From contig NC_135892.1 of the NCBI RefSeq assembly GCF_964194155.1, forward strand, positions 83,142,001-83,206,000: a DNA stretch of 64,000 bases, read 5' to 3'. The notes under the pieces are model-generated. The model had not been told where the DNA came from. It was given only the letters and a program-made list of their open reading frames with translations, and did no database searches. The translations under genes were made by a program, and so were the position numbers. Positions 1-64,000 of the stretch are shown piece by piece (the stretch's first letter is position 1; each line of letters opens with the position of its first letter). Source of the DNA: Cetorhinus maximus. Lineage: Eukaryota.

Positions 1-116
1 ACACTGGGATCTGTGGACACTCTCCCAAACCCAGTACACTGGGATCTGTGGACACTCTCCCAAACCCAGTACACTGGGATCTGTGGACACTGTCCCTGAG
101 CCAGTACACTGGGATC
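1..116. repeat. 35-bp minisatellite, about 3.3 units visible, cut by the window start
   Basis: Unit acactgggatctgtggacactctcccaaacccagt starts at 1, 36, 71 (variant) and 106 (partial). Confidence 0.95.
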
Positions 117-669
117 AGCAGGCTTGGCATACATTAAGCCAACTTGAGTCCAATCACTTAACAGTTTTTTTTCTGGCAAGCAACGTGGCTCAAAACTAGA
201 TTGAAGTTTGAGATTCAGGATATGTTGGTTTTACGCCAACCTGAAGAACTACACCCCCCCACCCGCCCCACCACCCCCCACAACCACGCCACCCCTAAAT
301 ATGACTAGAAACAAAGGAGGGTGTAAGATCCATTTGCACTATAGCCAAGGTTCAAGAATGCAAATGATGGGTTTAGACCAGAATAACAGGGTGAGCCCTG
401 AATTCCAACATTGACAACAGTAAAGCAGGGGTATCTTAGACTAGCAACCTAGAATGTATATTGCTGAGATATCAACGGTGAATTGTTGCATTTCATAGTG
501 CCAATAAGGTTATAACTAACTTTTGAATAGTCCCCTAAGTTTTTGTATTGTTCTTTATTTTGAAGGCTCTTTAGATTTCTCCTTTTCACACTATCTTCTG
601 TAAAATGAGGGGAAGGCTTTAAAATCTTACTTCCCAATAGGGATTTCCATCTTTTCTATTTATTCATTT

Positions 670-1080
670 GCTGGGGACAATGAAGATGAACAGCAGGCAA
701 CTCAGGAATTCAGATTTATAAGACAATACCGCAGGAGACTCAGACCTTCCTGCTGATAACTAGCCTCCTGCATGTGTATCTCTAATCATTCCTCAATATT
801 TCCATGGAGTTATCTATTACAAGGCCTTTGTATTGTGTGGGCATTTGCAGATGTTTCTTGAGTTACCTCTTGCTTCAGGATAGAAGGATCTCTGGCATAG
901 CCACAAAAGATGGCATTGAAATCTGCCATCATCTTTGAAATCTGTCACACACCTTCAGACAGTCTGCAGTGACTACATATGGTTCTGATGCTCCACAAGT
1001 GTTTGATCTCTTCCTGACAAGACCTCTACGATCATTGTCTGAATATTCAACAGCCACAATCTGACATGTCCTAAGCACCC
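670..1080 (+). mobile_element. Highly decayed Harbinger transposase N-terminal remnant (tentative)
   Basis: Weak resemblance by eye to the transposase N-termini at 24890-25010 and 54750-55050; no intact frame. Confidence 0.3.
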
Positions 1081-1109
1081 AGCCAAGTACATCAAGCTCC
1101 ACCGTTTTT

Positions 1110-1195
1110 AAATTCATTCACAGCTTCGCTGGCTGGGCCAGCATTTATTGCCCATCCATAGTTGCCCTTGAGAAGGTGGCGGTGAGCTGCCTCCA
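1110..1195 (-). mobile_element. 3' tail fragment of the tRNA-headed LINE/SINE family
   Basis: gccagcatttattgcccatcc...gcccttgagaaggtgg is the reverse complement of the LINE 3' end at 60600-60660. Confidence 0.85.
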
Positions 1196-1866
1196 ATACC
1201 TCATCCACTAGCTTCCTTGGGAGTTGTGAATCACCCTATGTTAATCCCTCATCCAGATTTTCTTATCATCCCACGTGAATCTATCTGGGCAGGGTAGCAC
1301 AAGGCTCACTGAATAGGCAGCAGTGTGAGGTATTAACCATTCTAATATTGGCCCTTCTCTTTCTCCACAGCACCATTCTTAGCTTCCAACTTCTGTAGAT
1401 ATAAGAAGAATGAGAAATGTAATGATATGCCTGCTATCCACTCGCTCCTTCTTGTTAGAAGCATGTAAGAGCCTCCTCAGAGTATGAGCCTTTAAAAAGG
1501 AAAAATAATTTATTTCCTCATCAACACAATCCAAACTATCTATGGGTGCAGGCCTGACCATGTTTCCATCCTCTCTAGCATTAGCTGAATGAGTTCCTAG
1601 GGTTTTCCACATTTCTTTCTTCAGGGGTCCAAGCAAATATCCCCTCCTGGTTTTCAGGCAAGGCTTACTTCCAGCTTTTGACCCACCTAGGCCTACCATG
1701 CATTGCTGACAATGTGCTGGGTCCTTCTGAGGATTAGGAGATGCTGGAACTCCTTTATGTTGGGAGCTCTCATTCCCACTAGCTGGGCAGCTGAAGCAGC
1801 AGTATGAAGTGCAACAGTATAAGGACAGTATCATAAAGAACACAATATGATCAGAAATGCAACAGT

Positions 1867-2212
1867 TAGGGTTGCCAAATGTGATTAAATGTATATCTGG
1901 AGATTTCATCATGCTTAGCCATTAGTCAGCCAACACATCCGTCCTTGTAATGCACTGCCTTCCTATGCCAGTTAGAAGCAAAAAGATTCATTGCCCAATT
2001 GGATGATGCTTGATTGTCAGCCAAACAGCCTTTGTCTCCCCCCGCCGCCCACCCACCCCCGTTTTCAATATTTTTATATCTGGTAAAGAGAAATGTTATG
2101 AAAATGACAAAAAGAATCTTTTTTAATGTCATGATAATTTTTGCACATTGTTTGGAGATTGAACTTCAATTCCTGGAGGCTCCAGGCCAATCCTGGAGGG
2201 TTGGCAACCCTA
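1867..2212. mobile_element. hAT-type non-autonomous DNA transposon (MITE)
   Basis: TIRs tagggttgccaa / ttggcaacccta; 8-bp TSD gcaacagt (1859-1866) / gcaacaat (2213-2220). An inverted relative lies at 39520. Confidence 0.88.
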
Positions 2213-3034
2213 GCAACAATGCAACCAATACACCAGAGCACTGGAGCATTCTCAGGAACAGCGCAGCAATTTGTGAAATACCAAAAGAAGCTACAACATG
2301 CAAAACAACATTGGGATATGATAAAAGTACAGCAGCACGAAGCAACATGAGAACAGTACAGAAACATAACAGCAATGCAACAATGTGAAGAAAAGGACAG
2401 GAGTACGAAGGATAATGCTAATCATCACGGCCATTCAGGTCAGGAGAACAGCATGTAGCGAGAACAAATTTAAGAATAACTAATGCTATATGACGCTAAT
2501 TGTATTACCGATTTGTTGAATTTATATTACCCTTTTCCAATGATCATGCATGTTGCATGAAGCATCATTGTTACATTATGTTGAATGGCAATGACTGTTA
2601 TAAAGGGACTCTCCCGTCCTATGGTTGCTTGTAGGTTTTGGCTACATGATTGAACGAAAAGAAAATGAAGCAGCCAAACTACTAGAGATGAAGAAAGAGT
2701 TTAAAAACTCTTTTACATTTGTGTTTTTGTCTTGCTGCTAGCAAGCACTTGCAACTGCAATTTACACAAAGAAAACCCACTGTATTAAAGCTGTGAAACC
2801 ACCAAGAGAAAAGCAACATGCTCATCTCACATCACCTATTCTATGGTACTTCCTGCTCAGTGTGAAAGACACCAGTGCTTGTCACAAGTCATTGACATTC
2901 TACAAATACGTTTCATGTAGTTATTAAAAAAAACTATTGCAAGTGTTTTTCCAATAAAATCAAGAGCGAGAGCAGTGGGCAACAGTTGATCAAACCACAA
3001 GCTTGGTCATTTTTCAATGATATTGATACTGCAG

Positions 3035-3165
3035 CAAAGAAAGAAAGAACTTGTTGCACCTTTCATGATATCAGGACACCCCAAAGCTTTTTGCAGCCTC
3101 TTTGAAGTGTAGTCACTGTTGTAATGTATGAAAGTACGGCAGACAATCTGCAGGCCCCAAAAGCA
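3035..3165 (-). mobile_element. 3' tail of a DeuSINE-type SINE
   Basis: Reverse complement of the tail seen at 18057-18145 and 40830-41000; ends in a (cttt)n-like repeat. Confidence 0.6.
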
Positions 3166-3293
3166 GCGAGGTGACTCACTTCGTGGGACTTGAAGCTAAC
3201 AGCTAAATACTCCCAAAATCTTCACACCATATCACATTGCAACGTTTGCTATATTAGAGATGATGTTGACTCTATTAAATGTTCAATAAATAA

Positions 3294-4228
3294 TGTTACG
3301 ACCAGGTGAGAAGGGGAGAACTGCCTCGCCTCTATTCAACCTCCTTGGTTGTGCACAAAGGTTTGAGTTTCTTTTTTATGAGGATATGCCTTTTTCAAAT
3401 CAGAAATGATTTAATTATTTAAGCTGTGATCAGTAAGGAGCCAATCAACCCATGTTTTCTTGAGTCAAAGAAAGAGTAAATTTATTCACCTCTAAACCCA
3501 AGAAAAATAATAAAAACGCAACGTCAATAGCATTCTGCCCTCATGCAGTCATTAAGGCACATACACACACACATACATGTATCAAAAATAAGGGGAATTA
3601 GAGTCCAATTTAAAAGAATATACGGTTAAGTATCCTTTGATTGTCCTTGAAGTGTATATTTTAAAATTGCGGCCGATTTAGGTTAGTGGTTCCTTGGATG
3701 CAGTCAGATGTAGAAGATGTTGCAATTATTATGAGATCTTGGTTCGCTGGTAGTTTTCTGGTAGAGTTGGCTTCTTGAACCGGGCAACACGCTAATTCTA
3801 AAAGAGAGAGGAGAGGGAGCCCTCAGCTTGTTCCCTGTGCTGAAGACTTTCTGGACACCGCCTGTGTCATTTGTAATCTCTCTCCAGTGGCTGGCAGCCT
3901 TGCCTTGAAATACTTAACCCATTGTGCATTTCCAAGAGGTTTAGGGTGGGTTTGTCTGTGGCAGCCATTGTATCGGTATCCAGCATTTTACATTTTTAAT
4001 GTGTCTTCCTGAGACATTTACAAGTTTTGATAGGTCTCTGGATCATAGGCTGTGTCTCTCTCTTTACACTCCCCTGAGGGTGATTTGTTGATTTCTCACC
4101 TACACCTTGGATTGTGGCCTTGCAATTTTAAGCAGTTTGCTCTGTCTCAGTTCAAATTGCAAAAGTTCCAGTCAGTTGAAAGTTGAAAAATCATATTTTC
4201 AAAAGTAAAGGTGCATAGCCTTATAACA
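3294..4228. mobile_element. Solo LTR, 935 bp (Gypsy/ERV-type)
   Basis: TG...CA termini (tgttacg...ttataaca) flanked by a perfect 4-bp TSD ataa (3290-3293 / 4229-4232). A minus-strand AATAAA lies near 3481. Confidence 0.8.
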
Positions 4229-4831
4229 ATAAAAATTCTGAAAAAAGATAATTAAGCACAACAGGCTTCTCTCTTTTTCTTTAAAATACAAGTCCATTTA
4301 TCCATCTTCTCAATACATATTTCCCTTTCCTAAAATTCATCTGACCTCCTCTTGACATCAATAGCTGAACTTTAAACAAAAAGTTGCAAAGATTTTTATC
4401 CTTGATTTATAATCTTGATTTTGATTTTGCCCTCTTGCCTTGCCTTATGTTTTTTTTGCAATATTTTGTTGAAGTACCAGGAAGCTGTCTTGGAAGAGTT
4501 GTTAAATCTGGTGGTAAGATGAAAGTGAATTTGTGTAGATACATTCCAATTACTGAATGTTGTAACTACCTTACCTTCTTAGCTTCCCAGTGACCAGTTA
4601 CTCTGCTTCGCACCACCTCACCACCACACCCCCCACCTCCCCCGCAACAACGTGGTCAATTCACACATGAATGTCCATGTCACTGAGCCCATTCTACTGC
4701 AAATGATGTATTGCCACAGCAAGTACTTGTGATAATTACGTAATAACCGGATAATCAAATTGAAACAATTCCACAATAATGTAAAACTTCAAAACAATCT
4801 AAGTGATCTGAAAAAAAGTAATGCTGTGGAC

Positions 4832-5545
4832 TTAAGACCATAAGACATAGGAGCAGAAATTAGGCCATTCGGCCCATCAAGTCTGCTCCACCATTCAATC
4901 ATGGCTGATAAGTTTCTCAACCCCATTCTCCCGTCTTCTCCCCGTAACCTTTGATCCCTTTACCAATCAAGAACCTATCTATCTCAGTCTTAAATACACT
5001 CAATGACCTGGCCTCCACAGCCTTCTGTGGCAATGAATTCCATAGATTCACCACTCTCTGGCTAAAGAAGTTTCTCCTCATCTCTGTTCTAAAAGACCTT
5101 CCCTTTACTCTGAGGCTGTGCCCTCGGATCCTAGTCTCTCCTACTAATGGAAGCATCTTCCCTACGTCCACTCTATCCAGGCCTTTCAGTATTCTGTAAG
5201 TTTCAATCAGATCCCCCCTCATCCTTCTAAACTCCATCGAGTATAGACCCAGAGTCCCTCAAACATTCCTCATACATTAAGCCTTTCATTCCTGGGATCG
5301 TTCTCGTGAACCTCCTCTGGACCCTCTCCAGGGCCAGAACATCCTTCCTGAGATACGGGGCCCAAAATTGCTCACAATATTCTAAATGTGGTCTGACCAG
5401 AGCCTTATAAAGCCTCGGCAGCACATCCCTGCTTTTATATTCTAGTCCTCTCGAAATAAATGCCAACATTGCATTTGCCTTCCTAACTACCGACTCAACC
5501 TGCAAGTTAACCTTAAGAGAATCCTGGACTAGGACTCCGAAGTCC
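4832..5545 (-). mobile_element. CR1 LINE, 5'-truncated (RT C-terminus plus 3' UTR)
   Basis: ORFs 5227-5583 and 4917-5237 carry LYKALVRPHLEYC and RGHSLRV...FFSQRVVNLWNSLP; (ccataaga) tail repeats. Confidence 0.93.
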
Positions 5546-5949
5546 CTAGGAATATCCAGCATGGACGCAAAGATGGATTGCACTTACTTTGATCACATTT
5601 AAATTCATTGGAACAAGCCATTCAGCACCTCAACCTGATTCTGTCATTCGATTAGATCATAACTGATCTGTATCTTGACTCCATTTACCCACTTACATCA
5701 AGCTGTACCTATCTACATCAATTTATCACCTATTACATCAATGAGAATAGGACTGCTGATGGATCTGACCATGGTGTATTTGGAATTTTCTCCCACTATT
5801 AAGAAAATACTATAAACACTCTGCAGGTCAATTGAAGGGTCCAGGCCAGCAGTGTTAACTTACCTGTTCTCTCCACAGCTGCTGATTCACCTGCTGAGTG
5901 TTTCCATCATGGTCACAGTCCCACGTCATTTGCTACTTTTATTAAGATC

Positions 5950-6620
5950 ATTCCATTGCTGTGACAGGGGCAGGGACCAGATTGGAGAGGTTCAAAGATG
6001 GAATTGGATGAAATATAGGCACAGTGACAACATTTTCAAAGACTTTGGAAAGGAAAGGAATTTTGAAGCAGTACCTTTACAAGAACAGAGAGGTCAAGTG
6101 TTGTGTTTTGCACCTCAGGGATATGCAGAGATGACACTCATAAGGTACAAATGTGTAAACAGGAGCTTTATTACAATGCTTCACAATATGTCTGCTGCTT
6201 CATGCTTACTGTTTGGTTTCAGTTTCTCTAACCACACACACAGGCTTGATGGACAGCATACAACCAAGTAAGCAGTCAACAGACAAACACAATCAAACAT
6301 CAAACAATTAAACAAAATATCAGGGATAGTTTTTTGAGGATGAGAATGATAGCTGATTTGAAAGGATGGTAATAGCACTTGAAAAGGAATTTATTACAAT
6401 GGCAGTTAACATGGGGACAAGGAAAGAGAGTTGGGTAGTCAGCAGTTTAGTGCAAGTAGGGTTGAGAGAACAGGAAGTGGGTTTCATGGAAGAGTTGAAC
6501 TTGAAGAGGGAATGAGGGAAGAGAGGAGAGAAAATAGAGAAAGATGCAAGTTCGAGGCTAGGACAGGGGGATTTTCCTACCAACACTCCTTGCTTCTGTG
6601 TGCTATGGTGTATAACCATG
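5950..6620 (-). mobile_element. Old L2-like LINE fragment
   Basis: Degenerate, purine-rich plus strand with L2 ORF2-like peptide traces; no intact ORF. Confidence 0.4.
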
Positions 6621-6639
6621 TGGCAATCCCTTTGCAATA

Positions 6640-8880
6640 GCTACTCACCTACTCTGCATCTAACCCAGTTGCAGTACCAATCTCTGTATTGACGTTTGGG
6701 AGTAATGGAGTGTATGACTGTGCCTCCTCAGAAAGATTTTACTTCTCTGTGGTGTCTTTGAGATGATCTAACTGCTGTGTAGGTCTCAGAGGAGAGACAA
6801 AAGGCATAATAGTTAGGATACTATTGGGAGGCTGCATAATTGCAGAAGGCATGTATCAAAATATAATTTGATATGGTGAAGCTGGCTGTGTTTTTCCAGT
6901 GTTTAATGAAGAGGTATAAGTAATTAACTGAGATCCTGATCAACTGAGCATCCACAGGTTTCTTCGCTTGCTGCTCCAGTTCACTTAGATTCCTACGGCT
7001 AGGTGGTCCTTCCCCAGCTCTGCTCCTCTCACAATTATTGTGTTCCAATTTGTCTTGCAAAAATGAAGGACAAGAGTTAGTGAGTGGCTACTGAAAAGGA
7101 GATTGCAAATATGTGGGGATTTCCTTTTATTCACTCATGAAATGTGAGCATCACTGGCTCGGCCAGCATATATTACCAATCCCTTACTGCCCTTGAGAGG
7201 GTGGTGGTGAGCTGCTTTCTTGAACTACTACAGCCCATGTAGTGTAGGTACACTGACAGTGATATTAGGGAGGGAATTCCAGGATTTTGACCCAGTGACA
7301 ATGAAGGAACAGCAATGTAGTTCCAAGTCAGGATGATGTGTGATTTGGAGGGGATCTTGCAGGTGGTAATGTTCCCCTGCATCCACTGCCCTTGTTCTTC
7401 TGGGCGGTTGCAGGTGGTAATGTTCCCCTGCATCCACTGCCCTTGTTCTTCTGGGCGGTAGAGGTCACGGGTTTGGAAGGTGCTGTCAAAGGAACCTTGA
7501 TGAGTTGCTTCAGTGCATTTTGTAGATGGTACACACTGCTGATACTGTGTGTCAGTGGTGGAAGGAGGGTGAATGTTCAAGGTGGTGCAGGTCAAGCGGG
7601 CTGCTTTGTCCTGGATAGTGTTAAGCTTCTTGAGTGCCGTTGAAGCTGCACTCATCCAGGCAAATGCAGAGTATTCCCTCATATTCCCGACTTGTGATTT
7701 GTAGATGGTGGACAGGCTTTGGGGAGTCAGGAGGTGAGTCACTCACTGCAGAATTCCCAGCCTTTGACCTGTTCTTGTAGCCACAATATTTATATGGCTA
7801 GTCCAGTTACATTTCTGAGCAATGTAACCTCCCAGGGTATTGATAGTGGGGGGTTTAGCGATGGTAATGCCACTGAATGTCAAGGGGCGATGGTTATATT
7901 CTCTCTTGATGGAGATGGTCATTGCTTGGCATTTTTGTGGCACAAATGTTACTTGCCACTTCTCAGCCCAAGCTTGAATGTTGTCCAGTTCTTCCTGAAT
8001 GTGGGCACGGGCTGCAGACTGCTTCCATATCTGGGCAGTTGCAAATTGTATTGAACATTGTGTAATCATCAGTGAACACCCCCATGTTTGACCTCATAAT
8101 GGAGGGAAAGTCATTGATGAAACAGATGAAGATGGTTGGTTATCTATAGAAGGGAGGAGGAGTATGATGTAAACAGGATGATGAGGTGTTGAATGGAAAG
8201 AAAATGTATGGTGTTTGATGTGAGCAAAAAAGTCTTGAGAAGCTGCAGATACTGAAAAGGCTACCAAGTGAGAAGAGAATGGCTGGTGGCAAAAGAGCAA
8301 GGAAGAGATGAATGTGTCTTTGGAATGAAAATGAAATATGGTTTATGGACCCTTGTGCATTATGGTGAAGAAGGTGATGGAGGGAAGGGAATTGTTGAGG
8401 GTGCCGTACATGTTCTAGACAGTGAAGGATATATAAAGAGCAATACTCACCTTTGTTACTCCAGTGAACTCATTGAAGCACTGCACTGCACTGTATCCAG
8501 GCTGACACTCCTGAAACTGATAGCTATTGCATTCTCTCTCCAAGTTTGGTGAACACTATTTGGTAGCCATCTCTCTGACATTGCAGGGAATAGGAGTTCC
8601 CTCTTTGTCCTCATCTCTTTCATGAGCACCTCCAGGGAGGCTTCAGAAGTCTTTGGTGTCTGCTTTCTATTCATTTCTCAGAAGGTTCTTCTACCACCAA
8701 CTTGCAAACAAAACAAACCACATGGGAATGCATTCTTGTTTTAAGAGGTGCATATCCACTTTAAATAGGTTTCTGCCTGACCTTTCAGGTATTGCACCAG
8801 GAAGTGGATGGACTTCTCATCAAGTCAGTGGAAATCCACCAGTCACATTATACTGAAGATCTGGAGTTAAAATACTCTAG
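6640..8880 (-). mobile_element. Decayed Harbinger remnant: intron-containing Myb/SANT gene with a LINE in its first intron
   Basis: Exon 1, about 8452-8674 (SEASLEVLMKEMRTKRELLFP...W...QC), ends at an aag|gtgagt donor. Exon 2, about 6930-7057 (QDKLEHNNCERSRAGEGP), matches QDKLAHSKRERSQTGGG at 15310-15370. Confidence 0.7.
7122..8140 (-). mobile_element. 5'-truncated copy of the tRNA-headed LINE family (RT C-terminus plus 3' end)
   Basis: IYKSQV..MREYSAFAWMSAASTALKKLNTIQDKAARL; collinear with 59800-60690. Confidence 0.92.
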
Positions 8881-8959
8881 GCCCTGTTCTTAGCTGCAGC
8901 AAGTGAGTTTTAAATTTATCTAGTTACCGACCCATACAAAACCCATGCAAGTGTTACTG

Positions 8960-9310
8960 TTACGGCCTTTGTCTCTAAGCTTTATGGGCTAGGATCAAGG
9001 TCCAAAGTTCAATTCTTAGACTGTGCTGAATTAGTTGATCTTAGCCAGTGCTATAGTTGACCTCACTCTGAAAGATTTCCACTCCTGATTGCTACCAAGC
9101 CATCCAAACTGAAACACTGAGTGAGCACATTACTCACCTTCATAACAATGTCATCCACAGTTGGTGCACGCATTCGCTCCCAAGACTCATTCATGAATAA
9201 TAGCTACTTGGGTAAAGTATCAGAAGGCGTCTATCGCCTTTACAAGTGCACCCCATGTGGGAGTCTATGCCCCCTGGTGAAGAGGTGAGAAAGTCGGGGA
9301 AGGAAAGGAA
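8960..9310 (+). mobile_element. Ancient SINE-like repeat (related pieces at about 38000-38200, 40020-40250 and 43630-43920)
   Basis: Shares the tagttgatct...agttgacctc segment with 40070-40120; strongly diverged. Confidence 0.45.
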
Positions 9311-10571
9311 GGCTCATCTCAAAGTAATAGGCCTGAAAATCCATTGTTCTCTTTTCATGCCAACTCTTATTTTCATGTGTACATGAATCAGAAGAAGATA
9401 AAATTATGTTATGTGGAATAATAATTAATTTTTCAGTTTAAGCACTGTACTGTGGCGACAATACCGAGAGAACGTTTCTGCCTCGGTTGGTGCAAGGGAT
9501 CCAAATTAACAAATTGATAATTAACCCAAGGTGCCATGCTAATTTTCCTATTTGGATTGTGTGTAAGTTAATTCATCTTCACTGGGTTTAGTAGTTCCCC
9601 AAATCAGTTCTTCAGAACTCACTTACGCAAACAAAAATATATTTCTTTTAAATAAGAAAGATGAGCATAAAACCAACATAAGTCATTGCAGATCTTTGAC
9701 CTTTAAAAGAGCTAATAACAAAACCATGCTGATGAATGCTAACAGACTCTATCTCATTTATCAACAGGCTTTACATTTTTTTTCCAATTTGCTCTCCTCT
9801 TTCTCATCATTGTTGGTATATGGGTCAAGAAATTTGGGGTCTTTCTGTTCCATGTGGCTCAATTTAACCACAGAATCATTTCATAAATTGAGAAATCACA
9901 TTAAATGTAGAATTCCACAAACTGAATGTGCAAATAGTCACTTCGGAAATCGCCATTACATTCTTTTTGTCACTCATTCAAAAAGTCATTGTAAAATACT
10001 GAACAAAAACCAACATCTCACACAAAGCGATTACTAAATTCTGCTGTTAACACCTGGCAGGGCTGAAATGTGGATTGACCGACAGAACCCAGAGGACAGA
10101 GGAAGATTTTCTGCCTGCAACAGGATTTTGTGTTTAATGTTATACTTGGATCAGGAAATTTACACAATAGGAGTGAACGGAAAGTGGTTTGGCTCCCTGA
10201 AATTCCATGCTTGGATCAGAGTTATTCTTGGATCAGGTACGTGTTTATCTGGAGCCAGGTGGAACATCATTTGCTCACCAGAATAAAAATTAGAACAAGA
10301 TTACAATCATCAGCACAACTAAAATCTCCTCAAAGCGGCTGAGCTTCCTTGTCTTCTCACCGTTATTTTGGGCATGGGCAACGGATTTTGTTGCACTTCT
10401 TGTTCAGTATTTATATATTTTTGGTCTATTTCTATTGGAGAACTGATTCTAGTAGAAATTATTCTGCAATGTAATGGGGTTTTTAATCTGGTTCTGAAAC
10501 CTGGTCTGTTTCTTTACGGATAGAAATTATGAATGTTACGTTACTAAAGTAGCTGCAAGAAAGCAGCAGCC

Positions 10572-10672
10572 CATAAGACCATAAGATGTAGGAGCAGAAG
10601 TAGGCCATTCGGCCCATCGAGTCCACACCACCATTCAATTAGATCATGGCTGATCTGATAATCCTCAACTCA
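10572..10672 (-). mobile_element. CR1 3' tail fragment
   Basis: ccataagaccataagatgtaggagcagaagtaggccattcggcccatc matches 4832-4910. Confidence 0.85.
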
Positions 10673-10728
10673 AGCCAAGCCCACTTTAATTTTCTGTCTG
10701 GAGATTGCTGAATGTAAAACCAGTAGTG

Positions 10729-10892
10729 AGGCGGTGGCGCAGTGGTATTGTCACTAGATTGGTAATCTAGAGACCAAGGGGAATGCTCTGGGGACCTGTG
10801 GTTCGAATCCTGCCATGGCAGATGGTGGAATTTGCCAACATGAAACCATTGTCGATTGTCGTGCAAAACCCACCTGGTTCAATCATGTCCTT
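10729..10892 (+). mobile_element. tRNA-derived SINE/LINE head forming the 5' part of a chimeric insertion
   Basis: A box tggcgcagtgg at 10735-10745 and B box ggttcgaatcc at 10800-10810; homologous to 28411, 46061 and 57546. Confidence 0.9.
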
Positions 10893-12340
10893 CTGCCAGG
10901 ATCAACTGGGGCAAATATTCTGGACTCCTGGTCGGTCCGTGGCAGGTGGACCCCCTACCCGAGGAGCTCAGGCCTTTCACCTGGAGCAGGACCAGCCTCC
11001 TCTACCTGGGGGTCCATCTCTTCCCTGCTGAGGAATCCTGGCTGGTGAACTGGCAGGAGCTGGAGACCAAAGTTACCGCTTGCCTATGGTGTTGGACAGG
11101 ACTGCTCTGAGTGCTGTCTTACCGGGGTTGAGTTCTGATCATAAACCAGCTGATTGCCCCCATGTTGTGGTACTGGCTGGTCACTTTGACCCTGCCCCTA
11201 GACTTTGTCACAAAAATCCAGAGAACGCTTGTAGACTTATTCTAGGACAAAAGGCTGCACTGGGTTGCTGCTGAGGTTCTGAGTCTCCTGCTTAGGGAAG
11301 GCGGTCAGGCGCTGGTGTGCCTACGCACCCAGGTGGCGACTTTCCGCCTTCAGGCCTTGCAGCGATACCTTTATGTTGAGTCCCCTCCGGGATGGTGTGT
11401 CCTGGCGACCTATTTCTTCCGCCAGGTGCACAGCCTGAATCATGACATGCAGCCCCTGTTTATAGACCTCAGGGGCCTTCGTGGCTCCTTGCAGGCGTTG
11501 CCCGTCTTTTACCAGGACCTGATCAAAGTCTGGAACATGATTGCCTCGTGACGCAGCTCTCCCCTGTCAGGAGTAGCAGCTATCATTAGCTGCTCAGGAA
11601 TCCGCCCCTCTGTCCTTTTCAGTGGCTGGCGGAGAGGAGGGCTGTGGCTGCCGGGGTGACCAGGATCGGGGTCGTGCTGGGTGGCAGAGGAGTGGGCTGG
11701 ATGCTTCCTCAGGAGCTGGCGCGTCGCGCGTCCGTGGACGTCTAGCTCACGGCCAATGCCATTCAAGACCTTAGGACGGTCGTTCTCAGCCCGGATGTCA
11801 TACTCGAGATGGAGCGTACCCCTGTTGGACGGAATTCCGCATTGGCCCCAAACCCTGAACCCTCCCTTGGGACCCGATGCCCCGCAACCTGAGTTGCCGC
11901 ATGGAAATGCCCTCCTTGTCCTTTAGCACAGCGCGGAGGGGTTTCCTGTACAGGTTGCTGCTGCACACCCTTCATTTCCTTGCCCTCGCCCGCAGCCCAG
12001 ACACACCCTGGCCAAGTTAGCCATTGACAGGTCCAGACAGCGGGCGATTGATGGGGTCGTCCGACCCGACTGTCTGCCCGTCTTCCGTGGCTACATTCGT
12101 GGCCGGATGTCCCTGGAGAGGGACCACGCAGTGTCTGCTGGCATCGTCAAGGCCTTCCGTGTTCAGTGGGCACCGCGGGGACTGGGGTGTTTTATTGACG
12201 CCCTTAATCACATTTTGATTTGATGTTTGTAAGTTTCCTTTAAATTTGTCTTTGGTTTTGCAGTTCCCTAATTTAGGGGCTGTGTTTATTTTGTCCCTCA
12301 TTTTGTTAATTTTGTTTAATTGGTTGACTCCAAAAAAGAG
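10893..12340 (+). mobile_element. Tx1/L1-clade LINE, 5'-truncated, degenerate ORF2
   Basis: SARINWGK...LLYLGVHL...NWQELETKV and ATFRLQALQRYLY peptides; T-rich 3' UTR ending caaaaaagag. Confidence 0.82.
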
Positions 12341-12589
12341 TTAAACCAGCAGTGTGGAGCTGGTGCCATCGCCCCCGAGGGAAAGGTGACTTGTGGCAGC
12401 TTACCTCACAAGGTTGGCCATATTTGTTTGTCACCAGTGGGACAGTGTAGGGAAGAACCAACCTGCTGTTGAGATTGTACTGCTGTTGCCAAAGTTGAGG
12501 TTACTATTAGCAGCAGCAGCTGACCTAAAACAACAAGCTTGTCTTTAATGTAGCCTTTTATATAGGGCAGAATTTTCCATGCCCGCTGG

Positions 12590-13396
12590 TGCCAGGGCTC
12601 CTTTCAGCGCTCCGCAGGTGACATCTGTGGGATATCGCAAGCCTCCATTCACAGATGCATCCATGAGGTCACAGTTGCCATCTTACTGAAGGCACACAAT
12701 TTTGTGCATTTTGCCTGGGTCCAGGAGACTGCGGTCACATGGCACTCAGATCTCTGGCAACAAGGGGTCAGCTATGTCAACCGCAAGGGCTTCCATTCAC
12801 TGAATGTGCAGCTAGTATGCAACAACCACAAATGCATCCTGCAGGTCTGCACATGGTTTCCAGAGAGTGTTCACGACTCCTAGATTCTCAGTCAGCCTCA
12901 GCTCCCTGACACCTTCCAGGGTCCACAGAGGCTGCAGGGATGGCTCCTTGGAGACAAGGGCTGCCCAAAGAGGACATGGCTGATGACACCCATGTGGCAG
13001 CCTCAGACTGCAGCAGGGAGAAGGTACAATGGGGCTCATGCTGCAACTCGCACCTTGGTGGAGCAAACCATCGGGATGCTGAAAATGATGTTCCGGTGCC
13101 TGGACCGGTCTGGCGGAGCCCTGCAACACAGTCCACAAAGGGTGTCTCGCATCGTCGTCGCCTGCTGTGCCCTTTACACTCTGGCACTGCAACAGGGAGG
13201 GGAGCTGGCTGAGGAGGAAATGGAGGAGCCGGAGGTCTCCTCCATTGAGGTAGACTTCGATGGGAATGAGGGTGAGGAGGTCCATGAAGGCGAGGATGAT
13301 GGCAGTGAGGTCATCGCTCTGGCCAGACGAGGCAGGCATGCCCGGGAGGCCCTCATAGCTGCAGTATTTGTGGAGGATGATGATGACATGCAGTGA
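12590..13396 (+). pseudogene. Harbinger DDE transposase (HARBI1-like), N-terminally deleted and disrupted
   Basis: NRKGFHSLNVQLVC, WLLGDKG and TRTLVEQTIGMLKMMFRCLDRSGGALQ motifs; acidic C-terminus. Confidence 0.9.
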
Positions 13397-14129
13397 GGAG
13401 ATACAATAAATCTTCATGTTGCATCCGTGAATGTTTGTCTCCAGTCTGACTTATGGCAGTGCACATACTCTCTGTGATAATGCTCCTGTCATGGGGGCAC
13501 AGCGGCAGCCCTAATAGTCACTCAATTGCAGGAGGATGATGACGACATGCAGCGAGGACACTCCATAGATCTTCTCATAGCCTATGTGAATGTCTGACTC
13601 CTATCTGGCTGAGGGCAGCTCGCTTGCGCTCTGTGATCAGGGTCATAACATGGAGACGCAGCCGTGAAACTTTAAATGCACCTGATCCTTTGTCAGCCTT
13701 CAGCACCTGACCCCTTCAGGAGCACAGCGTCACTGGTCATAGATGCTGAAGAGATTGGGAGTGGGGGGGCAGCCCCATCTCAAAGGTGCTGAGCTCACAC
13801 AGAGAGAATGACGGAACTCTGTGACGCCTGCCCATGGCATTCTGGCAGCAATGACAAGCACCATCGAGGTGCAGGCATCACTAATGTTTCCAGGGAGTGT
13901 GAGACCGGACCATCACTTTGGTCTGAAGGTTACACAGTGCACAGGGAAGAGGCCCTGGACTGAGACACCTGCCTTTATCTTGTGCAGGAACCAAGGTTTC
14001 AGATCTGAGTGACACGAACACTGTTCATCATAACAAGGAGCTATAGGCAGGGAGACATTCTAGGGAGTTTATTTAAAATAGTGAATGCTATGTATAAGTG
14101 ATTAATACCCGTGCCCAGGCTGTGCAACT

Positions 14130-15849
14130 ATGTCTTCTTAACCTTCTTAACCCTGCCGCTGCGTTTTGGTGCTCTCCCGACATCTACTACAGAGGTGGAG
14201 GCAGCCTGCTGACTGCTACACCCTGTCTGTGATGACCTTGATGGGCACCCTCAGGAAGGCCAAGACCTGGAGGGCCCCGGCCTGCTTTTGGGATCCTGCT
14301 GTGTGGCAGTGGCACCCTCCTCAGCCTGTGGAGCTGGAACTGCTGGGGTCACAGGAACAGGGGATTCGGATGGGCCGGACACTCCCAGAGTCACCTGGGT
14401 GGTTGGCCCTGGGGTGTGCACCTGCTGATCCTCCTCCATATGGGTGCCCGCAGGCCCCTCGCTGACTTCTTGAGGAGAAGGGGGAGCTGGAGTGAGATCG
14501 AGCTGCCCCTCACCCCTCTCACATTAACACTGCTGGAGGCTAATTATGGCATTAACGATGGAGTTCAGCTCGTGCATCAGTGCAGGACTGATGTCCGGAA
14601 CCAAGATCTCCCTGGCAGCCACCATCCTGCCAGTGTTGACCTCAGTATCTCGGCATGCTGGCGCTCTCATCTCAGGCTGAAGGCAGACAGACTCCTCCAT
14701 TATGCTTTGCAACCTGAGGAGCGCAGCGGACATCCCTTCCTGATGTTCCCGAGCTTGCCTTTGCAGCTACAGCAATTGAAGTATGACCGAGTCCAGAGGC
14801 TTGTCATCTAACTCGGGCTCAGCAGATTTCTGGCCTCCAGCAGTCCTCTGAGTGCCAGAAACCTGGGAAGTCCCTGCATCCACCTGCTGTGGATCAGATG
14901 ATGCAATGTGCCCACCAGATTGTGATCGCAAGGCTACTCTAGAACTTGGACCCACCGAGGTGTGTGCACTGTTGCAAGGTGTGGGTGAGTGGTGTGACAG
15001 GTCTTCAATGAGGGTGCCTTCAGATTTTTTCTCCAAGATGTCTTTGGGGCTTGATTGGAGGCCCTGGGTCATAGACTCTGTCAGTTGTTTGGCAGATGTG
15101 CCTGCAAAAGCAAGGAGAGATAATTAGTGCATGGCAGTGGCCTGTGAAACAGGACACATCACTCACAGCATGGTTGTCTGATGGATGTTGCACTGCTGGA
15201 CCCTCACTCGGCTGAGCACCGCCGACCTCAACGTCAGTGCAGGAATGGTCCAGATCCTCACTCGGCCAGCTGGATGACTTGATTTTCAAAGTCCACGAGG
15301 ACCTTGATTTCAGCCATTCCTCCACCAGTCTGCGACCTCTCCCTCTTGCTGTGAGCCAGTTTGTCCTGCATGAATATGAAGATGGGGAGAGTGTAAGCAG
15401 GATGCCTGCATGCCAGGTAATAAGTATGCCTGACATGTGTGGGTGGTGAGTGGTCCCATGGGTGGCATGAGGACAATGACGGTGTGTGTGAGAGAGTGAA
15501 TGGTGATGTCTCTTGAACTGGTATTGAGTGAGATCCCTGTGGATGTGTGATGGGTTTGTGAGCGCATGAGTTGAGAGTGATGAGAAGAGTGAGTTACCCT
15601 GGTAAGACAGAGGAGATCATGCATGCTCTTGCGGCATTGGGCGGCTGTCCTCATTTGCAGGGCATTGGCTCTGACCACCACTGCCACCACCTCCCAATCC
15701 GGATTAGTGATGTTGCTGCCCCTCCTGCGGCCAGAGCTGGGGTAGAGATCATCATGGCGGGCCTCCACAGAGACCAAAAGCAATTGAGGGATGCCTTACT
15801 AAACCAGGGCAGGGCCTGGGGCTGCAGTTTGCTTGCCTTTCCGGGCCAT
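14130..15849 (-). pseudogene. Harbinger Myb/SANT (trihelix-like) DNA-binding gene, multi-exon
   Basis: ATG at 15849 (MARKGKQTAAP). WEVVAVVVRANALQMRTAAQCRKSMHDL ends at a gtaact donor near 15597; the next exon begins catgcag|gacaaactg. Confidence 0.82.
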
Positions 15850-16126
15850 GTCTTCCATGCAGCAGTCCTGGGCTCGAAGCACTGAGAGGTGTGCACGCGG
15901 CTGCACTTTAAATATGGCGCCCAGTGTGAGTAGGTGACGAGGTGGTGGCATGGCTGGTGAATGATAGCCTGCCCGCCATCAAAATGGCATGTTTCCCAGG
16001 AATGCGTGATTAATGAGGCTGGATTGGGAAGATACGGCATGATAAGCAGCCATTGCAGCCTGCAGGATAAACGCTCTTTTTCCTGCACGGTTGCGCATTT
16101 AGTGCAAACCTGGGACGGTTCCGCCC

Positions 16127-16425
16127 ATAGTGTCTTTAACGTAGTAAAGCATACCAAGGTGCTTCACAGGAGCATTATCAAACAAAATTTGACACCGAGC
16201 AACATAAGAAGATATTGGGACAGGTGACCAAAAGTTTGTTCAAAGGGGTAGATTTCAAAGAGCATCTGATAGGAGGAGAGAAGCGTAAGAGTTTAGGGAG
16301 GGAATTCAAGTATTGAAGACCTAGGCAGCTGAAGGCAATACTACCAGTGGTGGAGTGCTGGAAATCGGTGATGCATTAAGAGATCAGAATTGGAGAAGAA
16401 CAGTGATCTCAAAGGTTCTTAGGAC
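16127..16425 (-). mobile_element. L2 3' end (continues from 12525-12564)
   Basis: Reverse complement of the L2 tails at 26950-27290 and 32850-33140. Confidence 0.8.
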
Positions 16426-16944
16426 GACACACCCTAACAAAAGCTGACTGATGGCTTCATGAAGCTGATGCAGCTCAGAAAAAAAAGGGCCAGCATCAAA
16501 GTAGCTCCAAACTACGATGTTATGGTATGGGAGGGCCATTAGACTGAAAATGTAACTGGAAATGGGCTTGTTATAACTAAAGCGACAGATATATCAAACG
16601 TTCAATTTTATTGTAGAAGGAGCACAAAAGTGGAGCCGTGTAAATATCTGAAACTTTCGAAGGGTGAGATTATGAGATTAATTTCCTAGTGATGGTCTCT
16701 TGTATTTCCCCTGGACAATTTTGATCTTTCGCACTGTAATTGGTGTGCATTTCAGCGTTTGACCTGACCACAATTCTGCCTTTCAAGCCAAAGCAAAGGT
16801 ACCCTGGAAGATTAGTAGATGTTTTAAAAATAAAAGTGAAGATATTTCTACAGCCTTGGATACAATAAAAAGTTCAGTTCCTCCTATCAAAATCTAACTG
16901 AGATACGCAATGCTGATTTGTGAACTGAAACTTGCTATCCCATT

Positions 16945-18145
16945 TAAAATGAAGCTGAGTCAGGAGGTCATGGGTTCAAACCCCACTCCAGAAACAAGCA
17001 TATCAGCCAAGCTGGCAGTGCAATATTATTGGAATATCATGTGAGACATTAATCTGAGGCCTCATCTGTTCTGTCTGGTGGATGTAAAAGCTCCCATGGA
17101 ATTTTTTTGAAGAAGTGTAAGTGAGTTCTCTTCTGTGACCTGGCTTACATTTATCCTTCCACCAGTGTCACTAAAACAGTTTCTGAAAATTTAATAAATT
17201 AGAACTGAAAATGCTGGAGCCTCTCAGCAGGTCAAGCAGCATCTATGGAGAAAGAAACACAGTTGATGTTTTAGGCCATTGAGCTTTCATCAGAATTAAA
17301 AAGATGCTTCTGGGATCTTGCTGTGCTTTCCCATATGTCAACAGCAGCCCCAATATTAATGGGAAGTGGGAAGGACGTGAGGGAATGCTGATGTAGCATT
17401 GGGGAAAACCCAGCAAGACCTGGAATGCAGCGATTCTTGCCAAATTCTACAGTAGGACCTCATAATGACCTTTCTCTTCCGGTTCCCACCTGGCAGCCGG
17501 TCAAATTAACCTGTCAGGCAGGAAATCAGGCAGCAGGAGGCCACAACCTTAGGAGACAATTCCCGGAAAGGAAGGTCAACGTTTGGGTTTCTGGAGAGCA
17601 GAGGAAAGGTTAGAAAGTTGGGCTTGGGGTGGGTGAGATTAGCTCGATGGAAAGAGAAGCCATCAGCTCTGGGGAAGAGAGAGGCCGTGATCAGCAGAGG
17701 GGAGGAAAAAAGCTTCCTTGAGGAGTCAGGGTGTCACTCCTGCTTCGCGTTTCATGGTCCACAAGGAGTGCTGCAATAGAATTGGCAAATCCAGCATCCA
17801 GTTCACTGGCACATCTCCCTTGGGAAACCTGTGCGGCATCTGTAAAATTTTAATCGGACTCCTAACTGTACTGTGTGAGCCCAATTTAAATATGTTAATA
17901 AAATATCCTACCCCTTCATGGCAAGACACTTGGAAGCCTTGAAATCTGCCACTGTAAAAATGGCAACCAGCCGTAGACTTCAAGTTAGGGGTACGTGCTC
18001 CATTTAAAAATTTTTTAACCTTATCCTCTCACACCCATTGATTTAATATCAAGGTCAATGTTTCCATTTCAGAAGTTCTTAATTCGCTGTAAAGCAGTTT
18101 GGGCTGCCTCGAGGTCCTGAAAAGCCCAGTGGAAATTCTTTCTTT
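16945..18145 (+). mobile_element. DeuSINE-type SINE split by a Penelope fragment (about 17195-17300) and a MITE
   Basis: B box ggttcaaaccc; Deu-like core (gtggatgtaaaagctcccatgg...gaagaag...catttatcc); tail pieces at 17305-17345 and 18057-18145. Confidence 0.7.
17346..18056. mobile_element. Old Harbinger-type MITE
   Basis: Degenerate TIRs agccccaatattaa / ttaatatcaaggtc; it interrupts the SINE tail. Confidence 0.6.
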
Positions 18146-18241
18146 TGTAAGTGATAAATAAAAATGAGTAAATAGCTGCAATTTCAATTTCTTACGTTTT
18201 TTTTTCTGCTCAGCCCATAATGCTGCCTCTGAATAGCTAAA

Positions 18242-18912
18242 GGGGAAAATTTTTCCTACGGCGGGCAGGCTGGGCGGAAGCGGGTGTGGAGCCGATCACC
18301 ACCCACGATCAGCTGCGCGCCGCCATTTTATGCAGGCAGGCCAATTAAGGCCCGCCCAGCATAACGCGCGGCCAGTAGCGCTCAGCACTACCTGTGCGGG
18401 CAGGGGAGAGGAGGGAGAGTCGGGGCTTGCGTTCTTTCATGCATACATGCAAAAGAGCCTCAGGGAGATTGAGTTGATAATAAAACTTTTTAATAAATAA
18501 AGTAAAAAATTATTTAAACATGTCCCCTCATGTGATAGTGTCACATGAGCTGGGACATGTTTGTGAATTTTGCAAAATATACTTCATTATTTAATAAAAC
18601 TTTCAGGAAACCTCATCCCAACCCATGGATGAGGTTTCCTGAAAAACGTGAAGGCCGCTTGGGCTCTCCGCCTGCCCGCCAACATTAAGATTGGATGGGC
18701 AGCGTTGTTAACAACTTTAATTACTTTTTCAATGGCCTTAATAGGCCGTTGACGGTTTGGCGGGCGTACAGTCGACTCCAGCGCGCACCCGCCAAACGAA
18801 ATATCGAAATGACACGTGATGACATCAGGACGCATGCCCAACGTCATCGCATGTCATTTTATGCATCACCGTGTTGGGCCTACCCCCGCTCGCCGACGGC
18901 GATATTCTGCCC
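18242..18912. mobile_element. Harbinger-derived MITE
   Basis: TIRs ggggaaaatttt / gatattctgccc; TSD aaa/aaa; internal hairpin at 18601-18643; homologous to 22582 in inverted orientation. Confidence 0.88.
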
Positions 18913-19329
18913 AAAGAATCTTCTACATCTACAAGCACACTCCCCCGCCTTTTCACATAACAAAGCAATGCTCCTACAGGCTGGTAAAGAGTAATGAAAG
19001 AAGCATAAGGAATCTTTTTAGAGGGACATTGACATTTATTAAATAATTTTCAATAATGTAAAGTTTGGCTTGCTTGAAAACTAGAATATTTGTTACTTCA
19101 AATAGAAAGTGGGTTACACATCTGACTCTCCCTAAAGATTTTATTCTTATTTTACTTGTACATGTGTGGCATAGATCACTGTTTAATGTTTATTTCTTTA
19201 TAGTACGGCTATAATACCCTTGACGTTTTCCTTTAATTCTAAAGGCACTGTTTGACTGCACAATTGGCAATATGAGGGTAGAAGACTCTGAGATCTTTCA
19301 GGAGAAAAGGGAAGTGGGAGAATGAGTGC

Positions 19330-19390
19330 ATGTACATATATAACCCTGTGAGTCACAGACCATGGCTGAGTATTCATGATTGGCTGCATA
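19330..19390 (-). promoter_or_regulatory. Candidate Pol II core promoter: CCAAT, AP-1 palindrome and TATA
   Basis: Minus strand reads agccaatc (19378-19385), ctgtgactcacag (19346-19358), then ttatatat (19336-19343). Confidence 0.4.
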
Positions 19391-19535
19391 TACAGCTGCC
19401 TTTAACTTTTCCCTTACCTCGTCCATAAAGCATAATTAAAAACTTTATCCTTGTATGAACTTGGGCATGATGAGCTGAATTTCTTCGAGTATTACCATTT
19501 TTGTCAAGAAAATGAATGTGGCTATTTTTACTTAC

Positions 19536-19626
19536 CTTCTAGGCATTGAAAATAGATCTCAGAGTGTTTCACAGCTACAGGTCTGCCTACAGTCGTTGTG
19601 TTGGCAGGCTGCATAATATTTTCCAT
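19536..19626 (-). CDS. Candidate first coding exon MENIMQPANTTTVGRPVAVKHSEIYFQCLE (gene not identified)
   Basis: ctcATGG start, upstream in-frame stop, 30 codons plus 1 nt, consensus donor AAG|gtaagt; it lies downstream of the 20270 module in unique DNA. Confidence 0.3.
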
Positions 19627-20264
19627 GAGTGAATAACTGTTCAGGAGTATTACAACATTGATATGAATGAGTCAATTTAACAACAACATAAACATCTTGA
19701 GTTGAGAAGCAGTTCCCAAAACTAGGGAAACTGTAGGCTGTTGAAAGTTACCAATGATCAGACAGAAAGCTCAAACTTTTTTTAAAAGCTGAGACTGAAA
19801 CAAGCTGACCCAGAACCAGTGCGGAATGAAGCCAATATCAAATTATTTGCCCAAGGAACTTGGAAGTCAGCATGTTAAATTATTTTAAAACTTATTTGTC
19901 TCTGTACAGACAGTACTATTTCAAATTGTTTACGTTTAGCCAAAAGAAAGAGGTGACAAATCATGCTGAATTATTCAGCCTGATTTACATCACATCGCTA
20001 AGCTGTCTGTTTTCAATATCTCAGTACTGTTACAGAAAAAAAAGCAGTGTAAGTTTAGAATTTTTAAAAAATTACTAAAGGGGAGCAGACCTCGTGATTA
20101 GAAATGTTTGATTTTATTCATTCATTCAGAAACATGATACTTAAATCACTTTAAAATTCATTGTCTTTGTTTTGCTCTCGGTACATCATTTTACATTGAA
20201 TTAAATATTCTAATTTACTCTCCCCAGTTCAGACTCTGCCTGCCCCAGTAAGCATGCATTATTT

Positions 20265-20300
20265 ATGCATTATATAACCAATCCATGAATGATTGGCTGA
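20265..20300 (-). promoter_or_regulatory. Candidate Pol II core promoter: two opposed CCAAT boxes plus TATA
   Basis: Minus strand reads cagccaatcattcatggattggttatataa. Confidence 0.45.
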
Positions 20301-20337
20301 GGACACACGGTGTTGCCCTCTTCGTAGAGATTCTAGA

Positions 20338-20356
20338 ACCCCTCTAGAGGGCGCCT
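20338..20356 (+). promoter_or_regulatory. CTCF-like motif
   Basis: cctctagagggcgc (20341-20354) closely fits the CCASYAGRKGGCRS core. Confidence 0.55.
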
Positions 20357-21124
20357 CGCTCAATGACAGTGAGTAGCCATACAAAAGCCCATAAAAAGCC
20401 TGTGGGCAGCTGTGAGTCTACTGAACAGTGAGCTCCATTCGATAGCCACTGACTGGTTGAAAAAAGGCAAAAAAGGAGTTAAGTTGGAAATGAGCAGAAA
20501 GGACAGTTGGGACATACAATAATGTGTGAGTGATTAAATTAGCAGAAGGTAATGACTCTGATCACCTCAGCAATAGTTTAAATTAACAGCTTGAAATTCG
20601 CCACAGGCCGAAGGGAGCAGCCGAGACTGCTGAGGATACACAAAGAGAATAAACCATATAAGGCAATGCATAAACTTATAACCAATCATGGCGTTAAGTG
20701 AAATAAGCGGGAGATTTGAATGTAAGAAAGGGATGATTTGATAAAGATATGTTACTGCCTGAAGAGTTTGAGCCTAGGCTTGACTGTATTCACTTATTGC
20801 ACCAAAATAAAGGCAAGGCAAGAAAAAAAGATCGAGCCTGCCTATCGCTTTACCCAATGGATTTAACTTCACTGACTGCAAAATCTGGGCCAATAATATC
20901 AAGAGGAAATAAGTTGGGGTTCTTCTCAGTTCTTCATCTTTCCCCTACAATAAGAGGATTTCCAAAATTGTTTTCTCCTCCTTTTTTGTTTCTCCCCTTT
21001 TTATCCGAATAGGTCTTTCTACCTTGGCACTACCCCCTTCTGGTACCTTATCAAATTAATTATTATTTGTGTGTCAGTCTTGCCAGTGCTTGCATGTTAT
21101 TTAACTTTTAGGGGTGTTACAGTC

Positions 21125-21680
21125 TAAGCCTCCTGTCCTCCCTGATATCTATCCTTGGCCCCTCCTATTTCTCACCTACATAACTGTCCCTCAGTGACAT
21201 CATCTGAAGGGACACCGTTAGTTTTCATGTATATACTGATGGCACCCAGCTCTACCTCACTACTGCCTCTCTCTCAACTCCTCCACTGTTGCTAAATTAT
21301 CAGACTGCTTATCTGACAGATATTGGATGAGCAGAAACTTCCTCCAATTAAATAGTGAGGAGACTGAAGCCATTGTTTTCAGTCTCCACTCCAAACACCA
21401 TTCCCTAGCTACTGACTCCATCGCTCTCTCTGATAACAACCCAAGACAGGTTTTCAACCTTGGTGTCATATTTTACCCGGAGATGAACTTCCAACAACAT
21501 ATCGTGTCATCACTAAGACGGCCTATTTCCACCTCTAAAACATCGCCCAACTTTGGTCTCAACTTTTGTCTCAGGTCATCTGCTGCTGAAACATTCATTC
21601 CTTTGTTACCTCTAGACTTGACTATTCCAATTCAGCCCTGGCTGATCTCTTGCATTCTACCCTCCATAACCTTGAGGTCA
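21125..21680 (+). mobile_element. L2 LINE fragment (RT region), left part
   Basis: SILGPLLF..Y, YTDGTQLY and WMSRNFLQLNSEETEAIVF motifs. Confidence 0.85.
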
Positions 21681-24225
21681 GCATTCCAAGTCTGGGAACA
21701 GGATCCAAACGCCACAGAAAAGAAGCCCATCCAACAGCCAACCGAACAGCCAACTGAAGTTCAAAGAAGAACCCTCAATTTGAAGAACAAATGATGGACA
21801 AAGAAAGCTGAGGAAATTCAACTTCTCACTGTCATGCATGACACGTGTGTCTTTTTCAAGGCAAAAAAGAGGTCTATGAACCCTCAACACATGAACCAAC
21901 ACCGGTAAGATCCAAAGATAATAAGACTCTCCTCAAGGACACAGGCAGTCTCAACACCTGCTGGAAAGAGCACTTTGTAGAACTATTCAATCAGAACGCC
22001 ATGGTGGACATGCAACTGCTAGAGAACCTCCCACAACATATGATCAGAAGTGAACTAGACAATGATCCAATGCTTGGCGAATGATCCAACTGCTGCCAGC
22101 CAGATAAAAACCAACAATGATTTTGGTGCTGACAGTAGCCCCACAGAAGTACTGAAATATGAAGGAGACATACTGATCTCTCAGGTACATGCCCTATTTA
22201 TGAAGCCCTGGTAGAATGAAGGAATTCCAAACGACCTTAGAGATGTCATGATGATCCCAATCTTCAAGAAAGGGGGATAATCAAACTCTAGTAACTACAG
22301 GAGAATAGCATTGCTCTCAACTCTGACAAAATCCTAGCTCGGTTACTCCTTAATCACTTCTCACCAATCGCAGAGGAGGTTCCTCCATAGTTCCAGTGTG
22401 GCTTCCAAACTGCATAATCTCATAAAAGCTTTTGACTCAGTGAATTGAATGGAAGGAGCTACAATGACATAGATGTCCAGCTGAGTTCACAATCGTCATC
22501 TGTCTCCTACATGACAATATGCAAATAACAATACTATGCAATAGCTCCACCACAGCGCCTTTCACTGTCACAATAGACAGTGGCCAGAATATTACCGTCG
22601 GCATATGGGGGCAGTCCCAACACGCCAACGCGTAAAATGACACGCGATGACGTCGGGCGTGCATCCCGACATCATCACGCGTCATTTCGATATTGCGTTC
22701 GGTGGGTGCACGCCGGAGGCCTATTAAGGTCATTAAAAAAGTAATTGATGTTGTTAACAGTGCTGCCCGTCCAACCTTAAGGTTGGTGGGCAGGCGAAGA
22801 GCCCAAGCGGCCTTCGCATTTTTCAGAAAACCTCATCCAAGGGCGGGATGAGGTTTCCTGAAGGTTTAATAAAATAATTAAATAAATTTTGCAAAGTGCA
22901 CAAACATGTCCCAGCTCATGTGACACGAAGCTGCCTCAGGGAGATTGCTGCGCTTTTTCCTGCGCATGCGCAAAAGTGCGCAGGCCCCAACATTCCCTCC
23001 TCCCCCCACCCACACAGATAGTGCCACCGGCTGCGTATTACACTGGGTGAGCCTTAATTGGCCCGCCCACACAAAATGGCGGCGCGCAGCCGATCGCGGG
23101 TGGCGATCGGCTCTGTGCTCACTCCCGCCCAGCCAGCCCGACATAGGCAAGATTCAACCCAGTGTGTTTAATAGCGGTGTGCAATTGCACCAACAGTATC
23201 CTTAATCTTTCTTGCAGCAATGTGGCAGCTTAGTACTGACAGGCTCCCCTCAGGTGTGGTATTAACTTATTGCAGCAATGGCAAACTCTTCAACATCAAA
23301 CGGCTGAAGGTCACAACCACTCCTGTAATAGGACTATAGTATGCTGACGATGCACGCATCAGTGCTTACTCCGAAGAAAAACTACAAAAGATAGTTGATG
23401 TATTTACCAAAGCCTATGGGAATATGGGACTTGCTCTGAACACCAGGAAGGCCAAAGTCCTCTATCAACTCACACCAAATGTATCAAATCCAATCACTTC
23501 AATTGAGACTCATGGTGAAATATTGAGAAATGTCCCTCACGTCCCATATCTTTGAATCTGTCTATCCCGAAAGCTGACATGATGAAGAGGTATATCATTG
23601 AATCCAGTGTGCTACTCAGCCTATGGTAAATCATGTTCTCGGGTTTTCAATAATCGTGACATCAAGCCTTGACACTAAACTTGAAGTGTTTTGGGCAGTG
23701 GTTCTCCCTACAATTGTCTACAGTGCTGAAACCTGGACAACTTATAGGCACCATGTTAAGGCCCTAGAACAACATCATCAACACTGTCTTAGAAGGATCT
23801 TGTGAATTAAATGAGAGGACAAAAAGAGAAACATGAGCATCTTCCAAGACACAGGTGCGCCAAGTATAGAGGCTGTGATAATCTCACATCAGCCGAGATG
23901 GACAGAGCATGGCATCAGAATGGCCGACCCGAGACTGCCCAAAGGTGCTGTACTCAGAGCTATAACAGGGAGCTTGTTCACAGGGAGGCCAAAGGAAACA
24001 TTTCACAGTTGGGGGTGGGGGGGCAAGGCAGCACAGACTGAAGGAAGTACTCAAGTATATGCTGGGGTTTGGGGGGGGAGGGTGAGGGAAGAGGCCACAC
24101 ACTTGGAAAAGCTTGTCAAAAGTGAGCATTCTTCCACAGCTGAGACCGTTCAGCAGCAGCTCCATTGACAGGCTTGGAGTCGGGCCTCTGAAGTTCTTTT
24201 GCCCACTCAAGCAACACGAAAGCAT
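21681..24225 (+). mobile_element. RTE-clade LINE, degenerate, interrupted by a MITE
   Basis: WKEHFVELFN, SNYRRIALLS, YADD and VVLPTIVYSAETWTTYRHHVKALEQ motifs. Confidence 0.87.
22582..23160. mobile_element. Harbinger-derived MITE inserted in the RTE
   Basis: TIRs ggccagaatatt / aagattcaaccc; perfect TSD agt (22579-22581 / 23161-23163). Confidence 0.9.
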
Positions 24226-24239
24226 GAATGTGCCACCAA

Positions 24240-26772
24240 ATGCTCCAGAACTTTTCACCCCTCGGACACAGACTGCAAATTAATGTGCATTTTAGGGGGC
24301 AACAGAACAATTGGCCGACTGAGCAAGTTGTATAATCCCCTTGTGAAAGGTGGCCATGGTGCAGTTACTGGTGGAGACGCTCATAGTCCCTTGCAATGTC
24401 TTTATTAAGGTGTGGACCAGTGTCCCTCATCCTTCAAGATAACAGCACAGCTTTGCAGTGTGGGTTAGGAGAATGCCTGAGCTGAGAGCAAAGCATGCAG
24501 TCCAATGGCCGAAGCTGACGACAATTGGCCATTTAGAATGGGGCAAAGGCGGGTTGGGTTTTGGACAGCCAATGAGCCCACAACACACTGGCCATCCAAG
24601 TGGTGGCCAGCGCACTCCTGCATGCGTGAAAGGACCTTCAGACCAAGAGATGTTCTTCATATACCCTGCTAACCCACTCATCTCTCTCTTTGATCCTGCA
24701 GGAGGAGTCCATCAGGATCGTAGAACCTGGTGGTTTGGTGATATGCATCATGGCTTATGGAAACCAGAGAAGATGAAGAAGAGAGCAGCAGAGGGCCCTG
24801 GCTTGACAAAGGGAGGAGCACCTCCCTCAAGATGAAGGATGACTAGGCCGGCTGCACATGCAGCTGAAGATCCACAGCGAACTGTTGCTCGTAGGCACCT
24901 TGCTGGACCCAGGGTCGATAGACGGCGCATGTCATTCCTGCAGATGACTAAGAGTCAGTATCACCGAAGACTTGTGCATAAATAGGGAATTGGTTGGTCA
25001 CATATACCACATGGACACTCTTGAAGTCACCTGGGTGGACGGTCCTGGGGTGTGCACCTGCTGATCCTCCTCCCTATGGGTGCCCAAGGGCCCCTGGCTG
25101 ACTCCTTGAAGAGAAGGGGAAGCTGGAGTGAGATCAAGCTTCCCCATACCCTTCTCTCATTTATACTTTTGGAGGCCAACTATGGCATCAGTGATGGAGT
25201 TCAGCCGGCATGATAGTGCAGGAGCAATGTCCTGGACCAAGGTTTCCATGATGGCCGCCATCCTACCAATGTTGACCTCAGTGCATTTGCATAATACCGG
25301 TGCTGTCACCTCAGAGTGAAGGTGACGGACTCCTCCATCATCCCTTGCAATCTGAGGAGTGCAACGGACATCCCCTCCTGATGTTCCTGAGCTTGTCTTT
25401 GCAGCTCCAACAACTGAGGTATGACCGAGTCCAGAACCTCCTCATCTGACTCGGACTCAGCAAACTCCTGGCCTCCAGTAATCCTCCGAGTGTTGGAAAC
25501 CTGGGAAGTCCCTGCTGCCGCCCGCTGTGGGTCAGACAGTGCGATGTGCTCACCAGATTGTGACCCTGAGGCTACTCTAGAACTAGGTCCCACCGATGTG
25601 TGTGTCTCTGCACTGGTGGAGGGTGTGGGTGAGCACTGTGATGGGTCTTCAATAAGGATGCCTTCTGGTTCTTCTTCCAAGGCGCCTTTAGGCTTGAGTT
25701 GAGGGACTGGGCCGTGGACCCCCTCAGCTGGTTCCCAGATGTGCCTGCAAAAACAAGGAGGGGTAATTAGTGCACGGCAGGGGACTGCAGAACAGGGACA
25801 CTCATTCACAGCACAGTTGCCTGATGGATGTTGCACTGCTGCATCCTCACTTGATTGTGCAGTCCCGACCTCACCGTCAGCACAGGAATGGTCCAGATCG
25901 TCGCCAGCCAGCTGGATGACTCTATTTTCGAAGTCTGTGAGGACCTTGATGTGAGGCATTCCTCCACCAGCCTACGACCTCTCCCTTTTGTTGTGTGCCA
26001 ACTTGTCCTGCATGAATACAGATGGAGAGAGTACAAGCTGGACACCTGCCAGGCCAGATGAGAAGTATGCCTGGTGTGTGGTGAGTGGTGCCATGGATGG
26101 GATGAGGACATGCCCCGAGGTCAGGTGAAGGTGTGTGTGAGATGGTGAATGGTGATGCCCTTTGAACTGGCAGTGAGTGAGGTCCCTGTGGATGTGTGAT
26201 GGGCTTGTGAGTGTGTGAGTTGAGAGTGATGAGAAGATTGACTGACCCTGGTGGAATGGAGGAGATCATTGATCCTCTTTCAACATTGGGTGGCTGTCCT
26301 CTTTTGCAGGATGTTGGCACTGACCACCGCTGTCACCGTCTCCCATGCTGTATTGGTAACCTTGCTTATTGATCTTCGCCCAGAGTGGGGATAGAGGACT
26401 TCACGGCAGGACTTCAGTCCACAATGTCCAGTAGGCATCCAAGGGAGGTGTTGCTAAATTTGGGGGCAGCATGTTTCCCCACTTTGGCAGCCGTGACTTT
26501 CCAGCACCTTAGAGAGAGCTAGCTCTGTACAGGGGCACCCTTTAAATATGGCGCCCGGATTATTGAAGACCTGAGGTGACAGCGAGGCAGGCAAATCAGA
26601 GTCTGCCCTGCCAGTGACCCAGTGTATTTCCCGGGTATGCATTATTAATGAGGTGGGATGCTTCAGGAATGGGATGATAGAGCGCGAAAATCCGCCATGA
26701 TGGCTGGCAGGTAAAACATCCTTTTTTCCTGCCAGCTACCTCATTTTGTGCAAATCTGGGATGATTGCGCCC
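24240..26772. mobile_element. Harbinger transposon, copy B (family of copy A; left TIR lost, internal deletion)
   Basis: Right TIR gggatgattgcgccc. The Myb/SANT gene at 25025-26490 (-) is collinear with 14390-15850. Transposase N-terminus RRMSFLQMTKSQYHRRL at about 24900-25010 (+). Confidence 0.85.
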
Positions 26773-27290
26773 AATGTCTTGTTTTTAAAATGTTCATCCT
26801 CGTTTTCAAATCCCGAAATGGCCTTACCTCTCCCTATCTCCATCATCTCCTCCAGCCCCAAAACCTTCTGATTATATCTGTACTCATCTAATTCTGGCCT
26901 CTTGAGTGTCCCTAATGTTAATCACTCCACCATTGGTGGCCATGTCTTCAGCGTCCTAGGTGCCAATCTCTCCCCAGGAAGTCCCTCCCTACACTTTTCT
27001 GCCTCTCTACCTCACTTTCCTCTTTTAAGGTGTTCCTTAAAAACTTGCTTTTTAACCAAGCTTTTGATCATCTGACCTAATACCTCCTTATGGATACTGC
27101 AAAATATCAGCGCTCAGCACTCACAAGTGTATTATGCAGGGAGATTTTCCAGGCTTGTTTAACGAGTAATATGTGAAATTTAATAATGAGAGGTTCAAAA
27201 AATTAAAGGTGTTTTGTTTATATTGTTCCTGTGATTTGTTTTGGGGCATCTTTATCACATAAAAGGCACTATATAAATATAGGTGGTTAA
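26773..27290 (+). mobile_element. L2 3' part (continuation of 21125-21680)
   Basis: tttaaaatgttcatcctcgttttcaaatcc...aaaggcactatataaat L2 end. Confidence 0.82.
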
Positions 27291-27856
27291 TACGTACACT
27301 TTCCGACACAGTCTCTGGTCAGTAACCAGAGACTGATTCCTCCCTTTTCAGCCCGGGGCTACTGTTTACAATCAACTGACTCAGCACAACCAAGGCGCTG
27401 CGCCCACCAAGGGCAATTTTTTAAAACTACTAGTCCTTTAAATGGCAGTCATCCTGAAATCAGAACTAAGCAGTTGGAGTATCTACTCTGAAATTGCGGT
27501 AATGCTATGTGTAAACTTCAGCTGCTTCTGGTAAGGTATCTGTGGTATATCTGGACAATGCAAATGGCGAAAATGAGAAACAAAAGTGTCTGTGGTTGTG
27601 GATAATTACAGGTAATTAGCGGTTATTTAATCACAGGATTAAGGTGAAAACCCAGCAATAAAAATGATCCTTTACTCCAATCCACATTTTTTTCATATTT
27701 ACAATGAGGAGAGCCATCTGAAATATAGACAAGTATATATAAATACTGCAAAATATTAGTGCTCAGCACTAACAAGTGTATTATGCAGGAAGATTTTCCG
27801 GTTTTGTTTAACTAGTAATATGTGAAATTTAATAATGAAATTAAAGATGTTTTGTT
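27094..27856 (+). repeat. Dispersed direct repeat of about 115-125 bp (27094-27218 and 27743-27856)
   Basis: atactgcaaaatat..gctcagcact..caagtgtattatgcagg...gtgaaatttaataatga is present twice. Confidence 0.92.
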
Positions 27857-28410
27857 AATAAATTGAAACTGATATTAATTATATGGATTTTGTGCTTCAT
27901 TAAGGGTACCTAGGCTGCTTAATATTTGTTCCCCATTGAGGCTGCTCATAAAACATGTCATCAAAGACTCATTAGGTTTTTCTATAAAGCCACTGCTCTC
28001 TGGCTTTCATGTCGAATGCTTCACTGCCTGAGGGGGAGGAAGGTGTGAGAGGAATACATTCAGTTTAAATTAGTCCCCCAAACTGTCTCCTGAAAAGATG
28101 GATTTATAATCCTTTATATTGTCTTGTTTAAGTATCTTTGATATTAGTAATCTCAAGGAGGCTGGCATTTTGCATCTCTGCCCCCCTTCGCATTGCTCCA
28201 ATAATAAAGCAAAGTGTGTTCATAGGAACGCCATTAATTATAATGGGGCCAAGACTTGCCAGCAGGCCAATTCAGAATCCCTTAATCCCAAAATTTGAAT
28301 TGCTTAAGTACCCAGTTGACACTGATATTCTCCAGTATGCACATCTAACATGCAAATAAATGTACACATGTACACAAAGAGAGAGGTTGGAAATATTTTT
28401 ATCCAACACT

Positions 28411-28760
28411 GAGAGATAGTGATGTAGTGGTAATGTTGCTGGGCTAGTAATCCAGAGACCCAGGCTAATACTGTGGGACATGGGTTCAAATCCTGCCATG
28501 GCAACTGGCCAATTCAATTCAATTAATAAACCTGAAATTGAAGCTACTCTCAGTAATAATCACCACAAAACTATTATCAATTGTTGTGAAAATCCATCTG
28601 GCTCTTGAGGAAATCTGCCATCTGTACTGAGTCTGGCCTACATATCCACAGTAATGTACCCTTTGAAATGGCCTAACAAGCCACTCGGCTCAAGACAATT
28701 CAGGATGGGCAGCAAATGCTGGCCTTGCCAGCATTGCCCTCATCCCATGAAAGGATAAAA
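28411..28760 (+). mobile_element. Full-length tRNA(Thr)-like SINE made of the LINE 5' head and LINE 3' tail
   Basis: A box at 28420-28430, ctagtaa anticodon loop at 28444-28450, B box ggttcaaatcc at 28483-28493. The body runs to gccactcggct and then joins the LINE tail caagacaattcaggatgggcagcaaatgctggcc. Confidence 0.9.
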
Positions 28761-28929
28761 GGACTATGAGCATATGGCTGTTGAAGCCACACCAGTCACA
28801 GCATCTTCTCAAGCAAATACTTGAGAAGAGAAAGGATGCAACTGTATGGTGGAAAACAGGAGAAATGGAGGTGGTTAGAATGCCCTCCTTGATCCTATGG
28901 GACATCGTCCCAGTTGTATTAAAAGCAGT

Positions 28930-29987
28930 TAGGTTCTAGACCCCCCACCCCTTACACCTGCTCACCTTCCCAAACACTCCCCAATGCCCCTTCCATGTCC
29001 CCCTGCATCCTCCATGCCCACTCACCCTGTATACACCATAGTACCAATAAGCCATATGGCAAGTCTTGAAATGCACTTAAAAAAAACACCCATTCAAAAA
29101 TCTCCTTTGAATAAAACTGCTGCTCCTACAACCCTATAGAAGTGTCAATCACACGGAGCCATTATGGTATCAAATACAGAAACTTTACCTCACTTCACAC
29201 TTCTTAATCTTGCCCAGATAAACATAGACATTGAAAGAAGCAGTTCAAAGAATGAAAAACTTATTTTAACCTCATTGGTTATTTTAAATTCCCCGACTTT
29301 AAATCCAGCTGGCCAGAGCGATACTAACCTGGGGGTGGCCTTAATTATTTAAGAGTGGGTCCTCCGCCACTCAGGGACAGGATGTCCTGCCCTAGGGAGC
29401 TGCCGGCCAATCAGATTGGCCAGAAGCTCTGTAGTCCCAGCAGTGCCAGAAGAGAGTATTGGCCACAGCTAGGGCTACAGGTAGTCCCAAAGAAGGAGTG
29501 AAGATGGATACCAGACTTAAGGTAGTTCCAGGGATTTTGGGCGGGCATGGCTGCAAAACCACAGTGAGTGGGGTGGGTGTCATATTACAGAGGGCAGTGG
29601 CGGGGGGGGCATAAAGGGGAGGTACCATCTTGAGGGGCTGCCCCCAGTTGGCACAGTTGACCCCCCCCCCCCCCCCCCCCCCAATGGAGGTACCTCCTTT
29701 TATGCTCGACAGCAACCTGGAATGTCATAGCTGCTGGGCTGCTCGCCTTCCTCTCACCCTCCTTTGCAGGTAAAAAAATTGCGGTGGGGGTGGAGTGAGG
29801 CTTTTAACTGGCAGTTAATTATCCACTTAAGGGCCTGAATAGGCTTAAGGGCAGGCGGGTTGTCTGACACTTTAACTGTCCCCCATAATATGAGGGACAG
29901 GCTGGGGGTGGTCTGGCTACTCATTTTATTTTATGTGCCCCCAACCTGCCTTCAGATACACCAGCGAGGGGCGGTAAAATTCACCCC
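28930..29987. mobile_element. Decayed Harbinger-type non-autonomous element(s)
   Basis: Right TIR ggtaaaattcacccc and ttaagggcc subterminal motifs; the left part resembles 44820-45050 inverted. Confidence 0.55.
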
Positions 29988-31489
29988 ATGGAGTTTGAGG
30001 TCTGTGTATATAACGAAGGTAAAATTTAGCTACAGCAGGGGAGAAAATAAGCAGTAGCAAATCAGCCACCTATTAAACACCACACTTAATTCCCCTTTCC
30101 ATTGGCTTTAATTTGAATTTTACCCCAATGCATCTGTATGCATAGATGTGCTTGCAAGCATATAAGAATACATGTAAGTTTTCTCATGATATATAGCTGT
30201 ATATCTAAGTTTGGATGTCTTTATCTATGTGTATATGTATAGGCATACATTTTTGTGTGTTAGCATGAAGCCATCAGGGCCAATAAATAATTAAGACAGG
30301 TAAAATATTTGAAACTGCTTACCACTTAACCACCACCTTCACCGAGAGATACGAAAGAGCAAGGTGCGAATTTTGTAGCACCCCTCACATAGCGGATAAT
30401 GTCATAAAGCACTTTATTATAAAGAAGTTAAAACATGAGAAGAAATGTGCAAATGGAGAAAGTTATCATATACACTTAAGAACTTTGCCAGATTTGATTC
30501 CTGTCTAAATACAGTACCAGTATTTATTTATTTCTCGGCTTATTACTACATACCAAATTTATCCAGCTGATGGTGAAATAGAAAGGATTAATTCAATGTT
30601 CTAGATATTTAAAGATATTATGTAAATGTGTAGGTTTAAATTACATATATATTTTAAATTATATATTATATATTATAAATTATATATATTCAAGACCTAG
30701 AGTATATTTAGAAGTAGGGCTGTCACTACTGAACCAAGCTGAACATTTACCCTGGCGCTGCTTTGCAGGAATTTGCTGAAAAAGTAATGATGTCTGAATG
30801 GTCCATGTCTGTTATTATTAATGTGTAAATCAGCCTGCAACTTGTGGTAAAAAAGAGGTGTGTGTGAATTTCAAGTTGCCACAATACAGGTGCGGACGAT
30901 TTTCACCACTCCACCATTGGTAAATGGCAGCTCACTCATAACCTCCCTGTGAGATTGATGAAGTTGCTTAAACTCATCACAAAAAGCTGTCTAGTAATTC
31001 ATTTTGGCAGCCTTCCGTCTCATGAGACGATGGTTTGCGTCATGGTTGTCAGTTCTGTGTTAAATATTGCCTGGTGTGGCTCAGGAGCTCTACCACGACA
31101 TGGCAGTCTCTGCCACATTCGCTGCAGAGGAAGACAGTGGACTGAGAAAGTGCATGATTCGCCAACATTTGTTTTCACTGGGCCTTTTTCTCAGCCAATT
31201 GAGCTTCCTGTTTCTGCTCACCTCATCCAATGCCCCTCGAAACAGTCATCCTCCAGAGGTCACAGTCATCAACGATTGTGCCCCAGTTGTCTGTGTTTGC
31301 CTTTCGGATGAGATATTAAACCAAAGCCCCATCTGCCTACTTGGGTGGATGGAAAAGGTTCTATGGCACTATAATTAATAGCATAGTACACTTTTAACAA
31401 TGTGATAATTGTTAATGACTGCCAACCAACCTCTATGGCTGTGAAAGTGAACAATTAAAAGTGTGAAGTCTCATTTCTTCAGGTAGGCT

Positions 31490-31885
31490 CATAGACTCAC
31501 ACAACTACAGCACAGAAGGAGGCAATTCAGCCCATCGTGTCCATGCCAGTCAACAAAGATCTGACTACACTAATCCCATTTTCCAGCGCTTGGCCCATAG
31601 CCCTGGAGGCTATGGCAATGCAAGTGAATAGCTAAATACTTCTTAAATGTTGCGAGAGTTTCTGACTCAACCACCCTTTCAGGCAGTGAGTTCCAGACTC
31701 CCACCACCCCCTGGGTGAAAAAATTTCTCCTCAATTCCCCTCTTAGTCTTCCAATTCTTACCTTAAATCTATGCCCCTTGGTTATTGACCTCTCTACTAA
31801 TGGAAAAAGTGCCTTCCTATTCACCCTATCTATGCCCCTCATTATCTTATACACCTCTATCAGGTCCCCTCTCAACCTTCACTGT
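31490..31885 (-). mobile_element. CR1 3' fragment
   Basis: RGDLIEVYKIMRGIDRV...FFTQGVVGVWNSLP. Confidence 0.92.
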
Positions 31886-32849
31886 GAAATGTTGTTTTAG
31901 AGTTAAAAAAAATACATTTTGATTTTTTTCTCTTACTTTTATATTCTGTCTCTTTTCTCCCTCTATTTCTCTGACTGTACCTGATTTGACATTGGGATTA
32001 TCCATTCTAATTCACCCTGACTCACTGTCCTTTCTGCCTATTTTTTAAACCTATAAATCTGATTGATTAAGGAGATACGCTGTTGTCCCATTCATTCACC
32101 AAGGTCCCAGATGCCCTGTTACCCTCATCACACTGTTATCAGCTCGCATGCCCAAAAACATGTAGGGCAAAATAACTTGAGCTGAAGGATGCAGGAACTA
32201 ATAACCAGCAAAAGCTGGCCCATTATTGTTCATGTTTCAGGAGGTCAGCAATGAGAAACATAATCCCAGCATTTGAATTGCTAAATCTGACACCCTTATC
32301 TGGAAGGAAGATCCAGGAAATCTGGGTCTATGAGGCCACTGCCAACATAGGAGAATGCTGAATTCAGTGGAAAAAATACGAACACTGGGAGCCAACACAT
32401 GGCCACTGGCCTCCTGGAAACGGAAATTAAACAGCATTGGTATAAGAATAGCTAAAGACTCCTCTGTTCCAATGTGAAACAGGGTTTCTGCAGTTCCTAG
32501 TGAACATCTCCCAAATCTATCCCTAATTTGGTGTGAAATTGGAAGCCTCACTCCACAGGGTGGTTGATGTGGAAGAAGGGGGGAAAAAATAGTCTTTGGT
32601 GCTGTGGTAATAGAGGTGCATGTCTGAACTTAGGCTGAGGAAGCTTTACCTGACCTGGTGTTATTGCTATTGCTGGGTTCACAAAATGGGGAAGTGTTCC
32701 TTCCATCAGTGTAAACATACTCCCACTTAAGGAATACAACATTTAAATAGAAAAAGAAAAAAGGCTTTATGACACTGAAATATTGTAAAATAAGATTGGA
32801 AACAAGTTAAATACAAAAGAATTACCATATTGGTTAATCTTGTGAGATC

Positions 32850-33140
32850 TTTGACTTCCTCCAATTCTGGCCTCTTGCACATCCCAGATTTCAATCACTC
32901 CACCTTGCCTTCAACTGCTTAGGATCTAAGATAGGTACTTCCCTCCCTAAGCCTCTCTGCCTCTCTATTTCTCTCTCCTCCTTTAAGGTGCTTTCTAAAA
33001 CCTACTTCTTTCCCATGCCTTTGGTCATCTGTACTAATACCCCCTTATGTAGTTCAGTGACAAATCTTGTTTGATAACTTGTGAAGTGCTTCAAGATCTT
33101 TTATTACATTAAACATGTTATATAAATATAAGTTATTATT
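32850..33140 (+). mobile_element. L2 3' end
   Basis: Collinear with 26880-27290. Confidence 0.8.
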
Positions 33141-36100
33141 ATGTGAGACAGTAATGGCACACATTGGTAGAACTAGCCAGAACTAATTTTCCACCTTCAT
33201 GTTCCTGTCAGGAGGCCTTGCTGTATTTCGGAAATTTGGACTTCCACGATGCCCAATTTTCCAACCATGGAAGGTAGATCTTGAGTACCCAAATTTCCAA
33301 TATATGGTGCTGCATGAGGCCCAATAAGGCCCTTCATTATTCCCCTATTGTACATTGTGGGTGTGGATAAAGTGGGCCCTGCAGACTCAGACAGTTATTG
33401 TCATTTGTCAAAGAGAATGTAAATCCTAAGAAGAAAGTGATGTTTCGTTCCACAATTCTTTCAATATGAGAGCGTAAGTCCTGTTGGGCTAACACTCTTC
33501 TTTAGTTGAGAGAGGAATTTGGTGAAAGAAAATTAAACATTTGTCTACCTTAAATTCTCTATAAAAAAAATGTTCTTCAGAATAAAACAAAAAAGGCACT
33601 AAAGGAATTTGAGTCCACGTGATGCTGGAGTTAAATTGACACTTAGACAACAAGTTACAGTGAAAGAAAAGTGAAAACTTGATAAGGACAGGATAAACTT
33701 GTGGCTGAAAGCAACCTGTGACCTTTATTCCTCTGTTGAATAGGTGGGCGTTTATAAAATGGGACTTTCACATTTGCAAGATTAACTAATTTGTCTCGGT
33801 CACATTTTGACCATAGTTTCCACTTCCTACAACTGTTCTAATAAACAGTGCTATCGTGATGCTCTGAGAGGAAATGCTCTATCTTGGTCATTGGATAGGT
33901 TGTGCTCTGTCCCATACAGTAAATGCATTTTTTTCATGCCACATGATGGTAGAAGTGCCTCCTCTGCTCCATTTCCATTCACCTTTTCGGATATTGAAAG
34001 GCCTCACGAGTTAGATGGAAACAGTGTGAGGGAGTGTGCAGAGGCACAGCACATTGCAGCTCCAAGTGCGCTGCTGCAACACAACAGAATTGAGGCTGTG
34101 ACCCTCCATGTGATGAGTTTCCAGCTGGCTGTTCAATCCTAAGTATGTCCAGAGTGAAGGCCCTCTAGGGGAAAGAAAATCTGAGGCAACATCACCCATG
34201 TCAGTGCTCTCATCCCTGTGAGTTGTCAAAATAACTTTTAGGAGTGGCATAGGAGTAGAGGGGGGGATATTTAAACTTTAAAATTGGGACCAGAAGATTA
34301 AATAATGTACAGATTGTGAATGAAGACAACACATTTGTGCACTGGAAAAGGCAACCTGGAATAGCAAATATTATCTTCCTTGTGATCATTCAATGAATTT
34401 TAGCCAAAATGGTAGGGAAGAGAAGAGAAATCACCTTAGGCGGGAGGACTCAATTGGATAATCCAGTAAATTAGGAATTTTAACTGGACTTTTGGCAGGA
34501 GAGTTCCTAGCTTGGGTGAAATGAACTGATAGAAATGGAAAATACTGCTGGAAGCCTGAAATAAAAATAGAAAGTGCTGGAAATACTCAGCAGGTCTGGC
34601 TGAAATGAACTGAAACCACCTCACAGGTACAAACTTGAATCACTGATATCCAATTGCCTTGCAGAACATCTGTTCTCCACAAAACAGCAGTAATATAAAT
34701 TGGCAAGTATTGTGTTTATTGCTTATCCTCAGGCCCGAATATAATGATTTTATTACACGCTAGTACTTTTTGGAAGTCATCCCCTCTCACGCTTTTGTTA
34801 TTTTTACCTTCTTCAGATTCTCCTGCATGACACAAGCCGCTCCCTAACTGAGAAGGCCAGTCAACAGCCTCTTCCGGAGCATTTTCCGTCCTCCCCCTCC
34901 TCCCCATTCACTTTGCTCTTAGCGGCCTGTAATCCAGAAATTACGATAAGCGAGTTACAGATGTGGACACCTTCTTACCACTCCATTAGACAGGGCTGTA
35001 TATGCCATCTCACAGCACCATCAGGTGCTGATCTTTTCAGTCTCCAAGCCATCGCTGGCATTTTATTTGATGTCGAAGCTGTCTACACTGTGAACATGCT
35101 CTCTTGAATATTCAATATACTACCATAGCATTAATATGGTTTAGCTTTAAGTGATTGGTTGAACTGTGTCTCCATAGCAATTAAACACTTGATGATGGTG
35201 GAATCTCTAATTTGCCCGACTATTTCTGGTGACATAAATTATCAGCACTTAAATGTTCTATTAATTTACAGGCCCAAATCATAATCTGGTAAGTTTGCTG
35301 ATAATATATATGAAAGGGTGAAGTAAATGTGTATGTAGCTGAAAAACTGCAACATTTCCGACACAATCTTGTACTCCTGAACTCAATTTTTAGACAATTG
35401 TAGCTGTTTGTAAACTTCTGATTTAAAATAGGAAAACCCCAGCTTAAAATGATTAATTTTTTTAATGTAAAGATTTTTTTGTATTGGCAACAAAATGTGA
35501 CACATTCTAGGCTCTAGACTCATGCATACAGTTGTTGAATCGGGTTTGTTTTCCATTTCTTTTCAGTTTCAGTGCTATCTACAAAACTCGATACACATCG
35601 CAGGCATGTTTTATGGCAGAATGCCAGTTCGTAGTGCTACAGTCTTCAGAGGTTCAGAAATCTAATGAACAGTATGTACGTATTCTTGAATTTGCTGCTT
35701 CATGGCAGTGACCTGTCTCAGTGGTTATTCTTATCCGGTGGTTTGTGGCTATCACAGACCCAATCATGAGCTGCTACACATAAATTAAGGCAAAGAATGC
35801 AACTTTTGCTACCTGTGTGAAGCCTTTCTAGGTTGAAGCACATGGCAAAAAATTGGGGTCATAGTATTGTAGCCCTGTCTCTGACCCAGATTGGAGAGGT
35901 GAAGAGGAAAATAGTAATTTGTATCTTAATGACGATAATAGGATCAAAAGGTAAAACAGCTGAAGAACCAATTTTCAGTCCTTTAATTTTTGTGATCTGG
36001 TAAACTGTACAGTATAAATGATGCATGATGCTGCTGTGAGAATTTAAAGCTGCAAGTTACAAACTCTTCAGCAATCAGCTAAGGGCACATAACATAAGGT

Positions 36101-38274
36101 CAGATCTAATCTTGGTCTACAGCAGAAGTGAATTTATATTGGCACCCAGAGAGGCTATATGGCATGGTTACAATCAGTTTACAATCAATTGTACTGAAAA
36201 TCACAGAAATCTTGCTATTCGAGCAAAAGAAGTCAGCAGCAATGCAACTTTAAATCATCACACCAGTCAGGGCTGTCTGGAGATATGGGGAGGAAATCGA
36301 AGGCTCCCTCCAGTGTCAGGCTAGCTCTGTGCTTATACTGCCACATTATAGCAGCACACATTGTTAGATTCACTCAGAAGTGGATTTCATCCCAGGTACA
36401 TTCCTGAAGGAGATCTGATCAATAACAGGGAAATGAAGACAGGATCCATGCACAATATATTAATCATTATGCCTTTCATAAATTTACTTTCAGATCATAG
36501 TGAGGGAAAAGTTTAGTTGCCAACGGCAATAACCTGACAAACAATTTATTTTTCAATGCATTGACAATGTTAGGTTTGGTGACAAGAGCAATTTTTCTCC
36601 CATTCTTTCTCAAATTAAAGAAAATGTTTAAAATCCACACATATCTGTAATTTAAATTACAAAGTGCATCACAACATTCTATTTCAGGGTTGCTCCTTCC
36701 CTAGCCCCTGCTCCTGCAATCACCCAGAAAAGCCAAGACTGTGCACCCAATCACTGCCCTTGCTCACTTGATCCCATTGTGGTTGACATTGTTGAAGTCA
36801 TCCACCAATCATCTAATGCAGTGACCCATGGCATTGCAGATTGCTTGGCTACCTGCTCATCTGCATAAATATTCAGTTATCCCTTGCCCACCCACACAAA
36901 CAGCCAATTGCCATTCAACCCACCCTTGAGCAGGATTTTGCTCCCCTTGTCCCCACAGACCAACAATTTGGGACTGCCTGCCATTGAGGACCATTTTGAG
37001 TCCAATAAACCCCTTTCTCCCACTGAGCAACAATTCAACCTTCCTCACTCCCAATGACCAGTACCTAGTGCTCCTTAAAGTGGAATAATTTCAGACTCTC
37101 CCATATTTTCATTGACTCTGATCCACATCACCCTCCTGTCTCCTGGTCGATGATCTGGCATCTTCAGAGGAACTGTTACGCAGCCACATGACATTATAGC
37201 TAACCCAATGCAAGATGCCAATATGAACGAGGAGGAGAAAAAAATAAGGTGAACAACCTTTTCCCTTTGTTCAACAAACCACATCCCCAGCTATGCTGTC
37301 ATCACCCTTTCTTTCTCATTTACCAGCCCAGGGAAAGTTATTCAGTGAATGTAATTATTTCTGATGAGCACTGGGTGAGACACAACCCATGGAGTGTTAG
37401 AGGTGAAAATGGAATCTGACAGCAGGAAGGCTGTAGAATTCAGCTCTGCTTCTAGGGCCTGTGGATTCAGGTCTTAGGGGTGCTCTTCTAAAATGATGGG
37501 TTGCTGCATATGCATCACGCTTACTTGGAACCTCTGATGATTATCTCAAAGGAGCTGAGACTGATGATAGTGATCACAGCAAAATCCAAAATCATCCTCA
37601 GTGCTAATGTTTGAGGGTTCAACAGAAGTCAACATTGCTTGGAATCGGTGGCATCATCAAGAACACTTCTCAACCTTTCCTGTTTACATACCGGTCTCCA
37701 TATCAGGCAGATTATCCAACATGGAAGCTTGGACCACTGGTCCTCAGGCCCTGAGACAGCCAGCTGCTGAGAAATTCAGGATCTGCAGAATCAAGTTCAC
37801 ACCATCAATTTTGCCGTCTTGTGACCAATAGGCACTCAGATTCAGAACCCAGCACAACTGGTATGGCTAAAGACTGCAGCTACTCCCTGTCCTCATGACA
37901 GCTCATGTGACTTTTCCAGCCAGCCAACCATATTTAATAACTTTTAATGCACCAGTTTAAAAAGGATTTAAAAATACCATTCATTTTTTTTAATCTTACA
38001 GTTTTCCCCTTCCTTTTCCCTGAGTCATAAAGAGAAATGATTCCATGGGCAATGGCCACCCTCTGATACCTTGGTACAAGTGGCCGTTCTTCATATGTTG
38101 GCCTAGACAGTGAATGTCTGCAGATTGTTTGACTATGAAGGTATTAAAAACTCACACTTTCTAATTGGAATGGCAAAGAGCGGAAGACTGGCTAATTTGT
38201 TCTCTGCCACCACCAAGCCCTCGTGCCCCCCCCACCCCCCCACCTTCCCACCACCTCCATCACCTTAACCTGGA

Positions 38275-39095
38275 TTTTTTTTTAATGAAATATAGTTTAT
38301 TCATAAAATTTATAAAAGTAAATTGCATCACAGTTCAAAGTTCACATTATATAAGTGCAAAACCAGTCAGTATGTGGTACTCTAAGGCGCCTCACCACAC
38401 TTACAATTAGAAGTTATATTTACAATATTCATTTCATGTCACATATACAGTCCAAGGGGTTTTACACGGTGTCCAGCCCCTCAGTGTACTATGGCCTCAG
38501 TGTACAGTGGCCTTTCCCCATTGAGCCTTTGTGGCAACTGCCCCAAGCTTTAGTGCATCCCTTGTCCCGGACCTGGGAATGTGTCGCCCTGCAATACTCA
38601 GTCGTCGACAGCACTTTGCACTGGAAGACCAAGTTTCTGGAGGACAAAATAGCATCTTTCACCAGGTCGATGGTCCTCCAGCAGCAGTTAATATTTGTCT
38701 TGGTGTGCATCCCTGAGAACTGCCATGGAGTACAGAGGCCTAGGTTATGGAGCTGCTCGGGATGAAGCTCAACAGAAAAATTCTGTATTTCTTTCTGGGC
38801 CTTCTTTGCAAAGGCGCATTCCAGAAGAAAGCGGGCAATGATCTCTTCCTCGCTGCAGCCGCTTTGAGGGCAGCATGTGGTGGCGCTGAGATACCGGGCT
38901 TGCAGTAAACATCTGGTAGGGAGGGCCCTTCTTATCACAAGCCAAGCTATGTCTTGGTGCTTGTTTGAAAGTTCTGGCAACAAGGCATTCCGCCAAATGA
39001 CTTTGACAGTCTGCTCAAGGAACCATCCAACAGGATCCACCATCTCCTTTTCCCGCAAGAACTTGAGGACGTTATGTGCAGACCACAAGCGAGAA
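38275..39095 (-). mobile_element. Tx1/L1-clade LINE 3' fragment (zf-RVT region)
   Basis: IWRNALLPELSNKHQDIAWLVIRRALPTR...CPQSGC..EE...FLLECAFAK; AATAAA plus an A-tail. Confidence 0.85.
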
Positions 39096-39519
39096 CAATT
39101 GTAAATCCATACAACTTCACATCATATCTGCTAATTCAGCACAGATTAGAGATTTATCCTGGTACTGCCTTGGTCTGTACGGCTTAGTTTTATACCAGGC
39201 AGAGCATTTGCCAAATGACTGCAGAGGAGCCATCTCATTTATTTCCAGCATTTGTTAAAAAGTGTCATTGGAACAGTACAGCACTTTATTTTTACCTCTG
39301 GGTCAGCATGACTTGTACTATCCCTCTGTAAACCAGTGAACCTTAACAAAATTTAGCCATAAATATAAATCACACGGGATGATGTAATCACAAGCCACAA
39401 ATAAGAATTAGTAACACATGATTGGAGTAATGTCATGTGTATCAACTGTTCAGTTACCTTCAGACAGATATTTAACAGGGAACAAAAGTAGATTATGACT
39501 TTATATTCCAGTCAATATA

Positions 39520-39873
39520 TAGGATTGTCAACCTCACCTGGAGTCTCCAGGAATTGAAGTTGAATTTCCAGGACACTGCTGTGTGCAATCCTGGAGAAAA
39601 ATCATCGGGACATTAAAGAAGGAATTTTTTTGTCATTTTCTTTGACTATTTCTCTTTACCAGATATAAAAATATTGAAAATGGGGGAAGAAAAGCTGTTT
39701 GGCTGGCAATCAAGAATCACCCAATTGGATAATGAGTCTTTTTGGTTTCCAATTGACGTAGGAAGACAGTGTGTCAAAAGGATGGATATGTTGGCTAACT
39801 AATGGCTGAAGCGTGTGGGAAAGTCATGTGATGAAACCTCCAGGAATATATTTAATCACAGTTGGCAACCCTA
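39520..39873. mobile_element. hAT-type MITE, inverted relative to 1867-2212
   Basis: TIRs taggattgtcaac / gttggcaacccta; 8-bp TSD tcaatata / ccaatata. Confidence 0.87.
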
Positions 39874-40829
39874 CCAATATACAACGCAATCACTCCAATC
39901 ATGGAGTCTTGATTAGTAGCTTTGTTCTTCCAATAGAAGACTAATTTTTCTCACGCTGATTAATTTAAAGATCTCCTAATTACTTAGTGAGTAAATATGC
40001 CTCAGGGTGTAATACCTTGCTGTAAGACCAGAGGGTTCCAGGTCCAATCCCTGGTCTGTTGAGTATTGAACTAGTTGATCTCACCAGAGCAATAGTTAAG
40101 GTGCTCCAGTTGACCTCAGTATCCTGGTGTCTGGAAGGGGAAACTATCAGCCTGGATTTCTGCTTTGTCCTTCAGTGATTACCATTGGAAAATACCTGTG
40201 CAGGGATGGACTGACCATGCCTCTGATATCCTCCATGTTCAGATAATCTCTTGCCTTTCAGAATCTAGACACACTCTCACACACACACACACACACACGC
40301 AGGGAATGGTCATTTGAGTGAAGAACCAGCTGATAAACACTTGTTGAAATTTAACCCAGTGGGAACCAGCTCTTGAAGGAGAGAATTGGAAAAAAAATAA
40401 AATTAAAAGAAACTCAAAATGATAACTCAAAATGATAACTCAAACATGCAGTAAAATGAAACTCACAGCAAAGAGACTCAGAAGCAGTAACAAACTCAGT
40501 GAGTTGTAATGAAGGGGCCAAATTTTCTGAATTCTTTGCATAGGCAGAACAGTTTGCCCACCAGTCCATTACAGACCTCACTCAGTCAATAAGATGAAAA
40601 CCTGTGGATCCTATAATCAGTGATGATCCACTATGCCAGATGCCACCCAGGTGGTGAAGATGAAAATCTACCATCCAGGTGTTCTATACATTGAAATTAA
40701 ATGTGTTTCTTAAGCATCTTTGATTTCTAAGTTAATTTGGTAACAAGTGCTTTTAGTTTTTAATATTGAGTCCACTCTGTTAGATTGGGAGCAAAGGAAA
40801 CAAAATAGTGACAGCAAAGTATGGTTCAT

Positions 40830-41000
40830 TGTCCTGGTCTTTATTTGTGTTTCTGGGACGTGACTGCATGAGATTTGGCTGCCATGTTCCCTACATTAAG
40901 GCAGCGATTGTACTTTGAAAGTACTTCATTGTCTGTAAGTCACCCTGGGGCACCCTGAGGTCATGAAAAGTATATGAATGCAGATCATTTTTTCCTTTAC
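40830..41000 (+). mobile_element. DeuSINE-type 3' tail
   Basis: ttggctgccatgttccctaca...aagtacttcattg...ctgaggtcatgaaaag. Confidence 0.65.
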
Positions 41001-41606
41001 GAAACCAGGCTGTGCGCTTGAATCACCTGCAATGGCACCTCCAAATTGCAAAGCTATTTGCATTTGTTTTAAATGCAATCCCTACCTGGGATTTCATTAG
41101 GTACTTCATAATGTGTGTTTGTGCAGAACTATGAGCGGTTTCTTCAATTGAACTGAACTTTCCCAGTTCAGTTTCACTCAAAATGTTGTTGGTTATGGTG
41201 CTCTACTTGTCCCCATCTCTGCTGCATCCTATTACAATGTTATTTGATTTGCACCTAGTGTTGCAGAATTTAGCTCATTCAGCGACACTTGCCACATTAC
41301 CTCTCTAATGCCACAGTGTCACGTTCCACTGCATCAGATATGTGAGATAAGCAACATTTCCAACAGGTACCTCATACATCCTGTGCATATAATGAAAAAA
41401 TACTTAAATATGAATATTTTTTCATAAAAATCTTTTTTCATACAAAATCACATTTTATTTTGTCAAGCAAAATATGTTTGTGAAGAAGAGAATGTAAAAC
41501 AAAATGAAAGAACACCGACTTGATGTTGAAGCAGGACAGCTTACATTCAAAGTAGCTGTACTGCATTCAGCAACCGTAAGATCAATTTCAGATCACACGA
41601 CAAACA

Positions 41607-42276
41607 AGCCAGAATTTTACGTCCCGCGGCCGGGCACTCCCCCGACCCGAACATGCATGAAATCACGTAAGATGACGTCGGGTGAGGGCCCTGACGTCGT
41701 TGTGCCCTCGCACGATGTTTCGCTCAGCGGGCGCGCGCAGAAGTCAGAAGATTGCCTGCCGATAATTAAGCAGACAATTAAGGCCATTAACGGCCCAACT
41801 GTCAAAGATTTTTCGTGGCCCATCCAACCTTATGGTTGGGCGGGTGGCCCAATCGGCCAGGTGGATTTTACACATTTTATGAAACCTCATCCAAGGGCGG
41901 GGTGAAATTTCGATTAGGATGTAAAATAAAAAGAAATATCTGGGGGACTATTTTTTTTATGAGGCCTGCTTTCAAGTGCCTGATTGTGCTGCATGCTCAT
42001 TTTTGTGCTTTCTTTTATTATTTGGAGGTCTGCAGCTCCCTGAGGCAGCTGTCTGCCTTCAGGGAGCTCACTGGAAGCGCTCACCAGCACACGGGGTGAT
42101 GTTGGCTCCCCTCCCCCACCAACAACAGTGCTGAGCCTTTCTCCGGACGTGTTTCATGCTGGCTGGCCAGCCAGTGTTAAGTCGCGGTTGGGGGCCGATC
42201 TCAGTCGGAAGCGCACTTCGCGTCCGCTTCCAAGCCCGTCAATCACACACGCCTGACGAGGGAAAAACTCAGGCCC
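41607..42276. mobile_element. Harbinger-derived MITE
   Basis: TIRs agccagaattttac / aaaaactcaggccc; aaacctcatccaagggcggg hairpin remnant at 41881. Confidence 0.82.
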
Positions 42277-42370
42277 ATGTTTGCCACCTAAATATTAACC
42301 TTGGAATCCGAAAGTGTGTCATATTGCAGATTCCAAAATTTGAATCTATATCAAATAGGGTAGAATCATT

Positions 42371-42498
42371 GGCTGGGATTTTCCCGCCCCGTTGTGGTAG
42401 GACCCGATGCCAGGGATGGGGCGGCCCAGCCAAAAGCCCATCGAGTTTCAGCGGGACTGGACGATCCCACGAGTGGGAGGGGCTGGAAACTCCTGCCC
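42371..42498. mobile_element. 128-bp Harbinger-type mini-MITE
   Basis: TIRs ggctgggattttcc / ggaaactcctgccc. Confidence 0.72.
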
Positions 42499-44079
42499 CT
42501 ATCATAGGTTTGGTGTAAAGATCATGAAATTCACTTAATGTTACATTGCTTAAACTTCGTATGTCAGGATGCACAGTGCAAATAATAATCTAATTAACTA
42601 TTCACTCAGCGGGGACATGCAATCCAAGTTGGCAGCCGATTCTGTCCAAAGTTTCCCCCATCAAAACAATAATCTATCTCCTTCTTTTAGATGCAGACTC
42701 TTTTCTTAAATTTCAAAATTTCCTGCATTTAAACTTTTCTTATTTCTAAAATGTAATAAAACGGCTCTCAGCATTATTGTCGTCCACCTGCACAAAGTGC
42801 TTTCTGTTTTACAAGTTGCCTCAGGTGAGTGTAAAGAAAAGATGAAGTGGAATATTATAATAAAACCTCACTGATTGCACTGCTCTCAATTTCGAATGGA
42901 ACATTTGCTTTAGCAGGTTTTATCACTGCATCCTCACAAGAGGTGTCTGATGGAACATTGAGCCACAAGCCAACCATGGCGGTACCCACCAACCCTACAG
43001 TCAATACTTTCAGCACTCAACCTGCGTCACCTACCAACCTCTTGCCTCAAATTCTAGAAAAAAAAGCCTGCCTACTTTCCCACCGATGCATATCGTCAGC
43101 TGTTTCTTATCGCAGCGAGCAAACTTTGTTGTGGGTCGAAGGTGCACAGAATAAGCTGAAGGCGAGCCTGATACGATCGAGCAAGCTGAAAAATGCAAAA
43201 TCTTCCAAAACATCTGAAAAGTGCTCATGAGGGGAAATATGTTCGTAATGGCACACACTCAGATTAACAGAAAGAAACTGGCTCGAACGATTCGCTAACT
43301 GGTCCGCTTTGAGGGGGAAAAGCTCAGCTTCTGAATTACTTACCAACATAGCAGTATAATCTGCTGCGGACAATAGCTTTGTATTATGAGGCTAATTTCA
43401 TAAGTTATAATGATAGTTGTAATGAAGGGCCCCTGTCATTGCCAGTGTTAGAATGTCATTGACTTTTGCCTCACTATTAGTGCACCCTATATACACTGGG
43501 TAGTTTCCCTAATTTGAAAGAAAAGACAAAAACAAAAGTAGACAATTACACCTCATACCAAGACTAGAACGAGTAAGTATAAAGAGGCTTGCTAAATGAG
43601 CATAAGCAACAACTGAATCTTCCTGTTATAAACTGTTTCTCCCTGTAACCCCCTGCCTTCTCTTCTTGAATGGCTGATTCCTTTGACATTGGAAACCACC
43701 ACCCACCCCCGATACTTTTCACACATAGTGTTGCTTCAAACAAAGATAGTGTGTTTTAGAAGGGTTATTTGATGGTGGAGGGTATTGTAGCCAAGTCTCA
43801 TCCTGTCTACATCTGATGTCTGCAACAGTCACTTTCTGGAAAAGGCAGCTGAATAAAGAGCTGAAGCTAGCTGATTCTTTCCCTCCCTAACTCAGTGCGA
43901 TTTGGACTACCCATAACTACATGTACCCTGACTAAGGTCAATACTTCAATCCAGGAGCAGATGAGGGACAGATGTTTGGATACATTTTCACTTGTATATA
44001 AACTATACGATGATCTTTTTTTTAATCTATGTTCCTCAAATATAATTTTCACATAATTATATGCACAGGGTCAGCAACA

Positions 44080-44360
44080 TTATGCATACCAGCATGCTGG
44101 TATGCGTAACGTTGCTGACCCTGTACATTTATGACACAATTGTTGTCCACCATACCAAAAATGCAATGAATGCAGTGAGGGGAAAATATTAGCTTCATCA
44201 AAGGGACCTGTGAGTATATATGTGCACAAATCATTGAAGGTGGTGGGGCAGGTTGAGAAAGGCAGTTAATAAAGCATATGGGATCCTGGGCTTAATGAAT
44301 AGGGGCATAGAGGACAGAAGAAAGGAAGTTAAAATGAACTTTTATAAAACAATGGTACGG
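44080..44360 (+). mobile_element. CR1 RT fragment
   Basis: RDL..YVHKSLK...KAYGILGLMNRGIE...LYKTMVR-like coding remnant. Confidence 0.7.
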
Positions 44361-45369
44361 CAGGTTAAGGGTTAGTGAGCCTGCACACTGCACTCCCAAC
44401 CTGGCCGGCTCCATTGGAGGGGTAAGCATCTCCTAACTCCCCACAACTTTCATGCAGTTGGACCAGCTTCTCCATGATTCAGGTTCACAACCCTTCAGAG
44501 GAGTCCTGAATCATAGCCTGGATTTGGAAACCTTTTGAAAGGTAACTTCAAAAAATCTTACTCATGGGCCCTCCATGAGCAACTGAGAGCCCGAACTCTT
44601 ATAAAAGGATTATTTGAGTGAGTTTGTTTACACAGGCACAGAGACGTTTTGAATTTGCTTGATTGACATCTCTATGGGGTTACAATGTTATTTTTTCTAT
44701 GATCTTTTTCATCATCATCTCGAAGTTTAATTGCAGAAGATTAAGAGTATCAAGATCTTAAAGCTGCTGTTATTGATGCTTTCATGGTTTGGTCGATTGG
44801 CACTTTTATAGGTTTGTAGGAATACCAATTCTTTTCAAAAAATTATGAATGGGTGTTTTTTTCTAAGCAGTTTCTAAGCCATTGTTGCTATAGGGGCCTT
44901 TGGTCCTGTACATAGCGGACACTGTGTGAATGGGCTTTGAGTTGGTATGGAGGGTATGAGAGGCTATTAGAGTGGGCAGGGAGCATGGGTTGGCATTGAG
45001 TTAGGAAGGGAGCTATAAGTAGCTATGGGAGCGGATGTGGGCATGCATTGGCATGGGGTCATACAGGTGTCATGGGGAGTGGCTGGGGCATGATGGGGTT
45101 TGAGGGGTGAAGGCTAGAGTACTTAAAATGTAACCAGAGAACTGGGACGAAGTCCTAGAGAGCCAAGGCGGGTCTTTTAACCAGCCTGCCTCAGCACTCA
45201 GCAGCCCCTTTGGCCACCTCTGATATGCTTCTGGGTGAAGCAGCCCCAACTCTATTGTACCCCCGCCTCCCCAGAGCAAAAGTAGCTTGTAAAGGGGCAC
45301 TTTATACCGGGACAGATCTGCCAAGTCAGGAAATTTTGCTACTCACCTCGGTAGCAAAAATTTACCCCA
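44360..45369. mobile_element. Old Harbinger-type non-autonomous element
   Basis: Right end aaaaatttacccc; internal similarity to 28930-29200. Confidence 0.5.
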
Positions 45370-47909
45370 ACCTCTGTTTTTCAAACGTATCCCTCTGGAA
45401 ATGAATCCCTGTACTTTGTTATTTTTATGACTTTGTTAACCTGTGATGCCACTTCTAGTGATTTGTGTATATGTATCCCCAGATACACCTGTTCCTCTAC
45501 CCCACACTTATTTTCCAAGGACTATATGGCCTCCTTACCTTTCCTACCAAAATGTACCACCCTCACACTGGTGACATGCCTCCAGGCATTAGCATTAGGT
45601 TCCATTCAGAGAAGCTCTTCAATGTCTCCTGACAGCATTCCTCCACCACAGTCAGAAAGGTTGTAATCAAAGAGCTTCAGTGTGCAGATGAATGTGCTTC
45701 TACCCTAGCTGCCCATAATGAGAAAGACATCCAGACTATGGAAAATTCTCGAGCGCTGCCAAAAGCTTTCATCTCCAAATCAGTGTCTCCAAGGCCAAGG
45801 TTATGTTTCAGCTGGTGCCAGGTGCACACTATGAAGCATCAGATGTAACGATTAATGCACCAGCCTCTAGGTTGTAGAAAAATTGTCCAGAGATGCCACC
45901 ATTAATGAAGATATCTGCACACACATCCGGAAAGCAAGCTCTGCCTATGGCCAACTCCATAATTGTGCTTTGATGGAACATCACGTTAAGCTGACTAAAA
46001 TCAAACTTTACCAGGTCATTGTCTTCACTATTGTCCATTGTTCATTGCCATTGTCCTTCAGGGGAAACTGGTGGCGTAGTGGTAATGTCACTGACCAGTA
46101 ACCAAGAGGCCCAGGTTAATGCTATGGGGCCACGGCAGCTGGTGAAATTTAAATTCAATTAATAGATCTGGAATCAAAAAGTTAGTCTCTGTAATGGTGA
46201 CCAAAAAGCCATTGTCGATTTTTGTAAAAGTCCATCTGGTTCACTAATGTCTTTTAGGGAAGGAAATCTGCTGTCCTTACCTGTTCTGGCCTACATGTGA
46301 CTGCAGACCCACAGCAACGTGCTTGACTCTTAAATGCCTTCTCAAATGGCCTAGCAAGCTATACAGTTATATCAAACTCCAACAAGGTCAAAAAGGAATT
46401 AAACCAGACCTAACATCGACCTCGGCACTGGAAATAACAACAGCACACCCAGCCCTGTCGACCTTGCAAAGTCCTTCTTACTTACATCTGGGGGCTTGTG
46501 CCAGAATTGGGAATGTTGTCCCATAGACTAATCAAGCAACAGTCTGGCATAGCCATACTCACCGAATTATACCTTACAGACAATGTTCCAGACACCAGCA
46601 TCACCATCACCATCCCTGGGTATGTCCTCTCCCACTGTTATTACAGACCCACCAGAGGAGACAGTCAATGGTATACAGTCAGGAGGGAGTTGCCCTGGGA
46701 GCTCTCAACATCGACTCTGGACCCCATGAATTCTCCTCAGGTCAAACATGGGCAAGGAAATCTCCTGCTGATTACCACCCACTGCCCTTCATGTGCTGAT
46801 GAATCAGTATGCCTCCATGTTGAACACCAATTGGAAGAAGCACCGAGGGTGGCAGGGCACAGAATATACTCTGGGTGGAAGAATTCAATGTCCATCACCA
46901 AGAGTGGCCAGGTAGCATCATTACAGACTGAGCTGGCCAAGTCTTCAAGGACATTGCTGCTAGTTTGGGCCTGTGGCAGGTGGTGAGAGAACCAACAAGA
47001 GGGAAAAACCTACTTGACATTGCCCTCACCAACCTACCTGTCGCAGATGCACCTGGATGCATCTGTAGGAGTGACCACTGAACAGTCCTTGTGGAGACGA
47101 AATCCCAACTTCACATTGAGGATACCAGATTGCGAACAGATCTAGCAGCTCAAAACTGAACTCCAGAGGTGAGGTGAGAGTGACTGCCCTTGACATCAAG
47201 GCATCATTTGGCTGAGTGTGGCATCAAGGAACTGAAGTCAATGGGAATCAGGAGGAAAATTGGAGTCATACCTAGCACGAAAGAAGATGGTTGTGGTTAT
47301 TGAAGGTCAATAATTTCAGTTCCAGGACATCACTGCAGGAGTTCCTCAGGGTAGCATCCTCAGCCCAGCCATCTTCAGCTGCTTCATCAATGACCTTCCT
47401 TCCATCATAAGGTCAGAAGTGGGGATGTTCACTGATGATTGCACGATGTTCAGCACCATTCGCAACTCTTCAGATACTGAAGCAGTCCATGTCCAAATGC
47501 AGCAAGACTTGAACAATATCCAGGCTTGAGCTGATAAGTGGCAAGTAACATTCGCGCAACACAAGTGCCAGGCAATGACCATCTCCAACAAGAGAGAATC
47601 TAACCATCGACCCTTGATGTTCAATGGCATTATCATTGCTGAATCTCCCACTGTCAACATCCTGGGGGTTACCGTTGACCAGAAATTGAACTGGATCAGC
47701 CATATAAACACTATAGCTACAAGAGCAGGTCAACGGCTGGGAATTGAGATGCCTCCAGACTCCCCCAAAGCCTGTCCACCATCTACAAGGCACAAGTCAG
47801 GAATGTGCTGGAATACTCTCCGCTTACCTGGGTGAGTGCAGCTCCAACCACACTCCAGAAGCTCGACACCATCCAAGACATAGCAGCCAGCTTGATTGGC
47901 GCCCCATCC

Positions 47910-48968
47910 TCTCTCTCTCTCTAGCTGTCCTTCGAAGCGAGGAGGAGGACGCTTGCCACAGATCCTCTGGCAAGAGCTTTCACATGGAGTCTTTTGACAT
48001 GGGGAGGCCTTTCCACTTCAGCTACCACATGGTTCTGGCTGACCAAGGTGACCGAGGTGCAGAGGTATCTAGGTGTTCTCGTGCACGAGTCACAAAACGT
48101 TAGTATGCAGGTACAGCATGTAATCAAGAAGGCTAATGGAATGCTATCCTTTATTACGAGAGGAATTGAACATATAAGTAAGGATGTGCTTCAGTTATTC
48201 AGCACTGGTGAGACTGCATCTTGAATACTGTGTGCAGTTTTGGTCTCCTTATTTAAGGAAGGAGGTAAATGCATTGGAGGTGGTTCAGAGGAGGTTTACT
48301 AGATTGATACTTGGAATGAACGGATTGTCTCATGAGGAAAGATTAGACAGACTGGGCTTGTTTCCACTGGAATTTAGAAGAGTGAGGAGTTGGTTGAAGT
48401 ATATCAGATCCTGGATGGCCTTGACAAGGTGATTGTGGAAAGGATGTTTCCTCTTGTAAGCGAGTCCAAAACTAGGGGGCACAGTTTTAAAATTAGGGGT
48501 CACCCTTTTAGGACAGAGACGTGGAAATTTTTTTTCCTCAGAGGATTGCAAAATTTTAGAACTCTCTGCCTCAGAAGGTGGTGGAGGCGGGGTCACTGAA
48601 TATTTTTAAGGCAGAGGTAGATAGATTCTTGTTAGGCGAGGGAATAAAAGGTTGTCAGGAGTATATGGGAATGTGGAACTCAAAACACAAACAGATCAGC
48701 CATGATCTTATTGAATGGCAGAGCAGGCTCGAGGGGCCAAATGGCCTGCTTCTGCTCCTATTTCGTATGTCTGTATGTTCGTAAGAAACTCTCCCACTCT
48801 TAACATCTTCAGTAGGCATATCAGAAGGGTTTACAGGTTGAAAATCAACCTGCTTGGCCACACAACAAATGCACCTTTCACGGTCATTATCAGGTCCCGG
48901 GGTGGGACTCAAACCCAGAGCTTCTGGCCCATAGGTAGGATCGCTACTCACAGCACCACAAGACCTCC
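47910..48968 (-). mobile_element. tRNA-derived SINE with an RTE-like (AG)n tail, interrupted by a CR1
   Basis: Head ggaggtcttgtggtgctgtgag...ggtttgagtccc; 13-bp TSD tggcgccccatcc / tggcacaccatcc. Confidence 0.8.
48052..48783 (+). mobile_element. CR1 3' fragment, the innermost layer of the nest
   Basis: [20 protein letters not shown] and RGHSFKIRG motifs; tatg-type tail. Confidence 0.92.
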
Positions 48969-50372
48969 TGGCACACCATCCATCACCGATGCACAGAGGC
49001 AGCAGTGTGTACCATCTACAAGATGCACTACAGCAACTCACCAAGGCTCCTTCCAAACCTGTGACCACTACCACTAGAAGGACAAGGGCAGCAGATGCAT
49101 GGGAACACTGCCAACTGGAAGTTCCCCTCCAAGCCACTCCCGACTCTGACTTGGAAATATGTCTCTGTCACTTCACTGCCGCTGAGTCAAAATCCTGGAA
49201 CTCCTTCCCTAGCGGCACTCTGGGAGTACCTACACCATATGAACTGCTGCAGTTCAAGGATGTGGCTCACCATAACCTTCTCAATCCTGGAACTCCTTCC
49301 CTAGCAGCACTCTGGGAGTACCTACACCATATGAACTGCAGCAGTTCAAGGATGTGGCTCACCATCACCTTCTCAAGAGCAATTAGGGATGGGCAACAGA
49401 TGCTGGTCTTACAAGTGGTGTCCAATCCTGTGAAAGAATTTTTTTAAGTCCTGCTGTATGGCACAGAATCCTGGGTCTGTTATAGTCACCATATCAAAGC
49501 TCTGGAATGCTTCCAACAAAGACCCCTGAGGTCCACCATGAGGGTTCAATGGCAGAACAAAATCACACACAATGAGGCCCTCCATTGTGCTGGGCTCAGC
49601 AGCATAGAGACCACCCTCCAGAAAATTCAACTTAGATGGGGAGGCCTTCTCCTAAAATGTAATCCTGCATGGATGTCTACAGAATCCCCAAGCAGCTCTT
49701 CTATTGGGAACTGCAGGACAAACAACATCAAGGACACTCTAAAAAATAGCCATACAAACTTCTGCATTGCAGACTGCCTCTCTTGGGAAAACACTACAGC
49801 TGGCTGGCCCATTTGGATGCCAGCATTGAAATTTGGTTCAGCATCTTTCGAGAGCCATCTGCACCAAGCTTGCAACATCCAACATGCCCAGAGGAAGGCC
49901 CGAGGTGATGCATCTGCTGAAGGTCCCCTCACCACCATCAACAAAATGAACGGCCAATTCTGTGGACGTCCAGGTTGACCCTGCATTAGATTCTTCAGCC
50001 ATGAAGGGACCCACGGAAGATGATGAAATCACTTACATACTCGAACAATGAGGAATCTACCAGCAGTTTCTTACACTGATTTATACTGAGGTTCATTTGC
50101 CAATTACATGCAAGCTTATTAATGTTTTCCTCTATTTTGCCATAGTCCTCTGTATTCACTACACTGCCCAATTTGGTGTCATCTGCACATATTGAAATTG
50201 TAATTCCAATTCACAAGTACAAATCATTCATGTAAATGGTGGTGCACCATTCCTTGTGGAGTACCACTTTGCACCATTTGTCAATCCAAGTAATTATCTT
50301 TAACCCTTACACTCTGGTTTCTGTTTTGTAGCCAGATTACTATCCATCCTACTACTTGTGCCCGACTCCATG

Positions 50373-50981
50373 GGGAGGATTTTCCCCTTGTCGGGCAGGC
50401 CCAGGAGTAGCCATGCAATGGTCCACCACCCGCGATCGGATCCCGACCGATGATTGACCAGCCAGAGTGAATCGTGCGCTGAAACGCTCAGCGCTACCTG
50501 GGTGGGGGCAAGCGGGTGTGCTCACAGAAAGCTCCCTGAAGGCACAGAGCTGCCTCAGGGGGCTGAAGATTTTTAACTTTACAAATAAAGATGGTAAAAT
50601 TAAGGAAAACATGTCCCCTTATGTGTCACATGAGTGAGGACATGTTAGAAATGCGATTTAAACATTTTTATTTTATTTTTAATTAATATTGGAAACCTCA
50701 TCCCGCCCGTGGATGAGGTTTCCTCAAAAATCCAAAGGCCGCTTGGCCTTTTTGCCCGCCTGCCATCTATAAGGTTGGACAGGCAGGGAAAAATTCCATT
50801 TAATTAATGGGCTTAACAGCCCTTTTAATTGTTGGTGGGCATGCTACCGACCCACGCACGCGCCTGCTGACCAAAATATCACACGTGCGCAATGCTGTCG
50901 GGATGCTTGCCAGACATTATCGCGTGATATGTCACACTCATGCGTGTCAAGTACGCGCCCGCATCAGCCGCATATATTCTG
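50373..50981. mobile_element. Harbinger-derived MITE (right TIR clipped)
   Basis: Left TIR gggaggattttcc; hairpin ggaaacctcatcccgcccgtggatgaggtttcc at about 50691-50723. Confidence 0.82.
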
Positions 50982-51624
50982 AAGTTAGTTATGAGTATAC
51001 TATGTGGTACTTTATCAAAAGCCTTTTGGAAATGTATTTATGGATCTACTACATCTACTACATTACCCTTATTTGTCCTCTCTATTGATTCTTCAAAGAA
51101 TTCAATAAGGCTGGTCAAGCATGGCCTTCCCTTTAGAAACCTGTTCTGATGAAACTTTGTTACATTTTCAGTTTCTAGATGTTTTCCCATCTTTGAATAA
51201 GGATTTCATTATCTTTTCTACCAACAACATTCAGCTAATTGTGTGCAATAGTGCATCTGCTAGCTCTTCCCCAAGTTGATTCATATTTGTCCAGAGTACT
51301 GCCACTGGATGTAAAGTGATAAACATAGTGAAGAGTTCAAATATTGACACTTTGCAAAGAATCACACTTTTCACACATATGTGCTCTTTGTTGTTCGTGC
51401 TACACCTTAGTCATCAGGGATTGCACTAAAATGTAATCCTTTTCCATCTATTGTCACTTCGCAGCTCTTCCTACAATCCTTGTTCTACCATTTCCATAGA
51501 CAGTACTTCATTAAAGTTTTTAAACTGGTAAACACAAAGCTGGAATCAATCTCAAGCAGATCAGTTAACTTGCCTTGAAGTTGATTAGCCCAATTTTACT
51601 TTTCATGCAGTTACATTATCGACT

Positions 51625-51910
51625 GACTAAAAATTAAAGGGAATTTTCAGGGGCCCAGACAAAGCAGGTAGGAAGAAAATGTCCCCATTTGTGAAAGGGC
51701 CAAGAACCAGAGGACACCAATTTAAGGTGATTGACAAAAGGAGCAATGGTGGGATGAGGAAGAATTTGTTTGCAAAGTAAGTGGTAGGATCTGGATTGCA
51801 CTGCCTGAGAGTGTGATGGAGGCAGATTGTGACTTTCAAAAGGGAATTGTACACGCACCTGAAGATAAAAGCTTTGCAGGACTACAGGGAAATTAGATAC
51901 TCTGCTGCTC
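51625..51910 (+). mobile_element. CR1 3' fragment
   Basis: agaggacaccaatttaaggtgattg...gcactgcctgagagtgtg. Confidence 0.75.
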
Positions 51911-52329
51911 ATTGCTTGTTCCTATTAATATTCCTCTTTTTAAAGCAACTATCTAATTGCTTTTTAAAATAACACATAGGGCAGGACTTTCTGGCCATTG
52001 GGCGGGCATGGCAGGCGGGTCCAGGAAGGGCTGCGAAACGGACCACCACCTGCGATCGGGCCCCGACCGCGATTTCACACTGGCGGGCCAATTAAGGCCC
52101 ACCCGAGCATGAAACGCGGGTCTGCACTGGACGGGAAGGGCTGAGCGGGGGCGTGGGCCTGTCAGCCGCCGGGTCCTATGGCGACCCTGCTGCCAGTTTA
52201 AAAGCGGTCCAGGCAGCCTCTGGAAGACTGCCACGGAGGATGTTCCCTGAACTGACACTTGGATATACTTTGCCAGGTGCTCCTCAGTTGGGGTTGGTCA
52301 GGCTGCAATGGCGCTGCATGTACAGAGTG

Positions 52330-53538
52330 GACTAATCAATGCTGCTCTGATGCTCACAACATCATGGAAAGGTCGGGGACTGGCGGAGGCCCTGCTATCC
52401 TCCTAATCCTCTCGAGATCTGAGCAAGATGCCCAGGAGCTCAAGAGCCAGCACGCCCGGCATGCAACCGGGCATGGAGAGGCCGGGGTGCCAGAAGAAGT
52501 GAGAATTTCAGCTTGTGCAACTATTCTAGTGTAGTCTCTTCATTGATGTGAGCCTCGAACCTGGAGTCTCCATTGATCAATGGAAGACAAGGGCAGCATG
52601 ATGCAGATCTCTGTTGTCTCACCAGGGTGCCTGGCATGCACAGTGACAATGTGATGACTTTAACTAATGACACGTCCTTCTTCTCCCTTTTAGTTTCACC
52701 AGCAGGTGTTTGATTTCTGGACCCTGAAGGCGCCCCCCCTGACACCAGAGGACCACCGGGCATCATTTGCACTTGCAACAGACCCGCTGTCTGAAGCAGG
52801 CACCAGCACAGATACCAGCATCTTGGTGGGCATTAGAGCGGCGGCTTGTATCTCGATGCACATTGGTGAGGGTACTTCATATCGCTTGAGGTGCAGGTGG
52901 AGGCAAAGAGTGCCCAGAGCACCAGCAGTCAGAGAACTGCTGGACACCGGGACAATGCTCAGCTGAAGGCTGGTGATGAGCCTCTGGAGTCGTCCATTAG
53001 GCTGCAGATGCTGGATGTCCAACAAGACGTGCGGAAGGATCTGGCGGAGATCCATGAGGATCTGTCTGCCATGGTCTCTGTGATGGAGGAGCCCATACAG
53101 AACATGAGTACTGCGTTGACCCTCATGGCCGAGCACACTGCCTCCTCCATTGAGAGAGCAGCGACTCTCATGGAGAGGCATCTCCAGGGACAGAATCAGG
53201 GATTCCTGGCGTTGCGCTCGGACCTGCAAGCCCTCACACAGGCAATGACCTCAGGTGGTCACTGTCAGTGTGGGAGATGCATAAGGCACCCAGTATCCCA
53301 ACTAGGTGCCCATCAATCAATGGTGAGCAGGGAGGTCCAGAGCGTCCTCATGTTGGCACACGAGCTGCCTGTCATCCCTGCGGGCTCCTCTCAGGGCGCT
53401 CTGGATGAGGGCAGCAGCTCCTCCACTCCTCCGCCAGTGACCATGGCATCTGATGAGGCTGCAGCAACTGGGGAGACGCCAGCCATGGCTGCTCCCTCCC
53501 AAATGGGGCCAGCACAGGCTCCACTGGCCAGAGGATGA
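52330..53538 (+). pseudogene. Harbinger Myb/SANT-partner gene of copy C (first exon largely deleted)
   Basis: AHNIMERSGTGGGPAIL exon homologous to exon 2 of copy A; long final exon ORF 52891-53538 after a ttctcccttttag acceptor. Confidence 0.72.
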
Positions 53539-53984
53539 ATGCCAAGGTCATCAAGGCCAACAAGACAGCAGGATCAGCAGGCTGTCTCCAATGACAGTGC
53601 AGTGAGGGGGGAGCACCTAGACATAGCACTCACAAGCATAAGTTAAAGGCACCATGAGCACAAGAGGGACAGGTCACGAGCAATTTTATGTTCATTTTTG
53701 TTTATGTATAGTGGTCTGATGTTGAATACTAGGATCATTTCTGTTAAGATTATTGAACTATCAGAATGACATAAATTGTGCTTTTGTCATCATGGCCTGA
53801 GTATGCTTCACCACTTAATTTCATTGGTGTGAGGAACACCAGTATGTAATGCTAGACGTAGGTGGCCCTGACCTTTATTGCACCACTGAGTGTTCTTTGG
53901 GTTCAAATGAAAGCATCCATTCAGACATCCAGGATGGAGGCAGGAGCCCTGGCATGTGTTTGAAGCTGATCTTTGATAGCCTAG

Positions 53985-55259
53985 CTGAAGGAGCGTTGGA
54001 TCAAGGTGTCCCTGGTATCCCTCCCTCCCTGCAGGTTACCAGGGCCTGGCTCCACGCCCTTCAGTGTTCTCCTCAATGTGTTCCTCTTTGGACTCACTAC
54101 TAGATTCATTATCTGTGGCCTGTGGAGCTGCCTCAAGATCCTCTTCCTCCAGTGGCTCCCCCCTTGCCAATGCCAGATTCTGGAGAGTGCAGCATACAAC
54201 CACGATCAGTGACAACCACTCTAGGGGGTATTATAGTGCTTCTCATGAATGGTCCAGGAATCGAAATCATATCTTGGGAAGACCTATGGTCCTCTCTACC
54301 ACCGCCCTTGTGGAGGCATGGGTCCTATTGTAACACTGCTCTGCCTCTGTTCTTGGGTGTTGGAGAGGCGTTTTGAGCCCTTTTCACCCAGCAGCCATCC
54401 ATCCAGTCAGGTTGGAGCACTGAAGAGCCTTGGCACCTGGGAGTGTCTCAGGATGCACGTGTCCTGGGAGCTGCCTGGGTACCTTGCACAGACTTGTAGA
54501 ATCTGCATCCTGTAATCACACACTATCTGCACGTTCATGGAGTGGAAGCCCTTCCTGTTGATGAAGGCACCGGGCTCACCCACTGGCGCCTTGATGGCCA
54601 CATGTGTGCAGTCTATTGCACCCTGGATGCGGGGGAAGCCAGCAATCGCTGCAAAGCCTCTGGCTCGCTCATTCTGGCTGGGCTCCTCCATACAGTATAG
54701 AATAAAGGTCAATGCCTGAACAGAGCTTCTATCACCAGCTTGACACAACTGTGGACAGACAGCTGACTGCGAGACTCCACACAGATCCCCCACTGAACCC
54801 TGAAAAGAGCCGGAGGCGTAAATATTGAGGGCCACTGTGATCTTCAGAGCCACTGGTATCGGGAGTCCACCCACACAGTTGGAGCTGATCTCAGGCCCAA
54901 TCACCTGGCAAATGGAGGACACGCTCTCCCTTGAGAGGTGGAGCCTCCTTCTGCATTGTACCTCGGACATGTTGAGGTTGCTGCATCGCCACCTGTAAAC
55001 CCTGGCAGCAGGATAGTGCCCCTTCTGCCTTACACTACCTGCTGACCCTGCACCCCTTGTGCCTGCGTCTGTCCTCCCACAGGTCCCTACCCTGGAAGCT
55101 GCATAGGGACACCTTGCCTCCTTTCCCTTCTGCCCCCCTTTTCTTCCTCAGAGGAGGTGCCTCCAGCACAATCCCCAGGGTACCAGAGTAAGGGGAGGCT
55201 GTCTGATACCTGGAAGGGCCTACACGGTCTGAATCCTCCGGGTGCCCTGCAGACAGCAA
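53985..55259 (-). pseudogene. Harbinger DDE transposase (HARBI1-like), disrupted
   Basis: YASGSFQGSVGDLCGVSQ and GFPRIQGAIDCTHVAIKAP...NRKGFHSMNVQIVCD...YPGSSQD motifs. Confidence 0.92.
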
Positions 55260-55774
55260 TGAGTCCTGAAATGAAGCCAGGAAATGCTAACAATGAAGCC
55301 CCGAACAGAGATGAAGCTGTCAAGTACCAGTAAGCAACCAGCTGCAAACTATCTCCAAAACTCCTCACAACTCATACTGGCAATGCTGCTGACCCTTTTT
55401 CATCCCGCCCGTGGATGAGGCTTGTAAAAATGTTGGCTGGCCACCTGCCCGTTTTGCCTGTGTGACGAGCAGAAAATCGCATGGGCACAGAAAGGTCACC
55501 GTCAATTTGACTATTAAGGGCCTTAAGTGGACACTTAATTAATGGCATCCGCCAAGCTAAATATTGGGCGCAATTTTACGCCCAATCAGGTCGGGCGTGT
55601 GCCCGCCTGCAGGACGTAAAATCCTGCCCGTAGACTCGACATCAACAATGGTTTCTGGCAAAGAATCCACCACCCAATCAACCTCTGAGTAAAGAACTTC
55701 TTTCGGACATTTCCTTCCATTCAGTTTCAAATTCCAAGCCAGAATAAGCATTTGAATGAACTCCAAGATTATTA

Positions 55775-56470
55775 TAAAAACAAAATGCTGTGGATGCTGG
55801 ATAACTGAAATAAAAACAGGAAATGCTGGAAATGCTCAGCAGGTCTGGCAGCCTCTGTGGAAAAGGAAACAGAGATAACATTTCAGGCTGATGACCTTTC
55901 GTCAGAAGTGGGAAAAGCACAAAATGCAATAGGTTTTAAGCAAAGGGGAAATGGGGGAGAAAAGGACAAACAGGAAGCTCTGTGATAAAGTGGAAGGCAG
56001 AAGAGATTAAATAACAAAAGGGTCCATGGTGCAAGGCCAAAAGGAATGATAATGGAATGAGAAAAGAAATAAAAGATTTAACTAGAGGAGGTGTGAATGG
56101 CAGAGTCATGAACAAAATAAATAGGAATAGAATACGAAAGCAATAAATAGGAAAGAGAGAAAAATGAAAACCAGCAAAGAAAGGGGAAACAAGATGGGGG
56201 CAGAGGTTACAATCTAAAATTGTTGAACTCAATGTTGAGTTTGAAGTCTGTAAAGTGCCCAGTTGCAAGATGACATGCTGTTCCTCTAGCTTTTGTTGAG
56301 TTTCTTTGGACCACTACTGGAGACTGAGGGCAGAAAAGTCAGAGTGGGAGGAAGGGAAATTAAAATGACAGATGACTGAAAGCTCAAGGTCACATTTGCA
56401 GACTTGGAGGAGGTGCTCTGCAAAGTGGTCGCCCAATCTGCATTTGACCTCCCCAATGTAGAGGGCTTGT
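55775..56470 (-). mobile_element. Penelope-like element fragment (GIY-YIG endonuclease plus terminal repeat)
   Basis: LYIGEVKCRLGDHFAEHL...VICHFN. Smaller pieces of the same repeat lie at about 5810-5910, 17195-17300 and 34540-34600. Confidence 0.82.
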
Positions 56471-57545
56471 TCAATGAAAAGTACAGAAGACCATGGCAGG
56501 AATAGCACCAGGCATACCAAAAAGTGAGATGCAACCTGATGAAGCAGCATGTGTAATTAACAGCGGAGCGGCTTGCCAAAAACAGAGCTATGTGTTCCCA
56601 CAACCAACATATCAGGTCAAAGCTCTGCTGTCCAGCCACATCCAGTCATGAATGGTGGTGAACAATTAAACAACCAATGGAAGAGGAGGTTCCATGAGCA
56701 GCCCATCCTCAATGATGGAAGAACCCAGTAGGTCAGTGCAAAAGACAAGGCTGAAACACTTGCAACCACTTTCAAACAGAAGTACTGAGCGGATTATCCA
56801 TCTCGGTCTCCTCCTGAGGTCCCCAGCATCACAGATGTCAGTCTTCAATCAATTTTATTCAGTGTGTGTGTTATCAAGGAATACTGAGCGCACTGGATAC
56901 ATCAAAGGCTATGCACCCTGACAACATCCCAGCTGTAGTGTTAAGCTTTTGTACCCCAGAACTAGCCACACCTCTAGACAGCCTAGACAGGCTGTTCCAG
57001 TACAGCTACAAAACTGGCATCTATTCAACAAAGTTGAAAATTACCAAGGTATGTTCTGTCCACAAAAAACAGGACAAATGCAATCCACGCCTCAATTATT
57101 AACAAAGTAGTGCAAGTTGCCATTAACAGTGCTGTCAAGCAGCACTTATTCATCAGTAACCTTCTTACCAACACTCAGTTTGGGTTCTACCAGGGCCACT
57201 CAGCTCCAGAACCCATTACAGCCTTAGTCCAAACATGGAAAAAAGAACTGAATCCCAGCAGTGAGGTGAGAGTGACTGGCCTTGATATCAAGGCAGCATT
57301 TGACCAAGTGTGGCATCAAGGTGCTCTAGTAAAGTCAATGTGAAGCAGGGGGAAAAACCTCCATTGGCTGGAGTCATAACTGGCTTAAAGAGAGATTTGG
57401 TTATAGTTGTTGGAGGCCAATAATCTCATCCCCAGAACATCACAAAGAGCTCCTCAGGGCAATGACCTAGGCCTAAACATTTATAGCTGCTTCATCAATG
57501 ACCTTCTCTCCATCTTAAAGTCAGAAGTGGGGATGTTTGCTGATT
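56470..57545 (+). mobile_element. Older copy of the tRNA-headed LINE family, left part
   Basis: Collinear with 58790-59880; broken at the FADD motif by the younger copy. Confidence 0.88.
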
Positions 57546-60500
57546 GGGGGGAGGCGATGGCATAGTGGTATTGTCGTTGGACTAGAAATCCAGAGTCCCA
57601 GGTTAATGCTCAGATTTGAACCCCGCCTCGGCAGATGGTGGAATTTGAATTCAATAAAAATCTGGAATGAAAAGTCTAATGATGACCATGAAAACATTGT
57701 CGATGGTTGCGAAAACCCATCTGGTTCACTAATGTCCTTTAGGGAAGGAAATCTGTCATCCATACCTGGTCTGGCCTACATGTGACTCCAGACCCACAGC
57801 AATGTGGTTGACTCTGAAATGGCCTGGCAAGCCACTCAGTTGTAACAAACCACTACAAAGTCACAAAAATGAAATGAAACCGGACGGACTACCCAGCATC
57901 GACCTAGGCACCGGAAACGACAATGGCAATCTCAGCCCTGTCGACCCGGCAAAGTTCTCCTTGCTAACATCTGGGGGCTAGTGCCAAAATTGGGAGACTA
58001 GTCACAGACTATTCAAGCAACAGCCTGACATGAAATCATATCTTACAGCTAATGTCCCAGACACCACCATCACCATCCTTGGGTATGTCCTGTCCCACCA
58101 GCAGGACAGACCCAGTAGAGGTGGCAGCACAGTGGTATGCGGTTGGGAGGGAGTCCCCAACATTGACTCCGGACCCCATGAATTCTCATGGCATCAGGTC
58201 AAACATGGGCAAGGAAACCCCCTGCTGATTACCACGTGCCGCCCTCCCTCAGCTGATGAATCAGTGCTCCTCCATGTTGAACACCACTTGGAGAAAGCAC
58301 TGAGGGTGGCAAGGGTGCAGAATGTACTCTGGGTGGAGGACTTCAATGTCCATCACCAAGTGTAGCTCGGTAGCACCACTACTGAGCGAGCTGGCCAAAT
58401 CCTAAATGACATAGCTGCTAGACTGGGTCTGCAGCAGGTGGTGAGGGAACCAACAAGAGGGGAAAATATACTTGATCTCATCACCCTGCCTGCCGCAGAT
58501 GCATCTGTCCATGACAGTATCGATAGGATTGACCACCGCACAGTCGTGGAGACGAAGTCACATTGAGGATCACCTCCATCATGTTGTGTGGCACCACCAC
58601 TGTGCTAAATGGGATAGGTTTTGAACAGATCTAGCAACTCAAGACTGGACATCCATATGGCAGCACTGTGGGCCATCAACAGCAGCAGGATTGTATTTGA
58701 ACACAATTTGTAACCTCGTTGCCCGGCCTATCCCCCACTCTACCATTACCATCAAGTCAGGGGATCAACCCTGCTTCAATGCAGAGTCCAGGAGGGCATG
58801 CCAGGGGCAGCGCCAGGCATACCTAAAAATGAGGCGTCAACCTGGTGAAGCTATAACACAGGACGACTTGCGTGGCAAACAACATAAGCAGCAAGTGATA
58901 GACAGAGGTAAGCAACCCCACAACCAATGGATCAGATCTAAGCTCTGCAGTCCTGCCACATCCAGTCGGGAATGGTGGTAAACCACTCGCTAGAGAAGGA
59001 AGCTCCACAAAAATCCCCATCCTCAATGATGGAGGAGCCCTGCGCATCAGTGCAAAAGATGAGACTGAAGCATTTGCTACAATCTTCAGCCAGAAGTGCT
59101 GAGTGAATGATCCATCTCGGCCTCCTCCAGAGGCCCCCAGCATCACAGATGCCAGCCTTCAGCCAATTCGATTCACTCCACATGAAATCAAGAAACGACA
59201 GATGGCACTGGATACTGCAAAGGCTATGGTCCCTGACAATATTCCAGCAATAGTACCGAACACTTGTGCTCCAGAACTTGCTGCGCCCCTAGCCAAGCTG
59301 TTCCAGTACAGCTACAACACTGGCATCCACCCAGCTATGTGTAAAATTGTCTAAGTATGTCTTGTACACAAAAAGCAGGACAAATCAAACCCAGCCAATT
59401 ACTGCCCCATCAGTCTACTCTCGATCATCAGTAAACTAATGGAAGGGGTCATCAACAGTGCTATCAAGTGGCACTTGCTTAGCAATAACCTGCTCACTGA
59501 CACCCAGTTTGGGTTCCGCCAGGGCCACTCAGCTCCTGACCTCATTACAGCCTTGGTTCAAATATGGACAAAAGAGCTGAACTCCCAAGGTGGGGTGAGA
59601 GTGACTGCCCTTGACATCAAGGCAGCATTTGACTGAGTGTGGCATCAAGGAGCTCCAGCAAAACTGGAGTCAATGGGAATCAGGGGGAAAACTCTCCACT
59701 GGTTGGAGTCATATCTACCACAAAGGAAAATGGTTGTGGTTGTTGCAGGTCAGTCATCTCAGCTCCAGGACATCACTGCAGGAGTTCCTCAGGGTAGTGT
59801 CCTAGGCCCAACCATCTTCAGCTGCTCCATCAATGACCTTCCTTCCATCATAAGGTCAGAAGTGGGGATGCTCGCTGATGATTGCAAAACGTTCAGCACC
59901 ATTCGCGACTCCTCAGATACTGAAGCAGTCCATGTCCAAATGCAGCAAGGCCTGGACAATATCCAGTCTTGGGCTGACAAGTGACAAGTAACATTCATGC
60001 CACACAAGTGTCAGGCAATGACCATCTCCAACAAGAGAGAATCCTACCAGCACCCCTTGATGTTCAATGACATTACCATCACTGAATCCCCCACTATCAA
60101 CCTCCTAGGGGTTACCATTGACCGGAAACTGATATAAATACTATGGCTATAAGAGCAGGTTAGAGGCCAAGAATCCTGTGATGAGTAACTCATCTCCTGA
60201 CTCCCCAAAGCCTGCCCACCATCTAGAAGGCACAAGTCAGAAGTGTGATGGAATACTCCCCAACCGCCTGGATGAGTGCAGCTCCCACAACACTCAAGAA
60301 GCTCGACATCATCCAGGACAAAGCAGCCCGCTTGATTGGCACTGCAGGAATTCACCAAGGCTCCTTCGTCAGCACCTTCCAAACCCCCAACCATTACCGT
60401 ATAGAAGGACAAGGACAGCACAACCATTACCATATAGAAGGACATGGGAACACCACCACCTGGAAATTCCCCTCCAAATCACTGACTTGGAAATATATCG

Positions 60501-60692
60501 CCATTCTTTCACTGCCATTGGGTCAAAATCCTAGAACTCCCATCCTAACAGCACTGTGGGTGTACCTACACCACATGGACTGTAGCAGTTCAAGAAGGCA
60601 GCTCACCACCACCTTCTCAAGGGCAACTGGGGATGGGCAATAAAAGTTGGCCCAGCCAGCAAAGCCCATATCCTGTGAATACATTTTTAAAA
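57546..60692 (+). mobile_element. tRNA-headed LINE, copy 2, near full length (about 3.15 kb; single EN-RT ORF, now disrupted)
   Basis: A box at 57558-57568. ATG 57819 is in frame with RHRKRQ...KVLLANIWGLVPKLG. Endonuclease EDFNVHH and RT GVPQGSVLGPTIF / LADDC motifs; tail at 60600-60692. Confidence 0.93.
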
Positions 60693-61385
60693 ATGTTCAC
60701 TGTGTTTAACTTCATTCACAACTCCTCAGCTAATGACGCAGTCTAGGCCTGCTTGCAGCAAGTCCTGGATATCATATAGGCTTGGGCTGATAACTGGCAC
60801 CACACAAACACCTGGCAATGACCATCTCCAACAAGAGACAGTCTGACCACCTCTGCTTGACATTCAATGGCTTCACTAACACCAAATCCTCCACCATTAA
60901 CACCTAGTTGTCACCATTGAATTCTTTCACCTGAATGAACCAGTCACACAAATATCTACAGCAACAAGAGCAGGTGAGAGACTAGATATTCTGCATCAAA
61001 AGACTCATCCCCTGACTCCTCAAAGCCTTTGAGGCGTGTGTGTGCTATCTACAAGCTGCGCTGCAGCATCTTGCCAAAGCTTTTTCAACAGCACCTCCCA
61101 AACTCATGACCTCTACCACCTAAAAGGACAAGGGCAACTGCTGTCTAGGAACACCACCACCTGCAAGTTCCCCTCCAAGTCACACATTGTCCTGGCTTGC
61201 AAATAGATTGCATCGTCACTGGATCAAAATTCTGAAACTTCTAACTTAACAACACGATTGATCTACCTCTACTACACAAACCGCTGTAGTTCAGAAACTG
61301 GCCAACCAGCACCTTCTCAATTGCATTTAGGGATGAACAATAAATTATGAGCTTGCCAGTGACACCCACAGCCCTTAATGAATAC
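60693..61385 (+). mobile_element. Older LINE copy, right part
   Basis: Resumes the RT just after FADD and ends with the family tail. Confidence 0.85.
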
Positions 61386-63439
61386 AAGAAGAATACTGGA
61401 TGCCTACTCTGAGTGGGAGCCTTGGCTGATTTCCCCTCTTCCCTTACCCAGGACATTAAGTCCAATTATAACAACAGTGCAGCCTCTGCACAATGTGCAA
61501 TGCTGCTCTTAAGCCACCAAGTATGAGGGAGAAGGGCAGAATAAAATTTTCCATTTCATCTAATTATAAGCACACTCGCATTTTAAATTATTCTGCTATT
61601 TTGACAGTGTCTCATCTCTGTAGAGACAGGAGTCCAGATAAGAGCTGTGGCCCAGCAAATGATTTACAAAATTTCAACATTTATTTGGCCTGTAATACAA
61701 ACATGCATGCGTGAGTGAGTCTGTGGTTTACCCTATGCATGTAATATAAATAAACTCAATAACCAGGTATCATCGCACCTCGCACAAAGATGGTGAAAAA
61801 TGGTCAGTAAAATTATCTTTGAATCAAGTTCCCCAGCTTGCCACTCAGCTTCCTTACTAGTCTATATTAAGGACCTTGCACAGGGTGAATAATTATTGCG
61901 CACAAACCTTACTTGCTTAGCTGCGATTTTTATCATCCTTATCTATATAACACCTCTCCAACTCTGCTTTACCTGAATACTATGCTTAGGCTTTACACCA
62001 TGTGCGATGTTTCAGGAAATATATTATTGAAAATATTGTCTAGGGCACAGAATTCCCACGCAAGTCTTATTTTTCATTGTCACAACTTTTGGCTAGACCT
62101 ATTGCTCAACAATTCCCATTGTTATTTGCTATGTCAACATTTCGCGTGTCACTTTGCCATCAGTCATCATGATGTAGTTGTAGGCTCTGGTCACTGAGTA
62201 GCTCTATGGAGAGACTTTCTTAAAACTCTCTCCCAATTCCATTGCTGTTTTGAATACAAAAAAACTTGTAATAGTGGTGACAGATTTTGTTGAGTCTGCA
62301 ACCAGGCAATGAACTGCCAGTGGAGAACAGAAAATAAAATCAGAATATAAACCTGTAAAGGAGCCTAGCCAAATTTGACCACAGAATTAAATTAATTGGA
62401 GAGAAATCAGGTGGACTCCTTTATAGGGGTACGCTCTGACCTGAGCGATTTCCTGATAGCTGCTACAGCCAGGCAGACAAGTGCGCCTGGCCACAGATCC
62501 AGGAAATTGCTTTCAAAAATATAACAAAAATATTTATTGCATTAAATAATAGATTATTATCTAAAATTGTTCCCCAACTCCCAACACTTAGGTGGCTCAT
62601 AGTTCCTCATTTAATCAAAATGCCTTCATTGGATTTCACAGCCATGTGCTCTTACATTAATTTAAAACCTTTTCCAAAGAAGTAGCCACTTTTGGTTTTT
62701 GCATCTTTTGTGAATATGTGCAATATCTTTATCCTGTGTGAAATAGGTCACTGTGGTCAAATTTGGGTAATGATTCCAGATAAGAAATGTGACAGACCCA
62801 GCTGGTGTCCTAAGAGAATTAAGATTAAGTATGAAAGTAAAATGTGCTTTACCATTGAACTTTTAATATGACAGTAACAGCCATAACTTACACAGAACCT
62901 AGATTCTAGTAATGTGCTTCAGCAAAAATGACTGTGAATTGTATTGGTTAATTGAATCAGAATGGTTCTCTGTGTTTAACTGTGACCCACTTGGTACAAA
63001 GAAGGAATAAACCAAGATGAGATAAGCTGCACATGTACTCTTTCCAGCAGCAGTCAGAAGATAGGGATCGGGAGCAAGGAGCCTGACTGATTTTTCACAC
63101 GCTTGCCCAGAAGTACTGAAACACATCATCACACAGCCTCTATTTTCATGGCTAGGTCAGCTAACTCAGAAGAGACAGGGATCAAGGGTGGGTCCTTTTT
63201 AAACTGTATGGCTCAGAGCCATAGTGGAAGATGCATTTAGCCACTGAGTCATTGAAGGAGCTGCTCTTACCATTGTTGCTTAATGCATGCACATCAATTA
63301 TTTGTTTTGTCTTTCTTTTCCTTTTCCTTCATGATAATCATTGCACTTCAAATTAATTCATGGTGTGTGAAGTGGGAGAAGTGAGGCGGTGCTAAAAGCA
63401 TGTCTATGTTTTCTGTGGCCTCCGCATGGAACATACTAT

Positions 63440-63740
63440 TCCCGATCAAAAAGATAGCCAAGTAACCTATTGGCAAATCAAAGCACCATATGGCATAGAA
63501 GAAGGCTATTTGACCCTCTTCAACAGCTCTTTGAAAGAGCCATTCAATTAGTTCCATTCCACTATTCTTTTCACATAGAGCTGCAGATTTTTAACCTTTC
63601 AAATATATATCCAAAGTCCTTTTGAAAGTTACCATTCAATCTGCTTCCTCCATCCTTTCAGGCAGTGCATTCCAGATCACAACAGCATGCTACATAAGAA
63701 AAACTCTGTTCATTTATTCTCTGGTTCTTTTGCCAATACA
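63440..63740 (-). mobile_element. Old CR1 3' fragment
   Basis: catcctttcaggcagtgcattccagatc, plus a 3' UTR resembling 31500-31720. Confidence 0.72.
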
Positions 63741-64000
63741 TCCCTATAAGTTGCTCCTGAGTGGTGATTAACCACAAGCTGGTAACTTTCCCATCGGATC
63801 GCCATGTGAGAAAGAACTGACATACACCTGGCACCTTTTACCAGTACATCGTCATTTAGCAAAGCTCAGGCCTGGCGACACAGAATGAGCCTGCTGGTAT
63901 GCTACTGAGTGGATGGAAAGAACATGCAAATGAGGGACATGCTTCCTCCAGCCTAATTTATTGCACTTGCATTATTTAAATGTTGAGTGCAAAGTCCAGA

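What the first reader, a model, noticed from the sequence alone, without database searches (positions are those of the whole stretch)
10715..12354. tRNA-head/Tx1 chimera inserted as one event
Seen: the head (10729-10892, intact A and B boxes) joins directly to a 5'-truncated Tx1 ORF2. The pair is bracketed by a 14-bp TSD-like repeat, taaaaccagtagtg (10715-10728) / ttaaaccagcagtg (12341-12354), 12/14 identical. Known: L1-clade RTs switch template onto abundant Pol III RNAs (U6-L1 chimeras). Inference: head RNA was abundant in the germ line, and this is the route by which a LINE could acquire a Pol III promoter.
Basis: partly seen in the sequence, partly recalled or inferred. Interest (0 to 1): 0.7.

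Follow-up and report, generated by a model that had tools for sequence, protein, structure and literature searches.

The report
Shark retrotransposon captured a SINE head
A dead jumping-gene copy carries the front half of a short repeat RNA inside one insertion scar, likely picked up when its copying enzyme switched templates; the same family also caught rRNA, pre-tRNA and 5S RNA, a known kind of accident that likely seeds new short repeats (SINEs) rather than giving long elements a new promoter.

Summary
Observation confirmed, with a one-base correction. The duplication is 10715-10728 / 12342-12354 and starts at TAA right after the element's GAGT end, as this Tx1 family's duplications do (27 of 35 are 8-16 bp). 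The SINE makes none (0 of 15). Two related species restore the missing A. The 'head' is the first ~200 nt of a tRNA-headed SINE/LINE, less a ~39-bp deletion, joined to Tx1 through 3 shared bases; the junction is unique in the genome. The family prefers one site in a Harbinger transposon (18 of 28 copies). There, 3 of 35 insertions carry captured RNA inside the duplication (18S, 28S, whole pre-tRNA-Ile); two 5S captures were also found, one with only the last 16 nt of Tx1. One insertion event with a template switch is likely. The promoter-acquisition idea fails for this copy: no RT, eight TTTT runs, never amplified, and full-length copies lack such a head. No empty orthologous site was found. 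The mechanism is known (L1 chimeras, crocodilian Tx1/SINEU); the scan has noted the tRNA-headed LINE and Tx1 stacking elsewhere in this genome.

The parts
10715..10728 (+). Upstream copy of the target-site duplication (TAAAACCAGTAGTG); its last G may also be the first base of the head
   Evidence: begins with TAA like the family's duplications
10728..10892 (+). Captured 5' part (~200 nt before deletion) of the tRNA-headed SINE/LINE, from its natural 5' end; A box 10735-10745, B box 10800-10810
   Evidence: 144 of 163 positions equal the majority of 29 other copies
10834..10839 (+). Junction of a ~39-bp internal deletion in the head, private to this copy
   Evidence: a 21-mer across it has 1 match in the genome at <=1 mismatch
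10890..10892 (+). Head/Tx1 junction: CTT fits both the head (TGTCCTT) and the Tx1 variant seen in 14 of 29 copies (GTCTTCTGCC)
   Evidence: junction unique (the one 2-mismatch hit, L180, is a SINE fragment without Tx1)
10890..12223 (+). 5'-truncated, decayed Tx1 ORF2: end of RT and the C-terminal region; deletions of 7 bp (~11589), ~33 bp (~11807-11826) and ~350-360 bp (12007-12012, 6-nt microhomology)
   Evidence: 93% identical to family majority over 10893-11800
12224..12341 (+). Tx1 3' UTR, T-rich, ending in ACTC-loop-GAGT, which can form a 7-bp hairpin with the following TAA; no poly(A)
   Evidence: the fold shows the stem but is not better than shuffles (z -0.29)
12342..12354 (+). Downstream copy of the duplication (TAAACCAGCAGTG); orthologous contigs of two related species carry one more A
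   Evidence: table 4
12565..16126 (.). Neighbouring Harbinger-type transposon (transposase +, Myb-like gene -), with an unoccupied copy of the Tx1 target site at 14128/14129; context, not part of the insertion
   Evidence: DDE_Tnp_4 E 1e-14; Myb_DNA-bind_4 only E 0.047

Best explanation
The head and the Tx1 fragment sit inside one Tx1-type target-site duplication and were likely inserted in a single retrotransposition event, in which the reverse transcriptase likely switched from Tx1 RNA onto RNA of the tRNA-headed SINE/LINE. Shown: the duplication's register and length fit this Tx1 family; the SINE makes no duplications; the head begins at its natural 5' end; the junction shares 3 nt; the junction is unique; sister copies hold other RNAs inside their duplications. 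Inferred: the endonuclease nicked at the TAA site, the RNA's hairpin end primed cDNA, about 1.85 kb (before later deletions) was copied, the enzyme jumped to position ~200 of the second RNA, ran off its 5' end, and second-strand cleavage 14 bp away closed the event. The product was dead on arrival: no EN or RT, and Pol III starting in the head would meet TTTT at 11507 (present in 22 of 25 family copies). Such switches would give a Pol III-competent element only if they fall in the last ~35 nt of Tx1, which are free of TTTT. That product would be a SINE, not a LINE, and L203 (5S rRNA plus the last 16 nt) has that form.
For: Family duplications start at TA(A/C) after GAGT; 27 of 35 are 8-16 bp (non-target examples). 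0 of 15 full-length SINE copies show one (best score 4). Chance 0.0003-0.0017. Orthologous contigs in organisms A (X6) and B (X8, X11, one sample) join the Tx1 end to the unique flank and carry the extra A, making the two copies equal in length. 3 of 35 target-site insertions hold sense-oriented RNA between duplication and Tx1: L022 18S 3' end, L121 28S, L149 tRNA-Ile. L149 matches a tRNA gene array from leader to T-run terminator. 5S captures: L186 and L203. No duplication remnant lies between head and Tx1. Last TTTT is 31-38 nt from the 3' end in 68 of 78 copies.
Against: No empty orthologous site was seen, and the 5' half could not be read in any run, including the own species. This copy has four other deletions, one with 6-nt microhomology, so junction microhomology does not separate a switch from a later deletion. 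The head is further from its family majority (88%) than the Tx1 part (93%), though the head majority mixes subfamilies. No head capture was found at the main target site. The family often stacks insertions at one nick, which offers a two-event route.
Confidence: 0.75

Rival explanations
1. One insertion, but the two RNAs were joined before reverse transcription (ligation as for U6/L1, or RNA recombination) and the chimeric RNA was copied straight through.
For: RtcB ligation is shown for U6/L1 (PMC6789731, abstract). L149 ends exactly at the Pol III T-run and shows no microhomology with Tx1, which looks like end-joining.
Against: Here the head ends inside the repeat, not at a terminator, and shares 3 nt with Tx1. 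Internal switching was proposed for 3'-truncated U5/L1 chimeras (PMC4476161, passages).
Confidence: 0.1
2. Two events at one nick: the Tx1 copy came first, Tx1 machinery later placed SINE/LINE-head RNA at the upstream duplication, and a deletion removed the middle duplication with both neighbouring ends.
For: Stacking at one nick is common in this family (L003, L009, L016, L186). An SRSF7-like processed mRNA is stacked ahead of a Tx1 at the target (L181). This copy has four other deletions.
Against: Needs an extra deletion. 0 of 15 SINE copies carry duplications and no head follows the main target, so Tx1 rarely moves this RNA alone. All 5 small-RNA captures seen are joined directly, with no middle duplication.
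Confidence: 0.1
3. Independent insertions: a SINE or LINE landed by its own machinery at the 5' edge of an existing Tx1 copy (or the repeat is chance), and a deletion fused them.
For: Heads are dense, 4 in this 64-kb window. The head looks somewhat older. First readers pick such coincidences out of many windows.
Against: The head would have to start within a base or two of the duplication's end, in the same orientation, and then lose its 3' half. The repeat is in family register and unlikely by chance, and becomes 13 of 14 with the orthologues' A if their other bases match the window.
Confidence: 0.05

Closest known systems
Alu/L1, tRNA/L1, rRNA/L1 and U6/L1 chimeric insertions of mammals (PMC11838501 passages; PMC4476161 passages; PMC6789731 abstract)
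   Same: A non-LINE RNA at the 5' end of a truncated LINE inside one duplication; SINE, tRNA, 5S and 28S partners are all reported; 113 Alu/L1 cases, mostly sense.
   Different: Tx1-type element with a hairpin end and no poly(A). The SINE part is 3'-truncated (Alu parts are mostly full length). The tRNA and 5S captures here are whole and sense, whereas human ones are mostly halves or fragments and antisense.
Crocodilian Tx1-Mar / SINEU and U1/U2-headed Tx1 families (Kojima 2015, PMC4494074; parts 1, 3, 4 of 5 read)
   Same: Tx1 elements that prefer a site in a DNA transposon, with repeated addition of small-RNA heads by template switch, sometimes at short homologies.
   Different: There the headed forms amplified as families and the target is Mariner-N4. 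Here the head chimera is single, and near-full-length copies have no small-RNA head.
Tx1-9_AMi, inserted ~300 bp from the 5' ends of Harbinger transposons (PMC4494074, part 3)
   Same: Tx1 with a preferred site in Harbinger.
   Different: The site here lies ~1.56 kb from one end, between the converging transposase and Myb-like genes, at a stop codon ending a long minus-strand frame. Relationship to Tx1-9_AMi was not tested (Repbase not available).
Elasmobranch Zenon LINEs (PMC13343379, passages) and their tRNA-headed SINE partner
   Same: The captured head also begins a longer element with an endonuclease-like reading frame (13 of 38 heads).
   Different: The name Zenon comes from earlier scan notes, not from a test here; that paper has 0 occurrences of 'tRNA'. 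Only the 5' ~200 nt are in this insertion.

Membership tests
Tx1-clade non-LTR retrotransposon | ORF2 RT closest to Tx1-type proteins | tested here: met
   Family ORF (L078) has RVT_1 E 2e-32; hits named 'transposon TX1 ... 149 kDa' at 46-51% identity and 407-418 bits against 144 bits for human L1 ORF2p; window matches such a protein.
Tx1-clade non-LTR retrotransposon | Placement in the Tx1 clade on an RT tree with named references | not tested
   No reference set of named clade members was on hand; assignment rests on similarity and source names.
Tx1-clade non-LTR retrotransposon | Target-sequence preference | tested here: met
   18 of 28 loci picked by Tx1 sequence alone end at one Harbinger site; insert lengths and duplication lengths vary, so insertions are independent. 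The window copy is at a non-Harbinger TAA site.
Chimeric retrotransposition (template switch or RNA joining) | Both parts inside one LINE-type duplication | tested here: met
Chimeric retrotransposition (template switch or RNA joining) | Captured part starts at the RNA's natural 5' end, same orientation | tested here: met
   Head starts within the family's GGGGAGGC start.
Chimeric retrotransposition (template switch or RNA joining) | Empty orthologous site with one copy of the duplication; both parts arrive together | tested here: inconclusive
   Two related species are filled at the 3' junction; the 5' side was not covered in any of the 6 runs laid.
tRNA-derived SINE (SINE2) as an amplified family | A and B boxes in a tRNA-related head | tested here: met
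tRNA-derived SINE (SINE2) as an amplified family | Multiple copies sharing the head-tail junction | tested here: not met
   One true junction in the genome at <=2 mismatches; none of 39 other best hits spans it.
tRNA-derived SINE (SINE2) as an amplified family | No Pol III terminator before the 3' end | tested here: not met
   Eight TTTT runs, first at 11507; none is longer than four T, so leaky read-through is not excluded (terminator rule from general knowledge).
LINE with a Pol III head | Coding capacity (EN and RT) behind the head | tested here: not met
   Fragment starts at the end of RT (aa ~721 of a 1296-aa homologue) and is broken by stops and deletions.
Deu-domain SINE superfamily | Deu central domain | not tested
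   Resemblance of the body after the head is recalled; no Deu reference was available.

The most novel reading that the evidence does not exclude
This shark Tx1 family is a readable SINE nursery. Its fixed Harbinger target lets every capture be read with both flanks known, it grabs whole Pol III primary transcripts (pre-tRNA to its terminator, 5S), and a TTTT filter lets only switches in its last ~35 nt become live SINEs. L203 (5S plus 16-nt hairpin) would be a proto-SINE3 caught at birth, and the hairpin-ended tRNA mini-SINE noted elsewhere in this genome the amplified outcome.
Probability: 0.35. Interest if true: 0.65.

Novelty: new member of a known kind. Interest (0 to 1): 0.38.

Why it matters
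The single chimera is ordinary. The family around it makes an old idea testable: that SINEs are born when a LINE's reverse transcriptase joins a Pol III RNA to the LINE's 3' end (stated in PMC4476161, conclusion passage). A fixed target site gives capture rates per RNA class and junction types, and the T-run map predicts which captures can live. It also argues against this route giving a Tx1 LINE a working Pol III promoter.

Tried and rejected
Empty site in paralogues: the downstream flank 12343-12570 is single-copy; the upstream flank matches only through a ~100-bp repeat fragment. Empty site in orthologues: none; the second lay gave no contig over 10672-10715 even in the own species, so holes there mean nothing, and only close relatives were offered. 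Amplified chimeric family: rejected. A head subfamily with the 39-bp deletion: not found. Duplication inherited from the SINE: rejected, 0 of 15 (0 of 6). Tx1 amplified by hitch-hiking in Harbinger: rejected, insert sizes 117-1383 bp differ at one site. L120's 231-bp extra was dropped from the capture count because its duplication lies directly against Tx1. SINE heads near Tx1 in L067, L071, L083 are antisense or detached. The 8-of-12 likeness between the head start and the bases after the downstream duplication is treated as chance; two species differ from the window at one of the matching bases. Folding of the head gave no cloverleaf signal (z -0.25). Weak Pfam hits on the C-terminal piece were below cut-off. 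Whether the template was SINE or LINE RNA could not be decided. Search by sequence of earlier notes gave nothing.

Full report
Setting. The window lies on contig C14 of a 3.99-Gb genome. That it is a shark is recalled from the repeats and stated in earlier scan notes; it was not tested.

Observation. The head has A and B boxes at 10735 and 10800 but is not a tRNA gene. It is the start of an abundant repeat (2637 first-look candidates). Of 38 heads held, 15 continue as a SINE of 258-388 nt, 13 as a longer element with an endonuclease-like frame, and 10 are other or cut. The window holds the first ~200 nt, with a private ~39-bp deletion. From 10890 the sequence is Tx1 ORF2: a family ORF carries RVT_1, hits proteins named TX1 149 kDa at 407-418 bits against 144 for human L1, and the window matches such a protein from the end of RT. 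The copy is 93% identical to the family majority and has three deletions.

The duplication. Family copies end in GAGT without poly(A), and what follows nearly always begins TAA or TAC. Where both ends are visible, the duplication starts at that T: 27 of 35 insertions at the main target have 8-16 bp. The window pair is therefore 10715-10728 / 12342-12354, in family register, with one indel and one transition. The chance of such an anchored match is 0.0003-0.0017 (2 of 3000, where the pool included the locus). Contigs from two related species join the Tx1 end to the unique flank and have one more A at 12342 (X6, X8, X11; X19 has no cover), so the indel is likely a recent loss. None of 15 full-length SINE copies has a duplication, so the repeat is the work of Tx1, and it encloses the head.

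The junction. The head ends TGTCCTT, and 14 of 29 Tx1 copies read GTCTTCTGCC there, giving 3 shared bases. It is unique: none of 39 other best hits of 1203 candidates spans it, and a pattern scan at two mismatches gave one other hit, a SINE fragment without Tx1. The ~350-bp deletion in the same copy also has microhomology, so shared bases alone do not prove a switch.

The family gives the control. 18 of 28 loci chosen by Tx1 sequence end at one site in a Harbinger-type transposon; an unoccupied copy of that site is at window 14128. With both half-sites known, 3 of 35 insertions hold foreign RNA between duplication and Tx1: the 3' end of 18S, a 28S piece, and tRNA-Ile. The sample favours copies under 1.5 kb and best-scoring hits; 43 of 78 ends had no visible half-site and were not counted. 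The tRNA capture matches a tandem gene array from the 5-nt leader to the T-run terminator, so it is a primary Pol III transcript. Rfam on 18 of 20 extended loci found a whole 5S rRNA joined to Tx1 within a stack (L186). A pattern scan found L203: 14-bp duplication, whole 5S, then only the last 16 nt of Tx1. Capture of cellular RNA is thus routine for this family.

Against. The same scan with the head found 0 (sensitivity about 19/29 x 18/35 = 0.34) against 1 for 5S, so head capture is rare and abundance of the RNA is not shown. The head is 88% identical to its mixed majority. Stacking at one nick is frequent, including an SRSF7-like processed mRNA with poly(A) and a middle duplication (L181), so stack plus deletion remains possible. 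No empty orthologue was seen, and the 5' half was unreadable.

Mechanism. Most likely one target-primed event with a jump to position ~200 of the SINE/LINE RNA and run-off at its 5' end (0.75). RNA joining before copying (0.10), stack plus deletion (0.10) and coincidence (0.05) are the rivals. The promoter idea fails for this copy: no EN or RT, eight TTTT runs with the first conserved in 22 of 25 copies, and 1-12 more per 1.4 kb upstream in other copies. Among 11 extended loci with the upstream half-site, the near-full-length copies begin with GCT-rich UTR sequence and no Rfam small RNA. Only the last ~35 nt are free of TTTT, so a viable product would be a SINE like L203. That L203 is transcribed or amplified is not shown; one hit at a site that takes about two-thirds of insertions suggests few copies.

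Known work. L1 chimeras with Alu, tRNA, 5S and 28S (PMC11838501, passages); template switching across LINE clades and its proposed role in SINE origin (PMC4476161, passages); ligation for U6/L1 (PMC6789731, abstract and start of introduction); Tx1 families with U1/U2 heads and a Harbinger-targeting Tx1-9_AMi (PMC4494074, parts 1, 3, 4 of 5); tailless retrocopies (PMC2912911, passages); SINE bodies (PMC5786205, passages); shark Zenon LINEs (PMC13343379, passages). Searches listed no paper on a shark Tx1 with this target or on these captures. Repbase and the supplements of Kojima 2015 (target figures) were not seen and may bear on that.

Verdict. Real, most likely a single chimeric insertion, and a new member of a known kind. 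Interest 0.38, carried mainly by the family census and L203.

Noticed in passing
window 14128/14129 and loci L004-L030, L103-L161: The Tx1 family prefers one site in a Harbinger-type transposon (18 of 28 loci). The nick falls on a stop codon ending a long minus-strand frame (266-268 aa open in L104, L107); after insertion the element's own end supplies a stop again, so the host gene may be spared. Stop counts did not separate this frame from one other (11 vs 9).
   Followed up: partly
L203:1396-1514 (-) and the 16 nt that follow: Whole 5S rRNA plus the last 16 nt of Tx1 inside a 14-bp duplication at the Harbinger site: the form of a minimal SINE3. Copy number beyond this scan not measured.
   Followed up: partly
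L149:909-1102: Whole pre-tRNA-Ile(AAT), leader to terminator, joined to a truncated Tx1 without microhomology; source matches a ~1.5-kb-spaced tRNA gene array on C36.
   Followed up: yes
L169, L170, L172, L174, L176, L177: Dispersed 3'-truncated copies of the same pre-tRNA-Ile with its trailer, each flanked by what look by eye like 9-16 bp direct repeats and without tails: tailless retrocopies of an unprocessed transcript.
   Followed up: partly
L022:1169-1343; L121:1128-1265; L186:4799-4917: 18S 3' end, 28S fragment and whole 5S rRNA captured at Tx1 5' ends inside duplications.
   Followed up: yes
L181:5985-6905 (-): SRSF7-like processed mRNA with poly(A), at the Harbinger target and stacked ahead of a near-full-length Tx1: a host mRNA placed at the Tx1 site.
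   Followed up: partly
window 46070-47126 and 57547-58717: Two copies of the longer element that starts with the same tRNA-like head and runs into an endonuclease-like frame; already noted by the scan.
   Followed up: partly
window 10571-10671: ~100-bp fragment of another abundant repeat (1163 candidates) just upstream; CR1-like 3' end by recall.
   Followed up: no
window 25013-26773: Second, partial Harbinger copy, 66-79% identical to the one at 12565-16126.
   Followed up: no
L120:971-1201: About 220 bp of unidentified sequence inserted at the target's TA just upstream of a Tx1 duplication; no Rfam match.
   Followed up: no
L002: Several Tx1 3' fragments in alternating orientation around a short duplicated insertion.
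   Followed up: no

Follow-up and report, generated by a model that had tools for sequence, protein, structure and literature searches.

The short interspersed element (SINE) at 28411-28760 of the window, the 64,000-nt stretch of the Cetorhinus maximus genome analysed here, belongs to a set of SINE families that probably arose by repeated internal deletion of a tRNA-headed LINE, likely at least three times in the lineage. An earlier note on this DNA had offered two explanations: either the SINE was formed by deletion of the whole ORF, or the LINE captured its own SINE as a promoter. The comparison of SINE and LINE copies favours deletion, because no SINE-only sequence was found, the three junction families each have their own LINE head type, and the SINE heads do not form one clade. 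Capture is disfavoured as an account of the present SINE, and it retains a place as an earlier gain of the head by the LINE.

Structure of the SINE and its junction

The features of the window are collected in Table 1. The SINE had been described as a LINE 5' end joined near 28690 to a LINE 3' end, and BLAST comparison of both ends bears this out. The head (28425-28686) matches LINE positions 57563-57837 with 191 of 292 positions identical (65%, 16% gaps, E 2e-15), and the tail (28689-28751) matches positions 60616-60679 with 47 of 64 identical (73%, E 4e-5). At the junction, LINE position 57841 is joined to 60618 (60617 if the single shared T is counted). In this junction type, designated J1, a 315-nt LINE head is followed by the last 75 nt of a 3.3-kb single-ORF LINE. 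The homology of the tail, put at ~70 bp in the earlier note, thus stands, but its length is corrected to 75 nt and its start lies inside the ORF, so that it contains the last four codons and the stop.

The claim that all of the SINE is LINE-homologous holds at the family level but not against the LINE copy at 57548. A ~9-nt stretch characteristic of head type B is present in the SINE and in the type-B LINE at 46072 and is absent from the type-A copy at 57548. In aligned columns, the head of the window SINE is 85% identical to consensus B and 82% identical to each of consensus A and C. SINE-only sequence, which would have spoken against deletion, was sought and none was seen, the whole SINE being colinear with the LINE 5' and 3' ends. 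The tRNA-like part of the SINE has an insert of ~20 nt between the anticodon arm and the T arm. The element is short, non-coding and present in high copy number, with a LINE-derived 3' tail, and its 30 best matches form a family of ~375 nt with a single junction.

Table 1. SINE, LINE and related features of the window
Feature	Position	Strand	Remarks
SINE copy, junction family J1, head type B	28411..28760	+	decayed, ~15% from its consensus
tRNA-Thr(AGT)-like part of SINE	28411..28500	+	A box 28420-28430, B box 28483-28493
Conserved SINE body common to LINE 5' region	28575..28690 (start approximate)	+	several short deletions in the window copy; ATG at 28668
Deletion junction J1	28690..28691	+	LINE consensus 315 to 3217, 1-nt microhomology
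LINE-derived SINE tail	28691..28760	+	last ORF codons, nested stem-loop, A-rich end
Near-full-length decayed Zenon-type LINE, head type A	57548..60690	+	88.6% to family consensus
tRNA-derived head and body of LINE	57548..57841	+	A box 57558-57568; B box region deletion-damaged; ATG at 57819
LINE tail common to SINE	60618..60690	+	
Second headed LINE, head type B (as in SINE)	46072..49440	+	
3'-truncated head fragment of the same LINE/SINE family	10728..10892	+	

The LINE family

The LINE consensus, based on 10 near-full copies, is 3,291 nt long and consists of the 315-nt head and one ORF of ~970 codons whose stop falls within the shared tail. There is no ORF1, and no ORF lies upstream of the main one within the head. 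Three of four stretches searched gave Pfam matches to endonuclease and reverse transcriptase (RT) domains (PF14529, PF03372, PF00078), and the 3' ends of the LINE copies are A-rich, as expected of a poly-A tail. The copy at 57548 likewise contains one endonuclease-reverse transcriptase ORF, with stops and frameshifts, and no ORF1; older fragments of its family surround or adjoin it on the same strand (56466-57544 and 60713-61383). The second headed copy has an internal deletion of ~1 kb and a tandem duplication near its 3' end, and is interrupted at about 48050-48780 by a CR1 3' fragment. This fragment and those at 4860-5550 and 31530-31880 are 3' parts of two canonical CR1 families, which served as controls. 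As a side observation, the first ~45 residues of a public shark transporter gene model (P0001) are LINE endonuclease, reflecting either exonisation or an annotation error.

Junction families and abundance

The genome of 4.0 Gb was scanned for exact junction words (20 nt for J1), with reversed words as the control (all 0). The scan yielded 4,360 matches for J1 (315 to 3217, the type of the window SINE), 5,974 for J2 (292 to 3217), 161 for J3 (318 to 3188), and 3,131 for one variant of the word that spans the head-to-ORF boundary of the LINE; all of these counts are lower bounds, since the copies are 10-25% decayed. Mapping of junction microhomology, a check proposed in the earlier note, gave 1, 0 and 0 nt for J1, J2 and J3, respectively, which decides for neither deletion nor capture; with 0-1 nt at the junctions, microhomology-driven deletion was discarded.

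In a random sample of 800 kb (80 evenly spaced 10-kb stretches), of which the family covers about 7.9%, 42 heads were found (43 by a stricter first pass), comprising 6 LINE, 6 J1, 8 J2, 2 J3, 11 with other junctions and 9 head-only elements. Many of the heads with other junctions are J1 or J2 copies with later small deletions. In this sample, LINE 3' ends outnumber ORF 5' ends about fivefold (33-44 vs 7-9), which is a high share of long copies for a CR1-group LINE. Of 15 ORF starts in 1.33 Mb of sequence that was not selected for LINE heads, 12 have the head, the other three having unrelated flanks. Neither a different LINE 5' end nor a headed family with a foreign tail was found among these ORF starts, the 9 head-only elements and the other elements listed.

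Candidate target-site duplications were seen for 1 of 9 J1, 4 of 11 J2 and 0 of 4 LINE copies, with 7-13% in controls. Contigs from public runs contain the headed LINE in at least three organisms and a J2-like joint in two. Older deletion derivatives in which more of the LINE is left on each side of the junction (breaks near 316-335 and 3167-3227) occur at L154:-, L162:+, L192:+, L084:+, L213:+ and L231:+, and possibly represent further small families. An apparent deletion at L156 was actually a SINE nested in a LINE.

Direction of change between SINE and LINE

Label-blind clustering of 178 full heads (k=3, leaving out copies with other junctions and heads with at least 90 missing columns) defined cluster A with 67 LINE and 29 J2 heads (11% from consensus), cluster B with 18 LINE, 48 J1, 3 J2 and 1 J3 heads (14%), and cluster C with 3 LINE and 9 J3 heads (22%). 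By these distances, A, B and C appear to be head types of rising age. LINE and SINE heads are still mixed at k=4-6. A maximum-likelihood tree was built for 86 heads with CpG columns dropped (18 of the 67 LINE-A, all 21 other LINEs, 19 J1, 18 J2 and 10 J3). In this tree, which is weak (stars on 5 of 83 inner branches; copies chosen mostly by query or pattern), SINE and LINE heads are interleaved; the LINE label needs 14 changes, and none of 200 bootstrap trees has a branch that sets the LINE heads apart from the rest. A single clade of all SINEs is rejected (AU p=0.027) and a clade of J1 and J2 is not (AU p=0.057). A phylogeny of SINE versus LINE heads had been suggested in the earlier note as the means of setting the direction; obtained here for the heads of one genome, it favours repeated deletion over capture of the present SINE.

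The individual junctions are informative as well. J2 is without head positions 293-315 (23 nt), which LINEs of all head types keep, and therefore the type-A LINE cannot be a captured J2. J3 keeps 3 LINE bases past the J1 break and 29 more nt of the ORF end, holding LINE-only bases on both sides of its junction. The tail variant T-TA was found in 17 of 30 J2 copies (6 unreadable), 5 of 23 head-to-tail LINEs and 1 of 71 J1 copies. The variant C-TT was found in 42 of 71 J1 copies (15 unreadable), none of the 23 head-to-tail LINEs and 3 of 92 LINE 3' ends; its near-absence from LINE ends means that the parent LINE subfamily of J1 was not caught. J1 and the LINE have polymorphisms in common, namely TAG/GAG at codon 3 and LINE-like body alleles in 8 J1 copies, and some exchange between SINE and LINE heads is likely. 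Two arguments based on the reading frame were dropped. Retention of the LINE start codon by the SINE is not used as evidence given the common codon-3 stop, described below, and the in-frame status of J1 has a 1-in-3 chance of arising at random, J3 being out of frame.

Two other histories have to be weighed against repeated deletion. The SINEs could form a single lineage that originated by one deletion and was shortened stepwise (J3, then J1, then J2), with SINE and LINE heads held in joint evolution by template switching or conversion within the head they have in common. The junctions are indeed nested, the age order from C through B to A follows the shortening, J1 and J2 have the same 3' breakpoint, and both the AU value for J1 and J2 and the polymorphisms common to J1 and the LINE agree with such a history. 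We nevertheless consider it unlikely, since both ends of J2 (head A and tail T-TA) match LINE-type alleles and not those of J1, and a single lineage would thus need a deletion and two swaps instead of one deletion. Less probable still is the classical order followed by capture, whereby a tRNA SINE borrowed a Zenon tail and the LINE later took the head and body of that SINE as its 5' end. This history accommodates the head as a derived gain, and its steps have parallels in the conventional SINEs with Zenon tails of bivalves (PMC11481361) and in the jumps of LINE reverse transcriptases to small RNAs (R2; PMC3414825). However, the capture must have stopped exactly at the borrowed tail, with no gap or overlap, for three junctions; the 23 nt missing from J2 and the LINE-only bases flanking the J3 junction speak against it, as does the lack of a headed family with another tail among the 9 head-only elements of the random sample and the others listed.

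Probable earlier gain of the head by the LINE

Repeated deletion of the LINE, the preferred reading, leaves a place for capture at an earlier stage. No matches to the head were found in 80 related metagenome loci (up to 42% identity), and the Zenon elements of hagfish and coelacanth have T-run-rich 5' ends without the head (first 400 nt, compared by eye), which implies that the LINE gained its tRNA-derived head earlier. The five published elasmobranch Zenon consensuses, one of them from a ray, all start with the head, that of Squalus being type C (again by eye over the first 400 nt). Head capture followed by deletions is the likely order, and the two branches posed in the earlier note would then be successive rather than exclusive.

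In the proposed mechanism, the elasmobranch Zenon ancestor would have gained the head by a template jump of its reverse transcriptase to the RNA of a tRNA or of a now unseen SINE; jumps to small RNAs (snU12, tRNA) are documented for the R2 enzyme (PMC3414825). With the promoter and the RT-recognition tail placed at opposite ends of one RNA, any deletion that kept both would produce a complete SINE at once, and this SINE would be copied in trans by the LINE protein. RNA polymerase III (Pol III) would transcribe both the SINE and the whole LINE, from which terminator-like T-runs would consequently have been purged.

tRNA-like head, conserved body and tail fold

When aligned with a genomic tRNA-Thr(AGT) that ARAGORN recognises (L501), the head consensus matches it in 42 of 56 paired columns; the head has a 20-nt insert and keeps the A and B boxes, and the alignment score is reached by 0 of 2,000 dinucleotide shuffles; this tRNA was picked by a pattern taken from the head, and the Thr isotype is a best match rather than the outcome of a survey. 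Decayed head copies gave no tRNA call by ARAGORN or Rfam, and a weak T-arm match in 2 of 10 loci.

A block of 120 nt in the body, ahead of the ORF (head columns 185-305, window ~57705-57818), has 1-2 differences among consensus A, B and C, compared with 8-26 of 90 positions in the tRNA part, and by eye it looks equally fixed in the five published elasmobranch species. The folding z-scores are -0.36 for the body alone, -2.76 for the whole head and -2.15 for the tail. The tail folds as a nested stem-loop with its variable sites mostly in loops; two-sided change was seen in 1 of 13 stem pairs, which is no proof of covariation. This stem-loop could fix a minimal 3' boundary for the element.

Depletion of T-runs, transcription and translation of the LINE

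Runs of T end transcription by Pol III. The sense strand of the LINE consensus has no TTTT in its 3,291 nt and 5 TTT, compared with 46 AAA, 50 CCC and 41 GGG. With codon usage fixed, 3 TTT are present in the ORF vs 11.9 expected, and 0 of 3,000 shuffles were as low; runs of the other three bases match expectation, and no depletion is seen on the antisense strand. In the same genome, the two CR1 control families have 9 TTTT in 1,940 nt and 8 in 1,748 nt. TVTTT, a moderate Pol III terminator (PMC9599045), occurs 12 and 5 times in these controls and is absent from the LINE. Single copies give the same picture, with 0.50 TTTT per kb in the LINE (320 pieces) vs 4.83 and 4.52 in the controls; for the LINE, the random sample by itself yields 0.38, and copies that equal the controls in decay yield 0.98. 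All 79 related RT loci contain TTTT (median 5.15 per kb, lowest 0.74), and their observed/expected ratio for TTT is at least 0.57 in every case, vs 0.23 in the LINE. The absence of TTTT taken alone is not significant (P=0.12 by synonymous and P=0.16 by dinucleotide shuffles), and the depletion of TTT against dinucleotide shuffles has P=0.01. One TTTT is present in the 1,773 nt of the LINE-B 5' consensus. With 1.9% Phe, the LINE protein ranks second from the bottom when compared with 31 homologues of similar length (1.8-6.3%), as would fit T avoidance extending to the protein.

Ten ATGs precede the LINE ORF. Of 103 copies, 84 have the head ATG, located 22 nt ahead of the junction, in the endonuclease frame (at 147 or 144 nt), and 61 carry a stop at codon 3 counted from this ATG (TAG in 58 of 103). 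Codon 9 of the ORF is TAA in 41 of 103 copies, and CAA follows both the TAG and the TAA. The next in-frame Met after the head ATG is codon 294. A second ATG, always at 92 nt (86 copies), opens a frame of 35 codons that overlaps the start of the endonuclease. By eye, all five published elasmobranch Zenon consensuses carry the codon-3 stop, with a different frame in RhiTyp and SquAca. The LINE ORF thus appears to have no usable AUG near its start (window 57819-57980; consensus codons 1-50), and read-through, a frameshift or a non-AUG start are all possible. Our guess is that initiation may be independent of a cap or begin at a non-AUG codon, either of which would suit an uncapped Pol III RNA.

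The purge of T-runs may serve read-through by Pol III. We tentatively propose, at somewhat less than an even chance, that the LINE is transcribed by Pol III from end to end, starting at a captured tRNA-Thr promoter; its terminators would have been purged over 3.3 kb, and its cap-less RNA would be translated without a usable AUG by way of the ultraconserved 120-nt block, making the LINE a standing SINE factory. An explanation that concerns the LINE only comes close to an even chance: Pol II makes the LINE RNA, the tRNA head is a relic or an RNA structure, and T-runs are avoided on other grounds such as splicing or 3'-end signals, RNA decay or codon bias. The accepted view is that LINEs are transcribed by Pol II (PMC10886601, PMC5786205), and uncapped Pol III RNA is hard to translate. 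Ten ATGs come before the ORF, most copies have a stop after the in-frame ATG, and the T fraction of the LINE is low (0.20). On the other hand, Pol II transcription leaves unexplained the ORF deficit of TTT under fixed codon usage, with other runs and the antisense strand normal, and the absence of TVTTT. No such purge is seen in the two Pol II-type CR1 families of the same genome or in the 79 relatives, and the A and B boxes persist in five species.

Relation to known elements

Judging by its length and first 400 nt, the LINE is an elasmobranch Zenon, a member of the CR1 group. A 14-nt head-to-ORF word occurs at 6 places in the supplement of Stuart et al. 2026 (PMC13343379), and the published consensuses CarCar_Zenon-1, HypSab_Zenon-1, RhiTyp_Zenon-1, ScyCan_Zenon-1 and SquAca_Zenon-1 are 3,244-3,314 nt long, compared with 3,291 nt here. 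By eye they have the same head, body and ORF start over the first 400 nt, and they are likewise described as having no ORF1, an endonuclease and RT, and an A-rich tail (PMC13343379). The main text of that paper makes no mention of tRNA, promoter, polymerase III, internal deletion or non-autonomous elements, nor does it describe the head, the SINE families or the T-run purge.

In origin, the SINE appears to be a SIDE, and in anatomy a tRNA-derived SINE (SINE2). The Persaeus SIDE of Lepidoptera is also an internal-deletion derivative of Zenon, consisting of the 5' region, ORF end, 3' UTR and poly(A); it is reported to have arisen at least four times, with activity that tracks the LINE (PMC6740152). 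In contrast to the tRNA-headed SINE described here, Persaeus is reported to lack both tRNA homology and a Pol III promoter and is expressly not classed as a SINE. Its central part varies, and short direct repeats were noted at the edges of the deletion, whereas the junctions here have no filler and 0-1 nt of microhomology (PMC6740152). The bipartite-LINE SINEs Bov-tA, CoeSINE4, SINE2_Gav and WALLSI2 (Kojima 2018, PMC5786205) similarly combine a tRNA head with LINE 5' and LINE 3' parts. There the head was added after the deletion and the LINE is without it, while here the autonomous LINE itself bears the head. The clades named for such SINEs are RTE, Ingi, Vingi and R2, and a tRNA-like sequence has been noted in RTE-1_DAn (PMC5786205).

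The HE1 V-SINE of sharks and rays, with its partner LINE HER1, is another tRNA-derived elasmobranch SINE whose tail is common to a CR1-group LINE (PMC3747384, PMC4824008, PMC2911107). Identity with HE1 is unconfirmed and probably wrong: HE1 is described as having no poly(A) tail (PMC2911107), whereas the SINE here ends A-rich. Searches for the V domain (~80 bp) with motifs of the SINE body gave 0 matches in the supplements of four HCD-SINE papers, which may not contain sequences as text. No account of a shark LINE with a tRNA head or with Pol III transcription turned up in the literature search; names for the SINEs may exist in Repbase, Dfam, subscription papers or other supplements.

Conclusions

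This system appears to be a variation on known kinds of element, namely Zenon LINEs, SIDEs and SINE2 elements, in which a tRNA head on an autonomous LINE is combined with SINEs probably cut from that LINE. The system is genome-wide and common to sharks and rays. It offers a way of making a SINE in one step, the reverse of the textbook order in which a head is added to a borrowed tail, with three dated replicates of this route in one genome. The SINE body is here plainly LINE 5' sequence, which bears on the origin of conserved SINE bodies. If the T-run purge means what it seems, the LINE would be a natural 3.3-kb coding RNA made by Pol III. It could then be tested whether a LINE can live on Pol III, and how an RNA can be translated whose sole nearby in-frame ATG leads into a stop.
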